From a virus (Duplodnaviria > Caudoviricetes): DNA of 60,514 nucleotides. Each line of letters begins with the position of its first letter. The first letter of the stretch is position 1. Below, one piece after another: positions 1 through 60,514 of the stretch. A model generated the notes under the pieces. That model searched no databases, was not told the DNA's origin, and was given only the letters and a program-made list of their open reading frames with translations. Where the stretch lies: positions 1-60,514 of IMG/VR virus record IMGVR_UViG_3300025483_000009. The stretch is one strand, 5' to 3'. The translations under genes and the position numbers were made by a program.

Positions 1-1626
1 TTGGGTAATCCCAACCTGAAAAAGGCTGGGACCCCAATACAATTTACAAAGAAGCAAATTGATGAGTGGATCAAGTGTAAGAATGATCCCATCTACTTTG
101 CGATGAACTATATAAAAATCATCTCTCTTGACGAAGGTTTGGTGCCTTTTGAGATGTATGATTTTCAAAAAAAGATTTTGAGTGATTTTCATGAGACAAG
201 ATTCAACATCGCAAAGCTCCCAAGACAAACAGGAAAGTCTACTACTGTTGTCGCTTATCTTCTTTATTATGCAATTTTTTACGATAGTGTTAATATTGGT
301 ATTCTTGCAAACAAGGCATCTACCGCTAGGGAACTGCTAGGAAGATTACAACTTGCTTACGAGAATCTACCAAAGTGGATGCAACATGGTATCCTTGTAT
401 GGAACAAAGGTAATGTCGAACTTGAGAACGGATCAAAGATTCTGGCTGCTTCTACATCTGCAAGTGCTGTCCGAGGCATGTCGTTCAATATCCTCTTCCT
501 CGATGAATTTGCGTTCGTTCCAAACCATGTTGCGGAGCAATTCTTTGCCTCTGTTTATCCTACTATTACGTCTGGTAAATCAACGAAGGTCATAATCATT
601 TCCACGCCAAATGGAATGAATCACTTCTACAAAATGTGGGAGGATGCAAGGCGTGGTAAGAATGATTATGTAACAAACGAAGTCCACTGGTCGCAGGTCC
701 CAGGAAGGGACTCTAAGTGGAAAGAAGAAACAATTAAAAACACATCACTCAGACAGTTCGCACAGGAATTTGAGTGTGACTTCCTTGGGTCTGCTGACAC
801 TCTAATCAGTCCAGCAAAACTACAGAATATACCGTTCCACGATCCGATTGCTAGCAATGCAGGACTTGATGTTTACGAAAGAGTACAAGAGGGTCACGAA
901 TATATTATTACTGTTGACGTTGCCAGAGGTATCGGTGGCGACTACAGTGCTTTCGTCGTGTTTGACATTACCACTGTTCCGTATAAAATCGTTGCGAAGT
1001 ACAGAAATAATGAAATCAAACCTGTCTTGTTTCCATCGGTAATTTTTCAGGTAGCAAAAGAATATAACAACCCATACATTCTGGTAGAAATAAATGATAT
1101 CGGTGATAGTATCGCTGCTACTCTTAACTATGATTTGGAATATCCTAATGTGCTTATGTGCGCTATGCGTGGCAGGGCAGGTCAAGTCGTCGGACAGGGA
1201 TTCTCAGGAAACAAAACACAACTAGGTGTCAAGATGAGTGTGACCGTAAAGAAAATTGGTTGCGCTAACCTCAAAGCTATTATTGAGGAAGACAAGTTAT
1301 TGTTCAACGATTTCAATATCTTCCAAGAGCTTACCACATTTGTTCAAAAGAAACAAGCATGGGAAGCAGATGAAGGATACCATGATGACCTTGTAATGTG
1401 TATGGTATTATTTGCATGGTTGGTCATGCAGGAATACTTTAAAGAGATGACCGACCAGGACATTAGAAGAAGGATCTATGAAGAACAACGCAATCAAATT
1501 GAGCAAGACATGGCTCCTTTTGGCTTTATTGATGACGGCATGGGTGACGATACCTTCGTGGATGGAGACGGAACTGTGTGGTATGGAACAACTCAGGAAG
1601 AAGTATCCTATATGTGGAACTACTAA
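1..1626 (+). CDS. g17: Terminase large subunit (5' end probably outside the window)
   Basis: Walker A-like PRQTGKS, Walker B LFLDEFAF, RNase H-type nuclease motifs TVDVARG and HDDLVM; directly upstream of tail sheath as in T4. Confidence 0.97.
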   Translation: MGNPNLKKAGTPIQFTKKQIDEWIKCKNDPIYFAMNYIKIISLDEGLVPFEMYDFQKKILSDFHETRFNIAKLPRQTGKSTTVVAYLLYYAIFYDSVNIGILANKASTARELLGRLQLAYENLPKWMQHGILVWNKGNVELENGSKILAASTSASAVRGMSFNILFLDEFAFVPNHVAEQFFASVYPTITSGKSTKVIIISTPNGMNHFYKMWEDARRGKNDYVTNEVHWSQVPGRDSKWKEETIKNTSLRQFAQEFECDFLGSADTLISPAKLQNIPFHDPIASNAGLDVYERVQEGHEYIITVDVARGIGGDYSAFVVFDITTVPYKIVAKYRNNEIKPVLFPSVIFQVAKEYNNPYILVEINDIGDSIAATLNYDLEYPNVLMCAMRGRAGQVVGQGFSGNKTQLGVKMSVTVKKIGCANLKAIIEEDKLLFNDFNIFQELTTFVQKKQAWEADEGYHDDLVMCMVLFAWLVMQEYFKEMTDQDIRRRIYEEQRNQIEQDMAPFGFIDDGMGDDTFVDGDGTVWYGTTQEEVSYMWNY

Positions 1627-1850
1627 TGGATATTGGAGATCAATTCAGTCTGGAGCATCTGCTGTTCACTGAACGCAAGTGTAGAACTTGTGGTAAAAGC
1701 AAAGATCTCCTAACAGATTTTTATTTGGTTCGTAAGCATAAAAAAAGTATGCGATCTGCATACTCATACGAATGCAAGCAATGCACAAAAAAACGAATAC
1801 TCAGTGCAAGAAAAACTGACCCCGACAGGTGGGGATATCCTGACTGGTAG
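1626..1850 (+). CDS. Small zinc-finger protein (CxxC...CxxC)
   Basis: ATG overlaps g17 stop (TAATG); CRTC and CKQC pairs resemble the N-terminal Zn finger of endonuclease VII-like proteins. Confidence 0.7.
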   Translation: MDIGDQFSLEHLLFTERKCRTCGKSKDLLTDFYLVRKHKKSMRSAYSYECKQCTKKRILSARKTDPDRWGYPDW

Positions 1851-1891
1851 TATGTTCATGCATGGTTTCCCCGCTGAAATTGTCCTAAACA

Positions 1892-1898
1892 ATAAATA
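1892..1898 (+). promoter_or_regulatory. T4-type late promoter for g18
   Basis: ATAAATA in the intergenic gap, followed by AGGAG RBS and ATG 1936. Confidence 0.7.
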
Positions 1899-1935
1899 AT
1901 TTCAGGTTAATTGGATATTCTATAGGAGTCTAAAC

Positions 1936-4335
1936 ATGGCAAGTCAAGTCTCGCCTGGTGTTGTTCTTAGAGAACGCGACCTATCGAACGCTGTTGTTGT
2001 AAATACAACCAGCATTGTTGGCGCATTCGCTTCCACATTCCAAAAAGGTCCTGTTGGAGAGGTAAGAACTATCTCTTCTCAGAAAGATCTACTAGAAACT
2101 TTCGGTAAACCCGTCGATGCTAACGCAGAAGACTGGTTTGTAGCATCGGAATTCTTGGGATATGGCGGACAACTGGCGGTCGTCAGAGCAGAAACTGGCG
2201 CTCTCAACGCAACTGACGACGGGGTAGCACTCTTAGTCAAGAACGATGCAGATTGGGAAGGTGGTACAGGTACATCTAAAAAATTCGTAGCACGCTCCGC
2301 TGGTCTCTGGGGTAATTCCCTTAAGGCAGTTGTCGTAGACGCTGGTGCTGACCAGTATGTCACTTTCGGCGCTGCACCTGCAGGCATCGGCGTTGGCGAT
2401 TCTATCACATTTACTGGTGGCGTAACTGCTAAGGTTCTTAGCTACAACGCTGCTACTCTTACTGCTGCTGTTGTGCTTGCTGCTGGTGCTGCAAGACTAA
2501 CAACTGCAGACACACTCGACACTCCTGATACTGGTGTCGCTGCATCTACCACTGGTCTCGTCGGTGGCACTGGATACCAAGCAGCAACTAGTGTTGCAAC
2601 CACAGGTGGTTCGGGAACAGGTTTGACTGTTGACACTGCAGTTTCTGCTGGTGTTCCTCAGGCAATCACCCTGACCTCTGGTGGTACAACCTACGCTACT
2701 GGTGCTAATATTGCAACCTCTGGTGGATCTGGTAGTGGTCTAACCGTTGATGTTGTTGTTGCTGCTGGTGTTATCCAAACAATTGCAATCAACTCCCCTG
2801 GATCTGGTTACCTTGTTGGTGATACTGTCACTGTTGTTGGTGGTGGTTCTAACGGTACTTTCACAGTTGATATTGTTGAGGGTCCTGTAACTGGAGTTAT
2901 CATTAATGCAGGTGGCGTTGGTTATCTGGTTGGAGATACAATCACCGTTACTGGTGGTGGTTCTGATGCAACCTTTGAGGTTGCTAGCGTAACCGATACC
3001 GCAATTGCACTAACCGCTGTTAGTGACTGGTACACCAACACAATCATTCCTGGCACAACTCTAACACTTGCTGCTATTGGTCCTCGCCCTGGCACATCTG
3101 CATATGCATCTGCTCGTAGTATCAGCAAGGACGAAGTTCACGTTGCTATCATCGACACCACAGGTAATGTCTCTGGTGCTGCTGACACAATTGTAGAGCG
3201 TCTGACATATCTCTCCAAACTATCTGATGGCAAGTCTGCAGAAGGTGCTAACACCTACTACAAGTCTGTAATCAACGATCAGTCTGACTATCTCTATCAC
3301 GGTGCTGCACTTGCAACCGTTGTTTCTGGTGCTGCATGGAATGCCGAGTCTGGTTCCACCTCTGGTGAGATGGGTCTAGTTGGCGTGAGCGGAACTGATC
3401 TTTCTGGTGGTCTTGATGACTATGAGTACACCGCTGGTGAAATCTCTGGTGCATATGATGAGTTTGCTGACTCTGAAAGTGTCAATGCTGACTTCATCCT
3501 AATGGGTGGTTCTCTTGCTAATGAGGCAGATACTAAAGTCAAGGCACTCAAGGCAATTGCTATTGCTGCAGGTCGCAGAGACTCTATCGCATTCGTTTCT
3601 CCACACAAAGGAAACCAAATCGGTGCTGCTGGTGCTCTAACTACCAATGAGCAGAAAGAAAGAACTCTGGCATTCTTTGATGGAATGACCTCCACATCTT
3701 TCGCAGTATTCGATAGCGGTTACAAGTACATGTACGACCGCTTCAATGACAAGTATCGCTATGTACCTTGCAACGGTGATGTTGCTGGTTTGTGCGTGAA
3801 CACTTCTGCTGTTCTAGATGACTGGTTCTCCCCTGCTGGACTCAACAGAGGTGGACTTCGTAACGCAGTAAAACTAGCATACAACCCAACCAAGGCAGAC
3901 AGAGACGAACTGTATTCTGCAAGAATCAACCCAATCGTCTCCATGTCTGGTAGCGGCATTGTTCTATTTGGTGACAAGACTGCACTGGCTTCGCCATCTG
4001 CATTCGACCGCATCAATGTTCGTCGTCTCTTCCTCAACATTGAGAAGAGAGTTGAAGGACTTGCTAAGGGCGTTCTCTTTGAACTCAATGATGAACTCAC
4101 CCGTGGAAACTTCTCTGCTGCAGTTAATGCATACCTAAGTGAAGTTCAAGCAAGACAGGGACTCCAAGATTACTTGGTCGTCTGTGATACTTCCAACAAC
4201 ACACCTGATGTAATTGATCGCAATGAGTTTGTTGCAGAACTATTCCTGAAACCAACTCGTTCTATTAACTATGTAACAGTAACCTTCACAGCAACTAGAA
4301 CTGGTGTCTCGTTCGCTGAAGTCGTAGGACGCTGA
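1936..4335 (+). CDS. g18: Contractile tail sheath protein
   Basis: N-terminal SPGV motif; C-terminal WFSPAG, RINPI, FDRINVRRLF; synteny. Confidence 0.97.
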   Translation: MASQVSPGVVLRERDLSNAVVVNTTSIVGAFASTFQKGPVGEVRTISSQKDLLETFGKPVDANAEDWFVASEFLGYGGQLAVVRAETGALNATDDGVALLVKNDADWEGGTGTSKKFVARSAGLWGNSLKAVVVDAGADQYVTFGAAPAGIGVGDSITFTGGVTAKVLSYNAATLTAAVVLAAGAARLTTADTLDTPDTGVAASTTGLVGGTGYQAATSVATTGGSGTGLTVDTAVSAGVPQAITLTSGGTTYATGANIATSGGSGSGLTVDVVVAAGVIQTIAINSPGSGYLVGDTVTVVGGGSNGTFTVDIVEGPVTGVIINAGGVGYLVGDTITVTGGGSDATFEVASVTDTAIALTAVSDWYTNTIIPGTTLTLAAIGPRPGTSAYASARSISKDEVHVAIIDTTGNVSGAADTIVERLTYLSKLSDGKSAEGANTYYKSVINDQSDYLYHGAALATVVSGAAWNAESGSTSGEMGLVGVSGTDLSGGLDDYEYTAGEISGAYDEFADSESVNADFILMGGSLANEADTKVKALKAIAIAAGRRDSIAFVSPHKGNQIGAAGALTTNEQKERTLAFFDGMTSTSFAVFDSGYKYMYDRFNDKYRYVPCNGDVAGLCVNTSAVLDDWFSPAGLNRGGLRNAVKLAYNPTKADRDELYSARINPIVSMSGSGIVLFGDKTALASPSAFDRINVRRLFLNIEKRVEGLAKGVLFELNDELTRGNFSAAVNAYLSEVQARQGLQDYLVVCDTSNNTPDVIDRNEFVAELFLKPTRSINYVTVTFTATRTGVSFAEVVGR

Positions 4336-4376
4336 TTTTAAACCGTTACACTAAATAGTTCAAAGAGGTTAAACAA

Positions 4377-4952
4377 ATGGCAATTACTAGTAACGTCGAA
4401 GGATTCTTGCAAAAGGTTCAGCATGGCGTTAGACCGAATATGTTTGAAGTGGGGATCACATTCCCCACTGGGATTACTCCCGAAGGTGGTCTTGTAAACA
4501 TGCTGTGCAAATCTGCTGCACTTCCTGCTTCTAGCGTTGGAACAATTGAGGTTCCTTTCCGTGGTAGAACAGTTAAGATTGCGGGAGACCGTACATTTGA
4601 TAACTGGACCGCAACCTTCATCGTTGATGAAGGCATGAAGATTCGTGCTTACTTTGAGAAGTGGCTCGATCTCATCAACTCCCATGAAGACAACACTGGA
4701 CAACTCTTCCGTCCTTCTGGTGCTGACGCATTTGCTAAAGATGTATATGTCACACAGAAGAGAAAGGATGACAGTGCTGGTGGTGCAGATCTCAGAAAGT
4801 ATCATCTGTGGTATGCATTCCCAACTAGCGTTTCTCAGATCGATCTTGCTTATGACAGCAACGATCAGATTGAAGAGTTCAGTGTTGAGTTCCAGTATTC
4901 TTACTGGACCGTAGACGAGGGTGGAGAAGCTGGCATCACTGTCGGCACCTGA
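4377..4952 (+). CDS. g19: Tail tube protein
   Basis: RPNMFEV, FRGRTVKIAGDRTF, IEEFSVEFQY; TAAATA late promoter at 4352. Confidence 0.96.
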   Translation: MAITSNVEGFLQKVQHGVRPNMFEVGITFPTGITPEGGLVNMLCKSAALPASSVGTIEVPFRGRTVKIAGDRTFDNWTATFIVDEGMKIRAYFEKWLDLINSHEDNTGQLFRPSGADAFAKDVYVTQKRKDDSAGGADLRKYHLWYAFPTSVSQIDLAYDSNDQIEEFSVEFQYSYWTVDEGGEAGITVGT

Positions 4953-5007
4953 TTTATCATTTTCTAGGATGACTAAATAGTCATACTAGTCGTTGAGCGA
5001 TTAAATA

Positions 5008-6708
5008 ATGAGTCAGCTATTTGGATTTCAAATTAACAGAAAGGAGGGAAAGAAGGGTCAGTCCCCTGTCCCTCCTTCTGCTGACGAGCCCGTTGCAGTT
5101 GCTGCAGGGGGCTATTTTGGTACGTATGTAGATCTTGATAATAACGGCAGGGACGAGTTTGAACTTGTCCGTCGCTATCGTGACATGGCACTACACCCCG
5201 AGGTTGATAGTGCTGTTGATGAAGTTGTGAACGAGTTTGTTGTTAGCGATAACAATGACAGTTGTGTTGATATTAATCTTGAAAATCTAGACACTGGTGC
5301 TGGAGTCAAGAAAAAAATTCGTGATGAATTTGATTACATTAAAAGACTTCTAAACTTTGATAATCGCTCACATGAGATTATCAGAAACTGGTATGTAGAC
5401 GGTAGACTATTCTACCACAAGGTTATTGATCTAGAGAATCCTAAAAAGGGCATCCTTGAGTTGCGCTATATTGATCCTCTCAAGATCAAAAAGATTAGAC
5501 AAAAACTAAAGTCAGGTCCTGGTAGATCACTCACACCTGCAGAACAACAGTCTGCTAAGGTATATGAGTGGGGTGAATATGTAGATTACTATCTGTACAA
5601 TCCACGCGGATACATTCGTGGTGGTGCTTTAGGTCCAGTTGGAGATATGTCCAACAACCAAGGCATTAAAATTGCAGTAGACTCTATTACATTTTGTTCT
5701 TCTGGTCTTCAAGATCTAAACAAAAGACTTACACTAAGTTTCCTACACAAAGCAATCAAGTCTCTCAATCAACTTAGAATGATTGAAGACGCTTTGGTTA
5801 TCTACAGATTGTCTCGCGCACCTGAGCGTCGCATCTTCTACATCGATGTTGGCAATCTACCTAAAGTCAAAGCGGAACAGTATCTCCGTGATGTGATGGC
5901 ACGCTATCGTAACAAACTAGTTTACGATGCCAGCACTGGAGAGATTCGTGACGACAAAAAGCACATGAGTATGCTTGAGGATTTCTGGTTGCCTCGTAGA
6001 GAGGGTGGTCGTGGTACTGAAATTACTACGCTGCCTGGAGGACAGAACCTTGGCGAACTTAAGGATGTTGAGTATTTTAAAAAGAAACTTTTCAACTCAC
6101 TCAACCTACCACCTTCCCGTCTCACAGACGACAATAAAGGATTCAATCTTGGTAAAACCACTGAAGTTCTCCGTGACGAACTTAAGTTTACCAAGTTCAT
6201 TGGTCGTCTCCGTAAGCGATTCAGTGAGATGTTCCATGACATGCTCAAGACGCAACTCATCCTCAAGGGAGTAATCTCCCCTGAAGATTGGGATGATATG
6301 AAGGAGCATATTCAGTATGACTATCTCTTTGACAATCATTTCAACGAACTAAAGGAACTTGAGATGACTACACAGCGCATGGCGCTAGTCACTCAAATGG
6401 ATCCATTCGTTGGTAAGTATTTCTCCATCGAACACATTCGTAAGAACATCCTTGTGCAGTCTGAGAACGACTTTAAGGAGATTGATAAGCAGATGAACTC
6501 TGAGATTAATTCTGGACTTGCTATGAATCCTGCCGATGTCAATACATTTGACATGATGGATCGTCAAAATACAGCATTCCAACCAGAGATTCAAGCACAA
6601 CAAGCTGATGATGCTCACTCTAGAGAACAAGAAAAAGCGGACGACGCACATCAAAAACAACTTGACATGGTAAAGGCACAACCTAAACCTTCGAGTAATA
6701 CTAAATAA
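5008..6708 (+). CDS. g20: Portal vertex protein
   Basis: IYRLSRAPERRIFYIDVGNLPK and EDFWLPRREGGRGTEI (the cyanophage g20 marker region); TAAATA at 4974. Confidence 0.98.
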   Translation: MSQLFGFQINRKEGKKGQSPVPPSADEPVAVAAGGYFGTYVDLDNNGRDEFELVRRYRDMALHPEVDSAVDEVVNEFVVSDNNDSCVDINLENLDTGAGVKKKIRDEFDYIKRLLNFDNRSHEIIRNWYVDGRLFYHKVIDLENPKKGILELRYIDPLKIKKIRQKLKSGPGRSLTPAEQQSAKVYEWGEYVDYYLYNPRGYIRGGALGPVGDMSNNQGIKIAVDSITFCSSGLQDLNKRLTLSFLHKAIKSLNQLRMIEDALVIYRLSRAPERRIFYIDVGNLPKVKAEQYLRDVMARYRNKLVYDASTGEIRDDKKHMSMLEDFWLPRREGGRGTEITTLPGGQNLGELKDVEYFKKKLFNSLNLPPSRLTDDNKGFNLGKTTEVLRDELKFTKFIGRLRKRFSEMFHDMLKTQLILKGVISPEDWDDMKEHIQYDYLFDNHFNELKELEMTTQRMALVTQMDPFVGKYFSIEHIRKNILVQSENDFKEIDKQMNSEINSGLAMNPADVNTFDMMDRQNTAFQPEIQAQQADDAHSREQEKADDAHQKQLDMVKAQPKPSSNTK

Positions 6709-6728
6709 ATTATAGTGTGATTAATATC

Positions 6729-6941
6729 ATGGCAGATCAAGTTAACCCTGAATCTGAAGTTGTGGACATCGTTACAGCAATTTCAGACAATAAAAGATCG
6801 GAAGCAATTGATGCTATCCAAGATCTTTTGTATGCTAAAGCGTCTGATGCTATGACAGCATACAAGCAAGTCGTCGCAAAGACGTACTTTGATGAACCAG
6901 TAGGAGAAACTCCAAATGAAACTGATAACGGAACAGATTGA
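6729..6941 (+). CDS. Small acidic prohead core protein (gp67/gp68 position)
   Basis: Acidic 70-aa ORF between g20 and g21; TAAATA at 6702. Confidence 0.6.
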   Translation: MADQVNPESEVVDIVTAISDNKRSEAIDAIQDLLYAKASDAMTAYKQVVAKTYFDEPVGETPNETDNGTD

Positions 6942-7560
6942 AAATGTAAAGGTTATCACCGAAGGTGCAGGTGATAGCAAAAAACTTTATATCGAAGGCG
7001 TATTCCTTCAGTCTGAACTGAAGAATCGTAACGGAAGAGTCTATCCTTTTTCCGTATTGGAAAGAGAGGTTAATCGTTACAATGAAGAGTACATTTCTAC
7101 GAAGCGTGCTCTAGGTGAACTTGGTCACCCAGATGGACCTACTGTAAATCTGGACCGTGTGTCCCATAGAATCATGTCTCTCAAAGCAGAGGGTACTAAC
7201 TTCATGGGTAAAGCACAAATCCTAGATACCCCAATGGGTAGAATTGCTAAGTCTCTATTAGACGAAGGTGTTCAACTTGGTGTTTCTTCCCGAGGCATGG
7301 GTAGTATCGATAAGCAAGAAGGTGTTAGCTATGTCAGAGATGACTTCATGCTTGCTACTGCTGCTGATATTGTAGCAGATCCTTCTGCGCCAGACGCTTT
7401 TGTCAATGGCATCATGGAAGGCAAAGAGTGGGTATGGGACAATGGAATCCTTAAAGAGTCCAAAGTTGCTAAATACCAAAGATACATGAGCGAGTCTACT
7501 CGCCGCAATCTGGAGGAAAGAACACTTCAAGTGTTCGAGAATTTCCTCGCGGGGTTGTAA
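6916..7560 (+). CDS. g21: Prohead maturation protease
   Basis: ALGELGHP, VSSRGMGS, DIVADPSAPDAFV. Confidence 0.97.
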   Translation: MKLITEQIENVKVITEGAGDSKKLYIEGVFLQSELKNRNGRVYPFSVLEREVNRYNEEYISTKRALGELGHPDGPTVNLDRVSHRIMSLKAEGTNFMGKAQILDTPMGRIAKSLLDEGVQLGVSSRGMGSIDKQEGVSYVRDDFMLATAADIVADPSAPDAFVNGIMEGKEWVWDNGILKESKVAKYQRYMSESTRRNLEERTLQVFENFLAGL

Positions 7561-7562
7561 TC

Positions 7563-7570
7563 TATAAATA
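7563..7570 (+). promoter_or_regulatory. T4 late promoter for g22-g23
   Basis: Exact TATAAATA upstream of g22. Confidence 0.8.
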
Positions 7571-7605
7571 AAGATATAATCATAACATTTACGGGAAGAC
7601 TCAAA

Positions 7606-8763
7606 ATGTCAGATATGTTAAACGAAAAGTTTGAGGAGTTTCTGGGCGAGCAGCAGGTCGTTATGGAAGCGGGAGCACAGGATCCCATGCCTAGTGTTAC
7701 TGCCACAGTAATTCCTGGTACAGGTTCAGATCCCTCAGCCGTTTCGGGTGATCCACAGCAACGCGGCGGTGGAAAAGATCCTATGCCAACCGTCCCTCCT
7801 TCTGTAGCAAACGGTCAGTCTGTTACTGATTTAGGTGGTTCGCAATCCAAACCTCTCCATAGCAACAAAGAAGAAGGTGAGGAAAATCCTGGCGCTAAAG
7901 CATCTGCTCCTGTTTCTCAGGACGGCAGCGTAACATCTACCTCTGGTAAACCAGGCAAAGATCCACAACCTTCTGTCGGTGCTGAAGTATCTTATGGCAC
8001 CAAAAAAGGTCCTGATGTTGCATATCCAATCAAGCCTTCCTTTGAGGAAGTTGATCTTTCCGCAGATGTTAACGCTCTCCTAGAGGGCACCGAACTCACC
8101 GAAGAGTTTGCCGAAAAAGCTACGACTATTTTTGAAGCAGCAGTTAAGGCAAAACTCTCCGAAGAGTATGACAGACTTGTAGAACACTTTGCTACCGAAC
8201 TCGACAAGCAACTCGCTGAAGCTAAAGCTGAGATGTCTGAAGAGGTTAATGGCACTGTGAACTACGCTATTGGTCAATGGGTTGAACAAAACCAAGTTGC
8301 TATTGACCGTGGCATCAGAAATGAGATCACTACAGACTTCATCGCAGGTCTCAAGGGTCTCTTTGAAGAGCACTACATCTCTATTCCCGACGAGAAAGTC
8401 GATGTTGTAGAGGGTATGGCTGAATCGATTCGTGAAATGGAAGAGCGCCTAGACGAACAGGTCAAGGCTAATGTGAAACTACAGAATCGTCTTAATGAAT
8501 CTGCAAAAGCGATCATCGTGAAAGAAATTTCCGAGGGTCTTGTAGATACACAGAAAGACAAACTAGCTGCTCTCGCTGAGGGTGTTGACTTTGTTTCTGA
8601 GGAAGAATTTTCTAAGAAACTCACCACCATCAAAGAGTCTTACTTCCCTAAAGAAAAGACTACTGTCAGCGAAGTATCTGATGAGACACCAGTTGAGTCC
8701 GAGGCACAGTCTCCAGCAATGGCGGCATACCTGCAGGCACTCTCCCGCTGGTCTAATAATTGA
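7606..8763 (+). CDS. g22: Prohead core scaffold protein
   Basis: Acidic coiled-coil; TIFEAAV, LFEEHYI, IKESYF; between g21 and g23. Confidence 0.93.
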   Translation: MSDMLNEKFEEFLGEQQVVMEAGAQDPMPSVTATVIPGTGSDPSAVSGDPQQRGGGKDPMPTVPPSVANGQSVTDLGGSQSKPLHSNKEEGEENPGAKASAPVSQDGSVTSTSGKPGKDPQPSVGAEVSYGTKKGPDVAYPIKPSFEEVDLSADVNALLEGTELTEEFAEKATTIFEAAVKAKLSEEYDRLVEHFATELDKQLAEAKAEMSEEVNGTVNYAIGQWVEQNQVAIDRGIRNEITTDFIAGLKGLFEEHYISIPDEKVDVVEGMAESIREMEERLDEQVKANVKLQNRLNESAKAIIVKEISEGLVDTQKDKLAALAEGVDFVSEEEFSKKLTTIKESYFPKEKTTVSEVSDETPVESEAQSPAMAAYLQALSRWSNN

Positions 8764-8802
8764 TATCACTAATCTAAAGAGCAAACAACGGAGTAAACTA
8801 AA

Positions 8803-10188
8803 ATGTTTAACGCACAAGCTCTAACGGAAAAGTGGGCACCTGTTCTAGGTCATGAGAGCGCAGGCTCTATCAAAGACAATTATAGAAAGGCTGTTACCGC
8901 TGTTCTGTTAGAAAACCAAGAGAGATTCATGCGCGAAGAGCGTGGAATGCTCAACGAAGCAGGTGGCGCTGCAGGAAACATCGCTGGCGCTATCGGTGGT
9001 AACGCACTATCTGGTTCGGGTCTAACCACCCAAACTGGCGGTCTTGCAGGTTTCGATCCTGTAATGATCAGCCTTATCCGTCGTGCAATGCCTAACCTAG
9101 TTGCATATGACATCTGTGGTGTCCAGCCTATGTCTGGTCCTACAGGTCTCATCTTCGCAATGAAGTCGCACTACGAAGGTCGTGGCGGTGCTGAAGCACT
9201 CTACAACGAGCCCGACAGCGACTTCTCTGCAGGTTATGATGCATCTGCAAACGCATACGACACAGCAAATCCAGTTGCAGGTAGCAACCCTGGTCTCCTC
9301 AACAACAGCGGTACTTACGATCGTGGCGTTAAGCCCATGGCTCGTGAAGATGCTGAGGCACTCGGAGAAAGCGGAAAGCTCTTCAGAGAAATGTCGTTCA
9401 GCATTGAGAAGACTTCTGTGACTGCACAGTCCAGAGCTCTCAAGGCAGAATACACCCTGGAACTGGCACAGGACCTTAAGGCAATTCATGGTCTTGATGC
9501 TGAGCAAGAGCTCGCTAACATTCTGTCTAGCGAGATCCTTGCTGAGATCAACCGTGAAGTTGTTAGAACTGTCTACACCATCGCTAAGCCTGGTGCTCAG
9601 AACAACACTGCTAACGCAGGTCGCTTCGACCTCGATGTTGACTCCAACGGTCGTTGGTCGGTTGAGAAATTCAAGGGACTCATGTTCCAGATTGAGCGCG
9701 ACGCTAACGCAATCGCTCAAGAGACTCGTAGAGGAAAGGGCAACTTCATCATCACATCTGCTGATGTTGCTTCTGCACTCGCTATGTCTGGTACGCTTGA
9801 CTACACCTCTGGTCTAACTGGTGCTGGTGGTCCTTCCATCGGTGAAGTTGATGACACTGGTAACCTCCTTGTCGGCACCATGAACGGCAGAATCAAGGTC
9901 TTCGTTGATCCTTACTCTGCTAACGTTTCTAACACCCACTACTACGTAGTTGGTTATAAGGGTTCTTCCCCATATGACGCAGGTCTATTCTACTGCCCAT
10001 ATGTTCCCCTCCAGATGGTCCGTTCGATCGGTCCTGACACCTTCCAGCCCAAGATTGGCTTTAAGACCCGCTACGGCATGGTCGCAAACCCATTCGTTGT
10101 ACAGTCTAACGGTACACCTGATGCTGAAGCACTTACCGCTTCCCGCAACCAGTATTACCGTCGTGTTCTGGTTGAAAACCTCATGTGA
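8803..10188 (+). CDS. g23: Major capsid protein
   Basis: GVQPMSGPTGLIFAM, SRALKAEYTLELAQDLKAIHGLDAE, FQPKIGFKTRYG. Confidence 0.99.
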   Translation: MFNAQALTEKWAPVLGHESAGSIKDNYRKAVTAVLLENQERFMREERGMLNEAGGAAGNIAGAIGGNALSGSGLTTQTGGLAGFDPVMISLIRRAMPNLVAYDICGVQPMSGPTGLIFAMKSHYEGRGGAEALYNEPDSDFSAGYDASANAYDTANPVAGSNPGLLNNSGTYDRGVKPMAREDAEALGESGKLFREMSFSIEKTSVTAQSRALKAEYTLELAQDLKAIHGLDAEQELANILSSEILAEINREVVRTVYTIAKPGAQNNTANAGRFDLDVDSNGRWSVEKFKGLMFQIERDANAIAQETRRGKGNFIITSADVASALAMSGTLDYTSGLTGAGGPSIGEVDDTGNLLVGTMNGRIKVFVDPYSANVSNTHYYVVGYKGSSPYDAGLFYCPYVPLQMVRSIGPDTFQPKIGFKTRYGMVANPFVVQSNGTPDAEALTASRNQYYRRVLVENLM

Positions 10189-10210
10189 TATTGGTTCACA
10201 ATTCAACACA

Positions 10211-10235
10211 AGGCACCCCTCGGGGTGCCTTTTTT
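10211..10235 (+). terminator. Rho-independent terminator after g23
   Basis: AGGCACCC-CTCG-GGGTGCCT stem-loop followed by a T run. Confidence 0.9.
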
Positions 10236-10267
10236 ATTAAATAGACATATATTACATAAGGTTGAGT

Positions 10268-10420
10268 ATGAAATCACATATGCAGTATTTAATTTGGGCA
10301 TCTGTTGTCGCACAACTACAAAAAACTGGCGAAACTCATTCTCCTTATTATAATACAGCATATGGCAAAATGAAACTCAACGAACCATCGCAAAATGCTA
10401 ATGAGAGGTCAAGTAACTAA
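10268..10420 (+). CDS. Hypothetical 50-aa protein (not in the ORF track)
   Basis: MKSHMQYLIWASVVAQLQK...; follows TAAATA at 10238. Confidence 0.5.
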   Translation: MKSHMQYLIWASVVAQLQKTGETHSPYYNTAYGKMKLNEPSQNANERSSN

Positions 10421-10565
10421 AGTTGATATCCTTGCAAGGATCATGAAATTGAAAACTTCGTTGTATAATGAACATACTCATTATGCCTGGTCAGAGGATC
10501 AAAAGTATTCTGCTCAGTGTGCATTAAGTGAAGTGCTAGATATCCTAAAGGAATACAGACTATGA
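10401..10565 (+). CDS. Hypothetical 54-aa protein (not in the ORF track)
   Basis: MRGQVTKVDILARIMKLK...; stop overlaps the next ATG (ATGA). Confidence 0.6.
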   Translation: MRGQVTKVDILARIMKLKTSLYNEHTHYAWSEDQKYSAQCALSEVLDILKEYRL

Positions 10566-10759
10566 ATCAAGACTGGAGATACAGTGAAGAACGCATGAAA
10601 CTCAGAGCAGATGTATTTGTTTTACTCTCAAAGAAATACTTTACTCTGAAGCATTCAAAAAATCTATATGAGTTCTGTCATGACTGGGTGAGTCAGGGTA
10701 ATCAAACTACTGACGGTGTTGAAAAAGCGTTTGTTAAGTATCTAGAGTCTATTAAATGA
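10562..10759 (+). CDS. Hypothetical protein
   Basis: 65-aa ORF with ATGA coupling at both ends. Confidence 0.65.
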   Translation: MNQDWRYSEERMKLRADVFVLLSKKYFTLKHSKNLYEFCHDWVSQGNQTTDGVEKAFVKYLESIK

Positions 10760-10941
10760 AAATTCACTCACAATTTTTTGGAGACGATGGAGTTAGGGAA
10801 GCAAAAGTATGTTATGTAACTGATGAGTCGTATCATCACTACAAAGTATTTTGTATTACAGATAAAGCATCCCACACAAAACAATTCAGTCAAAAGATTG
10901 ACGCTGAAGAATACGCAGAAAGTTGGGTCTTAGACACATGA
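10756..10941 (+). CDS. Hypothetical protein
   Basis: 61-aa ORF with ATGA coupling. Confidence 0.65.
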   Translation: MKIHSQFFGDDGVREAKVCYVTDESYHHYKVFCITDKASHTKQFSQKIDAEEYAESWVLDT

Positions 10942-11075
10942 ACGAAGGAGATCAAGAAGCAAAGTTTACTAAAGAAGATGAACAACTTTTGAGGCAAGCC
11001 ATGGCATTCTTGAAGCATCGTGAGCTTTGCCAAGAACCATTTGATGGATATTGGGAGGATGGTGATGACATATAA
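10938..11075 (+). CDS. Hypothetical 45-aa acidic protein (not in the ORF track)
   Basis: MNEGDQEAKFTKEDEQLLRQAM...; ATGA-coupled to the upstream ORF. Confidence 0.55.
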   Translation: MNEGDQEAKFTKEDEQLLRQAMAFLKHRELCQEPFDGYWEDGDDI

Positions 11076-11271
11076 ATTACTTTTGTGCCTTTCGCCACTA
11101 CTTATCATCTTCATACTAATGAAATTTATTGTTTGGATTAGTGCGGTCAATACTGAATCGGGTTATGTCAGAAAAGAACCTTTACGAAAACGAGGACCCT
11201 ACCTGGAAAATCCATATGCAGATGTTGACGAAGAGGAAGAAGAATATGGAGATCGCACAGACTATCGATGA
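11065..11271 (+). CDS. Small single-pass membrane protein
   Basis: GGAGG RBS; hydrophobic LLLCLSPLLIIFILMKFIVWI; acidic tail. Confidence 0.6.
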   Translation: MTYKLLLCLSPLLIIFILMKFIVWISAVNTESGYVRKEPLRKRGPYLENPYADVDEEEEEYGDRTDYR

Positions 11272-11389
11272 GGCATTGTTGGAGTGGTATTCCGAGCAAG
11301 GTAGAGATGTTCCACAATGGAAACGGAGAGATCCACAATGGTGGATCGATTATCTACGCAGTTTAGGAATGGATCCTAACAATCCATGA
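11246..11389 (+). CDS. Hypothetical Trp-rich protein
   Basis: MEIAQTIDEALLEWY...PQWWIDYL; ATGA-coupled to the next ORF. Confidence 0.55.
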   Translation: MEIAQTIDEALLEWYSEQGRDVPQWKRRDPQWWIDYLRSLGMDPNNP

Positions 11390-11583
11390 GTGCAGAAGAA
11401 CCAGCATTATACACAATGACATTATCAATAGAAGACATTCATCTTCTATATCATTGTGTTTGCAAACGACTAGAAACCTGGGAGGGATCTCCTTCCAGGC
11501 ATCCAACAGAACAAGAGCATCTGTGGTATCTAAAGAACCAACTATACAGAGCAGTATTAGATTACAAGTTTCACGACATGTGA
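11386..11583 (+). CDS. Hypothetical protein
   Basis: 65-aa ORF in a coupled string. Confidence 0.6.
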   Translation: MSAEEPALYTMTLSIEDIHLLYHCVCKRLETWEGSPSRHPTEQEHLWYLKNQLYRAVLDYKFHDM

Positions 11584-11611
11584 TAAATACTAGGTAGCTT
11601 GGGAAGTTGAC

Positions 11612-12124
11612 ATGCCTGCTGAATGGTACAAAGAGCAGCCAACAAATAGAAATTATCTATCTCCAGTAGGTTTCCAATTTAAGTTGGAAAAATTTTCGGG
11701 GGTAGATTTTTTCTGTCAAGGTGTAAACATCCCTGATGTTTCTATGCCAGTTGCAAACCTAGGCAGTAAGTTCAGAAACATTCCCATCCCTGGGAGTGGT
11801 GGTGTTGAGTATGGTGACCTTACAGTTACTTTTCTGATTGACGAAGACTTCAACAACTTCATGACAATCCAAAACTGGATCCGTAAGTATGGATTGAGTG
11901 AGGGTCATAGCGACGGTCCTGACGACCAGTCTGCTGGTGTTCTACAGATTCTCACATCAAACTTCAATGGTAATTTTTATGTTAGGTTTGAAGGTCTGTT
12001 CCCAACTAGCTTGACAGGAGTTCAGTATGATGCTAGTTTAGAGAATATCGAATACCTAACTGCAACTGCAACATTCAAGTTCACTAGGTATAGAATACAG
12101 AATGAACAAAGTATTGATTTATGA
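11612..12124 (+). CDS. g3: Tail completion / tube terminator protein
   Basis: NYLSPVGFQF, FLIDEDF, FPTSL; ATAAATA at 11583; g3-uvsY-uvsW synteny. Confidence 0.88.
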   Translation: MPAEWYKEQPTNRNYLSPVGFQFKLEKFSGVDFFCQGVNIPDVSMPVANLGSKFRNIPIPGSGGVEYGDLTVTFLIDEDFNNFMTIQNWIRKYGLSEGHSDGPDDQSAGVLQILTSNFNGNFYVRFEGLFPTSLTGVQYDASLENIEYLTATATFKFTRYRIQNEQSIDL

Positions 12125-12594
12125 ATTTTGAGACCCTTCGTAATAAATTTGAGAATCTCAGAGAGCAGTGGGCAGAAGATTCAGCAGTTGACTTTCAATT
12201 TAAGAACAAACAGTATACCACAGATTTAGGGCAACTCGCATTATCGATCCCCTTCCAACATAATAAATACTTAAACCATTACACTGACATTCAACAGATC
12301 AAAACTTCGTTGGAGTTTGAGATCCGCAAAGTGGTGAAGGAAAAACGTGAGTATTATTCTGGCGAAGCAGATGCCAAAACTTACGCCGCCAAACCATTTG
12401 GATCGAGCATCAAGACCTCAGAAAAAATGAAAGTATATCTAGAGTCTGATGATGAGATCATCAACCTAGAAGCAAAAATTAAATATCTAGACCAGATGCT
12501 TTACTGGTTAGATCAGGTCATGAAACAAATTTCCAACAGAGGTTTTCAGGTCAAGAGTGCCATTGAGTGGGAGAAATTTGTAAATGGACAATGA
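12121..12594 (+). CDS. uvsY: Recombination mediator UvsY
   Basis: EYYSG, RGFQVKSAIEW; synteny. Confidence 0.9.
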   Translation: MNFETLRNKFENLREQWAEDSAVDFQFKNKQYTTDLGQLALSIPFQHNKYLNHYTDIQQIKTSLEFEIRKVVKEKREYYSGEADAKTYAAKPFGSSIKTSEKMKVYLESDDEIINLEAKIKYLDQMLYWLDQVMKQISNRGFQVKSAIEWEKFVNGQ

Positions 12595-14057
12595 TGACAA
12601 CCCTCTCTGTTAAAAAGAAGAACGAAGTCTATGTGACTATTCAATCCGCTGAGCCTCATGTTCATCATGAGCTCTCGGACTATTTTTCTTTTGAGGTTCC
12701 AGAAGCAAAATTTCTAAAGAAAAATCCCAGATACAAATACTGGGATGGAACGATCAGATTGTATTCTCCTGGCACAGGTGAACTGTATGGTGGTCTAATG
12801 AATCACCTACATACCTGGGCAGCAGAACGCCAATATCAGATTGAATATGAAACCAATGATTGGTATGGATCCGTAGAAGAAACAAACGATTTTGTTTCTC
12901 CTGAAGGTGTCAAAGTCTTCATGGATAAAATCTGCAATATCAAACCAAGACCTTACCAATACAAAGCTGTATATGAAGCGGTTAAAAACAATCGCAAACT
13001 CTTACTTTCTCCTACGGGCAGCGGTAAGAGTCTCATGATCTATTCCCTCGTCAGATACTATACTGCTACCAACAAGAAAACTCTCATCATCGTGCCTACT
13101 ACGTCCTTGGTAGAACAGATGGTCAATGACTTTAATGACTACGGATGGAATGCTGACGACCATGTGCATAAGATTTATTCGGGCAAAGATAAAAATACGG
13201 ACAAACCAATTGTTATTTCCACTTGGCAATCAATCTACAAGTTCCCAAAAAGATACTTTGATGATATTGACTGTGTTATCGGTGATGAGGCACACTTATT
13301 TAAGTCGAAGTCCCTCACAGGAATTATGACTAAACTTCATAACGCCAAGTATCGTTTCGGTTTTACTGGAACGCTTGACGGAAGCAAGACTCATAAGTGG
13401 GTGTTAGAAGGTTTGTTTGGTTCGTGTGAACAGGTAACTAAAACAGATGATCTAATTAAATCAGGTTACCTATCTAAATTTAGGATCAAAGTTCTACTTT
13501 GTAAACATGCTCCTCAGTATTTTGACACATATCATGACGAGATGGAGTATCTTGTCGAACATAAAGGTAGAAATAATCTGATCAAAAATCTTGTCAACGA
13601 TTTAGAAGGCAATACTTTGGTATTGTTCAACTACATTGAAAAACATGGTGAACCTCTTTATGAATTAATAAATAATACATTAGACCCAGAGCGAAAAATC
13701 TTTTTCGTTCATGGTGGCACTGATGTGGAAGACCGTGAGAAAGTAAGACAGATTACTGAACAAGAATCAAACGCTGTCATCATTGCATCTTACGGAACAT
13801 TCAGCACTGGTATCAATATTAAACGACTACACAACATCGTTTTTGCATCACCTAGTAAATCTCGTATTCGCAATCTACAATCGATTGGTAGAGTCCTGAG
13901 AAAGGGTGATGGCAAAGACATGGCAACATTATACGACATAGCTGACGACATTGGTGGTCAGAACTATACACTCAGACACCTCAACGACAGAGTTACTATC
14001 TACAATGAGGAAAACTTTAAGTATGAGGTTATCAAAGTAAACCTTAGAGCAAATTAA
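12591..14057 (+). CDS. uvsW: SF2 RNA-DNA/DNA helicase UvsW
   Basis: SPTGSGKS, GDEAH, QSIGRVLR. Confidence 0.96.
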   Translation: MMTTLSVKKKNEVYVTIQSAEPHVHHELSDYFSFEVPEAKFLKKNPRYKYWDGTIRLYSPGTGELYGGLMNHLHTWAAERQYQIEYETNDWYGSVEETNDFVSPEGVKVFMDKICNIKPRPYQYKAVYEAVKNNRKLLLSPTGSGKSLMIYSLVRYYTATNKKTLIIVPTTSLVEQMVNDFNDYGWNADDHVHKIYSGKDKNTDKPIVISTWQSIYKFPKRYFDDIDCVIGDEAHLFKSKSLTGIMTKLHNAKYRFGFTGTLDGSKTHKWVLEGLFGSCEQVTKTDDLIKSGYLSKFRIKVLLCKHAPQYFDTYHDEMEYLVEHKGRNNLIKNLVNDLEGNTLVLFNYIEKHGEPLYELINNTLDPERKIFFVHGGTDVEDREKVRQITEQESNAVIIASYGTFSTGINIKRLHNIVFASPSKSRIRNLQSIGRVLRKGDGKDMATLYDIADDIGGQNYTLRHLNDRVTIYNEENFKYEVIKVNLRAN

Positions 14058-14059
14058 AT

Positions 14060-14446
14060 ATGCAAGAAGAAGAGTTTTATGCAACTATTAAATTAGTAAC
14101 AGGTGAAGAGATAGTATCTAAAGTCTGCTATATGCCAGACGAAGATAGTTTGATCTTAGAAAATCCACTTGAGGTTTTACCTGTAGAACAAACCAAGAGT
14201 AGTGTTAAGATAAATGGATTCACTTTAGTTGAATGGATCAGATCAACATTGGATCAGATGTTTGTTTTACCAAAACAACATATCCTTACCATGACTGAAA
14301 CAGATAAAAAAATAGAGGTCTTTTATAAAAAGACACTCAAGAAACTTAACTCAGGTGTAGAGAACAGTCAGTTCACTAGAAAGATGGGTAGGATAGGATC
14401 CGTAAAGGAAACAAAAAAATATCTAGAAGATATATACAAGCTATAA
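14060..14446 (+). CDS. Conserved hypothetical protein (possible Sm-like fold)
   Basis: IKLVTGEEIVS N-terminus; between uvsW and g55. Confidence 0.7.
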   Translation: MQEEEFYATIKLVTGEEIVSKVCYMPDEDSLILENPLEVLPVEQTKSSVKINGFTLVEWIRSTLDQMFVLPKQHILTMTETDKKIEVFYKKTLKKLNSGVENSQFTRKMGRIGSVKETKKYLEDIYKL

Positions 14447-14478
14447 AGCTTTAATTCCTTTGAACCCTTGACAGAGTT

Positions 14479-14507
14479 ATTGTACTAAGTTTCTGAGGTT
14501 CTGTCAA
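14479..14507 (-). promoter_or_regulatory. Antisense sigma70-type promoter
   Basis: Minus strand TTGACA (14507-14502), 17 nt, TACAAT (14484-14479). Confidence 0.6.
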
Positions 14508-14509
14508 GC

Positions 14510-14538
14510 TTGACATCACAGTGTCACAGTGTTACAAT
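14510..14538 (+). promoter_or_regulatory. Sigma70-type promoter for g55
   Basis: TTGACA, 17 nt, TACAAT. Confidence 0.75.
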
Positions 14539-14575
14539 CTAAAGGCGTTCATAGCAAACAATAGGAACCTGCGGG

Positions 14576-15067
14576 ATGACTAGAAAAAAAACTGAAAACT
14601 ATGTTAATAACAAAGAGTTCCTTGAGGCTATAACTCTCTATCGCAATAAAGTTCTAGATGCAAAAGAGAAGGGTTTAGACAGACCTAGGGTTCCCAATTA
14701 CATTGGTGATTGCTTTCTTAAGATTGCTACACACCTATCGTATAAACCAAACTTTGTCAATTACATGTTCAGGGAGGACATGATCTGTGATGGCATTGAA
14801 AACTGCCTCCAGTATATTGACAACTTTAATCCTGCGAAATCAAGCAATCCGTTTGCTTACTTCACTCAAATCATTTATTACGCATTCCTGCGTCGTATTC
14901 AGAAAGAGAAAAAACAACTTGAGATCAAGAGTAAGATTCTCGAAAAGTCTGGTTATGATGAAGTCATGCACACTGATACATTTGATGGTATGATGTCTGG
15001 TATGAACGCATCTTATTCCGACATGGGTAGTATTAAAGAAAACATCGAAACCAGAATGAATAGATAA
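14576..15067 (+). CDS. g55: Late transcription sigma factor
   Basis: YVNNKEF, NPFAYFTQIIYYAFLRRIQKEK. Confidence 0.96.
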   Translation: MTRKKTENYVNNKEFLEAITLYRNKVLDAKEKGLDRPRVPNYIGDCFLKIATHLSYKPNFVNYMFREDMICDGIENCLQYIDNFNPAKSSNPFAYFTQIIYYAFLRRIQKEKKQLEIKSKILEKSGYDEVMHTDTFDGMMSGMNASYSDMGSIKENIETRMNR

Positions 15068-15222
15068 TGACTGATGAAAATGCCCTTTGGGAGGACATGA
15101 GGAAACTCAATGCACTCTACGAAGAACTTTGCTGGGGTTATGATGATGAACTAGTATTCACCCATGATGGCACCAGAGTGATAATCTTTAATAAAGACAA
15201 AGAGAATGAGCGAACATCCTGA
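15067..15222 (+). CDS. Hypothetical 51-aa protein (not in the ORF track)
   Basis: TAATG-coupled to g55; MTDENALWEDMRKLNALYEELCW... Confidence 0.6.
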   Translation: MTDENALWEDMRKLNALYEELCWGYDDELVFTHDGTRVIIFNKDKENERTS

Positions 15223-15451
15223 AATTGCTGAACATGAATGGTTTGAATGTGAATATGGAACATATCGTGTCGAACAGAAACGATTTGGAACGTGGATTAG
15301 CTATAGTAAGGAAGGTGAGGAGCTCATCACAGGACTTACGAGGGAAATTGTCATTAAAATGTCTGCGTTCCATCTCGAAGGAGTCGCTACTAACTGGGCA
15401 AATTGTAGGACTTCCAAGCAATTCGATGGAACTGTTGGAGGTAAACTATGA
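15206..15451 (+). CDS. Hypothetical protein
   Basis: 81-aa ORF, ATGA-coupled to g47. Confidence 0.65.
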   Translation: MSEHPEIAEHEWFECEYGTYRVEQKRFGTWISYSKEGEELITGLTREIVIKMSAFHLEGVATNWANCRTSKQFDGTVGGKL

Positions 15452-16494
15452 AGATCGCACTAATCACTGATCAACATCTTGATGGTCGTAAAGGTTCTCT
15501 AGCGTTCTGGAATTACTTTCAAAGGTTCTACGATGAAATATTTTTTCCTACGCTTGAGAAAGAAGGTGTCCGCACCATCATTGATCTGGGCGACACATTT
15601 GATAATCGAAAGTCTATAGACTTTAATACTTTTCATCGTGTGCGTGAAAATTATTTCGAGAGACTGAGACCATATAATGTACACATGATTCTTGGCAATC
15701 ACTGTACATACTATAAGAATACCAACCGTATCAACTCACCAGAACTTCTGCTAGGAGGGCAGTACGCAAACATCAGAATCTATTCTGAACCAACTGAAGT
15801 TTTGATGGGTAAGAAAGTATTCCTGATGCTTCCCTGGATCAATAAAGAAAATCAGGAAGAGGTGTTTAGATTACTTGAGGTGAGTCAGGCAGATAATGTT
15901 TGTGGTCACCTAGAGATTGAGGGATTTGAAGTTATTCCTGGCATGAAGTTTGATCATGGTGGTCTGTCACCATCAATCTTTAAAAACTTTAAGCGTGTCT
16001 GGTCTGGACATTTCCACCACAGATCTAAGAAAGGTAACATCCAGTATCTTGGCAACCCATACCAGATGTTCTGGAACGACTACAAGGAAGAGAGGGGGTT
16101 TCATATCTATGATACTGAGACTGACAAACTGAAGTTCTACAAAAATCCTTTTGAGATTTTTACCAAGGTTTACTACAACGATGTGGAGAATGACTATGCG
16201 TCATATGATACCGATCAGCATAAAGATACTTATGTTAAAGTTGTTGTGGAAGAAAAGAGAGACTACGCGCAGTTTGAAAATCTTCTGGACAGACTCTACT
16301 ATGCTGGCGCACATGATGTTAAAATCGTCGAGACGCTAGTTGACACAACCGATGTCGATGATGTAGAATTTAATGTGAAAGACACATTGACTTTGCTTAG
16401 TGAGTATATTGATGAAATTGATTTGCAGGTAGATAAAACCGACCTTAAAAAATTGATGCAATCACTATACATAGAATCATGCGAAGTTTCTTAG
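15448..16494 (+). CDS. g47: Recombination endonuclease subunit (Mre11/SbcD-like)
   Basis: TDQH, GDTFD, GNH, SGHFH metallophosphoesterase motifs; GGAGG RBS. Confidence 0.96.
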   Translation: MKIALITDQHLDGRKGSLAFWNYFQRFYDEIFFPTLEKEGVRTIIDLGDTFDNRKSIDFNTFHRVRENYFERLRPYNVHMILGNHCTYYKNTNRINSPELLLGGQYANIRIYSEPTEVLMGKKVFLMLPWINKENQEEVFRLLEVSQADNVCGHLEIEGFEVIPGMKFDHGGLSPSIFKNFKRVWSGHFHHRSKKGNIQYLGNPYQMFWNDYKEERGFHIYDTETDKLKFYKNPFEIFTKVYYNDVENDYASYDTDQHKDTYVKVVVEEKRDYAQFENLLDRLYYAGAHDVKIVETLVDTTDVDDVEFNVKDTLTLLSEYIDEIDLQVDKTDLKKLMQSLYIESCEVS

Positions 16495-16501
16495 AACGTC
16501 C

Positions 16502-16807
16502 ATGTATTTAATCGCACTAGAAAATAATCCATCAGGAGTATATTCTGTTCCTGATGAAGATAATGATAAGATTATTCCAATCTTTGAGTGTGAATCAGAT
16601 GCCGAAAGATACATTTCTTTCCTAGAAGAAGATCCAATTAGTCCAGACTTACAGGTTATTGAGATTGATGGAGATGTCATGGTCGCTGCATGTGTGTCTA
16701 GCGGTCAAAGATACAGTATAATTACCGAAGACGATTTTATCGTACCCCCAGATTGTTATGATTCACTTTCAAAAGATCCGTTGGAAGAACTTCCTGAGCA
16801 CGGGTAA
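16502..16807 (+). CDS. DUF3110-like cyanobacterial/cyanophage protein
   Basis: GVYSV...IFECESDAERY pattern; between g47 and g46. Confidence 0.6.
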   Translation: MYLIALENNPSGVYSVPDEDNDKIIPIFECESDAERYISFLEEDPISPDLQVIEIDGDVMVAACVSSGQRYSIITEDDFIVPPDCYDSLSKDPLEELPEHG

Positions 16808-18503
16808 TACCTTTAGTGAGATTGATTTTACAGCAGCTAGAACTAACCTCATTGTAGGAACTAACGGAGCAGGTAAGAGCACCATTTTGGATGCGCTTAC
16901 CTTTTCTTTGTTTGGGAAACCATTCCGTAAGATCAACAAACCGATGCTGGTGAATAGCATCAACGAAAAGGATTGCATTGCTGAGATTGAATTTAACATC
17001 GGTAAGAAAGAATACAAGCTTGTTCGTGGTATCAAACCAAACAAACTTGAGATCTATTGTGATGGTCGTCTGTGGAATCAGGAAGCATCGCTTGTAGATC
17101 AACAGAAGAACTTTGAGAACAATGTTCTCAAGATGAACTACAAATCATTTACACAGATTGTGGTGCTTGGTAGCAGCACTTTTGTACCATTCATGCGTTT
17201 GTCTCTGGCACAGCGTCGTGAGATCATCGAAGACATTCTTGACATCCAAGTCTTCTCCACGATGAATGTTGTGCTTAAGGATAAGATCCGTGAGAACTCT
17301 GAGGAGATTCGTAACCTAGAGTCAGAAATTTTTCTTCTGGAAGAGAAAGTACAACTCCAGAAGAACTATATGTTTGAGTTGGAAAAACAAAACAAAGAAG
17401 CTGTAGCAAAGAAGACTGAAAAGATTAACGAGTATAAAAAAACTGAACTCCAGTCTAACGAAGACATTAGCATTCTCACACAACAAATCAGTAAACTTAA
17501 TGAAGAAATGCAGGAGTATAAAACTTCTAGCGAAAAGATCAAAAAGTTAAACACTTTTCTCATTAAAGTGCAGTCTAAGTTAGATACTTGTAAAAAAGAA
17601 CATGACTTCTTTGAGAAGAACCATGTCTGTCCTACTTGCACACAGGATCTTTCTGATGAGTTTCGTGATGAAAAGTTACAGACTGGTCAGACAAAAGTTG
17701 ATGAGATGTTGGTAGGTTACAATGATATTCTCTCTGCAATTGGGGAGGAAGAGTCCCGATTTGCAAAGTTTACTGAGTTATCTACAGAAGTTAATAACAT
17801 AAACAACACAATTTATCAAACAAATTGTCAGATTACATCAACTCGGAAGTTAATGGAAGATCTTCAAGGAGAGATCGTTGAGTTGCAAGCTATGAATCCT
17901 GACAAGAAAGCAGAGTTTGTAAAACTAGAGACGCTGGTCAACTCCAAAAAGCAACTCAACAAAGACTTTGGATCACTGAAGCAGGACAAAGCAATCTTAA
18001 CAACGGCTACACAATTGCTAAAGGACAGTGGTATCAAGACTAGAATCATCAAGACATATCTGCCTACGATGAACAAACTGATCAATCAGTATCTTCAGCG
18101 TATGGATTTTTATGTCAATTTTACTCTCAATGAGAGTTTTGAAGAGACTATTAAATCTAGATACCGTGATGTATTTTCTTATGAATCTTTCAGTGAGGGA
18201 GAAAAAGCTCGTATCGATATCGCTTTGCTGCTTACTTGGCGTAGTATTGCTAAACTTAAGAATTCTGTGGATACTAACCTCCTCATTCTAGACGAGATCT
18301 TTGATGGATCTCTTGATCAGTCTGGCACATCTGATCTAGGATGGATCCTCCGTAACTTTGATGACTCTACTAGAGTGTTTGTCATCAGTCATAAATCTAA
18401 TATAGATGACAAGTTCGACAGGACTTTGACCGTTGATAAAGAGAAGAATTTTTCTGTGATCACAGAGACAGCAAACGAAGTGTCCCATGCCCTGGTTGGG
18501 TGA
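16758..18503 (+). CDS. g46: Recombination endonuclease subunit (Rad50/SbcC-like)
   Basis: GTNGAGKS, CPTC zinc hook, FSEGEK signature, LILDE. Confidence 0.97.
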   Translation: MIHFQKIRWKNFLSTGNTFSEIDFTAARTNLIVGTNGAGKSTILDALTFSLFGKPFRKINKPMLVNSINEKDCIAEIEFNIGKKEYKLVRGIKPNKLEIYCDGRLWNQEASLVDQQKNFENNVLKMNYKSFTQIVVLGSSTFVPFMRLSLAQRREIIEDILDIQVFSTMNVVLKDKIRENSEEIRNLESEIFLLEEKVQLQKNYMFELEKQNKEAVAKKTEKINEYKKTELQSNEDISILTQQISKLNEEMQEYKTSSEKIKKLNTFLIKVQSKLDTCKKEHDFFEKNHVCPTCTQDLSDEFRDEKLQTGQTKVDEMLVGYNDILSAIGEEESRFAKFTELSTEVNNINNTIYQTNCQITSTRKLMEDLQGEIVELQAMNPDKKAEFVKLETLVNSKKQLNKDFGSLKQDKAILTTATQLLKDSGIKTRIIKTYLPTMNKLINQYLQRMDFYVNFTLNESFEETIKSRYRDVFSYESFSEGEKARIDIALLLTWRSIAKLKNSVDTNLLILDEIFDGSLDQSGTSDLGWILRNFDDSTRVFVISHKSNIDDKFDRTLTVDKEKNFSVITETANEVSHALVG

Positions 18504-18544
18504 CCACTCCTGCTGTATGATATGTCCATACACGCAGAGATTAG

Positions 18545-20695
18545 ATGACCACCCAGCAGATCAAAGGTAACCTTGCTCGCTTGCTCGCTACTGAGAACCT
18601 CATTGTAGAGCATCGTAAGGTCTCTACAGCGTCGTTTGATGTTGACCGCCGTGTCCTTACTCTACCGAACTGGGACCGCGCTTCTAACATCGTTTACGAC
18701 TTGCTGGTGGGTCATGAGGTTGGTCACGCTCTGTTCACCCCCAATGAAGATTGGAACGATCGTGCTACCTGCCCTCGTGACTACATCAATGTGGTTGAGG
18801 ATGCTCGCATCGAAAAACTGATGAAGCGTAAGTTCCCTGGTCTGCGTAAGTCTTTTGCTGGTGGATACACTGAACTCAATGAGCAAGATTTTTTTGGTAT
18901 TGCCGATGAAGATCCTGAGACTTTCAGTCTGATTGATCGTATCAATCTGCATTTTAAGTGTGGTGCTACCTCCCTCATGCCTTTCGATGACGAAGAGAAA
19001 GTCTTTGTGACTCGCATCGATACATGTGAAACTTTTGATGAGGTCTGTCAGATTGCAAATGACATCTATGCTTTTGTGAAGCAACAGAAAGAACAGCAGA
19101 AGCAGGAAGATCTGCCTATGGATGCACCACCATCTCCTCAATCTGGTAACAACGACAGTAAGCAAGAACAGACTCCTACTGGAGACTCTGAAGAGTCTGA
19201 TGATACTGAGATGAAAGATGATGCTCTTCAGTCAGTCAGTGATGACATGGACTACGATCCAGATGCTGATGAAGATGAAGAAGAGTCTAAGACTCAACAA
19301 AATTTTGACAGTGCATCTAACCAACTGACTGATTACAGTAGTAAGAATCTTGTCTATGTGGAGATTCCTGAGAAAATTGACATTAATTCTATTGTTGTTG
19401 ACTGGAAAGAAGTCCATGACTGGATCGATGGAGAGTATGAAGCAGGTCGTGCTGGCATACATAGTGAACTGAATGAAAAATGTGATCGCGAATATCGTGA
19501 GTTCCGACAGAGTTCGCAGAAGGAGGTGAACTACCTTGTCAAGGAGTTTGAGTGCCGTAAGTCTGCTGACGCTTACGCTCGTGCTGGTCAATCTAAGACT
19601 GGTGTGCTTGATACTTCTAAGTTACATACTTATAAGTACAACGAAGATCTTTTCAAAAAAGTAACCATCATGCCTGATGGTAAGAACCATGGCATGTTGT
19701 TCCTGCTTGACTGGTCTGGTTCTATGGTCAATCAGATTCACTCTACATTTAAGCAACTCCTCAATCTGACTGCATTCTGTAAGAAAGTGCAGATTCCTTT
19801 TGAAGTGTATGCTTTCACTAATGAGTGGCGTATTGTCAATCACATCAAAGAGAATGCTGGTGAACTTGATCCTACATTCCACTTCCGTAGTGTGAAGCGT
19901 CACAATCTTACTGTTGGTGAGATCTCCATCAATCCAGAGAATTTCAATCTGGTCAACATCATTTCGTCTCGCTCTAATAGTAAAGATTATGAGCGTCAGT
20001 GTAAAAACATCTGGCATATTACTAGTTCTTACGACGACGGCACATATTCACATTCCAAAATTCCTTACGGCATGGAACTTTCTGGTACTCCATTGAATGA
20101 TGCTATCGTCTGTATGAACTACATCATTCCTCAGTTCAAGAAACAGAATGACTTGCAGAAAGTCAATCTTCTTGTTCTCACTGATGGTGATAGTTGCATG
20201 GTTGGTTATGGTCGTCGGTCATTCGACACTTATACAGATGAAGAGAGAATCTATCGAGCTCGTATCGGTCAGAATGTTTCTCTGCGTGATCGTAAGACGG
20301 GTCGTGTGTATCCTGCATTCCAAGATGCTTTCCATGATGTTACTAATACACTGATTCAGCAGGTTCGTGACCGTTTTCCTGAGGTCAATGTTCTCGGTTT
20401 CCGCATTCTTTTGGGTTCTCATCTGTCCAATTTTGTCCACAACTATGGTCGTGGGTATGAAGGATACTCTGATATTGTGACTCGCTGGAAGAAAGAAAAA
20501 TCTGTGGTAATCCAGAATCCCCTGTCATACTCTGCGATCTTTGCCATCCAGCAGAACAGTCTGGAGTCTGATACCGACTTCAATGTTGAAGCAGGTGCTA
20601 AGAAGGGTGAGATTAGTAAGGCGTTCAAAAAGATGCTGAAGAGCAAGTCCACTAACAAAAAACTACTCAGTTCTTTTGTCGGATATATTGCTTGA
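18545..20695 (+). CDS. HExxH metallopeptidase-like plus vWA (MIDAS) protein, CobT-like
   Basis: HEVGH, NVVEDARIE, acidic linker, DWSGS, GTPL, LTDGD. Confidence 0.85.
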   Translation: MTTQQIKGNLARLLATENLIVEHRKVSTASFDVDRRVLTLPNWDRASNIVYDLLVGHEVGHALFTPNEDWNDRATCPRDYINVVEDARIEKLMKRKFPGLRKSFAGGYTELNEQDFFGIADEDPETFSLIDRINLHFKCGATSLMPFDDEEKVFVTRIDTCETFDEVCQIANDIYAFVKQQKEQQKQEDLPMDAPPSPQSGNNDSKQEQTPTGDSEESDDTEMKDDALQSVSDDMDYDPDADEDEEESKTQQNFDSASNQLTDYSSKNLVYVEIPEKIDINSIVVDWKEVHDWIDGEYEAGRAGIHSELNEKCDREYREFRQSSQKEVNYLVKEFECRKSADAYARAGQSKTGVLDTSKLHTYKYNEDLFKKVTIMPDGKNHGMLFLLDWSGSMVNQIHSTFKQLLNLTAFCKKVQIPFEVYAFTNEWRIVNHIKENAGELDPTFHFRSVKRHNLTVGEISINPENFNLVNIISSRSNSKDYERQCKNIWHITSSYDDGTYSHSKIPYGMELSGTPLNDAIVCMNYIIPQFKKQNDLQKVNLLVLTDGDSCMVGYGRRSFDTYTDEERIYRARIGQNVSLRDRKTGRVYPAFQDAFHDVTNTLIQQVRDRFPEVNVLGFRILLGSHLSNFVHNYGRGYEGYSDIVTRWKKEKSVVIQNPLSYSAIFAIQQNSLESDTDFNVEAGAKKGEISKAFKKMLKSKSTNKKLLSSFVGYIA

Positions 20696-20720
20696 CAACT
20701 TCGCGTTTACCCTATATAAT
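20692..20720 (+). promoter_or_regulatory. Perfect sigma70 consensus promoter
   Basis: TTGACA (20692), 17 nt, TATAAT (20715). Confidence 0.85.
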
Positions 20721-20770
20721 TCTAACATCCCGTTCGTGGGAGCTCCCTATCAAAACATCTAGAACTAAAC

Positions 20771-21400
20771 ATGCGTAAGTGGAAATCCATTTGCCTGCAG
20801 TACAAAAAGTATGAGCAGGTACATAAAGAAAACATCATGCTCGAAGCATTTAAGATGCAACTCAGGGCAAACCCAAACAGTCGCCAGGTGAGATTCATTC
20901 GTAACGCTGCTAAGCGTTACTGCCTCACAAACTTTCCTACTGAATATCGTCAGATGGAAGAGAATGACTGGGATGATGTGGCAAAACGCCTGAGTGCTAC
21001 ATGGCAGCAGGAAAAGAACATTAACGATAAGTTTGCAAACTATCGTGAGGCATATCCTTCTTTCTTCTGGACTTCTAACCAGGAAAAGTCTGTTAGTGTC
21101 AAGGCTGTAATGTCTCAAATCAAACTTCCTTTTGACATTGACACTGTTGATGTTGCTACCCTAGCAGAACCAGCACCTTTGGTTGATGTGAAGAAACCAT
21201 TTGGTCAGGCATACATGTCACCAAAGCAACAAGCTGCTTATGATGCTGCAAAGGCACAGGTGGATGTAACTCCTGTTTCTCCTACCACAAAAACTGCTGT
21301 TGTTCCGCCCACCGATGACATTCTCACTAAAATGCTCAGCATGTTTAGTTCGGCAACGATGACCACGCCAGACGGAACCAAAATCCAATTCCAAAAGTGA
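20771..21400 (+). CDS. Hypothetical protein in its own transcription unit (start may be 20837)
   Basis: 209-aa ORF between a consensus promoter and a terminator. Confidence 0.75.
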   Translation: MRKWKSICLQYKKYEQVHKENIMLEAFKMQLRANPNSRQVRFIRNAAKRYCLTNFPTEYRQMEENDWDDVAKRLSATWQQEKNINDKFANYREAYPSFFWTSNQEKSVSVKAVMSQIKLPFDIDTVDVATLAEPAPLVDVKKPFGQAYMSPKQQAAYDAAKAQVDVTPVSPTTKTAVVPPTDDILTKMLSMFSSATMTTPDGTKIQFQK

Positions 21401-21405
21401 CACAC

Positions 21406-21431
21406 ACCGCCCCTGACGGGGCGGTTTTTTT
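21406..21431 (+). terminator. Rho-independent terminator
   Basis: ACCGCCCC-TGAC-GGGGCGGT followed by a T run. Confidence 0.9.
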
Positions 21432-21465
21432 GTATATAATATGTGCATACAACACAAAGAACTCA

Positions 21466-22560
21466 ATGCCTGCTCGTTCTGACCTAACCACCAACCAACT
21501 GACTGGATATCTCTCTGAAAATTACGGTAATGACATCAATGCTGAGAATGTTCGGTCTGCCTGCGATCACTTTGGTGTAACCTACGCTACTGCTACCAAG
21601 CGCCTGCGTGACTTTTATGTCAAGCGTGGCACTTGGAACCTGACTGTTCAAGAGAAACTTGAGCAACAGTATCAAGCACCTGCTGCTGTTCCTGTTACCG
21701 CTCGGGAAGAACAGAACCTTGTTCCTATCAAGGATGACAATTATGTCCCGTTCGGTAACTTCTCTGATGTAAAAAAAGTCATCCAGTCGCGACTGTTTTA
21801 CCCTGCTTTCATCACTGGTTTGTCAGGCAACGGTAAAACTTTCTCTGTTGAGCAAGCATGTGCTGCTCTAAATAGGGAGTTGATTCGTGTGAACATCACC
21901 ATTGAAACCGACGAGGATGATCTTATTGGTGGTTTCCGTCTTGTTAACGGCGAAACTGTTTGGCATAATGGTCCAGTCATCGAAGCTCTGGAGCGGGGAG
22001 CTGTGCTGCTTCTAGATGAGGTTGACCTGGCATCTAACAAGATTCTTTGTCTGCAATCTGTGTTGGAAGGCAAGGGTGTCTTCCTGAAGAAGACAGGTCG
22101 CTATGTTCAACCTGCTCCTGGTTTCAATGTGATTGCTACTGCCAACACCAAGGGCAAGGGCAGCGATGACGGTCGTTTTATCGGCACGAATGTTCTCAAC
22201 GAAGCATTTCTTGAGCGTTTTGCTATGACCTTTGAGCAGGAGTATCCTACTGTCTCTGTAGAGACTAAGATTCTTGAGAAAGTTTCTGCTTCTCTTGGTG
22301 TCAGTGATCAAGATTTCTGTGTCAATCTTGCCAACTGGGCAGATATCATCCGTAAAACTTTCAAAGATGGTGGTATCGATGAGGTGATCTCTACCCGTCG
22401 TCTGGTCCACATCATGCGTGCCTTTGCGATCTGGGGTGATCGTATGAAAGCGATCAAAGTTTGTGTCAATCGCTTCGATGATGAGACTAAGCAGTCATTT
22501 GTCGAACTTTATGATAAAATTGACGCTGACATTCAAACTGAAGAGGAGTCTGCTGAATGA
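21466..22560 (+). CDS. cobS: CobS-like / MoxR-type AAA+ ATPase
   Basis: GLSGNGKT, LLLDE, TANTKGKGSDDGRF, STRRLV. Confidence 0.9.
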   Translation: MPARSDLTTNQLTGYLSENYGNDINAENVRSACDHFGVTYATATKRLRDFYVKRGTWNLTVQEKLEQQYQAPAAVPVTAREEQNLVPIKDDNYVPFGNFSDVKKVIQSRLFYPAFITGLSGNGKTFSVEQACAALNRELIRVNITIETDEDDLIGGFRLVNGETVWHNGPVIEALERGAVLLLDEVDLASNKILCLQSVLEGKGVFLKKTGRYVQPAPGFNVIATANTKGKGSDDGRFIGTNVLNEAFLERFAMTFEQEYPTVSVETKILEKVSASLGVSDQDFCVNLANWADIIRKTFKDGGIDEVISTRRLVHIMRAFAIWGDRMKAIKVCVNRFDDETKQSFVELYDKIDADIQTEEESAE

Positions 22561-22736
22561 TGATTACTAAAATTCAACCAGGAGATTGTACTTTTATTGG
22601 CAGTGTCATCCGCCTTCGTGGCGGTGGATCTGCCCGAGTGACCAAAGTTGATGGTGAACATATTCACTTTCTCAGTCTTGACGGTCAATCTGATTTCTGT
22701 TATTATGATCAAATCGAATACGTCTGTACACCATGA
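22557..22736 (+). CDS. Hypothetical 59-aa protein (not in the ORF track)
   Basis: GAGGAG RBS; ATGA overlaps at both ends. Confidence 0.6.
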   Translation: MMITKIQPGDCTFIGSVIRLRGGGSARVTKVDGEHIHFLSLDGQSDFCYYDQIEYVCTP

Positions 22737-23017
22737 TGAAGTATGATGAAGACGCAATTTTGAATGAGTTGCGTGACTATATTATCTCTACTTACAACCA
22801 ACACTATTCGGCAGGCAATGATGCTATCCAAACTCTAGATCTAATCGAGTCTTGTGGTGATGCAGAAGCATTTTGCCGATCGAATATTCTAAAGTATGCA
22901 TCACGATATGATAAGAAAGGAACCGCTCGTCGTGACATCATGAAGATTCTGCACTATGCTGTGCTTCTGATGCACTTCTCTGACAAATCCATCACCACCG
23001 AAACTTACCCTCAATGA
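22733..23017 (+). CDS. DUF3310-like protein (T7 gp1.7-related nucleotide kinase family)
   Basis: QHY, NILKYASRYDKKG, DIMKILHY. Confidence 0.7.
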   Translation: MMKYDEDAILNELRDYIISTYNQHYSAGNDAIQTLDLIESCGDAEAFCRSNILKYASRYDKKGTARRDIMKILHYAVLLMHFSDKSITTETYPQ

Positions 23018-23685
23018 GCACCGTCATCCTTTCAAACAATACTCTCAATGTCCTCAGAAACTACAGCACAATCAACTCATCGATTGTATTCCGACAGGGC
23101 AACACCCTACGAACCATCTCTAATGCTGAGAACATCCTCGCAAAGTTTACTAGCGAGGAAGTTTTTCCGATGGACTTCGCTATCTATGATCTTAGTCAGT
23201 TCCTTTCTGGGATCTCTCTGTTTAGCAACCCTCAGCTTGAGTTTGACAACGAAAATTTTGTCACTATCCGTGGCGGTCGTCAGTCTGCTCGCTATTATTT
23301 TTCTGACCCAGAGATTACGCTCAAATCTGCTCCAGAAAAAAATGTGAAGTTCCCTGGTGCAGACATCCAGTTCAACATGGATGATCAGTGTCTCAGTGAT
23401 CTGCGTAAAGCATCTGCTGTCTACGGTCTTCCTGATCTGACATTCAAGACGGAAGCATCTCAGGACCAAGTAACCCTGATTCTGCATGACAAAGAGAATG
23501 AGACTAGTAACACTTACGAACAGGTTGTAACTGGTTGCGCTACTGGAGACTTCTCACTTGATGTGAAGATCGAAAACATTCGTGTTCTTCCTGGTCAATA
23601 TTCCGTCAAGGTTTCTAAGCATCTCATCTCTGAGTGGACTAATATAAACACCGACCTTACTTATTACATTGCCTTGGAGCCCTGA
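23014..23685 (+). CDS. g45: Sliding clamp
   Basis: NYSTINSSI, FAIYDLSQFL, YYIALEP. Confidence 0.95.
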   Translation: MSTVILSNNTLNVLRNYSTINSSIVFRQGNTLRTISNAENILAKFTSEEVFPMDFAIYDLSQFLSGISLFSNPQLEFDNENFVTIRGGRQSARYYFSDPEITLKSAPEKNVKFPGADIQFNMDDQCLSDLRKASAVYGLPDLTFKTEASQDQVTLILHDKENETSNTYEQVVTGCATGDFSLDVKIENIRVLPGQYSVKVSKHLISEWTNINTDLTYYIALEP

Positions 23686-24020
23686 TGAGACATATCCTTT
23701 TTACACTCAAAGAGTGTAACAAATCGTTCTTGGATGACGAACAGTTTGTAAGGGATGTTGTCTATCAGGCATCAGTCAAATGTAAATCAACTCTACTAGC
23801 ACTTAACTCACATAAGTTTGATCCGCAAGGTGTAACTTGTATTGCTATGCTTGCTGAATCCCACATCAGCATTCATACTTGGCCAGAGAAACGCATGGCA
23901 GTGTGTGATATTTTCACATGTGGTGAGCATACTAGACCCAAAAAGGGTGTAGAATATATGCAACTGATGTTCGATGCCAAGGACATCATCTGTAAATCCT
24001 TTACGAGACCGTTGGAATGA
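23685..24020 (+). CDS. speD: Pyruvoyl-dependent S-adenosylmethionine decarboxylase proenzyme
   Basis: LAESHISIHTWPE self-cleavage motif, DIFTCG. Confidence 0.92.
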   Translation: MRHILFTLKECNKSFLDDEQFVRDVVYQASVKCKSTLLALNSHKFDPQGVTCIAMLAESHISIHTWPEKRMAVCDIFTCGEHTRPKKGVEYMQLMFDAKDIICKSFTRPLE

Positions 24021-24961
24021 GCAAAGAGTTTCTGTGGGTGGAGAAATACCGCCCGAACATTGTCGAAGACTGCATCTTGCCTGATAGCATCAAGCAGGTG
24101 TTTCAGGGTTTCGTCAACCAAGGGGAACTCCCTAACCTGCTGCTGAGTGGCACTGCTGGAGTCGGCAAGACTACCATCGCAAAGGCGTTGTGTGAGGAGA
24201 TTGGTGCTTCTTACATCGTGATCAATGGATCTGATGAAGGACGCTTCCTAGACACCGTGAGGAACCGTGTCAGACAGTTTGCTACGACAGTCTCACTGAC
24301 TTCTGGTGCCGCCCACAAGGTGGTTATCATTGATGAGGCAGACAACACCACTAACGATGTTCAACTGTCTCTCAGAACCGCTGTTGAGGAGTTCCACAGC
24401 AACTGCCGTTTCATTTTTACCTGCAACTTTATCAATAAAATTATTGAACCGTTGCACTCCCGCTGTACTGTTGTTGACTTTCGCATCAAACCAGAGCAAG
24501 CGACAGTATTGCAAGGTCAATTCTTCACTCGTTTGAAAACTATCTTGACCCATGAACAAGTCGAGTTTGAGGACAAGGTTATTGCTAAGCTTGTCCGTAG
24601 GTATTATCCTGATTGGCGTCGCCTTATTAACGAGTGCCAACGGTATGCCGCTACTGGTAGTATTTCGTCTGCTATCCTTGTGGATGTTGCTGATGTTAAT
24701 CTGGATGCACTACTTGCGTCCCTGAAGAAGAAAGAGTTTACTAATGTCAAAACCTGGGTTGTCCAACACATGGATAATGATCCCAGTATGGTTATGCGTA
24801 AAGTCTATGATAGTCTGTATGGTGTATTGAAACCTGCTTCTATTCCTGAGGCAGTCTTGATCATTGCAAAGTACATGAAGGACATCATTATCGTTCCTGA
24901 TCAGGAGATCAATATGCTTGCCTGTTTGACAGAGATTATGATGAGTTGTGAATTTCGATGA
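24017..24961 (+). CDS. g44: Clamp loader large subunit
   Basis: LWVEKYRP, GTAGVGKT, IIDEAD, SRC. Confidence 0.97.
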   Translation: MSKEFLWVEKYRPNIVEDCILPDSIKQVFQGFVNQGELPNLLLSGTAGVGKTTIAKALCEEIGASYIVINGSDEGRFLDTVRNRVRQFATTVSLTSGAAHKVVIIDEADNTTNDVQLSLRTAVEEFHSNCRFIFTCNFINKIIEPLHSRCTVVDFRIKPEQATVLQGQFFTRLKTILTHEQVEFEDKVIAKLVRRYYPDWRRLINECQRYAATGSISSAILVDVADVNLDALLASLKKKEFTNVKTWVVQHMDNDPSMVMRKVYDSLYGVLKPASIPEAVLIIAKYMKDIIIVPDQEINMLACLTEIMMSCEFR

Positions 24962-25221
24962 CTAAAAAAACTACCCCACAAAATGTAAAAGAAGCACATG
25001 AAGGACTTTTTTATGCTACAATGAATCTACCTGCTGCAGCTGCACACTGTGGTATGACCCAGAAGGAGTTAAAAATGACGTTCTTTGAGTATCTTAAGTA
25101 CAATGCCCCAAACTTTGAAATCACTGAAGACACCGCTCCGTTACCCAGGGGGCAAAAGCAGGGCGCTAGCAAACCTGTTCCGATTCCTCCCCGACCTTTC
25201 CCAGGCAACCGAGTATCGTGA
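24958..25221 (+). CDS. Hypothetical protein overlapping the 5' end of dam
   Basis: ATGA-coupled to g44; HTH-like MNLPAAAAHCGMTQKELK. Confidence 0.55.
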   Translation: MTKKTTPQNVKEAHEGLFYATMNLPAAAAHCGMTQKELKMTFFEYLKYNAPNFEITEDTAPLPRGQKQGASKPVPIPPRPFPGNRVS

Positions 25222-25948
25222 ACCTTTCTTGGGCGGCGGTAGTGTCGCCCTTGAGGTTACTAAGCGATATCCTGGTATAGATATTTGGGTAAACGATCTG
25301 TACGAACCGCTGTATAACTTTTGGCGTGTTCTGCAGGATGAAGGCGCAAGACTCCATGATACCCTCAATCAACTCAAACACAGACATTGCGAACCTGTTT
25401 CCGCTAAAGTCTTGTTCCTCGAAGCTAAGGAATATCTTGGACAGGATGTTCGTAAGACTGATTCTTTCCAGCGTGCTGTGTCTTTTTATATTGTTAATAA
25501 GTGCAGCTTTAGTGGACTCACTGAGTCATCTTCTTTCTCCCAGCAAGCGAGCGAATCTAACTTTTCCCTCAACGGAATTGCTAAGTTGAAAGATTACCAA
25601 GCGTTGATTGGTAACTGGCGTATCACTAATCTTTCGTATGAATATCTTCTAACGGACGATAAGAAAGTCTTTACCTATCTTGATCCTCCGTATGAGATTA
25701 AAGATAATCTCTATGGCAGGAAGGGATCGATGCACAAGGGATTCAATCACGATCACTTTGCTATCAAGTGTGACAGGTTCGTTGGACCGCAGTTGATTTC
25801 ATACAACAACTCTCAACTGATCAAAGATCGGTTCAAGGGGTGGACAGCTGCTGAATTTGCACACACTTACACCATGCGCTCCGTAGGGAGTTATAATACA
25901 GATCAAGCAGAACGCAAGGAACTAGTCCTTTTCAATTATGAAGTGTGA
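25103..25948 (+). CDS. dam: DNA adenine methyltransferase (Dam/D12 class)
   Basis: LRYPGGKS, EPFLGGGS, DPPY. Confidence 0.92.
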   Translation: MPQTLKSLKTPLRYPGGKSRALANLFRFLPDLSQATEYREPFLGGGSVALEVTKRYPGIDIWVNDLYEPLYNFWRVLQDEGARLHDTLNQLKHRHCEPVSAKVLFLEAKEYLGQDVRKTDSFQRAVSFYIVNKCSFSGLTESSSFSQQASESNFSLNGIAKLKDYQALIGNWRITNLSYEYLLTDDKKVFTYLDPPYEIKDNLYGRKGSMHKGFNHDHFAIKCDRFVGPQLISYNNSQLIKDRFKGWTAAEFAHTYTMRSVGSYNTDQAERKELVLFNYEV

Positions 25949-26081
25949 AGTCCGTCTCTATGTCGCTGGCACTGTGTTCACCGAAGAGGTGATCACCCGC
26001 AACTACGAAGAAGCACGCCAGGTAGCACTGGCACGCAACCCTAACGCCAAAGTTCTTGGTGTCACTGCCAAGTTCAACTAA
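25938..26081 (+). CDS. Hypothetical 47-aa protein (not in the ORF track)
   Basis: MKCEVRLYVAGTVFTEEV...ALARNPNAKV; TAATG-coupled to the next ORF. Confidence 0.65.
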   Translation: MKCEVRLYVAGTVFTEEVITRNYEEARQVALARNPNAKVLGVTAKFN

Positions 26082-26599
26082 TGTCAGGCATCAATATCCT
26101 CACTGCCGAGAAGCAGGTCCCTGTATTCATTCTGCATGTGGACCCTGAGCAGTGGGGACTTTCTGATGTCATCAAAAAACATAGGATCAAGCATCCAGAG
26201 TCCCACAAAAGCAATGTCAATGCATGGCATAGTGCATGGGATACACACAAAGTCAATCCCAAATTTAAACCAGTTGCCAAGCACATTGTAGAAGCATGTG
26301 AGTTTATCATGGAAGGTTACTATGATTACTTTGACAAACTAAAGTGCAAGGAACTATGGGCAATGCAGTATGATGTAGGTGACTCTGCTATGAGACATGC
26401 ACATTTTCCATACACATTTGCCTGTGCATACTATGTCGATGTCGAAGATGGGTGTTCACCCATAGTTTTTGAAGGTAAACTAAAAGTACCTGCTGAGACA
26501 GGTAGACTGGTCATTTTTCCTGCAGGTTTGCAGCATGAAGTGCCACCAACAGACTCAAAGAGAACCGTTATTTCTGCAAATATATGTCTTACCAACTGA
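26081..26599 (+). CDS. 2OG-Fe(II) oxygenase-like protein (TIGR02466-type)
   Basis: W...HAH, LVIFPAGLQHEV, RTVISAN. Confidence 0.8.
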   Translation: MSGINILTAEKQVPVFILHVDPEQWGLSDVIKKHRIKHPESHKSNVNAWHSAWDTHKVNPKFKPVAKHIVEACEFIMEGYYDYFDKLKCKELWAMQYDVGDSAMRHAHFPYTFACAYYVDVEDGCSPIVFEGKLKVPAETGRLVIFPAGLQHEVPPTDSKRTVISANICLTN

Positions 26600-26982
26600 A
26601 AGATTATCTGTATTCAATCAACCAATCCAAGAAAAGCATTCTCGATGATGATTTTGATGCTGAGCGAGGTTATCCTCCTTACATTGTTAACAGGTGCCTC
26701 AGTTCTTTCACTGACACTATCCTTTATGTCAATGAAATGAATAAGTGTCCACATTTACCCAAAAAATTACAATATGATTTTTTGCTAAATAGTGTGAAAC
26801 CTAGGAAGCGTTTCTCTCCCTGGGCTCGCAAAGATTCTATTGATAATCTTGAAGCGGTAAAAGAGTATTATGGTTATAATGACGATAAAGCACTCCAAGC
26901 ACTCAGGATTCTTACCAAGGATCAACTAGATAAGATTACATATTCATTGAGAAAGGGTGGAAATAATGAGCGTCGAAACTGA
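26584..26982 (+). CDS. g62: Clamp loader small subunit
   Basis: YPPYIVNRCLS, QYDF, KEYYGY; precedes regA. Confidence 0.93.
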   Translation: MSYQLKDYLYSINQSKKSILDDDFDAERGYPPYIVNRCLSSFTDTILYVNEMNKCPHLPKKLQYDFLLNSVKPRKRFSPWARKDSIDNLEAVKEYYGYNDDKALQALRILTKDQLDKITYSLRKGGNNERRN

Positions 26983-27394
26983 AATCCAGTGGAAGCAAAC
27001 TGACATGGTTGAAGTGGTTCTGAATGAACCAGATGATTTTCTTAAAGTGAGAGAGACGCTGACTCGAATCGGTGTGGCATCACGCAAAGAGAAGAAGATC
27101 TATCAGTCTTGCCATATCCTACACAAGCAGGGTAAATATTTTATTGTACACTTCAAAGAATTGTTTGCCCTTGACGGTAAAAAGACAAATCTTTCTTTGA
27201 ACGATGTTCAGCGTCGTAATAGAATCATTCAACTTCTAGTTGATTGGGGTCTGGTTGGCATCGATGAAGATGCAAAGACTAAGATTGCTGATCTTGCACC
27301 ACTTAATCAGATCAAAGTGCTTGCGTTCAAAGAAAAGGGTGAGTGGACGCTAGAAAGCAAGTATAATATTGGTAGAAAGAAGCAAGAGTCATAA
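26966..27394 (+). CDS. regA: Translational repressor RegA
   Basis: DDFLKVRETLTRIG, QSCHILHKQGKYFIVHFKELF. Confidence 0.97.
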   Translation: MSVETEIQWKQTDMVEVVLNEPDDFLKVRETLTRIGVASRKEKKIYQSCHILHKQGKYFIVHFKELFALDGKKTNLSLNDVQRRNRIIQLLVDWGLVGIDEDAKTKIADLAPLNQIKVLAFKEKGEWTLESKYNIGRKKQES

Positions 27395-28125
27395 TGCCCG
27401 AAGTGAATTTGCAGGGCACCGTCAATGATCTGGTAATCAAACAGAGAAATTGCGACCCTAAACTACATCGATGGAAAACTTGGGAACCTAACACACCATT
27501 TGCACCGAACTTGGATGTTTCTTTGTACTTAGATAAGTACCAGGGAAATCTTGCGTCTAACTTAAAACGCATGATTGAGAAAGCAGGTATTGGTTCTTAC
27601 AACGAACAACTATCTGGTAATAATTTTTTCGGTGAATGGACTAAGTACAATATTTTTGACTGGAAGGAATCATGTATCCAAGTTCTTAGGCATAAGATAT
27701 ATCAGTCATATGTGGATTACTGTAAAGCAATTGATGTTCCTGCACTAAACCGAGAAGATATTTTAATTCGTGGATGGGCGGTTCGTCTAGAACCAGGCGA
27801 ACCGATTGGTATGCATTCACATTCTCTACATGAAAATACATTTGTCAGTGGCAACATGAGTCTGGATGACTATCCAACCAGCACTGACTATTGGATACCA
27901 CTTTTTAGCTTGTATCATGGACCATATGAGTGTCCAAATAAGAAAGGAAATGTTGCTCTGTTTCCTTCATGGTTACAGCATGGAGTGGCAAATAATATGA
28001 CAGGTGAGGTTCGGTTTTCACTAGCATTTGACATGTTTGTCAAAGATAGCATCGAATTTATACTGAAAACCGAATCACAAAGTTCGGATCTTGCCCAAAT
28101 TATACTGAAATCTATACCACTATAA
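27394..28125 (+). CDS. 2OG-Fe(II) oxygenase-like protein
   Basis: HSH, LFPSWLQHGV, RFSLAFD. Confidence 0.8.
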   Translation: MPEVNLQGTVNDLVIKQRNCDPKLHRWKTWEPNTPFAPNLDVSLYLDKYQGNLASNLKRMIEKAGIGSYNEQLSGNNFFGEWTKYNIFDWKESCIQVLRHKIYQSYVDYCKAIDVPALNREDILIRGWAVRLEPGEPIGMHSHSLHENTFVSGNMSLDDYPTSTDYWIPLFSLYHGPYECPNKKGNVALFPSWLQHGVANNMTGEVRFSLAFDMFVKDSIEFILKTESQSSDLAQIILKSIPL

Positions 28126-28193
28126 GTGTTATAATTATATACGGATGCCTTCGGGATCCACAAAACACAAACTCGCTTAATAGGAGCTATCAA

Positions 28194-28628
28194 ATGACCA
28201 ACCTCATGAAGTACAATGCTGCCAACATGAATCAACTGTTGGATCGTATTAATAGGAACAGCATTGGTATGGACGAATACTTTGACCGTCTGTTTACACT
28301 ACATGAAACGACTACAAATTATCCACCATACAATCTAGTTCAAGTCAGCAATGTAGAGTCTAGACTTGAGTTGGCACTCGCAGGTTTTAAGAAGAACGAA
28401 GTCTATGTATATACCGAATCAGGTAAATTATTTGTCGAAGGACAAAAAGAGGATAAAGAATCAGGCACAGAATACATCCATAGAGGAGTGGCTCAACGAT
28501 CTTTCACCCGATCTTGGACATTGGCAGAAGATACGGAAGTTGGATCAGTTGAATTTGAGGATGGGCTCCTAAATATTACGCTCAAAAAAATCATCCCAGA
28601 GCACCACCAGCGTAAAGACTATCTTTGA
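28194..28628 (+). CDS. hsp20: Small heat shock protein
   Basis: YPPYN, LALAGF, HRGVAQRSF, DGLLNI; AGGAG RBS. Confidence 0.95.
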   Translation: MTNLMKYNAANMNQLLDRINRNSIGMDEYFDRLFTLHETTTNYPPYNLVQVSNVESRLELALAGFKKNEVYVYTESGKLFVEGQKEDKESGTEYIHRGVAQRSFTRSWTLAEDTEVGSVEFEDGLLNITLKKIIPEHHQRKDYL

Positions 28629-28629
28629 C

Positions 28630-28658
28630 TTGACACGCAGGGTGGTATACGATAAAAT
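28630..28658 (+). promoter_or_regulatory. Sigma70-type promoter for the g43 operon
   Basis: TTGACA, 17 nt, TAAAAT. Confidence 0.75.
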
Positions 28659-28681
28659 GACACTGTACAAGTTTGCAAACT

Positions 28682-29095
28682 ATGACTGACAAAATCAATA
28701 TTGAACACAACATTCGCATCGTCACTATGATGACGGGTGAAAACATTATCTGCAACTTTACGCAAGTTCGTGAAGAAGATAAGTTTGTTGCTTATCAACT
28801 TATGTTCCCTCTGATCATGAACCTTGAGGTTGATGGTGATGGATCTGAGACTGAGCAGTATCGCGTGAACTATCGTCGTTGGAATCTGTTTACTCCATAC
28901 GAAGATTTCCGTATCAACCCTGCTTCGGTTGTCACTGCTATGCCACCCAATCAGGATATCCTGGTTAACTATGTAACTAAACTGAAGGAGGCAAATGTTG
29001 ACCTTTCCTTCATCCCTAACAATGGAGAGGACATCATCAATGGAGGAAACCGTAGTACGGCTGCTGAAACTACAGGACCAGTGGCTGCTGAGTAA
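28682..29095 (+). CDS. Conserved hypothetical protein
   Basis: IRIVTMMTGENIIC N-terminus; upstream of g43. Confidence 0.7.
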   Translation: MTDKINIEHNIRIVTMMTGENIICNFTQVREEDKFVAYQLMFPLIMNLEVDGDGSETEQYRVNYRRWNLFTPYEDFRINPASVVTAMPPNQDILVNYVTKLKEANVDLSFIPNNGEDIINGGNRSTAAETTGPVAAE

Positions 29096-29303
29096 AGTTG
29101 AAGAGGTGGAGGAAGCGCAGTTTGGTGATCCAGATTGCATCCTCCGCCACCCCCGTGAGGTGGTCGATGGTGAACTGAGACCATGGCCACCATACTCAGA
29201 TGATCCTGAAATCGTTATCAGGTCCTCTGATGTAACTGTCATAGCAGGTGCCTCAAAGGCGCTGCTAGCCCGCTATTATGATGAGACTGAAGGCACTGAA
29301 TGA
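29040..29303 (+). CDS. Conserved hypothetical protein
   Basis: GGAGAGG RBS; GDPDCIL, PWP; ATGA-coupled to g43. Confidence 0.7.
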   Translation: MEETVVRLLKLQDQWLLSKVEEVEEAQFGDPDCILRHPREVVDGELRPWPPYSDDPEIVIRSSDVTVIAGASKALLARYYDETEGTE

Positions 29304-31792
29304 AGTTCTACACTAATGTTGAGCAGGCAGGCAACCGCCTGCTCGTCCGTGGTTATGAAGGTGGGCAAGCATTTTCATACAGGGTGAGTTTCAACCCCAC
29401 CCTGTATGTTCCTACAAAAAACTACTCGGAATGGCGTACTCTAGAGGGTGATTGTGTCGAACCTATCAAGCAAGGTTCTATCAATGACGCTAAGGAGTTC
29501 ATAAAAAAGTATAGAGATGTCGAAGGTTTTGAGATCTACGGCAACTCTAGATTTTTGTATCAATATATCGCAGAGGAGTATCCAGAAGATGAACTCAAAT
29601 TCGACAGCAGCAGTATCCGTGTATTTACCATCGATATTGAGACCGCTGCCGAGAATGGATTTCCAGATATCGAGACTGCCGATCAGGAGATCCTTGCCAT
29701 CAGTATCAAAGACAGCTTCACTGGTCGCATTATTGTGTTCGGGGCACGCCCATTCGATAACAAAGACCCCTTGGTGGACTACATGCATTTCAAATCAGAA
29801 GAGGGAATGCTGGGTGCGTTCCTCTCTTACTGGAATGAAAACTTCCCTGACGTAATTACTGGTTGGAATGTTCAGCTTTTTGATATTCCCTATATTGCTA
29901 GGCGCATTGATAGGATCCTTGGTGATAAGTATACTAAAATGCTTAGTCCTTGGAAGCTTATATCTTATCGGGAGATCTACATTAAAGGACGCAAGCAAAT
30001 TGCCTACGATTTACCTGGAATTGCTACTCTGGATTACCTTGAACTATACAGGAAATTTACGTACACGAACCAAGAGTCTTATCGACTGGATCACATTTGC
30101 TCCGTCGAACTCGGAGAGAAAAAATTAGACCACTCTGAGTTTGATACCTTCAAAGAGTTCTATGAGAACGACTGGCAGAAGTTCATCGAATATAACATCC
30201 ATGACGTTCGTCTGGTGGACAAACTGGATGATAAGATGAAACTGATTGAACTGGCATACACCATGGCATATGACGCCAAGGTGAATTATGAAGATGTGTT
30301 TAGTCAGGTTCGTATGTGGGATAACTATATTTACTGCGACCTTCTAAAGCGTAAGATTGCTATTCCCCCTAAGAAGGAAAGCGCAACTAAAACTGAGAAG
30401 TATGCAGGTGCTTATGTTAAAGAACCGAAGCCTGGATTCTATGATTGGGTTGTGTCTTTTGACCTCAACTCTCTGTATCCTCATCTCATTATGCAGTACA
30501 ACATCTCGCCCGAGACACTCCAAGATACCAGACACTCAACTGCAACCGTTGATAAGATACTTAATAAAGAAGTAGAGATTGATGGTGAGTTTGCTGTGTG
30601 TGCCAATGGAGCACAGTACCGCAAAGACAAGCATGGATTTTTGCCTGAGATGATGAAGCGCATGTATGACAGTCGCGTCATCTTTAAGAAAAAGATGATT
30701 GCTGCTAAGAAACAGTATGAAAAAACTCCTACTGTTGAACTCATGAAGGAGATTGCGAGATGTAACAATATTCAGATGGCAAAGAAGATCTCTTTGAACT
30801 CTGCTTATGGTGCCATCGGCAACGAACACTTCAGGTACTACCGTCTTGCCAACGCTGAGGCGATCACACTGTCTGGTCAGGTATCCATCAGATGGATTGA
30901 GAACAAGATGAATGGTTATCTAAATAAACTTTTGCAAACTGAGGGCAAAGATTATGTCATCGCTAGCGATACCGACTCAATCTATCTTAATCTTGGACCT
31001 CTTGTTACTAAATTTTTTAGTAATAAGTCTAGCGACAAAGCAGCAATTGTTGCCATACTTGACAAGATCTGTCAAGAAAAACTGGAACCATTCATCGAGT
31101 CCAGTTATCAGGAACTTGCGGATTATGTTTCGGCATATGAACAAAAGATGCAGATGAAGCGTGAGAATATTGCTGACCGTGGCATTTGGACTGCGAAGAA
31201 GCGATATATTCTCAATGTATGGGACAGCGAAGGCGTTCGATACAAAGAACCTAAGATGAAGATCATGGGTCTAGAGACCGCCAGGTCGTCCACTCCAGCG
31301 TATTTCAGGGACAAGTTGTATGCAGCATTCAAAATCATCATCGGCAAAACAAATGATGATCTCATCGCTTTTATCAATGATGTCAAATCGGATACGCGCA
31401 ACCAGAACTACGAGCTCGTCGCCTTCCCCAGAGGATGCAACGGACTTGCGAAATACTCTCACCCGACAGAGATCTACAGCAAAGGCACTCCCATCCATGT
31501 TAGAGGTGCTCTCCTCTATAACCACATGGTCAAAAAGAACAAACTGACACATAAGTATCAGACGATTCAAGAGGGAGAGAAAATCAAATTCATTTACCTT
31601 AAAACTCCCAACCCACTCAGAGAGAACTGCATTTCATTCTTTAGTAACATTCCATCGGAGTTCAACCTGGACAAATATGTGGATTATCAAACACAGTTTG
31701 AGAAATCCTTCCTCGAACCCCTGAAAAATGTGCTACAATGTATTGGTTGGACCCATGAAAAAACTATTTCCATTGGGAGTTTTTTTGAATGA
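29300..31792 (+). CDS. g43: Family B DNA polymerase
   Basis: Exonuclease DIET, SFDLNSLYP, KISLNSAYG, SDTDS; uninterrupted. Confidence 0.99.
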   Translation: MKFYTNVEQAGNRLLVRGYEGGQAFSYRVSFNPTLYVPTKNYSEWRTLEGDCVEPIKQGSINDAKEFIKKYRDVEGFEIYGNSRFLYQYIAEEYPEDELKFDSSSIRVFTIDIETAAENGFPDIETADQEILAISIKDSFTGRIIVFGARPFDNKDPLVDYMHFKSEEGMLGAFLSYWNENFPDVITGWNVQLFDIPYIARRIDRILGDKYTKMLSPWKLISYREIYIKGRKQIAYDLPGIATLDYLELYRKFTYTNQESYRLDHICSVELGEKKLDHSEFDTFKEFYENDWQKFIEYNIHDVRLVDKLDDKMKLIELAYTMAYDAKVNYEDVFSQVRMWDNYIYCDLLKRKIAIPPKKESATKTEKYAGAYVKEPKPGFYDWVVSFDLNSLYPHLIMQYNISPETLQDTRHSTATVDKILNKEVEIDGEFAVCANGAQYRKDKHGFLPEMMKRMYDSRVIFKKKMIAAKKQYEKTPTVELMKEIARCNNIQMAKKISLNSAYGAIGNEHFRYYRLANAEAITLSGQVSIRWIENKMNGYLNKLLQTEGKDYVIASDTDSIYLNLGPLVTKFFSNKSSDKAAIVAILDKICQEKLEPFIESSYQELADYVSAYEQKMQMKRENIADRGIWTAKKRYILNVWDSEGVRYKEPKMKIMGLETARSSTPAYFRDKLYAAFKIIIGKTNDDLIAFINDVKSDTRNQNYELVAFPRGCNGLAKYSHPTEIYSKGTPIHVRGALLYNHMVKKNKLTHKYQTIQEGEKIKFIYLKTPNPLRENCISFFSNIPSEFNLDKYVDYQTQFEKSFLEPLKNVLQCIGWTHEKTISIGSFFE

Positions 31793-31965
31793 GTAAAAAA
31801 GTATTTGTAGTCACATGGACCAACCACATAGTGGGTCAAGTTGGTCCAGAAGACATTAAGTGCTTTGAAGACTACAACACTGCCCGTGCGTTTGCAAAAC
31901 TCATGGCGCAGTCCTATAATTATGTAAACTTTTACGAGGATGAAGCAACACAATGGGATTCCTAG
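31789..31965 (+). CDS. Hypothetical 58-aa protein (not in the ORF track)
   Basis: ATGA-coupled to g43; [19 protein letters not shown]... Confidence 0.65.
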
Positions 31966-32966
31966 ATAGTGTAATTAAAGAGTCTGGCAATGAATTTGCT
32001 AGTTTGGTTAGTGAAGGAGTCGCTGCTGGCGACATTACTTCTTATGTTGATACTGGGTCTTATATTTTTAATGCCCTCGTTAGTGGTAGCATTTTTGGAG
32101 GTCTTCCTTCCAATAAGGTTACGGCCCTGGCAGGAGAATCAAGCACGGGCAAGACTTTTTTTGCTCTTAGCGTCGTTCGTAATTTCCTTGACGCTAATCC
32201 TACAGGCGGAGTCATTTATTTTGAGTCTGAATCTGCTATATCCCGTGAAATGATCGTCGAGCGTGGCATTGACAGTAAGCGCATGATCATCATGCCTGTC
32301 TCCACCATCGAAGAGTTCAGGACACAGGCATCTAGGATCCTTGACAAGTACATGAAGGAACCTAAGGATGAGCGTGTGCCTATGCTGTTCGTTCTGGACT
32401 CTCTTGGTATGCTTTCCACCAACAAAGAGATGGAGGATGTCTCTAACGATAAGCAGGTTCGTGACATGACCAAGAGTCAGTTGATCAAAGGTGCCTTCCG
32501 TGTGCTAACATTGAAGCTCGGACAAGCACAGGTGCCTATGATCGTGACGAACCACACCTACGATGTGATTGGTTCCTATGTCCCTACCAAAGAGATGGGT
32601 GGCGGCACTGGTCTGAAGTATGCTGCATCGACTATCATCTATCTTGGTAAGAAGAAAGAAAAAGATGGCACACAATTGGTGGGTAACATCATCAAGTGTG
32701 AGGCAAAAAAGTCTCGTCTAACCAAGGAGGGTAGCAAAGTTGAGACTAGACTATTTTTTGACGAGCGTGGACTTGACCGCTATTACGGACTACTGGAACT
32801 GGGTGAACAGTACGGAGTCTTCCAGCGGAAAGGGAATCGCATTGTTGTTGGGGAATCTTCCGTTTATCCTTCTGTTATACTTGCTGATCCCGAAAAATAC
32901 TTCACCCCCGAAGTGATGGAACAACTCGAAGAGGCAGCAAAGAAAGAATTCTCCTATGGCAACTGA
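31953..32966 (+). CDS. uvsX: RecA-like recombinase
   Basis: [25 protein letters not shown]. Confidence 0.97.
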
Positions 32967-34344
32967 GCGCATCGAACAGACCATTTTACGCAACCTTCTT
33001 TTCACTGAGGAGTATTACCGTAAGGTGGTCCCTTTTTTGAAAGCAGAATATTTCCAAGATCAACATGAAAAAATTGTCTTTGAAGAGATTGCTGACTTTG
33101 CCAGCAAATATGATAAGATTCCTACTAAAGAAGTCCTTACGATTAATCTACAAAATCGTAACGATCTCACAGAGGAAGCATTTCAAGATACAGTATCGAC
33201 CGTCAGTAACCTCACGGACGATTGGGTTGACTACGAGTGGCTCCTTGACGCAACTGAAAAGTGGTGCCAATCCAGAGCAATCTACCTCGCCCTTATGCGG
33301 TCGATCAAAATCGCAGATGGAGGCGATAAGAAAGTATCAAAGGATGCGATACCTAGCATCTTACAAGAGGCCCTGGCAGTATCGTTCGACGAACACATAG
33401 GACACGATTACATTGAACAAGCAGAAGAACGATATGATTTTTATCATAAAGTTGAAGAACGAATCCCCTTTGATCTCGAAAAGTTCAACTACATTACGAA
33501 AGGTGGTCTACCTAACAAGACTCTCAACATCGCTCTTGCTGGAACGGGTGTCGGGAAAAGTCTATTCATGTGCCATATGGCTAGTGCCGCACTCACTGAG
33601 GGGTACAACGTACTCTACATCACATGTGAGATGGCAGAGGAAAAAATTGCTGAGCGAATTGACGCGAACCTCCTCAATGTAAACATCAAAGATATATCTG
33701 AACTGCCTCAAGTTCTTTTCAATTCTAAAGTTCAGGAGATCGCTAGGAAAACTAGAGGCAAACTAATCATCAAAGAGTATCCCACAGCGTCTGCACATTC
33801 AGGACACTTTGGGGCACTCCTGAACGATCTCAAGTTGAAGAAAGATTTCAAACCTGATCTTATCTTCATAGACTATCTTAATATCTGTGCAAGCGTGAGG
33901 TACAAAGGTGCAATTGTTAACTCGTATACCTATGTTAAAGCGATTGCTGAGGAGCTTCGGGGTCTTGCTGTGGAACATAATGTACCTATTGTCAGTGCCA
34001 CTCAGACTACTCGTAGTGGTTATGGCAGTAGTGATCCAGATCTTACCGATACTTCTGAGTCTTTTGGTCTACCTGCTACTGCTGATTTTATGTTTGCCCT
34101 TATCTCTACTGAGGAGCTTGAACAACAGGGTCGCATCATGGTCAAACAACTTAAAAACAGATACAATGACATCACTACCTCACGAAAATTCATGGTGGGA
34201 ATTGACAGATCCAAAATGAAGCTGTATGATGTAGCGGACGATGCATCCGCAATCAGCATCGACACTGAAGATCCTGGTGAGGACTTCAATCAATTTGCAG
34301 AATCACAAAACCGTCTATCTAAATTTGCTGAGTGGAATGTATGA
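32956..34344 (+). CDS. g41: Replicative DnaB-like helicase
   Basis: [31 protein letters not shown]. Confidence 0.97.
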
Positions 34345-34745
34345 CTATTAATTTTGACCGTTATGAAGAATTTGTTTCAGCAGTTACTTCAGACGCTTCT
34401 ACAAACTTTGTTGATTTCGCTGACCGTATTGGTGATCTGGATCGACAAGGTGCCAATATTGAGAGACTTCTTACTGCTGGTGTTGGAATTAATGCTGAGG
34501 GTGGTGAGTTCCTTGAGATCATTAAAAAAATGGTTTTCCAAGGCAAACCCTGGAACGAAGATAATCGTGAGCATCTTATCATTGAGTTGGGTGATGTCAT
34601 GTGGTATGTTGCTCAAGCATGTATGGCACTAGAAGTGTCTTTCGATGAAGTTATCGAACGCAATGTCAAGAAACTTGAGAAGCGTTATCCTGGTGGTTCC
34701 TTTGAGATCCGCCGATCTGAAGTTCGCGCAGCAGGTGACCGATGA
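34341..34745 (+). CDS. mazG: MazG nucleotide pyrophosphohydrolase
   Basis: EGGEFLEIIKK, ELGDVMWY, NVKKLEKRYP. Confidence 0.93.
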   Translation: MTINFDRYEEFVSAVTSDASTNFVDFADRIGDLDRQGANIERLLTAGVGINAEGGEFLEIIKKMVFQGKPWNEDNREHLIIELGDVMWYVAQACMALEVSFDEVIERNVKKLEKRYPGGSFEIRRSEVRAAGDR

Positions 34746-35059
34746 CTGAACAACGACTGCTCTCTGAAGTAAACTTTATCCTATTCACCAAGGACTCTTG
34801 TGGTCCTTGTGGTCTGGTAAAGCGTTACTTCAACGCTCTCAAAGATGACCGCACTAAACTCATTCAGGAAGTTCAACTGGAAGACTTCAGTGATGAACCT
34901 ATCCCTGAAGAGAACCTTGCCATTGCTAAAAAGTATGGTGTGACTGCTACTCCTGTCTTGATTGTTACTGATGGGGACGGTAACCTGCTTGAAACCTATT
35001 CCAGCGGTATGCCTATCACCCAGAATATCCGTAAGTTGTGGACTAAGTACGGTGTATAG
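34742..35059 (+). CDS. Thioredoxin/glutaredoxin-like protein
   Basis: CGPC active site and TP cis-Pro motif. Confidence 0.85.
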   Translation: MTEQRLLSEVNFILFTKDSCGPCGLVKRYFNALKDDRTKLIQEVQLEDFSDEPIPEENLAIAKKYGVTATPVLIVTDGDGNLLETYSSGMPITQNIRKLWTKYGV

Positions 35060-35255
35060 TTTCTGGATCCACCTAGTAGCATTCTTCCAAGTGGTTGTGA
35101 TGAACTGCATTCAACCTGTCAACTGGCAGTATTGTTACAGGGTGGACCAGTGGCTCTTGCCAGATCTGGTAGAAGGGTATAAGATATGGTCTGGAGAGAC
35201 CCACCCCTACCAAAATGAAAAAAACTACCTTAAAGACCTACCTCCCTCTAAATAG
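35052..35255 (+). CDS. Hypothetical protein
   Basis: Probable GTG start overlapping the thioredoxin end; hydrophobic N-terminus; CIQPVNWQYC. Confidence 0.55.
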   Translation: MYSFWIHLVAFFQVVVMNCIQPVNWQYCYRVDQWLLPDLVEGYKIWSGETHPYQNEKNYLKDLPPSK

Positions 35256-35274
35256 TTAGACGGGGGGTCTTTTT
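35232..35274 (+). promoter_or_regulatory. Hairpin/terminator with late promoter TAAATA at its apex
   Basis: AAAGACC...CCCTCTAA-ATAG-TTAGA-CGGGGGGTCTTT plus T run; TAAATA at 35249-35254. Confidence 0.65.
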
Positions 35275-35276
35275 AT

Positions 35277-37112
35277 ATGCCACAAGTAAGAGCTACCAAA
35301 CCAAAGATTGCTGGGAAGTATCCTCTGCAAATCAAATATAACTCCCAGGCACTTAATTCTTTCTATCAGACTCAAGCAGAACGAGTCTCGAATACGATTG
35401 ATATTAAGGATGTTGTTGAGAAGCATAATCTCTCTAGTAATGCAGAGACTCATGTTCAACCAGTTGATAATACAAATTCAACTGAGAAGATTAAGTCTGC
35501 ATGGGGTGTAAAGATTACAATCCACCATGCAAAGCATAGAAATTCTATCCTCAATAAAATATACAATGCTCTAGAAAGCAAAGCAGATGAGATTATTCTA
35601 GAGTATCAAAATTTCTTTGCAATGAACCTCTTAAATGTTGTAGTTAGAGGGTTCAAACTGACTAGGAATACTATCTGGTCTCAGGGATCCAATAGTATTT
35701 TCCTGGAGTGCGATGTGTTTGATGATGATGGTAATGTCACTGAGACATTTTATCCATATGCAATTTTTGCTAAGGGAAATGTCAAAGATCAGGGAGATCC
35801 GCATGAACTGATGACTGGTGCTTTGATTGCTATGGGTAGTATCATTCCAGTCGCCAACATTAATACAAAGGATTTAGTTGATAGGAATGCTGCATTAGAC
35901 AATATCACAAATCGAATTCATTCCTATCTTAGTGGTAGTTCTAAGATGGTTGGATGGAAAGAAGCAGAGAGAAAGTTGATCCCAGGTGATCATGTAAACC
36001 TTGCAAAGGCACTGTCTGTTTCTAACTATGTAAATTATTTGATGCAGAGAAACGCTGCTACTGTGGTTAAAGTCTATCAGACTGGTGCTGCATGGGATGC
36101 AGAGATTAGGCACCTTGAGGGTGGTGGTCCAGAGAAAGATCAACTGATTAAATCGTACAATTCTGCCGATCTGATAGTACATTTTGTAAAATCTAGGGTT
36201 AATTATTACTGGGGTCTTTCACTAAAGAAAAAGTCTGGAGCAAATGATGATCCAACCTTATTGAATAAACCATTGGTTGGTGAAGCTTCTAAGAGTGGTA
36301 AGCAAAAAGCAGGATATTTGTACTTAAAGGCACAAGGTAATGAGAAGCGAAACCTAATCAAGGCAGAAGATAATTTTTGGAAACAGGTATACATGGTCAA
36401 GAACGGACCAGCACCTGAGTTTCCTAGAGGTAAAAAATTTGGTGACAATGTAGAACCCACTAACTGGCCACCAGATAAACTACCAGTGAATTGGAAGCAA
36501 AGACTTGATAGTCAACTTGCAGACAATGAAAAGAATGCTGCTTTGACTGGTAGAGAGTTTAAAGGTGACAAGTATCCTACTAACTTTTTCTTTAAAGAGT
36601 TGGACATAGTGTTCAGACGAATCATGAGTGTTCCAGCAAACTTCAGAGAGTTTCTGGACCTTGCATTTAGATTTGACATTGATGATTATGTAAACAATCC
36701 ACACTTCTATTTCAGTCTTATCACTGGAACTGGTGATCTTAAGAATGGAAAGATTGTTGTGTCTAAGGTTGAGGAGAAAAGTAGTGCTTTGATGAAAGAA
36801 GTCTTTAATATTATGTTCAATAAAGGTGTCTCTAATCTTGGCAACCCATCTGCTGTTACTAGACCAGGCACCTTGGAACTGGAGACTACCAAGGGAAAGG
36901 TGCAGGCGTTCGCTTCCAATGCGACAGCTGCCAAACTGTTCTACACCATGTCCATTGACAACATGCCAGTGGTAAACTTAGAGGTGAGATACAAGGGTGC
37001 CATCACTTCATCGCCACAGTTCCAAGTCTTTATCACAACTGAGTTTAAGACTTACTACAAGCGAGCACAACAGATCCTAGAGGCAAAAGGAATCCGCACT
37101 GTCCTACAATGA
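35277..37112 (+). CDS. Large hypothetical protein, possible PD-(D/E)xK nuclease fold
   Basis: 611 aa; DPHEL helix then SADLIV...WGLSLKK, resembling a D...SLK restriction-fold core. Confidence 0.6.
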   Translation: MPQVRATKPKIAGKYPLQIKYNSQALNSFYQTQAERVSNTIDIKDVVEKHNLSSNAETHVQPVDNTNSTEKIKSAWGVKITIHHAKHRNSILNKIYNALESKADEIILEYQNFFAMNLLNVVVRGFKLTRNTIWSQGSNSIFLECDVFDDDGNVTETFYPYAIFAKGNVKDQGDPHELMTGALIAMGSIIPVANINTKDLVDRNAALDNITNRIHSYLSGSSKMVGWKEAERKLIPGDHVNLAKALSVSNYVNYLMQRNAATVVKVYQTGAAWDAEIRHLEGGGPEKDQLIKSYNSADLIVHFVKSRVNYYWGLSLKKKSGANDDPTLLNKPLVGEASKSGKQKAGYLYLKAQGNEKRNLIKAEDNFWKQVYMVKNGPAPEFPRGKKFGDNVEPTNWPPDKLPVNWKQRLDSQLADNEKNAALTGREFKGDKYPTNFFFKELDIVFRRIMSVPANFREFLDLAFRFDIDDYVNNPHFYFSLITGTGDLKNGKIVVSKVEEKSSALMKEVFNIMFNKGVSNLGNPSAVTRPGTLELETTKGKVQAFASNATAAKLFYTMSIDNMPVVNLEVRYKGAITSSPQFQVFITTEFKTYYKRAQQILEAKGIRTVLQ

Positions 37113-38332
37113 CTAAGAACCTTCACCTAGAACACATTGAAGATCTGATGCTGATCGAAGGATCGGATGGCATTAAGAGATCGTTTGACTATATTGATGA
37201 TCTAGTAAAAACTTTCTCTGGAGCTCCAAAGAATAACCGTAAGATTTCTACTAAGTGGGATGGAGCACCTGCTATCTTTTGTGGTCCAGACCCAGCAGAT
37301 GGTAAGTTCTTTGTTGCCAAGAAAGGTATCTTCAATAAGAAACCTATCCTATTCAAAAGTATCGAAGAGATTGATGCTGGTGAGAGTCGCGTTGATCTTG
37401 CTAACACATTCAAGGCAGTTTACAGGGGTATGAAACCTCTGTATGACAAAGGTAAACTGAAAGATGTTGTGCAGGGTGACTTTCTATTTCATGCTGGCAC
37501 CAGACAAACCAAGGTTGTCATGGGAGAAAACTGTGTTCTGTTCAAACCACAGTTGATTGCATATTGCATCCCTGATCATGATGATCTGTATGATGCTGCT
37601 AAGAAGTGTAAGGTTTGTGTAGTTATTCATGCTAAGTATCCTGGCAATGGTGCTAAGACTGTTGCTGATTTGTCTGTAAACTTTGGTTTTGATGCGTCAC
37701 ACCTATCTACAGATGACTGTCTGATCATCAGTCCATTTACATCTGAACTTGGATCGAGTATGTCACTCACACCTAGTGAGAAATCTAAGTTGGTGAACTG
37801 GAAGCGTGCTGCTAGAAATCTTACACCCAAGGTAGCACCGTTTGTTGACATGATTGCACCTGAGCATACTGACAACATGGGTGTTGCATATCTACTGAAG
37901 CAATACTTTAATGCTAGGGTCAGGGAAGGACAGAAAATCACCAGTGCATCTAGATTTTATCAAGACTTTTGTGCCTGGTATGAGAATAAATTTAGGACAA
38001 AGTGGGAAGCACTAAAGAATCCTACAGCGATTACTAAATGGAAGAAAAAGTATTGCATCGGAAAGGCAATGCTGGTTGATAACAGGTCTGAGTTTATCAA
38101 CATGGTAGCCCTATATAATACGATCCAGAATATCAAGGGCATATTCATACCTAAGTTTGAAGCAGGAGAGAGGTTCAAAACTTTCTACTACAATGAGGAT
38201 GGAACTTATGAAGTTGGTGATCAGGAAGGTTATGTTGTTGTTAGGGAGTCAACGAACGCAGTAAAGATTGTTCAACGACTCGGTGGATTTAGCGAGAGAA
38301 ACTTCAATGAGATGAAGCGTTGGGCTAAATGA
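37109..38332 (+). CDS. DUF6267-like protein with ligase-type KxDG motif
   Basis: NLHLEHIED, STKWDGAPAI, QGDFLF, EGYVV, VKIV resemble motifs I, III, IV and V of ATP-dependent ligases. Confidence 0.7.
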   Translation: MTKNLHLEHIEDLMLIEGSDGIKRSFDYIDDLVKTFSGAPKNNRKISTKWDGAPAIFCGPDPADGKFFVAKKGIFNKKPILFKSIEEIDAGESRVDLANTFKAVYRGMKPLYDKGKLKDVVQGDFLFHAGTRQTKVVMGENCVLFKPQLIAYCIPDHDDLYDAAKKCKVCVVIHAKYPGNGAKTVADLSVNFGFDASHLSTDDCLIISPFTSELGSSMSLTPSEKSKLVNWKRAARNLTPKVAPFVDMIAPEHTDNMGVAYLLKQYFNARVREGQKITSASRFYQDFCAWYENKFRTKWEALKNPTAITKWKKKYCIGKAMLVDNRSEFINMVALYNTIQNIKGIFIPKFEAGERFKTFYYNEDGTYEVGDQEGYVVVRESTNAVKIVQRLGGFSERNFNEMKRWAK

Positions 38333-38895
38333 ACAGGAAAATCGTACTAGCATTCGGTAGATTTAATCCACCGACAATCGGACACGAAAAACTAATCGAA
38401 GCGTGTGCTACTGCAGCAAGGCAGCATGGGTGTGACTATAAAGTTTACATGAGTATCAAAGTTGATAAAGCAAAGAACCCTTTGCCCGCTGAAGAAAAAC
38501 TCTGGTTTATGAAACAGATGTTTCCCAATCATGCTGAGCATATCTTTGCTGATACTGATGTATCGAATCCGTTTTTGTTGCTAGAAATGTTCAACAAAGA
38601 GTATGATGAAGTTGTGTTTGTTGCTGGTTCTGATAGAGTCTCGAACTATGAGTCCCAGTTCAATAAACATATGAACGGACCTACTGCAACTTTCTATTAC
38701 AGTTCACTTATAATACAATCTTCGGGTGAGAGAGACCCTGACTCTGAGGGTGCTTCTGGTATGTCTGCTAGTAAGATGCGTGCAGCAGTCAAAGAAGGTG
38801 ATATAATATCTTTTAGAAAAGGTATACCAAAAACTTTAGGACGCGCAGAGATGCTGATGCTATACAATGCTGTACATGATGGGATGGGACTATGA
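38329..38895 (+). CDS. Cytidylyltransferase-like (HIGH/NMNAT family) nucleotidyltransferase
   Basis: FGRFNPPTIGH, AGSDR, SASKMR. Confidence 0.88.
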   Translation: MNRKIVLAFGRFNPPTIGHEKLIEACATAARQHGCDYKVYMSIKVDKAKNPLPAEEKLWFMKQMFPNHAEHIFADTDVSNPFLLLEMFNKEYDEVVFVAGSDRVSNYESQFNKHMNGPTATFYYSSLIIQSSGERDPDSEGASGMSASKMRAAVKEGDIISFRKGIPKTLGRAEMLMLYNAVHDGMGL

Positions 38896-39101
38896 AAGAT
38901 TTTAAAAAACTTAGAGAGCAAGCGACAAGACAATCACATAGGCAAGCACCCTTGAAAGAAGGTGACTTTATTATGTCTTCTAGGACAGGTGATAAGGGAA
39001 CTATCCATCGGTCTGGTGTTAACTATGTGATTGCTATCACTGAGGATGGAAAAATGTTTCGTGAGTGGGTAAAGGATATTCGTCCTATAAATAAAGGATA
39101 G
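38892..39101 (+). CDS. Hypothetical protein (SH3-like; resembles a C-terminal extension of phage cytidylyltransferases)
   Basis: MKDFKKLRE; GTIHRSGVNYVI...WVKD. Confidence 0.65.
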   Translation: MKDFKKLREQATRQSHRQAPLKEGDFIMSSRTGDKGTIHRSGVNYVIAITEDGKMFREWVKDIRPINKG

Positions 39102-39121
39102 AAGATCTTCGACTTTAAACA

Positions 39122-39775
39122 ATGGATAAGCAGAGACCTGTTAATAAAATCGCTCATAATGATGCATACTCTGCGTCGCTGATGGAGATGTATACAAATT
39201 GGATGGGTGGAGATTGCTTCCAAGGTAGTCATATCCCTGAAGCATTTGAAGGTATGGATCCTCAGTCTCATGGTGCTGAGATTGAAGACACCACCAAAAA
39301 GAAGAAGGCAGTAAAGAAAGAAAAATCTGTCGCTGAAGATGTTGAGATTCTTGAGCGCGAAGAGTATGAAATCGATGGATTTACTTATGTCATTGAAAAG
39401 CAGAAAGGTCTAGATGGCAAGGCATGTTGGAAAGGATACAAACTTGCTGGCACCAAGAAGAAAGGTGGTAAGACTGTTGACAACTGCGTTAAGGCAGGTT
39501 TTGAACCCGAAGGCAACGAGCTTACCGAAAAGAAAGTACAGTGCCCAGAGTGCAAAGGATCTGGTTGCGGTCACTGTGATGACAAAGGATATCATCTCAA
39601 AGAATACTTTGAGAAAGAGAATGGTAAGATGGTGAATGAGAAGAAACTCGATCCAGTAGGTAAGGAAGATTCTGATATCGACAACGATGGTGATGCAGAT
39701 AAGTCTGATAAGTATCTACATGCTCGCCGTAAGAAAGTCGGTAAGATTGTTGCAATGTCGAAAAAGAAAAAATGA
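39122..39775 (+). CDS. Modular charged protein, putative internal head protein
   Basis: TATAAATA at 39086; CWKGY, CxxCxGxG and DIDNDGD modules. Confidence 0.7.
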   Translation: MDKQRPVNKIAHNDAYSASLMEMYTNWMGGDCFQGSHIPEAFEGMDPQSHGAEIEDTTKKKKAVKKEKSVAEDVEILEREEYEIDGFTYVIEKQKGLDGKACWKGYKLAGTKKKGGKTVDNCVKAGFEPEGNELTEKKVQCPECKGSGCGHCDDKGYHLKEYFEKENGKMVNEKKLDPVGKEDSDIDNDGDADKSDKYLHARRKKVGKIVAMSKKKK

Positions 39776-40155
39776 AAACATTCAAACAGTTCCGTGAGGA
39801 ATGTGAGTGTAAAGATAAGGAACGCAAAGTAAAGAAGGCAAAGAAAACTGTTGAGGTGATGCCAACTGTAAAGGATGGTCCATCAAGAGAGTATAGACCT
39901 ACAAAGTCTGAGTCTTTTGTTGGCAACTATCAAGGTCCCTTGTATGCAAGACATCCTGATCTGGTCATTGCGGAGAAAGCAGTCTCCAAAAAGCAACAGA
40001 AATTTATGGGTATGGTCCGAGCTGCTCAGAAGGGTGAGGGCGCGTCGTCGCCTGAGGTTGCCAAAGTTGCTTCCAGCATGAAGAAGAAAGATGTGAAAGA
40101 TTTTGCATCCACAAAACACAAAGGGTTGCCTGAAAAAAAGAAGGCAAAACAATAA
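39772..40155 (+). CDS. Basic putative internal head protein
   Basis: MKTFKQFREE resembles the T4 capsid-targeting sequence; AVSKKQQKFMG...FASTKHKGLP. Confidence 0.7.
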   Translation: MKTFKQFREECECKDKERKVKKAKKTVEVMPTVKDGPSREYRPTKSESFVGNYQGPLYARHPDLVIAEKAVSKKQQKFMGMVRAAQKGEGASSPEVAKVASSMKKKDVKDFASTKHKGLPEKKKAKQ

Positions 40156-40182
40156 ATAGTATGACTCATTGAGGCTCATACC

Positions 40183-40392
40183 ATGCTTGCATTTCTACTT
40201 CCACTCGCATCAAAAGTAATCTCTGTTGCTGTTGCCAAAATTCCTGAGAACGAAGAACTAGGTGAAAAGCTAGTTGAAATTTGTCTGCTAATCCTTAGCA
40301 AGGCAGTTAAACTAACCAAGACAGAGATGGACGATCAACTACTAGAGGTCGTCACTAAAGCAATTCAGGCACGCGAAGAAGCGGCTGAATGA
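40183..40392 (+). CDS. Hypothetical protein
   Basis: ATAAATA at 40152, GAGG RBS; 69 aa. Confidence 0.7.
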   Translation: MLAFLLPLASKVISVAVAKIPENEELGEKLVEICLLILSKAVKLTKTEMDDQLLEVVTKAIQAREEAAE

Positions 40393-40400
40393 TATCAGAG

Positions 40401-40424
40401 GGGGGACGCTAGTCCCCCTTCTTT
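40401..40424 (+). terminator. Rho-independent terminator abutting late promoter TATAAATA (40424)
   Basis: GGGGGAC-GCTA-GTCCCCC-TTCTTT. Confidence 0.8.
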
Positions 40425-40463
40425 ATAAATAATCGTAGTCACAGTATAACTTGGAGCGCATCA

Positions 40464-41054
40464 ATGTCTCTATACGGTAGAACTGACAGCAACGCCAATG
40501 TCACCAAGGCTAGCAGAGGCATTGCTGCATCCAGTCAAGCTAAAACAGTTGTCTTCGTTGATGAAACGGAAGCAGCACTCAAAGAAAATAAGGATCGTGG
40601 AATCAACGCTCCTGGATGGTGGTCGTATTACACCTACACCGATGGTTCTGGTGCAACTCGCCACAAAGCAGAGCACCTAGTCACTCTTGCTAATGCAGAT
40701 CTCAACACTAATGAGACTCAGAGTGACGACACTATTGCAGCAGATGTTCAAAACATCGTTACTATTTCTGTACAACCTGCAGATGCATCCGTAACAGCAC
40801 CTGCTGCTGGAACCTTCTCGGTTACTGCATCTGTCACGAGTGGTACAGGTACGATTGCATATCAGTGGCAACTCAGCACAGACAGTGGTGCTTCGTTCTC
40901 TGATATCGCTAGTGCAACATCTTCTTCTTACACCACCCCTGCAACCACTGCAGTAACACTTGACGAGAATGGATATCAGTACAGAGTCAAACTCACCACT
41001 GATACAGGTGCTGCTGAAGTAGTTTCTACCGCTGCTACGCTAACTGTTGCATAA
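40464..41054 (+). CDS. Virion structural protein with C-terminal Ig-like domain
   Basis: ISVQP...YQWQ...NGYQYRV...AATLTV; late promoter. Confidence 0.8.
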   Translation: MSLYGRTDSNANVTKASRGIAASSQAKTVVFVDETEAALKENKDRGINAPGWWSYYTYTDGSGATRHKAEHLVTLANADLNTNETQSDDTIAADVQNIVTISVQPADASVTAPAAGTFSVTASVTSGTGTIAYQWQLSTDSGASFSDIASATSSSYTTPATTAVTLDENGYQYRVKLTTDTGAAEVVSTAATLTVA

Positions 41055-41061
41055 TTTCTAA

Positions 41062-41418
41062 ATGAAATTTGATGAATTGAATCAGGATAATTGGATCCTC
41101 TTTGCTATTAAAAATTATGATAATCCTCAGTCAGTAACATACTCTGACTTTGAAGAGGATTTGAAACGCTTCAAGTATATCAAGAGGCTCCTTCGTAGAC
41201 ATGAGACTACGGGGGAGCTTCGTAAACACTTGATTCTAAATCATATTATATTATTGTATAATGTGTTCGGAGACGCAGCAACCCTGCTGCTCTTCTACAA
41301 GATCGAACCAGCATACTGGCCAGTCATTAAATCGTTCATGCTCTTTTTGAATAGATTACCTAAATCACTAAATAATGATATCGATCAAAATTGTCTCAGA
41401 GAGTTAGATCTAATATGA
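41062..41418 (+). CDS. Conserved T4-like hypothetical protein
   Basis: FAIKNYDNP, DLKRFKYIKRLL, LILNHIILLYNVF. Confidence 0.8.
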   Translation: MKFDELNQDNWILFAIKNYDNPQSVTYSDFEEDLKRFKYIKRLLRRHETTGELRKHLILNHIILLYNVFGDAATLLLFYKIEPAYWPVIKSFMLFLNRLPKSLNNDIDQNCLRELDLI

Positions 41419-42116
41419 AACCGATTGATGAAATGACAGCTGGTGATGGTAGCAGTTTATCACTGCCACCTGCTTTTGTATTTGTTAATCCAAAATCTGC
41501 TCGTCGATACAAAAAGAAAAACCAAGACAAAGTTGATGGTCGCACTAGCGGTGCCAGAAACTTACTCTCCAGAATTCAGCGAAGAAAAATGAAAGAAGAA
41601 TTAGAAACCATCATCTCTGAAGCTGCTCCAACTGAAACTGAGAGAGCTCAGAAACAAATTGGTCAGATGAAAAAACTGAAGCGTCAGAAAGAACTTCAAA
41701 AGAAGAAGGATGACGCTAAGAAAAGTATGCAGGCAAAGACTGGTGAGATGAATATTCTCATGAAGGCACGCCTTGCAGACTTTAAAAAGAAAGCATCTAG
41801 TCAGACTAGTAAGCTTAAGAAAATGAATAACTCTACAGAATTTACAACAGGTGAAAACATTATGGAAAATCAAGATGTAGTACAGGTTGCACTCGATGTG
41901 GCAACTAGTGAACTAAACCCTCAGGGTGAACAGTCTTTTGCGAAGGTCACATTCAGTGACGGTAGCACACAAAACATTGACAACTTTTCAGCGAAGCGTA
42001 TCGCTGCTTGTTATGGGCAGTTAGGTGACACTCATCAGCAGCAGTTCAGATACCTTCTGAACAAAGATGCTTCTACTTATCAATCTGCCCTAGACTTTGC
42101 CATTCGCAACGTTTAA
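41415..42116 (+). CDS. Hypothetical coiled-coil protein
   Basis: Lys-rich; VDGRT motif; ATG overlaps the upstream stop. Confidence 0.7.
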   Translation: MKPIDEMTAGDGSSLSLPPAFVFVNPKSARRYKKKNQDKVDGRTSGARNLLSRIQRRKMKEELETIISEAAPTETERAQKQIGQMKKLKRQKELQKKKDDAKKSMQAKTGEMNILMKARLADFKKKASSQTSKLKKMNNSTEFTTGENIMENQDVVQVALDVATSELNPQGEQSFAKVTFSDGSTQNIDNFSAKRIAACYGQLGDTHQQQFRYLLNKDASTYQSALDFAIRNV

Positions 42117-42118
42117 TC

Positions 42119-42553
42119 ATGGCATTCGGTCTTGGTAAATTAGCAGTTTTAGAAAGTAAACTGGACATTTATGAAGATCTCTCCAAAGAGATGCTTGACA
42201 AACTTGAGAGAGCGGTAACAACCATCTCTGACAACAGCAACAAAATTGCTATCGTATTAGAGAGGCATGAGAATCGATTGGATGAAAGTGAGCGTGCCGA
42301 TAAACTCATCCTCAAAATGATGGAGGAGATGAAGATTCAAGAAGACAAGAATCATACGATTCTCAACGGAAGGATTGATCGCATTCAAAAGAAAGTAGAT
42401 ACCAACGCTAAGTTTGTAATTGGTGCTGGCGCTGTACTTGCCACCCTTGTGGCAGTGTTACAAGTGGTCCCACCTGTCATCAAAGTCTTGACTCCCCAGA
42501 CATCCGCTGTTAGTATGGATACAGTGACGATGCCTGTTAGTGAGTTATCTTGA
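42119..42553 (+). CDS. Coiled-coil protein with C-terminal transmembrane segment
   Basis: IVLERHENRL; FVIGAGAVLATLVAVLQVV. Confidence 0.7.
   Translation: MAFGLGKLAVLESKLDIYEDLSKEMLDKLERAVTTISDNSNKIAIVLERHENRLDESERADKLILKMMEEMKIQEDKNHTILNGRIDRIQKKVDTNAKFVIGAGAVLATLVAVLQVVPPVIKVLTPQTSAVSMDTVTMPVSELS
42488..42516 (+). promoter_or_regulatory. Possible sigma70-type promoter for g61-nrdAB
   Basis: TTGACT, 17 nt, TAGTAT with upstream TG. Confidence 0.45.
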
Positions 42554-43529
42554 TGTCGAATACATCCAACTAGTATCCTCTCGTCTGACACTCTTCAGTC
42601 GTAAAAAGGATGGCCTGTACAATTTCAGGTGTCCTTATTGTGGCGACTCACAGAAGAGGCGTAATAAGGCGAGGGGATATTTGTTTAAGATCAAGAATGA
42701 CTTTGTGTTCAAATGCCATAATTGTGGGGTTGGCAGAACATTCAGTAACTTTTTGAAAGATCAGGATGAACATCTTCATGATCGATATGTCATGGAGAGA
42801 TTTAAGAAAGGCACTACAGGAAAGCATACCACCGTACCTAATCCTAAATTTAATTTTAAAACGCCCACATTTGATACAAAAAAAGTTTCCCTTGAGAAAA
42901 TTTCGGACCTAAATATTTCTCACCCAGCGCGAGAGTATCTTCAAAACAGAGGCATCAAAGATCTAGATTATTTTTACTATTGTCCTAAGTTTAAAGACTG
43001 GACAAATAAACAAAAGAAGATGTTTGATAACCTCAGGCAAGATAGTGCTCGCATTATTATCCCCTTCAAAGACAAAGAAGGTAACCTCTTTGGATACCAA
43101 GGCAGATCGCTCGCCCCTAAGGCAAAACTCAGATACATTACGATCATGCTGGATGAGGCACAACCCAAGATCTTTGGACTGGATAGAGTAAACAATAATA
43201 AACCAATTCATATTGTAGAGGGACCATTTGACTCGACCTTCCTTGAAAACTCTGTTGCTATGGCTGGGTCCGATGCTGATGTTCGGTCGTTTGGTTGGAG
43301 CAATTATATTTGGGTTTTTGATAATGAACCACGCAACCGAGAGATTATCAACCGAGTCTCCAAAGTCATTGACCGAGGAGATCAGGTAGTCATTTGGCCC
43401 TCTAAAATTAAAGAGAAAGACATCAATGACATGCATCTTGCTGGACATGATGTTCAAACTCTGGTAGAATCTAATGTCTACCAGGGACTAGAAGCAACCC
43501 TTAAACTGAACGATTGGAAAAAAGTATGA
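42540..43529 (+). CDS. g61: DNA primase
   Basis: CPYCGDS...CHNC zinc finger; VEGPFDS, FDNEPRN, KDIND TOPRIM motifs. Confidence 0.96.
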   Translation: MSYLDVEYIQLVSSRLTLFSRKKDGLYNFRCPYCGDSQKRRNKARGYLFKIKNDFVFKCHNCGVGRTFSNFLKDQDEHLHDRYVMERFKKGTTGKHTTVPNPKFNFKTPTFDTKKVSLEKISDLNISHPAREYLQNRGIKDLDYFYYCPKFKDWTNKQKKMFDNLRQDSARIIIPFKDKEGNLFGYQGRSLAPKAKLRYITIMLDEAQPKIFGLDRVNNNKPIHIVEGPFDSTFLENSVAMAGSDADVRSFGWSNYIWVFDNEPRNREIINRVSKVIDRGDQVVIWPSKIKEKDINDMHLAGHDVQTLVESNVYQGLEATLKLNDWKKV

Positions 43530-45844
43530 GTAACGGTCACGGTACAAAAGTTCGTAAGCGTAATGGGTCTGTGGAACCCCTCAACCTTGAGAAAATCCAT
43601 AAGATGACTGCCGAAGCATGTGATGGTCTTGGCAGTGCTGTAAGCGCATCCCAGGTAGAGATGAATTCAGGGATTCAATTTTACGATGGCATCACCACAG
43701 CAGAAATTCAAGAGATTCTTGTTCGTTCTGCTAGCGACCTGATCTCATTGGACGCACCAAACTATCAGTTTGTTGCTGCTAGACTGCTCCTGTTTGGACT
43801 TAGAAAGCAGGTGTTTGGACCTGAGTGGGTGAATGGACACCTATCTATCCTTGAGCATTGTTACAAGTGTGTAGGAGATGGTCTGTATGACGGAGAGATT
43901 CTGTGTAAATATACTACAGAAGAGTGGGCAAAGATCGATACTTTTATTGATCATGACCGTGATCTTCTATTCACCTATGCTGGTCTGAGACAGGTTGCTG
44001 ATAAGTATCTTGTTCAAGACCGTAGTTCTGGGCAGGTCTATGAGACTCCCCAGTACATGTACATCATGATTGCTGCGACACTCTTTAGAGATTACCCACA
44101 GGAGACTAGGCTCGATTATGTCAAACGATACTACGACTCAATCTCAAAGCACAGGATCAACATTCCCACACCTATCATGGCGGGAGTGCGAACTCCACTT
44201 CGACAATTTGCTTCTTGTGTTCTTGTTGATGTTGATGACACCCTCGATAGTATCTTTAGTTCTGATATGGCTATCGGCAGATACGTTGCACAAAGGGCGG
44301 GTATCGGTATCAACGCAGGTAGAATCCGTGGCATCAACGCTAAAATCAGAGGTGGAGAAGTTCAACACACTGGCGTTGTTCCTTTCCTTAAAAAGTTTGA
44401 ATCAACTGTACGATGCTGCACACAAAATGGGATTCGTGGAGGATCAGCAACAGTCCACTTCCCAATCTGGCACCAGGAAATAGAAGACATTCTAGTCTTA
44501 AAGAACAACAAAGGAACAGAGGATAACCGTGTCAGAAAACTCGACTACAGCATCCAACTCTCCAAACTCTTCTACGAGCGATTCATCCAAGATGGAGACA
44601 TCACCTTATTCTCACCTCACGATGTCCCAGGTCTTTATAATGCTTTTGGCACTGACCAATTTGATGATCTCTATACAAGCTATGAATCTGATGGATCGAT
44701 TCCGAAAAAGACTATCCGAGCTCAGGAACTAATTCTAAATCTACTGAAGGAGCGTGCTGAGACTGGTCGTATGTATCTTATGAACATCGACCACTGCAAC
44801 AGTCACAGTTCCTTCCTGGACAAGGTGAACATGTCTAACCTGTGTCAGGAGATCACCCTACCTACAGATCCTATTCAACACATTGATAAGGAGGGTGAGA
44901 TTGCTCTGTGCATTCTGTCCGCTGTCAATGTGGGTAAGATCCGTAACCTAGATGATCTGGAAGAACTCTGTGACCTTGCTGTGAGGGGTCTGGAGGAGTT
45001 GATTGACTACCAGGAGTATCCTGTTGAAGCAGCACGGGTGAGCACTCTTGCTCGCCGTTCTCTGGGCATCGGATACATTGGATTGGCACACTACCTTGCC
45101 AAGCATGGAGAGCAGTATGATTCTCCTGAGGCATGGAAACTTGTTCATGATCTAACTGAAGCATTCCAGTACAACCTTCTCAAAGCATCTAATGAACTTG
45201 CTAAAGAGAAAGGTGCCTGTGAGTATTTTGATCGCACGAAGTATTCTCAGGGCATTTTGCCGATCGATACATATAAGACTGATGTTGATGAAATTGTACC
45301 CAACGAACTGAACTATGATTGGGATACTCTTCGATCCGAAATACGAACACGAGGACTACGACATTCAACACTGTCTGCTCAGATGCCATCGGAGAGCAGT
45401 TCCGTTGTGTCAAACGCAACAAATGGAATCGAGCCACCTAGAGGGTATCTGTCCACTAAAAAGAGCAAAAAGGGACCGCTTAAACAGATTGTCCCGCAAT
45501 ACGGCACTCTTAAAAATAGCTACACGCTTCTCTGGGATATGCCTGATAACACTGGTTACATCAACATTGTTTCTGTCATGCAGAAATTTTTTGACCAAGC
45601 AATCAGTGGAAACTGGAGTTACAATCCAGAAAAATATCCCGACAACGAAGTACCCGTGAGTGTGATGGCAGGTGACTTCCTGAAGACTTATAAGTATGGA
45701 TGGAAGACCTCTTACTATCAAAATACATACGACATTAAGAGTGACGAACCACAACTAACAGAGGAGAAGAAAGAATCGATCGAAGACCTACTCAACCAAA
45801 TTCTAGACACCGAGGAAGAAGATTGTGACAGCTGCAAAATTTAG
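43526..45844 (+). CDS. nrdA: Class Ia ribonucleotide reductase alpha subunit
   Basis: ATP cone, PTPIMAG, SNLCQEI, YY, C-terminal CDSC. Confidence 0.98.
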   Translation: MSNGHGTKVRKRNGSVEPLNLEKIHKMTAEACDGLGSAVSASQVEMNSGIQFYDGITTAEIQEILVRSASDLISLDAPNYQFVAARLLLFGLRKQVFGPEWVNGHLSILEHCYKCVGDGLYDGEILCKYTTEEWAKIDTFIDHDRDLLFTYAGLRQVADKYLVQDRSSGQVYETPQYMYIMIAATLFRDYPQETRLDYVKRYYDSISKHRINIPTPIMAGVRTPLRQFASCVLVDVDDTLDSIFSSDMAIGRYVAQRAGIGINAGRIRGINAKIRGGEVQHTGVVPFLKKFESTVRCCTQNGIRGGSATVHFPIWHQEIEDILVLKNNKGTEDNRVRKLDYSIQLSKLFYERFIQDGDITLFSPHDVPGLYNAFGTDQFDDLYTSYESDGSIPKKTIRAQELILNLLKERAETGRMYLMNIDHCNSHSSFLDKVNMSNLCQEITLPTDPIQHIDKEGEIALCILSAVNVGKIRNLDDLEELCDLAVRGLEELIDYQEYPVEAARVSTLARRSLGIGYIGLAHYLAKHGEQYDSPEAWKLVHDLTEAFQYNLLKASNELAKEKGACEYFDRTKYSQGILPIDTYKTDVDEIVPNELNYDWDTLRSEIRTRGLRHSTLSAQMPSESSSVVSNATNGIEPPRGYLSTKKSKKGPLKQIVPQYGTLKNSYTLLWDMPDNTGYINIVSVMQKFFDQAISGNWSYNPEKYPDNEVPVSVMAGDFLKTYKYGWKTSYYQNTYDIKSDEPQLTEEKKESIEDLLNQILDTEEEDCDSCKI

Positions 45845-47012
45845 AGTTACGGGGGAACCTATGCCAACTAGTGTCAAAGGTATGACAGTCTTTAATACAG
45901 CAAAGACTGACTCCACGAAACAGAAGATGTTCTTTGGACCCCCTCTTGGGGTCCAACGCTATGACAAATTTAAGTACCCTGTGTTTGATAAACTTACGCA
46001 GCAACAACTAGGTTATTTTTGGCGTCCAGAAGAAGTATCACTACAGAAAGATCGTGCCGACTATCAGACACTTAATGAAGCACAAAAGCACATCTTCACT
46101 AGTAACCTTAAGTACCAGATCCTCCTGGATTCTGTACAAGGGCGTGGTCCTGGGATGGCTTTTATACCTTACTGTTCTCTACCCGAGCTTGAGGGTGCCA
46201 TGAACATCTGGCAGACCATGGAGATGGTCCACAGTCGTTCTTATACACACATTATTAAGAATGTATATGCTGATCCATCGGAGGTCTTTGATAAGATTCT
46301 GGATGATGATAAGATTCTTCAACGGGCACAGTCAGTCACCCGTGCTTACGACGAGTTCCTACAGGCAGCACAGGAGTGGGGTGCTGGTAACCAGTGGGAA
46401 CATGCGTTAGAAGACTGCGAATCTGCACAGTGGGAACTCTATGAACTTAAAAGAAAACTCTATAGAGCGGTTGCTAATGTCTACATTCTTGAAGGCATTA
46501 GATTCTACGTCTCGTTTGCATGTAGTTTCGCCTTTGGCGAACTTAAACTCCTGGAGGGATCTGCCAAAATCATTGGATTCATCGCACGAGACGAGTCACA
46601 ACACATGACCATCACTCAGAACATTCTAAACAAGTGGGCAGCAGGTGATGATCCTGACATGGTAGAGATTGCTAAGGAAGAAGAACAGAATGTTTATGCG
46701 ATGTTTAAGCAGTGTGTTGATGAAGAAAAATCTTGGGCAGAATATCTATTCAAAGATGGTTCTATCATTGGTCTGAATGATAAACTGCTTGCTAAGTATG
46801 TTGAGTGGACTGCCAACCGTCGTCTGAAGTCCATTGGACTGAAGGCAATTTTTGACACTCCTATCAGTAATAATCCTCTGCCCTGGACAGAGCACTGGTT
46901 ATCCTCTAAGGGTATGCAGGTAGCACCACAGGAGACTGAGGTTGAGTCTTATCTAATTGGGAGTATCAAACAAGATGTTAAGAAAGATACGTTCGCTGGT
47001 TTTCAGTTATGA
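45825..47012 (+). CDS. nrdB: Ribonucleotide reductase beta subunit
   Basis: FWRPEE, EMVHSRSY, EGIRFY, DESQH, PQETE. Confidence 0.98.
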   Translation: MTAAKFRVTGEPMPTSVKGMTVFNTAKTDSTKQKMFFGPPLGVQRYDKFKYPVFDKLTQQQLGYFWRPEEVSLQKDRADYQTLNEAQKHIFTSNLKYQILLDSVQGRGPGMAFIPYCSLPELEGAMNIWQTMEMVHSRSYTHIIKNVYADPSEVFDKILDDDKILQRAQSVTRAYDEFLQAAQEWGAGNQWEHALEDCESAQWELYELKRKLYRAVANVYILEGIRFYVSFACSFAFGELKLLEGSAKIIGFIARDESQHMTITQNILNKWAAGDDPDMVEIAKEEEQNVYAMFKQCVDEEKSWAEYLFKDGSIIGLNDKLLAKYVEWTANRRLKSIGLKAIFDTPISNNPLPWTEHWLSSKGMQVAPQETEVESYLIGSIKQDVKKDTFAGFQL

Positions 47013-47170
47013 CGAAAGATTCTTTGCCTGGTTGGAAGGTAAAGGCACTTCAAGATCCAAGCGTGAGCACACGCCACGCGAGGATCGTGATGGACGGACC
47101 CAAGTCTCTCAGCGAAGCGTGGGTCCTAAGCGCCATGCGCCTCAAGTACCAGATCCTTGGGACTGATTGA
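47009..47170 (+). CDS. Hypothetical 53-aa protein (not in the ORF track)
   Basis: ATGA-coupled to nrdB; MTKDSLPGWKVKALQDP...GPKSLSEAW. Confidence 0.6.
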   Translation: MTKDSLPGWKVKALQDPSVSTRHARIVMDGPKSLSEAWVLSAMRLKYQILGTD

Positions 47171-47836
47171 ATGGAAAGTAATACTATATTATTCGAGAGT
47201 GATCCACCACAAACTCCATACGCACCAGACTATAAGTATCTAATCTATGAAACATATCATGGAGATGCTATAGACACTGCTGAGATTGCTCGGTTTTTTC
47301 TACAGAAAGAGGACGAGATTCTTGCCTTACCAGAGTCTGATTCTGGTGAGACTGGACTGCCTAGGAAGAGCACTACAAACAGACATAGGAACTATAATGT
47401 CTTTCAATATCAAGACGAATGTTCTGAGTTACTTAAACTTCGTAGAGCGATCAAGAGAGCACATAAAGAGTATGGTAGAACATTGTTTGGCGACTTCTAT
47501 AAGTATGACAAACGATTGTTCATTAGATGCTGGGTGAATATCATGAGGAGAGGTCAGAAGATCATGCCTCATATTCATTCAACACATCCACACACATATC
47601 TTGGTGGACACTTTACTGTAGCATGTTATGACTCTGCTACAATCTATCTCAATCCGATCAATCAATTGCATAATGGTGAGAGATATCAGAGTCACAATGT
47701 GGAAGGGAAACTAACTTTGTTTCCAAATAATGTTCCACATGAAACTACTAAACACATGGATGACAGACCTAGGATCACGATTGCATTTGATCTAACTCCT
47801 ATTGCTGACCCAGGATCCACTTTGATACCACTATAA
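47171..47836 (+). CDS. 2OG-Fe(II) oxygenase-like protein
   Basis: WVN, HIH, LFPNNVPHET, RITIAFD. Confidence 0.8.
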   Translation: MESNTILFESDPPQTPYAPDYKYLIYETYHGDAIDTAEIARFFLQKEDEILALPESDSGETGLPRKSTTNRHRNYNVFQYQDECSELLKLRRAIKRAHKEYGRTLFGDFYKYDKRLFIRCWVNIMRRGQKIMPHIHSTHPHTYLGGHFTVACYDSATIYLNPINQLHNGERYQSHNVEGKLTLFPNNVPHETTKHMDDRPRITIAFDLTPIADPGSTLIPL

Positions 47837-47855
47837 ATACCTAGGAGATTACATC

Positions 47856-48149
47856 ATGAGTATGTGGCAGAAAATAAAGAGTATCCAAATCCCTGGTACT
47901 ATCTGGAGTCCCCTTTTGACGGGAGCCTTATTGGGGACAACTATGGTTTTGTTTACAAGATTACCAATCGCACCACGAACCGTGCGTACATTGGACGCAA
48001 ATACTTTTGGCAAAAACGAAAGCCTAGATCTAACAATCAAACTGGAAAAAGGAGAAGAGTTACGTCTGAAAGCGACTGGCGCAACTACTATGGATCTTGT
48101 CCAGAGCTTAAGGATGCTATTAAAGCAGAAGGACGGGATGCTTTTCTGA
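47856..48149 (+). CDS. Candidate overprinted single-pass membrane protein
   Basis: TATAAATA (47832) and AGGAG 8 nt before the ATG; hydrophobic IWSPLLTGALLGTTMVLF. Confidence 0.45.
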   Translation: MSMWQKIKSIQIPGTIWSPLLTGALLGTTMVLFTRLPIAPRTVRTLDANTFGKNESLDLTIKLEKGEELRLKATGATTMDLVQSLRMLLKQKDGMLF

Positions 48150-48325
48150 GGGAGATCCTCTCTTTACACATCACCCCTGGTCGTGTAAACTATGAAGAGA
48201 CCCGTCAACTGTTCCTTCATGATGTTCTGACGGCACGCTTGACAGACGGCACCCCTGCCTTCTATAATAGCAACATCCTCGGCCGCTACTACCGTAAGGA
48301 TTACTTTGAGCCACCCTCGCCTTAG
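47864..48325 (+). CDS. GIY-YIG-like protein
   Basis: GFVYKITN...YIGRK, YYGS, FYN. Confidence 0.75.
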   Translation: MAENKEYPNPWYYLESPFDGSLIGDNYGFVYKITNRTTNRAYIGRKYFWQKRKPRSNNQTGKRRRVTSESDWRNYYGSCPELKDAIKAEGRDAFLREILSLHITPGRVNYEETRQLFLHDVLTARLTDGTPAFYNSNILGRYYRKDYFEPPSP

Positions 48326-48357
48326 GCAAGAGGTGGATGTCGAGTTCTATTAATTTA

Positions 48358-48978
48358 ATGTTTACTAAATTCCTGCCACTCGCGTTGGCAACCATTGTAC
48401 CTGCTGCTTGTGCCTATCCGAGCATCAGTGAAATCAAAAATCCACCTGCTCTCACTGTAGAACATGTGGTTGGTTTGGTTGATGCCGAGAAAGTGGTTGA
48501 AATCAAAGTAGAAAATAATACTTGGAAGTGTCCTGGATGTAATTACAATGAAAAATACGTCCTTGAAAAACTCCAAGAGAAAACAAAAATCTCTGACCGC
48601 AATGCCCTTGCAACGATCATGGGTAACATTAAGTCAGAGAGCAACTTCCATCCCAACATATGCGAGGGAGGGGCTAGAGTTCCTTACAACCGTTGCTATA
48701 GCGGGGGGTATGGTCTTATTCAGTGGACCTCAGTAGGACGCTACCGAAACCTCGGTAAGTTTGCCACTAAATATGGTTACGATCCTTCTACACTTGAGGG
48801 TCAGACAGCATACATGATCAACGAAAGTGTCTTTCAACGCTACCTTCCCGAATTTGAAGGTCGTGGTAAGACAGTCGATCAATACATGGTTGCTGCATAC
48901 TATTGGTTGGGTTGGGGTATCAAAGGACATCGACAACTCTACGCATACGATTACACTAAGAAACTAGTTTGGTCATGA
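48358..48978 (+). CDS. Phage tail-lysozyme family muramidase (putative endolysin) with N-terminal signal
   Basis: IMGNIKSESNF, GGYGLIQWT; hydrophobic leader ending PAAC. Confidence 0.8.
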   Translation: MFTKFLPLALATIVPAACAYPSISEIKNPPALTVEHVVGLVDAEKVVEIKVENNTWKCPGCNYNEKYVLEKLQEKTKISDRNALATIMGNIKSESNFHPNICEGGARVPYNRCYSGGYGLIQWTSVGRYRNLGKFATKYGYDPSTLEGQTAYMINESVFQRYLPEFEGRGKTVDQYMVAAYYWLGWGIKGHRQLYAYDYTKKLVWS

Positions 48979-49385
48979 TTATTCAAAAGTTGACAGAGAT
49001 CATCAAACCAAAAAAGCAGGAGGTTGAAACTCAAACCTCTTTGCTTGAAAAGAAGGCAGAACCTTTTCAGCGTGGTTACACTGGGACTGTTCCTGCACCA
49101 CCTTATCTCAAAGAAGATGAGTGGTTTGATCAACCAGTGTTGTCTGAAAAGCAACTTGAGATTCGTGCTCAACTTGAGAAAGAGAATCATCTTATCCCTC
49201 TGTCCGAAGATCAATCTCCCAAAGAGGTTGACAACATCCATGAGGTGATGTACAATATTGCTACCAGTGGAGGCAAGACCACTACTCAACTCAACCCTAT
49301 GCCTGAGTTGGGTGGTGGTTCTGAAAACTTCCAGTCTGGTCCTAGTGGTTGGATGTCTGGTACAGGTATGCGCCAGTTTGGTTAG
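48975..49385 (+). CDS. Hypothetical protein
   Basis: ATGA-coupled to the lysozyme gene. Confidence 0.65.
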   Translation: MIIQKLTEIIKPKKQEVETQTSLLEKKAEPFQRGYTGTVPAPPYLKEDEWFDQPVLSEKQLEIRAQLEKENHLIPLSEDQSPKEVDNIHEVMYNIATSGGKTTTQLNPMPELGGGSENFQSGPSGWMSGTGMRQFG

Positions 49386-49403
49386 GGTCTCTGACCCTTT
49401 TAT

Positions 49404-49477
49404 GCTTCAGTAGCTCAGTGGAACAGAGCATCGCTCTTCTAAAGCGTTGGTCGCTGGTTCGAGTCCAGCCTGAAGCG
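49404..49477 (+). tRNA. tRNA-Arg (TCT)
   Basis: GCTTCAG/CTGAAGC acceptor stem, loop CTTCTAA, TTCGAGT T-loop. Confidence 0.9.
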
Positions 49478-49481
49478 CCTT

Positions 49482-49563
49482 GTCGGTATGGCGGAATTGG
49501 TAGACGCGCCAGGTTTAGGTTCTGGTGTCTTATGACGTGGAGGTTCAAGTCCTCTTACCGACA
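49482..49563 (+). tRNA. tRNA-Leu (TAG)
   Basis: GTCGGTA/TACCGAC acceptor stem, loop TTTAGGT, long variable arm. Confidence 0.92.
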
Positions 49564-49566
49564 CTC

Positions 49567-49638
49567 GCTCGAATAGCTCAGCGGTAGAGCAGCACCTTTA
49601 CACGGTGAATGTCGGGGGTTCGATCCCCTCTTCGAGCA
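49567..49638 (+). tRNA. tRNA-Val (TAC)
   Basis: GCTCGAA/TTCGAGC acceptor stem, loop TTTACAC. Confidence 0.92.
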
Positions 49639-49666
49639 TTACTCATATGAGGTTAAATGCTTACAA

Positions 49667-49915
49667 ATGTTATCCGCTCGATGCAAAGTATGCAACAAAG
49701 AGTTGACCAGCACTAGCAAAGTCCAGTGCTGTGGTTGCTCTAATCAAATGCATGTCGTAGATGATACGGTTGGCGCAAATGACTTGAGTCAAGTTGTACT
49801 ACTGAATCATAAAAAGAATATTAAATATCAGGGAATTCTGACACATGATGACCTAAAATACCAGGAAGAACGACGCAAACGAAAAGTTCGTAAACTTGAT
49901 TTTGAGGAACGCTAA
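49667..49915 (+). CDS. Small Cys-rich (Zn-binding) hypothetical protein
   Basis: CKVC...CCGC; GAGG upstream. Confidence 0.7.
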   Translation: MLSARCKVCNKELTSTSKVQCCGCSNQMHVVDDTVGANDLSQVVLLNHKKNIKYQGILTHDDLKYQEERRKRKVRKLDFEER

Positions 49916-50121
49916 TGATCAGTCTCGATGACCGTTATCACTCTTACCTTCACACCAACAAATGTTTTTATATTGATGGGGTATGTGAAAAGGTAAAGGG
50001 TTATGGTTTTGAGTGTGATAATGTTAATATTATTGGGTACTATGTATTGACAACTAACTACAAGTTGCATTATAATCTCGAAGAACAGTTCACTTATAAA
50101 GAAAACCTTATCGGGGTATAG
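49915..50121 (+). CDS. Hypothetical protein
   Basis: GAGG RBS, TAATG coupling; stop lies inside tRNA-Pro. Confidence 0.6.
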   Translation: MISLDDRYHSYLHTNKCFYIDGVCEKVKGYGFECDNVNIIGYYVLTTNYKLHYNLEEQFTYKENLIGV

Positions 50122-50183
50122 CGCAGAGGTAGCGCGTTCCGTTTGGGGCGGAAAGGTCGCAGGTTCGATCCCTGCTACCCCGA
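50112..50183 (+). tRNA. tRNA-Pro (TGG)
   Basis: CGGGGTA/TACCCCG acceptor stem; TTCCG-TTTGGGG-CGGAA anticodon arm. Confidence 0.92.
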
Positions 50184-50212
50184 CTTGGTAACCTACCAAC
50201 AACATTATTAAG

Positions 50213-50872
50213 ATGAAAATTTTTCTAGACAGTGCAGATGTAGATGCAATTGCACAGCGATTTGCCACGGGACTTATCGATGGCGTGACTACAAATCCAA
50301 CTCTTATTAGAAAGAGTGGTAAAGATCCTAAGAAAGTTTACCGTCAACTTCGTGACATTGGTATCACCGATATCAGTATGGAAGTTGTAGGTGCAGTTGG
50401 TGAGATGTTTACTGAAGCACGAGAACTTTACACTGAGTTCAAAGATGTCTGCACAGTAAAACTTCCTTGTACTCTCGATGGTCTGCAAGTTTGTGAGTCC
50501 ATCTCAGCACAAGGCATTCGCACTAATGTTACCCTTATCTTTAGTGCTGCTCAGGCAATCCTAGCAGCAAAAGCAGGTGCTACATATGTCTCTCCATTCA
50601 TTGGTAGATATGATGACAACAGCATCAGTGGTTTGGAACTGGTTCGTTCTATCACTAGCATCTATCAAGTGCAGGGTGTAGAGACAAAAGTGCTTGCTGC
50701 TTCCCTGCGTGATGTATACAAAGTGTCTCGTTCTTTCTACAACGGAGCACATATTGTTACCATGCCTGTTGGTGTCTTTGATAAGATGTACAATCATGTT
50801 CTGACTGACAAAGGTCTAGAACTTTTCCAGAAAGACTACGACGAAACGATGGCAATGTTAGGCAATGATTGA
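50213..50872 (+). CDS. talC: Transaldolase (TalC/FSA family)
   Basis: FLDSAD, GVTTNPTL, NVTLIFS, YVSPFIGR. Confidence 0.96.
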   Translation: MKIFLDSADVDAIAQRFATGLIDGVTTNPTLIRKSGKDPKKVYRQLRDIGITDISMEVVGAVGEMFTEARELYTEFKDVCTVKLPCTLDGLQVCESISAQGIRTNVTLIFSAAQAILAAKAGATYVSPFIGRYDDNSISGLELVRSITSIYQVQGVETKVLAASLRDVYKVSRSFYNGAHIVTMPVGVFDKMYNHVLTDKGLELFQKDYDETMAMLGND

Positions 50873-51071
50873 AGTAACATTAGAAGAGTTTGAAAAAAAC
50901 TTCGATGCATATATGGATCGCATCGAAACCGAAGGAGCAGAGTTCCTGATTCGTAAACCTGATGGCAAAGCAGTTGTTGCTGTGCCAGCTGGACAACTGG
51001 AACAAATGTCAGAGGCAGTTGGTGAAGACGACTGGTATAATACTTACAACGACCACGACGACGCTTCATGA
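50865..51071 (+). CDS. Phd/YefM antitoxin-like small protein
   Basis: VTLEEFEKNFDAYMDRIE...FLIRKPDGKAVVAVP pattern; acidic C-terminus. Confidence 0.55.
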   Translation: MIEVTLEEFEKNFDAYMDRIETEGAEFLIRKPDGKAVVAVPAGQLEQMSEAVGEDDWYNTYNDHDDAS

Positions 51072-51304
51072 TCAAACCAACTGTCATCCTTGAGCAGTCT
51101 CCCTATCGCTTTGTACAATGCGGTACTATCGCACTCAATGGTATGCCTGACTATCGCATTCAAAAGTTTGACGAGTGGACCAAGCGATACAAAGACATGT
51201 ATTTGCTTGACAACCAGATGCAACTTGATGTATGCTTAGAAGATCCTGAGTACACCAAATGGTTAGATCCTGAGGGTGTCCCTTGCTACCGCAAATACGA
51301 CTGA
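51068..51304 (+). CDS. Conserved hypothetical protein
   Basis: NGMPDYRIQK, EDPEYTKWLDP; ATGA-coupled. Confidence 0.7.
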   Translation: MIKPTVILEQSPYRFVQCGTIALNGMPDYRIQKFDEWTKRYKDMYLLDNQMQLDVCLEDPEYTKWLDPEGVPCYRKYD

Positions 51305-51310
51305 TTTACT

Positions 51311-51709
51311 ATGTCTTGTTCTAACATTTCTACTCATGTTGATAATGCCATCGAAGAGGTGCGTCATGCACTGATTCATGCGCTGGAAAACAAAACTGAA
51401 TCTCGCGTCCAAAAACTTTTTGATGTTATTGCTGTGCTTGACGAAGTAAAGCGTGACCTAGGTTACAGTATTTCTGAGGGTAATCCTAAGGAATTCTGGA
51501 CTGATGCTACTGATTATTATGCTACTGACACTAGTCCGTATCGTTTTGATCTGAACTCTGATTACCTCAGCAGCACCCGCGTTGGTGGTGATCTCGATGC
51601 ACTCGATGATGTTGTCACCTTTGGTGCTGCACAACCAGTCGATCTTCCCACCAGTCTTGGTAAGGATGTTATTGACTTTGGTAACTACAAGTCTCGGGAA
51701 GACTCTTAA
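51311..51709 (+). CDS. Hypothetical protein
   Basis: 132-aa acidic ORF. Confidence 0.7.
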   Translation: MSCSNISTHVDNAIEEVRHALIHALENKTESRVQKLFDVIAVLDEVKRDLGYSISEGNPKEFWTDATDYYATDTSPYRFDLNSDYLSSTRVGGDLDALDDVVTFGAAQPVDLPTSLGKDVIDFGNYKSREDS

Positions 51710-51945
51710 ACTCGCCCTGGTGGAGCTAAGCAGAATCGCTGCTGGTCCAGTCTCGGGATGACTTTAAACGCGCCCTGGTCGGGATGGGTCATCGACCCCT
51801 CGGGTTTCTTTGTTCCTAAAACAAAGTGGTGCGGGTGATTGCTGCCGCCTGGTTTACATGTTCCAGTTAAAAATATGTTGGTGGTAAATCCCCTTCCGTG
51901 TGGTTGATTTCCTATTTTGCATCTGAACTAAAATAGGTGGCGAGC
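51690..51945 (+). ncRNA. Structured ncRNA candidate, possibly manA-like
   Basis: About 250-nt intergenic region with repeated hairpin modules each followed by TGG; near tRNAs and directly 5' of a gene. Confidence 0.6.
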
Positions 51946-51957
51946 CTGGAGTTACTC

Positions 51958-52494
51958 ATGTTTTTCATTCCACATTTTCAATATCATATCGAAGAGTGGG
52001 CAGATCAAAAAGATCAAATTCTTTCTGACCTGTATGCTTTTCATTCGCGTGTTGTGGAATGTAATGAGGGCGACACTATGCACTCTAGTTACTATGAGGA
52101 TACCGATTACTCAGAGTTTCAACCATTCATTGATATGATTGCCCCATATCTACGAATGATGAGTGCAGAGGTCCTTGAAAAGGGATACTCAGAAAAACCG
52201 ATTGATGATATCTCTCGCATCTGGTTTCAAATCCAGAAGCAGTATGAGTATCACAGTCTCCATAATCATGGCATGAGGGGTTGGTCTGCAGTCTTCTATG
52301 CAGACTTCAACCCTGCTGTCCATGAAGCAACCAAGTTTTACTGTCCTATCTACACGGTAGACGGTGAACTTGCTACCTTCCAACCTAGTGTACGAGAGGG
52401 TGACCTTTTTATTTTCCCTGCACAAATTAATCATGAGTCGGTTGTGCAACGCAGTGAAATTACTAGGACAATTATTTCATTAAACCTACACTAG
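51958..52494 (+). CDS. 2OG-Fe(II) oxygenase-like protein
   Basis: HNH, EGDLFIFPAQINHES, RTIISLN; GGAG RBS. Confidence 0.8.
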   Translation: MFFIPHFQYHIEEWADQKDQILSDLYAFHSRVVECNEGDTMHSSYYEDTDYSEFQPFIDMIAPYLRMMSAEVLEKGYSEKPIDDISRIWFQIQKQYEYHSLHNHGMRGWSAVFYADFNPAVHEATKFYCPIYTVDGELATFQPSVREGDLFIFPAQINHESVVQRSEITRTIISLNLH

Positions 52495-52501
52495 ATTTTT
52501 T

Positions 52502-52572
52502 GCGGGTGTGGTGTAGCGGTAACATGCGAGCCTTCCAAGCTCTTGTCACGGGTTCGATCCCCGTCACCCGCT
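52502..52572 (+). tRNA. tRNA-Gly (TCC)
   Basis: GCGGGTG/CACCCGC acceptor stem; GAGC-CTTCCAA-GCTC anticodon arm. Confidence 0.92.
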
Positions 52573-52618
52573 TTTATAAATACTTCTAGCTAAAAAATAT
52601 GTCTTCGGGACTGGAAGT

Positions 52619-53878
52619 ATGTCGAAACTATTAGCGAACCAGATCGCAAATTACAATGATAATGGACCAGTAGAAGCTAAGGAAGGTCTTAATATTGCAC
52701 AGAATAAACCACTGGAGTTGGGTGGTTCTGCTGGTAATGCTGGACAATACTTAGTTAGTAATGGTTCGTACCCTATCTGGCAAGATCTTCCAACGATTCC
52801 TGATGCTCAGGTTCAGGTTGACTGGAATGCAACCACTGGAATCACATCGATTCTGAACAAACCAGCACTGTCTAGTGTTGCTATCAGTGGTAGTTACAAT
52901 GATCTGATCAATAAACCAACCATTCCACCTGCTCAACTTCAGGCAGACTGGAATGCAATTAGTGGTGTAACATTTATTAAAAACAAACCAGCACTAGCAA
53001 CAGTCGCAACTTCTGGATTGTATTCCGACCTAGCAGGTCGTCCTTCTATTCCTGTTTCTCTATCTGACTTTGGTATTGGATCGCAGGACATTGACTTTGG
53101 ATCTTACAGAATCCTGTTCTCCAATGTCTATGCAACTCTGAACGATCTTCAGGCAATTAACGCTAGTACATACCATGGCATGTTTGCACATGTCCATGCT
53201 ACTGGTAAAGCATACTTCGCACACAATAATGCTTGGGTCCCCCTTGCAAACGAAGCAGATCTTCCAGCGTCTGTACCAACCACACTTGGTTCTCTTGACG
53301 ATGTTGATACAACTGGTGTTTTGGATGGACAAGTTCTGAAGTGGAATGCTGCTTCTAGTGAGTGGCAACCTGGAGCTGATCTTCTAGGTACTGGTGGTAG
53401 CGGTGGTGCTACTGTTACTACTGATGATGTTGCACCAACTGGACCAGTAGACGGAGACCTTTGGTGGAAGTCCGATGAAGGCAGACTAAAAGTTTATTAC
53501 AATGATGCAAACACTTCTCAGTGGGTCGATGCATCTCCACCACTGGCACAATCAACAAATGTTCCTGTTGCTGTTGGATATATTTTTCTGGATGGAACAT
53601 CTCCAACATGGACTGGAACGACAGGATATACAGTATCTGGAGCACAACCTGGCGGAGCAGGAACTGATTATGTAATTACTTTGACATTCCCAACAGCATA
53701 CTCAGCAAGAACAGATTATATTGTTCAAGTTACTTATGACTCAACTGATTATGTTTCTGGAAATGGCGCGTCAATTGGTGTTGCTAGAGGAACAAGTAGC
53801 GTTGTATTCACTCCAAGGAGATGGAATGAAGATCCATTAAGTCTAGGTGATATCATGGTTACTATTACCAATCTCTAA
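52619..53878 (+). CDS. Fibre-like virion structural protein
   Basis: TATAAATA at 52575; repeated QxDWNA...NKP and SGxYxDL units; DGDLWW. Confidence 0.8.
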   Translation: MSKLLANQIANYNDNGPVEAKEGLNIAQNKPLELGGSAGNAGQYLVSNGSYPIWQDLPTIPDAQVQVDWNATTGITSILNKPALSSVAISGSYNDLINKPTIPPAQLQADWNAISGVTFIKNKPALATVATSGLYSDLAGRPSIPVSLSDFGIGSQDIDFGSYRILFSNVYATLNDLQAINASTYHGMFAHVHATGKAYFAHNNAWVPLANEADLPASVPTTLGSLDDVDTTGVLDGQVLKWNAASSEWQPGADLLGTGGSGGATVTTDDVAPTGPVDGDLWWKSDEGRLKVYYNDANTSQWVDASPPLAQSTNVPVAVGYIFLDGTSPTWTGTTGYTVSGAQPGGAGTDYVITLTFPTAYSARTDYIVQVTYDSTDYVSGNGASIGVARGTSSVVFTPRRWNEDPLSLGDIMVTITNL

Positions 53879-53903
53879 ATAACACGGAAGGAGCATACAA
53901 CAA

Positions 53904-54872
53904 ATGGCAATCGATTTTCCCTCAACTGGTGGGCAACCAACTGACGGTACATTTACACACTCATCAGCAGGTATCACCTGGGAATGGGATGGTACTTCAT
54001 GGAAAGCTCGTGGTAGTTCTGACGCATACACACTACCAATTGCAAGTACAACTTCTTTAGGTGGTGTTAAAGTTGGAAACAACCTTGCAATTACTAGTGG
54101 TGGTGTTCTAAGTGCTACTGCATCTGCAACTGATCTGGATAGTTTGACTGATGTTACTCTGACATCACCAACCAGTGGACAGGTTTTGTCTTACAATGGA
54201 ACTGCTTGGGTCAACGCAGCAGGTGGCGGTGGTGGTGGATCTACTGATCTTGTCAATCTAACTGACACCACTATTGCTAACCCAGCATCCGATCATGTTC
54301 TAAGATATGATGGAACTGCATGGGTCAATGGTGTTGTTGAAAATGTAACTTTGAATGCAGTTACTACTCCTGCCGCAGCACATAGAATCACACTGACTGC
54401 AAATGGTATTGCAAGTCAGAAACTAATTAACGATGCTGCTCTCCTTTACTATCCACAGACACAGTTGCTGACTGGTCCTACTAATGTTCTGCAGAACAGA
54501 GCAACTGCGAGTGATACTGCTAACAGTGTTGCTGATGGTGTTCCTGTTGACATGACTATCGCTTGTGCTGGAACATATGCACTGCTGAAAGTTGAAACTG
54601 ATATCCCTGCATGGGTTACAATCTATGTTGATGCTACTAGCAGAACAGCAGACTCGGGAAGAGTTGAGACTGCAGACCCAGCACCTGGAGCAGGTGTCAT
54701 CGCTGAAGTTATTACTAGTGCCACAGGTTTGACTCAATTGATCACACCAGGAACAATTGGTTTCAATAACGATTCTCCTGTAACCTCTAATGTTTATGTT
54801 AAAGCAGTGAACAAGAGTGGTGCAACTAATGATCTTACTGTTACCCTAACATATGTAAAACTAGAGGCTTGA
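53904..54872 (+). CDS. Fibre-like virion structural protein
   Basis: TAAATA at 53876; YTLPIASTTSLGGVKVG; two LTD...VLxYxGTAWVN repeats. Confidence 0.8.
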   Translation: MAIDFPSTGGQPTDGTFTHSSAGITWEWDGTSWKARGSSDAYTLPIASTTSLGGVKVGNNLAITSGGVLSATASATDLDSLTDVTLTSPTSGQVLSYNGTAWVNAAGGGGGGSTDLVNLTDTTIANPASDHVLRYDGTAWVNGVVENVTLNAVTTPAAAHRITLTANGIASQKLINDAALLYYPQTQLLTGPTNVLQNRATASDTANSVADGVPVDMTIACAGTYALLKVETDIPAWVTIYVDATSRTADSGRVETADPAPGAGVIAEVITSATGLTQLITPGTIGFNNDSPVTSNVYVKAVNKSGATNDLTVTLTYVKLEA

Positions 54873-54873
54873 T

Positions 54874-56922
54874 ATGTCTGAAAAGGTTTACGTTGTAACT
54901 CTATACAAGTATGAAGATCTAGAAGATTTTTATACTGAGATGGAATCGAATGGATTCCGTATACATCTGAAGCGTCCTATCAGTAGAAACACACACTACT
55001 GGATGACTGATGAGCAGGCAGTAGAATTACGTAAAGATTCTAGAGTCTGGGATGTTCAATTGACTCCAGAAGAACTTGGCATGACGCCAGAAGCGAGTGG
55101 ATATTATGTAAACACAGAACCCTATACAATCAGTGGACAGTTCTGGAAGAGTGATACTACTGCACCAACAACAATTGATCCTACAGATTATCAGTGGGGT
55201 CATATTCATTGTGCAGGAACTACAGCACAAAGAAGAAAGGGTATATTCGGAACTGGTAATGTAGAGAAGGTAACTGATACGGTTGAAATTTTTAACAGTG
55301 GTAGACATGTTGATGTCGTCATCTGTGATGACCCAGTATCATATGATTGTACTGAATGGGATAGTCTTAGTAGTCCTGGAACCAGTAGATTTGTTCAGTA
55401 TGATTGGTTCAATGAACTCAATCAGTATGTAAGTTCCATTGATGACGACAGTCAGACATTGCCAACTGGTACTGTAACTTACAGAGACAATGCAACTAAT
55501 CCAACATACCACGGAACTCATGTTGCTGGAACTGTAGCAGGACAGCACTACGGGTGGGCAAGAGAAGCAAACATCTATGGTCTTCAGGTTCTAGGAACCA
55601 TGCCATCTAACCAGACTCTTCCTGCTCTGTTGATCTTTGATTATCTAAGAGCATTTCATCGTTACAAACCAATCAACCCTGCAACTGGTAAGAGAAATCC
55701 AACAGTATGTAATCACAGTTGGGGGTATGGATATGGTGGATGGGGCGATGTTTCCATCGCTGAGATCAATAATATCTATGATTCTGCCACTGGAAATAAT
55801 TACAACGCTGGCAATCCAAACCCTTCTGGTTGGACTCAAGCTGGAATCGACAAAGACTTTGGCGTTGGACCTAGACCTAATGGTAGATTGAATGCAATCT
55901 ATACAGCACTAGAAGCAGATGCTACTGATGCTATGGAAGACGGTGTGATTCAAGTTGGTGCTGCAAATAATAATAACCAACTGCAGGTTCACCCAAGTGA
56001 TTCTAGATACGATAGCATTGTTACTAGAAACGAAGGCAACTATCCTTTGTATAAAGGATCTGCTCCAACAAATGCACCTGGATTTATCTGTGTAGGTGCT
56101 ATTGAAAACAGAGACGATTTTAGAAGAGCAACCTATACAAACTACGGTCCTCGTGTCGATATCTTTGCACCTGGATCTAATATTGTTTCTGCATTTGGAA
56201 CCACTGGTATTGCAGATAGCAAGTATGGTGGTAGTAATTACTACTATCCTATTGGTGGAACTAGCATGGCATCACCACAAGTATGTGGTGTCCTAGCATG
56301 TGTAGCATCTGGTAAAGACAGATTCACAAACGATGATGCAATTCAGTATCTTCGTAGAACTGGATTGACTGGTGATATGACATTTGATATTGGTGGCACT
56401 GCCCCTGGAACATTTGCTTTCGATGTTCCATCAGCAACATTCTCTGACTATAGTTTGACTGGAAGTGATAGACTTAACACTTGGATTAATCAGGCAGACC
56501 CAGATCTCTTTATCTATGAAGGAGATACAATTACATTTAACATTAACAATCTAACATCACACCCATTTGAAATCAGATCTGCATTGGGTGGACCAGCAGT
56601 TCCTGGTGTTGTTAACAATGGAGCTACGAATGGATTGGTTGAATGGGATACGACTGGAGTTACACCTGGAACATACTATTATCAGTGTACCGTACACTCT
56701 AGTATGAATGGACAGATTAATATTCAGGAATCTGATCAAGGATCTCAGGCAGACAATACATGTCAGCAAGGTAGTCCTAACCTAGAACTTCGTGCCGTCA
56801 ATGAAAGACAGGATGTAATTGACAACGGTGGATTCGTTGATCATCTTAATTTTACTAGAAGATTTGAAAAGTCAAATCAATTGTATCCTAGAAGGAAGTC
56901 TATATTTATTGCCGACGCATAA
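54874..56922 (+). CDS. Subtilisin (S8) serine protease with C-terminal cupredoxin-like domain
   Basis: VICDD, HGTHVAG, GTSMASP triad; HPF...YQCTVHSSM. Confidence 0.88.
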   Translation: MSEKVYVVTLYKYEDLEDFYTEMESNGFRIHLKRPISRNTHYWMTDEQAVELRKDSRVWDVQLTPEELGMTPEASGYYVNTEPYTISGQFWKSDTTAPTTIDPTDYQWGHIHCAGTTAQRRKGIFGTGNVEKVTDTVEIFNSGRHVDVVICDDPVSYDCTEWDSLSSPGTSRFVQYDWFNELNQYVSSIDDDSQTLPTGTVTYRDNATNPTYHGTHVAGTVAGQHYGWAREANIYGLQVLGTMPSNQTLPALLIFDYLRAFHRYKPINPATGKRNPTVCNHSWGYGYGGWGDVSIAEINNIYDSATGNNYNAGNPNPSGWTQAGIDKDFGVGPRPNGRLNAIYTALEADATDAMEDGVIQVGAANNNNQLQVHPSDSRYDSIVTRNEGNYPLYKGSAPTNAPGFICVGAIENRDDFRRATYTNYGPRVDIFAPGSNIVSAFGTTGIADSKYGGSNYYYPIGGTSMASPQVCGVLACVASGKDRFTNDDAIQYLRRTGLTGDMTFDIGGTAPGTFAFDVPSATFSDYSLTGSDRLNTWINQADPDLFIYEGDTITFNINNLTSHPFEIRSALGGPAVPGVVNNGATNGLVEWDTTGVTPGTYYYQCTVHSSMNGQINIQESDQGSQADNTCQQGSPNLELRAVNERQDVIDNGGFVDHLNFTRRFEKSNQLYPRRKSIFIADA

Positions 56923-56946
56923 ATAGATGAGCCTTGACTCTCTATT

Positions 56947-57270
56947 ATGTCGGATACAAAACCCGCTGTAGAGAAGCAAGACCACGATGAAGATAAAAGT
57001 GAAGTTCTTGGTAATTTGGTGAAAGTTGTTGTACTTATATGGTCTGCTTCTCTTCTCACATTCTCCTATGTTAGACTTCCAAACGGTCAAAAGATTTTAG
57101 ATTTCGACCCAACTTTTATTGCATCTGTGTTTTCTGGATCGCTAGCTGCGTTCGGACTCTCTCCTGCTAAAGCAGGTGGCAATGGCAATGGCAAAGCAGC
57201 TCAAGCGAAAAAGGAAGAACCTCTTGTTGTTTCAGCTGTAGAGCCAAAGAAAGATGCAAAAGATTATTAA
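56947..57270 (+). CDS. Membrane protein with two hydrophobic segments
   Basis: ATAAATA at 56919; VVVLIWSASLLTFSY and DPTFIASVFSGSLAAFGL. Confidence 0.75.
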   Translation: MSDTKPAVEKQDHDEDKSEVLGNLVKVVVLIWSASLLTFSYVRLPNGQKILDFDPTFIASVFSGSLAAFGLSPAKAGGNGNGKAAQAKKEEPLVVSAVEPKKDAKDY

Positions 57271-57484
57271 TATTGTAGCACTGCTGTCTGGTCTCACCTC
57301 TCTTGGTTTGATCAGTGGCAGTGCTTATCTTTTATTGAATAAAGATACGCTTATTGAAAGCGCAAGACAAAATGTAACCACTGCTGCTACCGAAGCAATC
57401 ACCCAGGCACTTCCTGGTTTGATTGATGCAGCTATGCCTGAGTTACCTAAGACTACAGGTCCTGCTACTAGTATATTACCATGA
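57254..57484 (+). CDS. Small membrane-anchored protein
   Basis: N-terminal hydrophobic helix; Pro-rich tail; ATGA-coupled to the next ORF. Confidence 0.7.
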   Translation: MQKIINIVALLSGLTSLGLISGSAYLLLNKDTLIESARQNVTTAATEAITQALPGLIDAAMPELPKTTGPATSILP

Positions 57485-58101
57485 CAAATGACACATTCAG
57501 AGTAGGAGATCCAAATAAAAAACCATCTGGGTTTAAAATAATCATCAGCACTGTTGGCGCACTCTTTGCCATCTCACACATAGGTCTTTTAGGTTATCTG
57601 ATTGACAGGAAAGAAGAACCACAAGTTCCTCAGGTTCCAGTCATTAATATTCCTAGAGGAGACTATTCATCTTATAGAATCAAAGCTGGTCCTGATGGAT
57701 ATGAAGTTGAGTACCGTGCAAACGATCCTAAAATTCTAGAGTCAGAGAGGTCACTCGATCTGAACAAAGAGAAGCGTGGAATGTTTGGTGGTGGATCTGA
57801 AGAACGAACAGAGTATCGTCGTGATCAGTACACCATGGATGGCACTCGCAACATCGGAGGTAGCGTCTCAGACGCTGAGGGAAAGACGAATGCAAAAAGC
57901 GCCGAGTGTATAGCGGCGGACGCTGGAGCACGCGCTCAGGGTGCGATGGCAGGTAGTGCTATTGCTGCTGGAGTTGCTGTTCCTGCCCTTGCTAGCGTCC
58001 CCTATGTGGGTTGGTTGGCAGGTGGTTGGGCATTGCTGTTAGGTCAGCGTGCTGGTTCCGAAATGGGATCACAAGTTGGACAAGTATTTAATGATTGCTA
58101 A
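57481..58101 (+). CDS. Membrane protein with glycine-zipper-like C-terminus
   Basis: N-terminal TM; GAMAGSAIAAG...PYVGWLAGGW...GSEMGSQVG. Confidence 0.75.
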   Translation: MTNDTFRVGDPNKKPSGFKIIISTVGALFAISHIGLLGYLIDRKEEPQVPQVPVINIPRGDYSSYRIKAGPDGYEVEYRANDPKILESERSLDLNKEKRGMFGGGSEERTEYRRDQYTMDGTRNIGGSVSDAEGKTNAKSAECIAADAGARAQGAMAGSAIAAGVAVPALASVPYVGWLAGGWALLLGQRAGSEMGSQVGQVFNDC

Positions 58102-58268
58102 TGAACTTTGAATTGACGATGGAAGACTTTACCATCATACAGAATGCACTTCATTACTATAAAAAGGTGGAAAAGTATCCTAACTTTGCACATTTTGATG
58201 AAGATCGTATCAATGAACTGCGAGACAAACTAGCAAAACAGTTGTGTCCTAATACATTCGGTGACTAA
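58101..58268 (+). CDS. Hypothetical 55-aa protein (not in the ORF track)
   Basis: TAATG-coupled; MNFELTMEDFTIIQNALHYYKK... Confidence 0.6.
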   Translation: MNFELTMEDFTIIQNALHYYKKVEKYPNFAHFDEDRINELRDKLAKQLCPNTFGD

Positions 58269-59057
58269 ATGGAAATTAATGATATCCAAATTGATATCAA
58301 TGATGTAAACATACCCGACATCAGAGTATATCAACCACCTAGTTGGACAACAAATCCATCATCAATATTTGCTGCACCTCCTGTGACGCAGCAGATTGGT
58401 GTTCCTGTGGTTGATATACCTGGGTGTGTAGAGGCACATGAACAAAACACTAGCAGAGAGAAGAGTGGTATTCTCAATCAAGATGATCCGAAGGGTGTAA
58501 AAGTATATTGTGATGCTGGTGTTCCATCATTTAATCCGATGGACTATGATAAAGATAATCTTGAGTTTAAGTATGAAGCACCTGTACCACCAGTAAATCC
58601 TACTCCACCAGCACCAGATGTTCCTAAACCAGCAGCAGTACCAAAAGAAACAGCGAAGACTGTAAACTGTCCTACCCCAGCACAGGAAGCAAAGGAACCT
58701 GTCGGCACAATGGTAGAGGGATTTAGGAAGAAAGTTATTGAGTATAAATTACTGGGTAACGAATGTGTACAAATCACCGAAGCGGTTCCACTACCAACAC
58801 AAATCGTTGCTGGACTTCCTAGTGGTGGTCAGGTCATGCAGGTTGGCGGCGTTGCTGTCATTGCTACAACATCAGCACTACTAGCAAAACCGTTGGCAGA
58901 TCTGCTATTGAAAGCAGTCAAACCAACGGTCAAGAAAGTTATTAAAAAGATTGCTAAGATCAGGGGGAAGTCCTTGCCCGTTGAGTCTGTAAAGGACCGC
59001 CGAGATCAGCAGCGGATTCGCTCACACGCGATTCGGAAGTTGAAGGGGAAGGAATAG
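58269..59057 (+). CDS. Pro-rich hypothetical protein with hydrophobic segment and basic tail
   Basis: IGVPVVDIPGCVEAH, IATTSALLAKPL. Confidence 0.75.
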   Translation: MEINDIQIDINDVNIPDIRVYQPPSWTTNPSSIFAAPPVTQQIGVPVVDIPGCVEAHEQNTSREKSGILNQDDPKGVKVYCDAGVPSFNPMDYDKDNLEFKYEAPVPPVNPTPPAPDVPKPAAVPKETAKTVNCPTPAQEAKEPVGTMVEGFRKKVIEYKLLGNECVQITEAVPLPTQIVAGLPSGGQVMQVGGVAVIATTSALLAKPLADLLLKAVKPTVKKVIKKIAKIRGKSLPVESVKDRRDQQRIRSHAIRKLKGKE

Positions 59058-59877
59058 AATGTGTATGTGGTGTGATAACATTCTTTCCAACTACCATCAC
59101 ATCAGCACAGATCTTTGCCATCTCTGTACCAGGACGAAACATAATTCCAGCTTTCATTAACTCACCACAATTTTTGAGTCTCGCAATCTCAAAATCCAAC
59201 CTCTTATTAGCATGTGCTTGTTGCATCAATTGGATGTTAGATGCTGCTGCTTTCTTACACAGATCTTGTAAATTTTTATCTATAGGTGTGCTCCATGTCA
59301 TAGAGAAACCTACACCTAAACTATAGTTATCTTTCTGTCCTGTTCTAGTTTTTTTGGTGAACAAAATATCGCCAGGATTATCAATACGCCCATCACCAAT
59401 AGGTTTTCCATCATCATCAAAGTCGCCAAAGTTATCGGTGACATCATATACTGGGTCATTAAAGAATGGTTCGTATGGTTTAGAAGCAGAAGCACTTCCT
59501 GTTACATACGGAGTGAAGTTGCGAGTGGGACCTTGACACTGTATCCCTCCACCATATGTGTTTGTAATGTATGGTCCTTGAAGGACTTGTATAGCCTGGT
59601 TTGTAACGGAGCCTGAACTGTTAGCCACAGGAGAAGCAGTAGCAGAAACACCACCAATAGTTTCAGCATAAGAATTTAATGGTAATAATGATCCGAGAAT
59701 AACTGCTCCAATTATTGACTGAAAATGGAGGTTGTGTCGGTTACGCTTGTGACCTCTGTCACCCTTTGGATGATCGTATGATTTTGTAAACCTGGAGAAG
59801 ACAGAGTTTCTGTAAACTGAAACGCTGCTCCTGGTGTTGTTTGTGTGAAGGATGGTTTTCCTGTTACCCCAGTCCAT
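58960..59877 (-). CDS. Secreted-type hypothetical protein (true start uncertain)
   Basis: Signal-like IIGAVILGSLLPLNSYA; GGVSATASPVANSSGSVTNQAIQ; RLDFEIARLKNC. Confidence 0.75.
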   Translation of the reverse strand: MDWGNRKTILHTNNTRSSVSVYRNSVFSRFTKSYDHPKGDRGHKRNRHNLHFQSIIGAVILGSLLPLNSYAETIGGVSATASPVANSSGSVTNQAIQVLQGPYITNTYGGGIQCQGPTRNFTPYVTGSASASKPYEPFFNDPVYDVTDNFGDFDDDGKPIGDGRIDNPGDILFTKKTRTGQKDNYSLGVGFSMTWSTPIDKNLQDLCKKAAASNIQLMQQAHANKRLDFEIARLKNCGELMKAGIMFRPGTEMAKICADVMVVGKNVITPHTHSIPSPSTSESRVSESAADLGGPLQTQRARTSP

Positions 59878-60131
59878 GATGATGTCACTCCATTAATAGT
59901 TACATTGTTTGATCCTGTCGTAGGAGACAGGTTACCGCTAGCGGTCACTCCAGATCCAGTCACAGAGTATTGATACCCTGTGCTATAGTCCATCGAGTTG
60001 ATTGTTTCAGTGATCTTACTTGTAGTCTCAGTGTGGCTAGTCATGGAGCCCTGTGTGAAGTTCGGGACCACTGGGACCGCTTGCGCTGCAGACGACCCCA
60101 ACAACAATGCCACGAAAAGTAATCTTCTCAT
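59712..60131 (-). CDS. Secreted Thr/Ser-rich hypothetical protein
   Basis: GAGG RBS; signal peptide MRRLLFVALLLGSSAAQA; VPVVPNF. Confidence 0.8.
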   Translation of the reverse strand: MRRLLFVALLLGSSAAQAVPVVPNFTQGSMTSHTETTSKITETINSMDYSTGYQYSVTGSGVTASGNLSPTTGSNNVTINGVTSSWTGVTGKPSFTQTTPGAAFQFTETLSSPGLQNHTIIQRVTEVTSVTDTTSIFSQ

Positions 60132-60143
60132 GACTATTTAACC

Positions 60144-60514
60144 TCAGTCAATTACAGTGATCTCACTAACAAATTGTCCTGTTGCAGTAGTACCAGCACC
60201 ACCAGCCGTCACGGTTAGAGCACCAGTTGTGCCTAAAGTACCTGCTAGACTACCAGCAGTGCCAGCTGTATAACTTGTCATTGATGAGAAGTTAGGAACA
60301 TCACCTACAGTAGGAGCAACAGTTGGGATTACATCAGCCTGAGTAAACGACTGACTGTAAGAGAAAGCATTTCCATCAGTTGCCTGAGTTGCTGTGATAG
60401 TACCAGGAGCAAGGATACCAGAGGTAATTGTTCCAGTAGAGACAGCACCTGATGTGGAACCATCAGTAGTATTGATACCACTACCAGAAATTGAGTATGA
60501 ATTTCCCACACGAG
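60144..60514 (-). CDS. Thr/Gly-rich hypothetical protein (5' end outside the window)
   Basis: Frame open to the window edge; FSYSQSFTQAD, AGGAGTTATGQF. Confidence 0.7.
   Translation of the reverse strand, partial: RVGNSYSISGSGINTTDGSTSGAVSTGTITSGILAPGTITATQATDGNAFSYSQSFTQADVIPTVAPTVGDVPNFSSMTSYTAGTAGSLAGTLGTTGALTVTAGGAGTTATGQFVSEITVID

Follow-up and report, generated by a model that had tools for sequence, protein, structure and literature searches.

Positions 51690-51957 of the window (the whole stretch of phage DNA that was analysed, 60,514 nt) encode a plus-strand structured RNA that belongs to the known wcaG family and takes an extended modular form. The core is already catalogued, the extension is a new variant, and the central finding for the window is a known family. 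What goes beyond the Rfam entry is the A unit, a pseudoknot formed with the 5′ flank of each wcaG hairpin, and the downstream context. The wcaG motif was described from T4-like cyanophages and marine sequence, typically upstream of exopolysaccharide or high-light-induced genes, and has been an orphan riboswitch candidate since 2010 (PMC2864571). In cyanophage genome papers it is routinely given as a regulator of the downstream gene (e.g., PMC9964418).

Identity and layout of the array

The Rfam wcaG model (RF01761) matches 51800-51892 with 60.8 bits over model positions 1-98, i.e., at full length and above the curated gathering score of 42 bits. A second register at 51746-51840 also exceeds this cut-off in the Rfam scan (49.4 bits), and a third at 51848-51951 is sub-threshold with only 34.2 bits (cmscan). 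The model itself consists of a B unit, a GC hairpin and another B unit. Its three overlapping fits arise from the make-up of the locus, in which five small H-type pseudoknots (A1, A2, B1, B2 and B3, in this order; Table 1) are strung together, most of them separated by GC-rich hairpins. In each unit, a stem I of 4 bp is combined with a second stem, the third loop is rich in A, and the 3′ side carries an unpaired UGGYS, which in the wcaG core reads UGGUG at 51827-51831 and 51879-51883. The junctions UGGUGCGGA, CCUGGUUUC and GUGGCG are present, in columns that are invariant or nearly so among 39 aligned cores. At E <= 1e-5, wcaG matches occur in 62 phage records, all of them Synechococcus, Prochlorococcus or cyanophage entries, with Kyanoviridae taxonomy in the isolate entries examined; among 18 related isolate loci, 15 have a wcaG match (45-94 bits) that lies in the same register as 51800-51892.

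As for other families, manA (RF01745) does not match anywhere in the window up to E = 1, nor in 51500-52100 up to E = 10, and within the same limits no Rfam 15 family matches over the A units, the models of self-cleaving ribozyme classes and the T-box included. STAXI has no Rfam match in the window, and the remaining rows besides wcaG and tRNA are weak, sub-threshold chance matches that lie off the A units. The earlier note had looked towards manA and wcaG, and had proposed a manA-like RNA or a new RNA. Of the two families, wcaG is the correct one and manA is not, and the region is not a new RNA class. The note had held that a full-length manA match would remove most of the novelty; the full-length match is to wcaG, and by that rule most of the novelty is gone. 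Its hairpins and two 5′ units are all found where it had placed them, including the overlap of unit 1 with the upstream stop codon, and the extra duplicated 5′ module is real. The three hairpins that it had seen preceded by GRTTT and followed by TGGYG correspond to the repeat inside the wcaG model, with one additional copy.

Table 1. Features of the array and its flanks in window coordinates
Feature	Position	Strand	Description and basis
Upstream ORF, 132 aa, unknown function	51311..51709	+	ORF list; phrog_604 (unknown function) E 1.4e-9
A unit 1	51690..51722	+	stem I AGUC/GACU 51690-51693 / 51701-51704; 7-nt loop UCGGGAA; A-rich linker, tail CGCCC, then UGGUG 51718-51722; model R1 39.7 bits, E 6e-8
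Short hairpin between A1 and A2	51729..51743	+	AGCAG-AAUCG-CUGCU, then UGGUCC; sequence
A unit 2	51749..51780	+	stem I AGUC/GACU, loop UCGGGAU, tail CGCCC, UGGUC; model R1 52.7 bits
GC hairpin 1	51780..51802	+	CGGG..CUCG closing GGGUC-AUC-GACCC (51786-51790 / 51794-51798); RNAalifold consensus
Canonical wcaG core (RF01761)	51800..51892	+	Rfam 60.8 bits
B1 pseudoknot hairpin, CTTTGT/ACAAAG	stem 51808-51813/51821-51826	+	flank 51802-51804 pairs with loop 51815-51817
P2 hairpin, GCGG/CCGC and neighbours	51831-51834/51845-51848	+	within wcaG core
B2 pseudoknot hairpin	stem 51856-51861/51873-51878	+	flank 51849-51852 pairs with loop 51863-51866; ACATGTT/AATATGT at 51856-51862 and 51872-51878 (sequence)
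Conserved linker GUAAAUCCCCUUCCGUGUG, replacing a second P2	51884..51902	+	CCCCUUCCGUGUG invariant or nearly so (17 arrays)
B3 unit	51903..51942	+	stem CCTATTTT/AAAATAGG 51911-51918/51930-51937; then UGGCG 51938-51942
wcaG 3′ tail AGCCUGGAGUUACUC	51943..51957	+	sequence; tail aligned to Rfam consensus
Downstream ORF, 2OG-Fe(II) oxygenase, 178 aa from ATG	51958..52494	+	PF13759 E 6.6e-9; phrog_81 E 7.6e-26
tRNA-Gly (UCC)	52502..52572	+	ARAGORN; Rfam tRNA 62.9 bits

The last codons and the TAA stop (51707-51709) of the upstream ORF, which has no Pfam match, lie within A unit 1. At the DNA level the two A units read AGTC-TCGGGAA-GACT..CGCCCTGG (51690-51720) and AGTC-TCGGGAT-GACT..CGCCCTGG (51749-51778). 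Within the 60.5-kb window, the pattern AGTCNNGNNNNGACTN{9,10}CNCTGGT has no match other than those at 51690 and 51749, and it never occurs in 100 shuffles; the duplication is also recovered by a repeat search of the window. Orthologous A1+A2 duplications are found in S-CAM1, S-CAM3 and L191, and S-CAM1 has an equivalent of the hairpin between A1 and A2, GGUAG/CUACU at the same position as read by eye.

Among 17 full arrays, GC hairpin 1 is paired in 94.1% of cells, with both sides changed in three of nine pairs. In the linker, RNAalifold pairs GGUGG with CCCC, where both sides are invariant, so that covariation cannot judge the pairing. B3 is covered in the window by the sub-threshold register 51848-51951; its loop CAUC (51920-51923) pairs with the flank GUUG (51903-51906), apart from a single U·U mismatch in the window, and in the 17 arrays, six rows of which are misaligned, PK3 is 95.6% and the B3 stem 84.1% paired. 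The GGAG at 51948-51951 in the wcaG tail is likely the Shine-Dalgarno sequence of the oxygenase ORF, 6 nt before its ATG.

Covariation in the wcaG core and the A unit

The minimum free energy of 51680-51960 is unremarkable (z = -0.43; 64 of 200 shuffles fold as well), and structural support for the array therefore comes from covariation in relatives, not from thermodynamics. In 39 distinct cores, 95.3% of cells are paired vs 81.6% in shuffles, a level that none of 500 shuffles reaches, and both sides change in 18 of 24 core pairs, flank-loop pseudoknots included. P1 is 100% and P3 97.9% paired, each with six of six pairs covarying; the flank-loop helix PK2 is 96.2% paired with three of four pairs covarying, and PK1 83.8% paired. 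A U·G pair at P2 is invariant in all 39 cores and G·U pairs are common in PK1 and the GC hairpin; together with the covariation, these pairs fit a plus-strand RNA only. A helix of CGGGAUGGG with CCCCUUCCG that encloses the core is possible, both sides being invariant with a double change only in S-PM2 (n=1), and the pairing of the A tail with GGUGGCG drawn by RNAalifold shows one-sided changes only. In the main text of Weinberg 2010 (PMC2864571), no passage found with the word "pseudoknot" concerns wcaG.

The A unit was found in about 110 distinct versions, and loop-tail covariation was evaluated in 72 distinct units of the long class. Pair l2:e9 is CG in 49 and UA in 23, and l5:e8 is GC in 37, AU in 31 and UA in four; both are Watson-Crick in 72/72 units, with two and three pair types, respectively. 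Pair l4:e11 is GC in 50, AU in 14 and other in eight. A simple GGG:CCC helix, as the earlier note had drawn between loop and tail, is rejected with only 81.5% pairing: two of its three positions stand, and the third, l5:e10, pairs in 40 units and fails in 32, with l5 covarying perfectly with e8 and l2 with e9. The broader suggestion of pseudoknots has fared better, since both stems and pseudoknots covary among relatives. The fine fold of the A unit is tentative because l2:e9 and l5:e8 cross l3:e12 and l4:e11. In the wcaG-anchored set, which was collected with a covariance model, three of four stem I pairs covary. Because the search patterns for A units prescribed AGTC, GACT, one G and CTGGT, these columns are uninformative in the alignment termed A2, and the long-tail A units of the window itself escape the first IMG/VR pattern (N{6,10}).

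Variant units occur as well. The one in L068 and L099, which are identical over 296 nt, is a clean 5-bp pseudoknot, and the one in L022 and L075 is another pseudoknot, aligned in L075 as wcaG P1 (76.4 bits). The A units are a phage-restricted variant of the B-unit topology, without an Rfam family of their own. A host origin is rejected: 185,579 species genomes gave six matches and none in cyanobacteria, four of the six break the A-unit pairing rules, and the two that obey them, one in an Altiarchaeales and one in a Porticoccaceae MAG, resemble phage contigs that were binned with these genomes.

Neighbourhood and transcripts

In marine cyanophages, this uncatalogued pseudoknot module recurs next to wcaG; it is also seen immediately behind tRNA genes, though more rarely. 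A units lie at most 700 nt upstream of wcaG in 43 of 69 wcaG-anchored loci, with a chance expectation of about 0.02 per locus, and the distance between the two is <=130 nt at 20 loci, 131-250 nt at four and >250 nt at 19. The wide gaps are filled by an ORF of 63-89 aa in 14/14 cases inspected, from at least four unrelated families; ORFs between the modules are seen in S-CAM3 (between A2 and the core), S-RIM32, Syn1 and this window. Among 192 distinct A contexts, 21 (11%) start 0-6 nt after a tRNA 3′ end. The upstream gene differs among relatives, being a hypothetical protein or a tryptophan halogenase, yet it ends in the UAA of the A unit.

On the downstream side, a T6 run follows 57 of 74 cores, at a fixed distance of 60-79 nt in 52 of 56 distinct cases, and a TATAAT-like box lies just past the T run in 44 of these 56. 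Terminator and promoter are both called downstream of the core in L096. A PeSL-type promoter-terminator cassette, in which a stem-loop with a T run overlaps a sigma-70-type -35/-10 pair, is present behind the core in 17/56 cases by a strict rule, vs 6.8 in shuffles. A tRNA follows nine of 74 cores, eight times tRNA-Gly, whose place downstream of the array is conserved in Synechococcus myoviruses; CCA is not encoded in the phage tRNA genes seen. The 2OG-Fe(II) oxygenase is absent at this position in S-RSM4, S-CAM1, Sf-CH11, S-H9-2, S-WAM2 and S-CAM4, where tRNA-Gly directly follows the array, and hli genes are found further downstream in relatives. The usual downstream neighbour of wcaG is a terminator/promoter hairpin or a tRNA rather than a regulated ORF. 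This bears on the suggested regulation of the oxygenase: the tail supplies a GGAG in the window, but in most relatives the array runs into tRNA-Gly, or the core into a terminator.

Metatranscriptome contigs cover parts of the array in four of four runs, where DNA carry-over is possible; X3 record 16 (51845-51937) and X2 record 10 (51882-51963) do so without differences. These data are contigs, and hence silent on transcript starts, ends and strand. No promoter or terminator is called beside the array in the window.

Compared with the published wcaG motif (PMC2864571), the array matches at full length and has the same three hairpins with conserved junctions and the same cyanophage habitat. It differs in that the unit is iterated in three registers, preceded by two A units and followed by a third B hairpin, in the flank-loop pseudoknot of each hairpin, and in its neighbours, which are the 2OG-Fe(II) oxygenase and then tRNA-Gly, not exopolysaccharide or high-light genes. 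manA shares the marine cyanophage niche and co-occurs with wcaG in some genomes, about 400 nt apart in S-CREM1 (PMC9964418), but has a different architecture. In analogy to the array, STAXI consists mainly of two or three repeats of one pseudoknot and is a motif of unknown function linked to mobile DNA, but its sequence, hosts (Enterobacteriales) and gene neighbours are different (Weinberg 2010, PMC2864571).

Possible roles of the array

Based on structure and context, from which we infer the function, we favour an element that acts in cis, on the processing or stability of the RNA or on translation. In its specific form, that of an extended wcaG-family pseudoknot array acting in cis as a folded insulator, this proposal is tentative, and we give it slightly less than an even chance. 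The array would be transcribed inside a talC ... oxygenase - tRNA-Gly unit, would act as a compact folded insulator at cistron and tRNA borders and would shield the adjoining RNA ends once processed. In the window it may in addition present or occlude the oxygenase ribosome site, and it would probably not be a terminator-type riboswitch of the downstream gene. The strong conservation of the unpaired junctions fits a ligand or protein pocket better than a generic stabiliser, and the small share of A contexts that abut a tRNA and the unremarkable minimum free energy also count against the insulator.

Those conserved junctions, within a compact pseudoknotted fold, are what a riboswitch or ligand-sensing aptamer would have, with the core binding a metabolite and exposing or hiding the oxygenase GGAG, and with tandem copies sharpening the response. 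Weinberg 2010, where this role was proposed, grades wcaG "y" as a riboswitch (PMC2864571), the tail overlaps the Shine-Dalgarno sequence ahead of the ATG at 51958, and in L107 an ORF also starts right after the tail. However, no consistent regulated gene lies downstream, where the T6 run (read as an intrinsic terminator), the TATAAT-like box or a tRNA is found instead. Neither does P2 or the 3′ part of the core show specific complementarity to its own terminator (-7.75 vs -7.51 kcal/mol permuted, with 7% as low; -9.40 vs -9.68), and the lack of such locus-specific pairing speaks against a terminator-coupled switch. Among the papers from 2011 onward listed by full-text search, wcaG as an RNA was not found beside "riboswitch candidate" or "orphan", and the passages of cyanophage papers that name wcaG report no ligand. 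We consider a riboswitch unlikely.

Equally doubtful is a reading in which the 32-nt A unit stands for a class of RNA motif that is new and restricted to phages. It would be an H-type pseudoknot of minimal size with an unusual set of perfectly covarying, crossing loop-tail pairs, and together with the wcaG core it would bracket small gene cassettes and tRNAs. The A unit could then resist nucleases as a 5′ cap-like fold and so protect the RNA that remains once the tRNA 3′ end has been processed; alternatively, it could serve by itself as a processing signal, or as a site in a multivalent array whose UGGN holds tRNA NCCA ends. In plant viral 3′ UTRs an upstream pseudoknot domain precedes the tRNA-like structure, and small plant-virus exonuclease-resistant RNAs form loop-to-3′-tail pseudoknots. 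The array resembles these in shape only, with small pseudoknots upstream of a tRNA and an A unit composed of hairpin, A-rich linker and loop-to-tail pairing; here, in contrast, a genuine tRNA gene and a bacterial host are involved.

A multivalent binding RNA, decoy or scaffold, would use the five or six UGGYS to bind copies of one partner, either a phage or host protein or tRNA NCCA 3′ ends. One short unpaired motif does recur after every unit, UGGUG, UGGCG and UGGUC are by sequence logic exact complements of common tRNA 3′ ends, and the array is linked to tRNA genes that lack an encoded CCA. T-box leaders pair their UGGN with tRNA NCCA, and the array likewise has an unpaired UGGN beside a helix and complementary to tRNA 3′ ends. 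Unlike a T-box, it has no specifier loop or antiterminator and repeats the motif five or six times. The array also departs from CsrB/RsmZ-type sponges, which carry GGA in hairpin loops, in repeating a single-stranded UGGYS 3′ of each pseudoknot. The candidate partner is hypothetical, with no T-box or other Rfam match to point to it, the UGG copy in CCUGGUUUC is already engaged in PK2, and most Prochlorococcus-type loci have no tRNA nearby, so that multivalent binding appears quite improbable.

It is also conceivable that the modules act at the DNA level, as homology patches for the shuffling of small genes in a hyperplastic region, the RNA fold being secondary. Unrelated ORFs lie between the same modules in different phages, and upstream genes of different families end in the same UAA. 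As in PeSL, the composite promoter-terminator cassettes of T4-type phages (PMC2839356, PMC4122927), variable small ORFs are bracketed by conserved modules. In Prochlorococcus-type relatives a PeSL-like composite follows the core at a fixed distance, made up of a hairpin whose loop resembles TTGACA, then a T run and a TATAAT box. The word "cyanophage" is absent from the main text of PMC4122927. The window, in contrast, has no such cassette beside the array, and the A and B units are covarying RNA, not promoter/terminator signals. DNA recombination requires identity and not covariation, whereas compensatory changes here keep RNA pairs, and many of the G·U pairs would be A·C on the other strand, which argues for selection on the plus-strand RNA and makes a role in DNA very unlikely.

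That the region is no RNA element at all has a negligible chance of being right: GenBank small hypothetical ORFs over the array (SRSM4_042 in S-RSM4, Syn1_206 in Syn1, P29B0810_190 in S-WAM2) and a superficial T-arm likeness with CCA on the minus strand of UGGUGCGGA and P2 suggest coding, a decayed tRNA or chance hairpins, but loops vary by 1-5 nt among relatives with indels not in threes, no ORF is conserved (an ATG reads through the core in L056 but stops after four codons in L133), the plus-strand G·U pairs and covariation fit RNA, ARAGORN finds no tRNA over the array, and the A-unit pattern is absent from shuffles.

For the wcaG family, the comparative picture suggests that wcaG is one module in a longer chain of small pseudoknots with a regular upstream partner, the A unit. 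If so, end mapping, nuclease assays and tRNA or protein binding assays would replace metabolite screens for wcaG. The A unit would also be a second motif for cyanophage annotators to mask, because several GenBank records place spurious small ORFs on these RNAs. Should the A unit in fact represent a motif class of its own, wcaG would not be a riboswitch of the downstream gene, contrary to how it has been read since 2010.

Family identity and fold of the array

The repeated hairpin-TGG elements described in the earlier note are all present where it placed them, and the array region belongs to the wcaG RNA family (RF01761 in Rfam 15, gathering score 42). With cmscan against Rfam 15, a match of 49.4 bits is obtained at 51746–51840 and a further wcaG register at 51848–51951 with 34.2 bits, under the cut-off, while a genome search with the wcaG model scores 51800–51892 at 60.8 bits. 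The equivalent of the latter is the best-scoring register in related phage-isolate loci, where wcaG is present in 15 of 18 (45–94 bits). Three registers fit because similar units follow one another along the locus, and the wcaG model itself comprises a hairpin, a GC hairpin and a second hairpin, with GUUU before and UGGYG after each outer one. A manA-like RNA, as first proposed, is not recovered (zero manA matches at E ≤ 1 across the window in the Rfam scan). The full-length match to a known cyanophage motif takes away most of the novelty, by the rule that the earlier note set for a full-length manA hit. The finding is real and its core is a family already known; the extension, i.e., the A unit, the pseudoknots and the context, is the new part and merits a specialist's look.

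Units and other features of the array
Feature	Position	Strand
A1 (5′ hairpin-pseudoknot module)	51690–51722	+
A2 (5′ hairpin-pseudoknot module)	51749–51780	+
B1 (wcaG-type hairpin)	51803–51831	+
B2 (wcaG-type hairpin)	51849–51883	+
B3 (wcaG-type hairpin)	51903–51942	+
Short GC hairpins	51729–51743, 51780–51802, 51831–51848	+
Conserved linker	51884–51902	+

Thermodynamics alone is uninformative, since the minimum free energy of 51680–51960 is unremarkable (z = -0.43). Pairs were counted on a hand-written structure in an alignment of 39 distinct cores, each extended 5′ by 9 nt, where 95.3% of cells are paired compared with 81.6% in shuffles (0/500 equal) and 40–58% in slid controls, and changes on both sides are seen at 6/6 pairs in each of the core hairpins P1 and P3. 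The four bases before GUUU in B2 pair with the first loop bases (96.2% paired), and three of these four pairs covary (CUGG/CCAG, CCUG/CAGG, CAGG/CCUG, CUAG/CUAG, and others). The corresponding helix is 83.8% paired at B1, where the alignment is imperfect, and 95.6% paired at B3 in 17 full arrays, with one U·U mismatch in the window. With these flank-loop helices, each wcaG hairpin is a pseudoknot of the H type. Where the word "pseudoknot" occurs in the Weinberg 2010 main text, it concerns manA, epsC and STAXI, not wcaG. The invariant U·G pair in the P2 hairpin (39/39 cores) and the many G·U pairs assign the RNA sense to the + strand.

The A unit

The A unit is covered by no family in scans of Rfam 15. 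In the 60.5-kb window the pattern AGTCNNGNNNNGACTN{9,10}CNCTGGT has just two matches, at 51690 and 51749; 100 shuffles give none, and the duplication is also recovered by a repeat search of the window. The A1–A2 pair recurs in S-CAM1, S-CAM3 and one IMG/VR relative, and the block from A2 to B3 has 70–83% identity in most of the best matches from a set of 62 Synechococcus/Prochlorococcus myovirus entries. A and B units have a common topology (4-bp stem I, second stem, A-rich third loop, UGGYS). The upstream ORF has its TAA stop (51707–51709) inside A1; within this ORF, the 5′ half of the A unit recurs a third time in degenerate form (51653–51672, 70% identity), beside a repeated coding motif, DV(V/I)xFG (51608–51625, 51665–51682).

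Two IMG/VR pattern scans together with the isolate loci yielded 117 distinct units: the tail is 12 nt long in 72 and 10 nt long in 38, and of the seven others three resemble chance matches. With loop and tail bases numbered l and e, l2:e9 (CG 49, UA 23) and l5:e8 (GC 37, AU 31, UA 4) are paired in 72/72 long-tail units, and l4:e11 in 64/72. The helix drawn earlier between the loop GGG and the downstream CCC survives in part, its third pair failing in 32 of the 72. Because l2:e9 and l5:e8, which are mutually nested, both cross l3:e12 and l4:e11, the loop-tail pairs cannot be drawn as a single helix. Since stem I (AGUC/GACU) was fixed in the search patterns, a covariance model of the unit was run on 80 loci fetched via the wcaG P2 pattern, independently of the A unit. 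In 59 distinct matches, stem I is 98.2% paired and 3/4 pairs covary (AGUC/GACU, CGUC/GACG, UGUC/GACA, AGAC/GUCU, CGCC/GGCG, and others). One variant unit (L068, identical to L099 across the 296 nt shown) has a clean 5-bp loop-tail pseudoknot, and a second (L022, L075) has another; in L075 it aligned as wcaG P1 (76.4 bits).

Across 185,579 genomes of bacterial and archaeal species, the long-tail unit is all but missing (six matches). Two matches obey the pairing rules, in L312 (WJJK01000092.1, Altiarchaeales MAG) and L317 (JAYQEC010000001.1, Porticoccaceae MAG); these contigs carry genuine A units followed by the usual modules, and both are probably mis-binned cyanophage. Some A units (L143, L174, L188, L200, L235, L244, L245, L317) are followed by a second conserved sequence, UGGUC and then GUUACGCCCGUCNCCUGAGUANGNGAAAAACUGCUC, which may belong to the same set of modules.

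Genomic surroundings

In the window, a 132-aa ORF (phrog_604, function unknown) precedes the array and an ORF for a 2OG-Fe(II) oxygenase (PF13759, phrog_81) follows it, with tRNA-Gly beginning 8 nt past the oxygenase ORF. No promoter or terminator calls adjoin the array, and strong sigma-70-like sites, of consensus type, are at 49228–49256 and 50047–50076; the array thus probably lies within a longer transcript. The array tail, GCCUGGAG, gives GGAG 6 nt before the ATG at 51958. Five phage tRNA genes (Arg-UCU, Leu-UAG, Val-UAC, Pro-UGG, Gly-UCC) are located at 49404–50184 and 52502–52572. A Phd/YefM-type antitoxin-like ORF (50865–51071; PF02604, E 4.5e-8), also annotated in relatives, lies just 3′ of talC, with no adjoining toxin partner seen.

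Among wcaG-anchored rows, chosen without use of the A unit, AGTC-N7-GAC[TA] is found upstream in 43 of the 69 having 700 nt upstream (chance ~0.02 per row), at ≤130 nt from the core in 20, 131–250 nt in 4, and >250 nt in 19. Wide gaps hold an ORF of 63–89 aa in 14/14 inspected, from at least four unrelated families. One hydrophobic family of 73–79 aa (MSKS..LRYIGN.. start; L023, L032, L046, L085, L091, L108, L134), placed between an A unit and the core, is preceded by a small hairpin, GGGAGCAAACCCC, with a likely ribosome site. CA-rich leaders (ACACACA runs) separate a post-A-unit hairpin from the next start codon in L048, L067, L112, L125, L129, L150 and L162.

Downstream of the core, 57 of 74 rows having 260 nt contain a T6 run and nine a + strand tRNA (eight Gly). 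The T run lies 60–79 nt past the P2 pattern in 52/56 distinct cases, preceded by a covarying hairpin, its usual loop being GTTGCATAA or a TTGACA-like sequence, and followed by a TATAAT-like box in 44/56; a strict sigma-70 rule is satisfied in 17/56, compared with 6.8 in shuffles. The order of hairpin, T6-7 run and GTATAAT is very regular (L096, 56 distinct IMG/VR loci), and in L096 (4015–4052) terminator and promoter calls overlap. In Prochlorococcus-type cyanomyoviruses this composite forms a PeSL-like terminator/early-promoter cassette, resembling the PeSL promoter-terminator cassettes of T4-type phages (PMC2839356, PMC4122927). The core has no locus-specific complementarity to its own terminator and, given also the composite that follows it, wcaG in these genomes appears to end the preceding unit at its 3′ side rather than to lead the next gene.

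The Synechococcus-phage clade of the window has a GC hairpin without T run, then tRNA-Gly(UCC) within 3–5 nt. An ORF is inserted between array and tRNA-Gly in the window, S-RIM32 and Syn1, and between A2 and core in S-CAM3. A units without wcaG also exist: a single unit lies directly 3′ of tRNA-Leu and 5′ of tRNA-Thr in S-RIM50 and S-RIM2, and in S-RIM8 the unit and tRNA-Thr have an ORF between them. Altogether, 21 of 192 distinct A contexts begin 0–6 nt past a predicted tRNA end, and at the two tRNA-A junctions read, CCA is not encoded by the tRNA gene. Small "hypothetical protein" ORFs in GenBank overlie the array (SRSM4_042, L003 1538–1651; Syn1_206, L004 1537–1626; P29B0810_190, L010 1536–1649), and a CDS start extends into it in S-RIM32 (L001 1564–2130); these are probably annotation artefacts on structured RNA.

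Possible roles

Metatranscriptome contigs, which carry neither ends nor strand, cover parts of the array in 4/4 runs, two of the contigs being identical to it. The strong conservation of the unpaired junctions would suit a ligand-sensing RNA, which we consider unlikely. The repeated UGGYS is consistent with a multivalent binder of protein or of tRNA NCCA ends, a still more doubtful proposal, and a role in shuffling at the DNA level, which may coexist with other readings, is very improbable. The array is a modular, phage-restricted + strand RNA fold at the borders of cistrons, tRNAs and terminators. Tentatively, we favour a folded border element in which the RNA would act in cis, shielding the ends produced by processing and setting the translation context locally.
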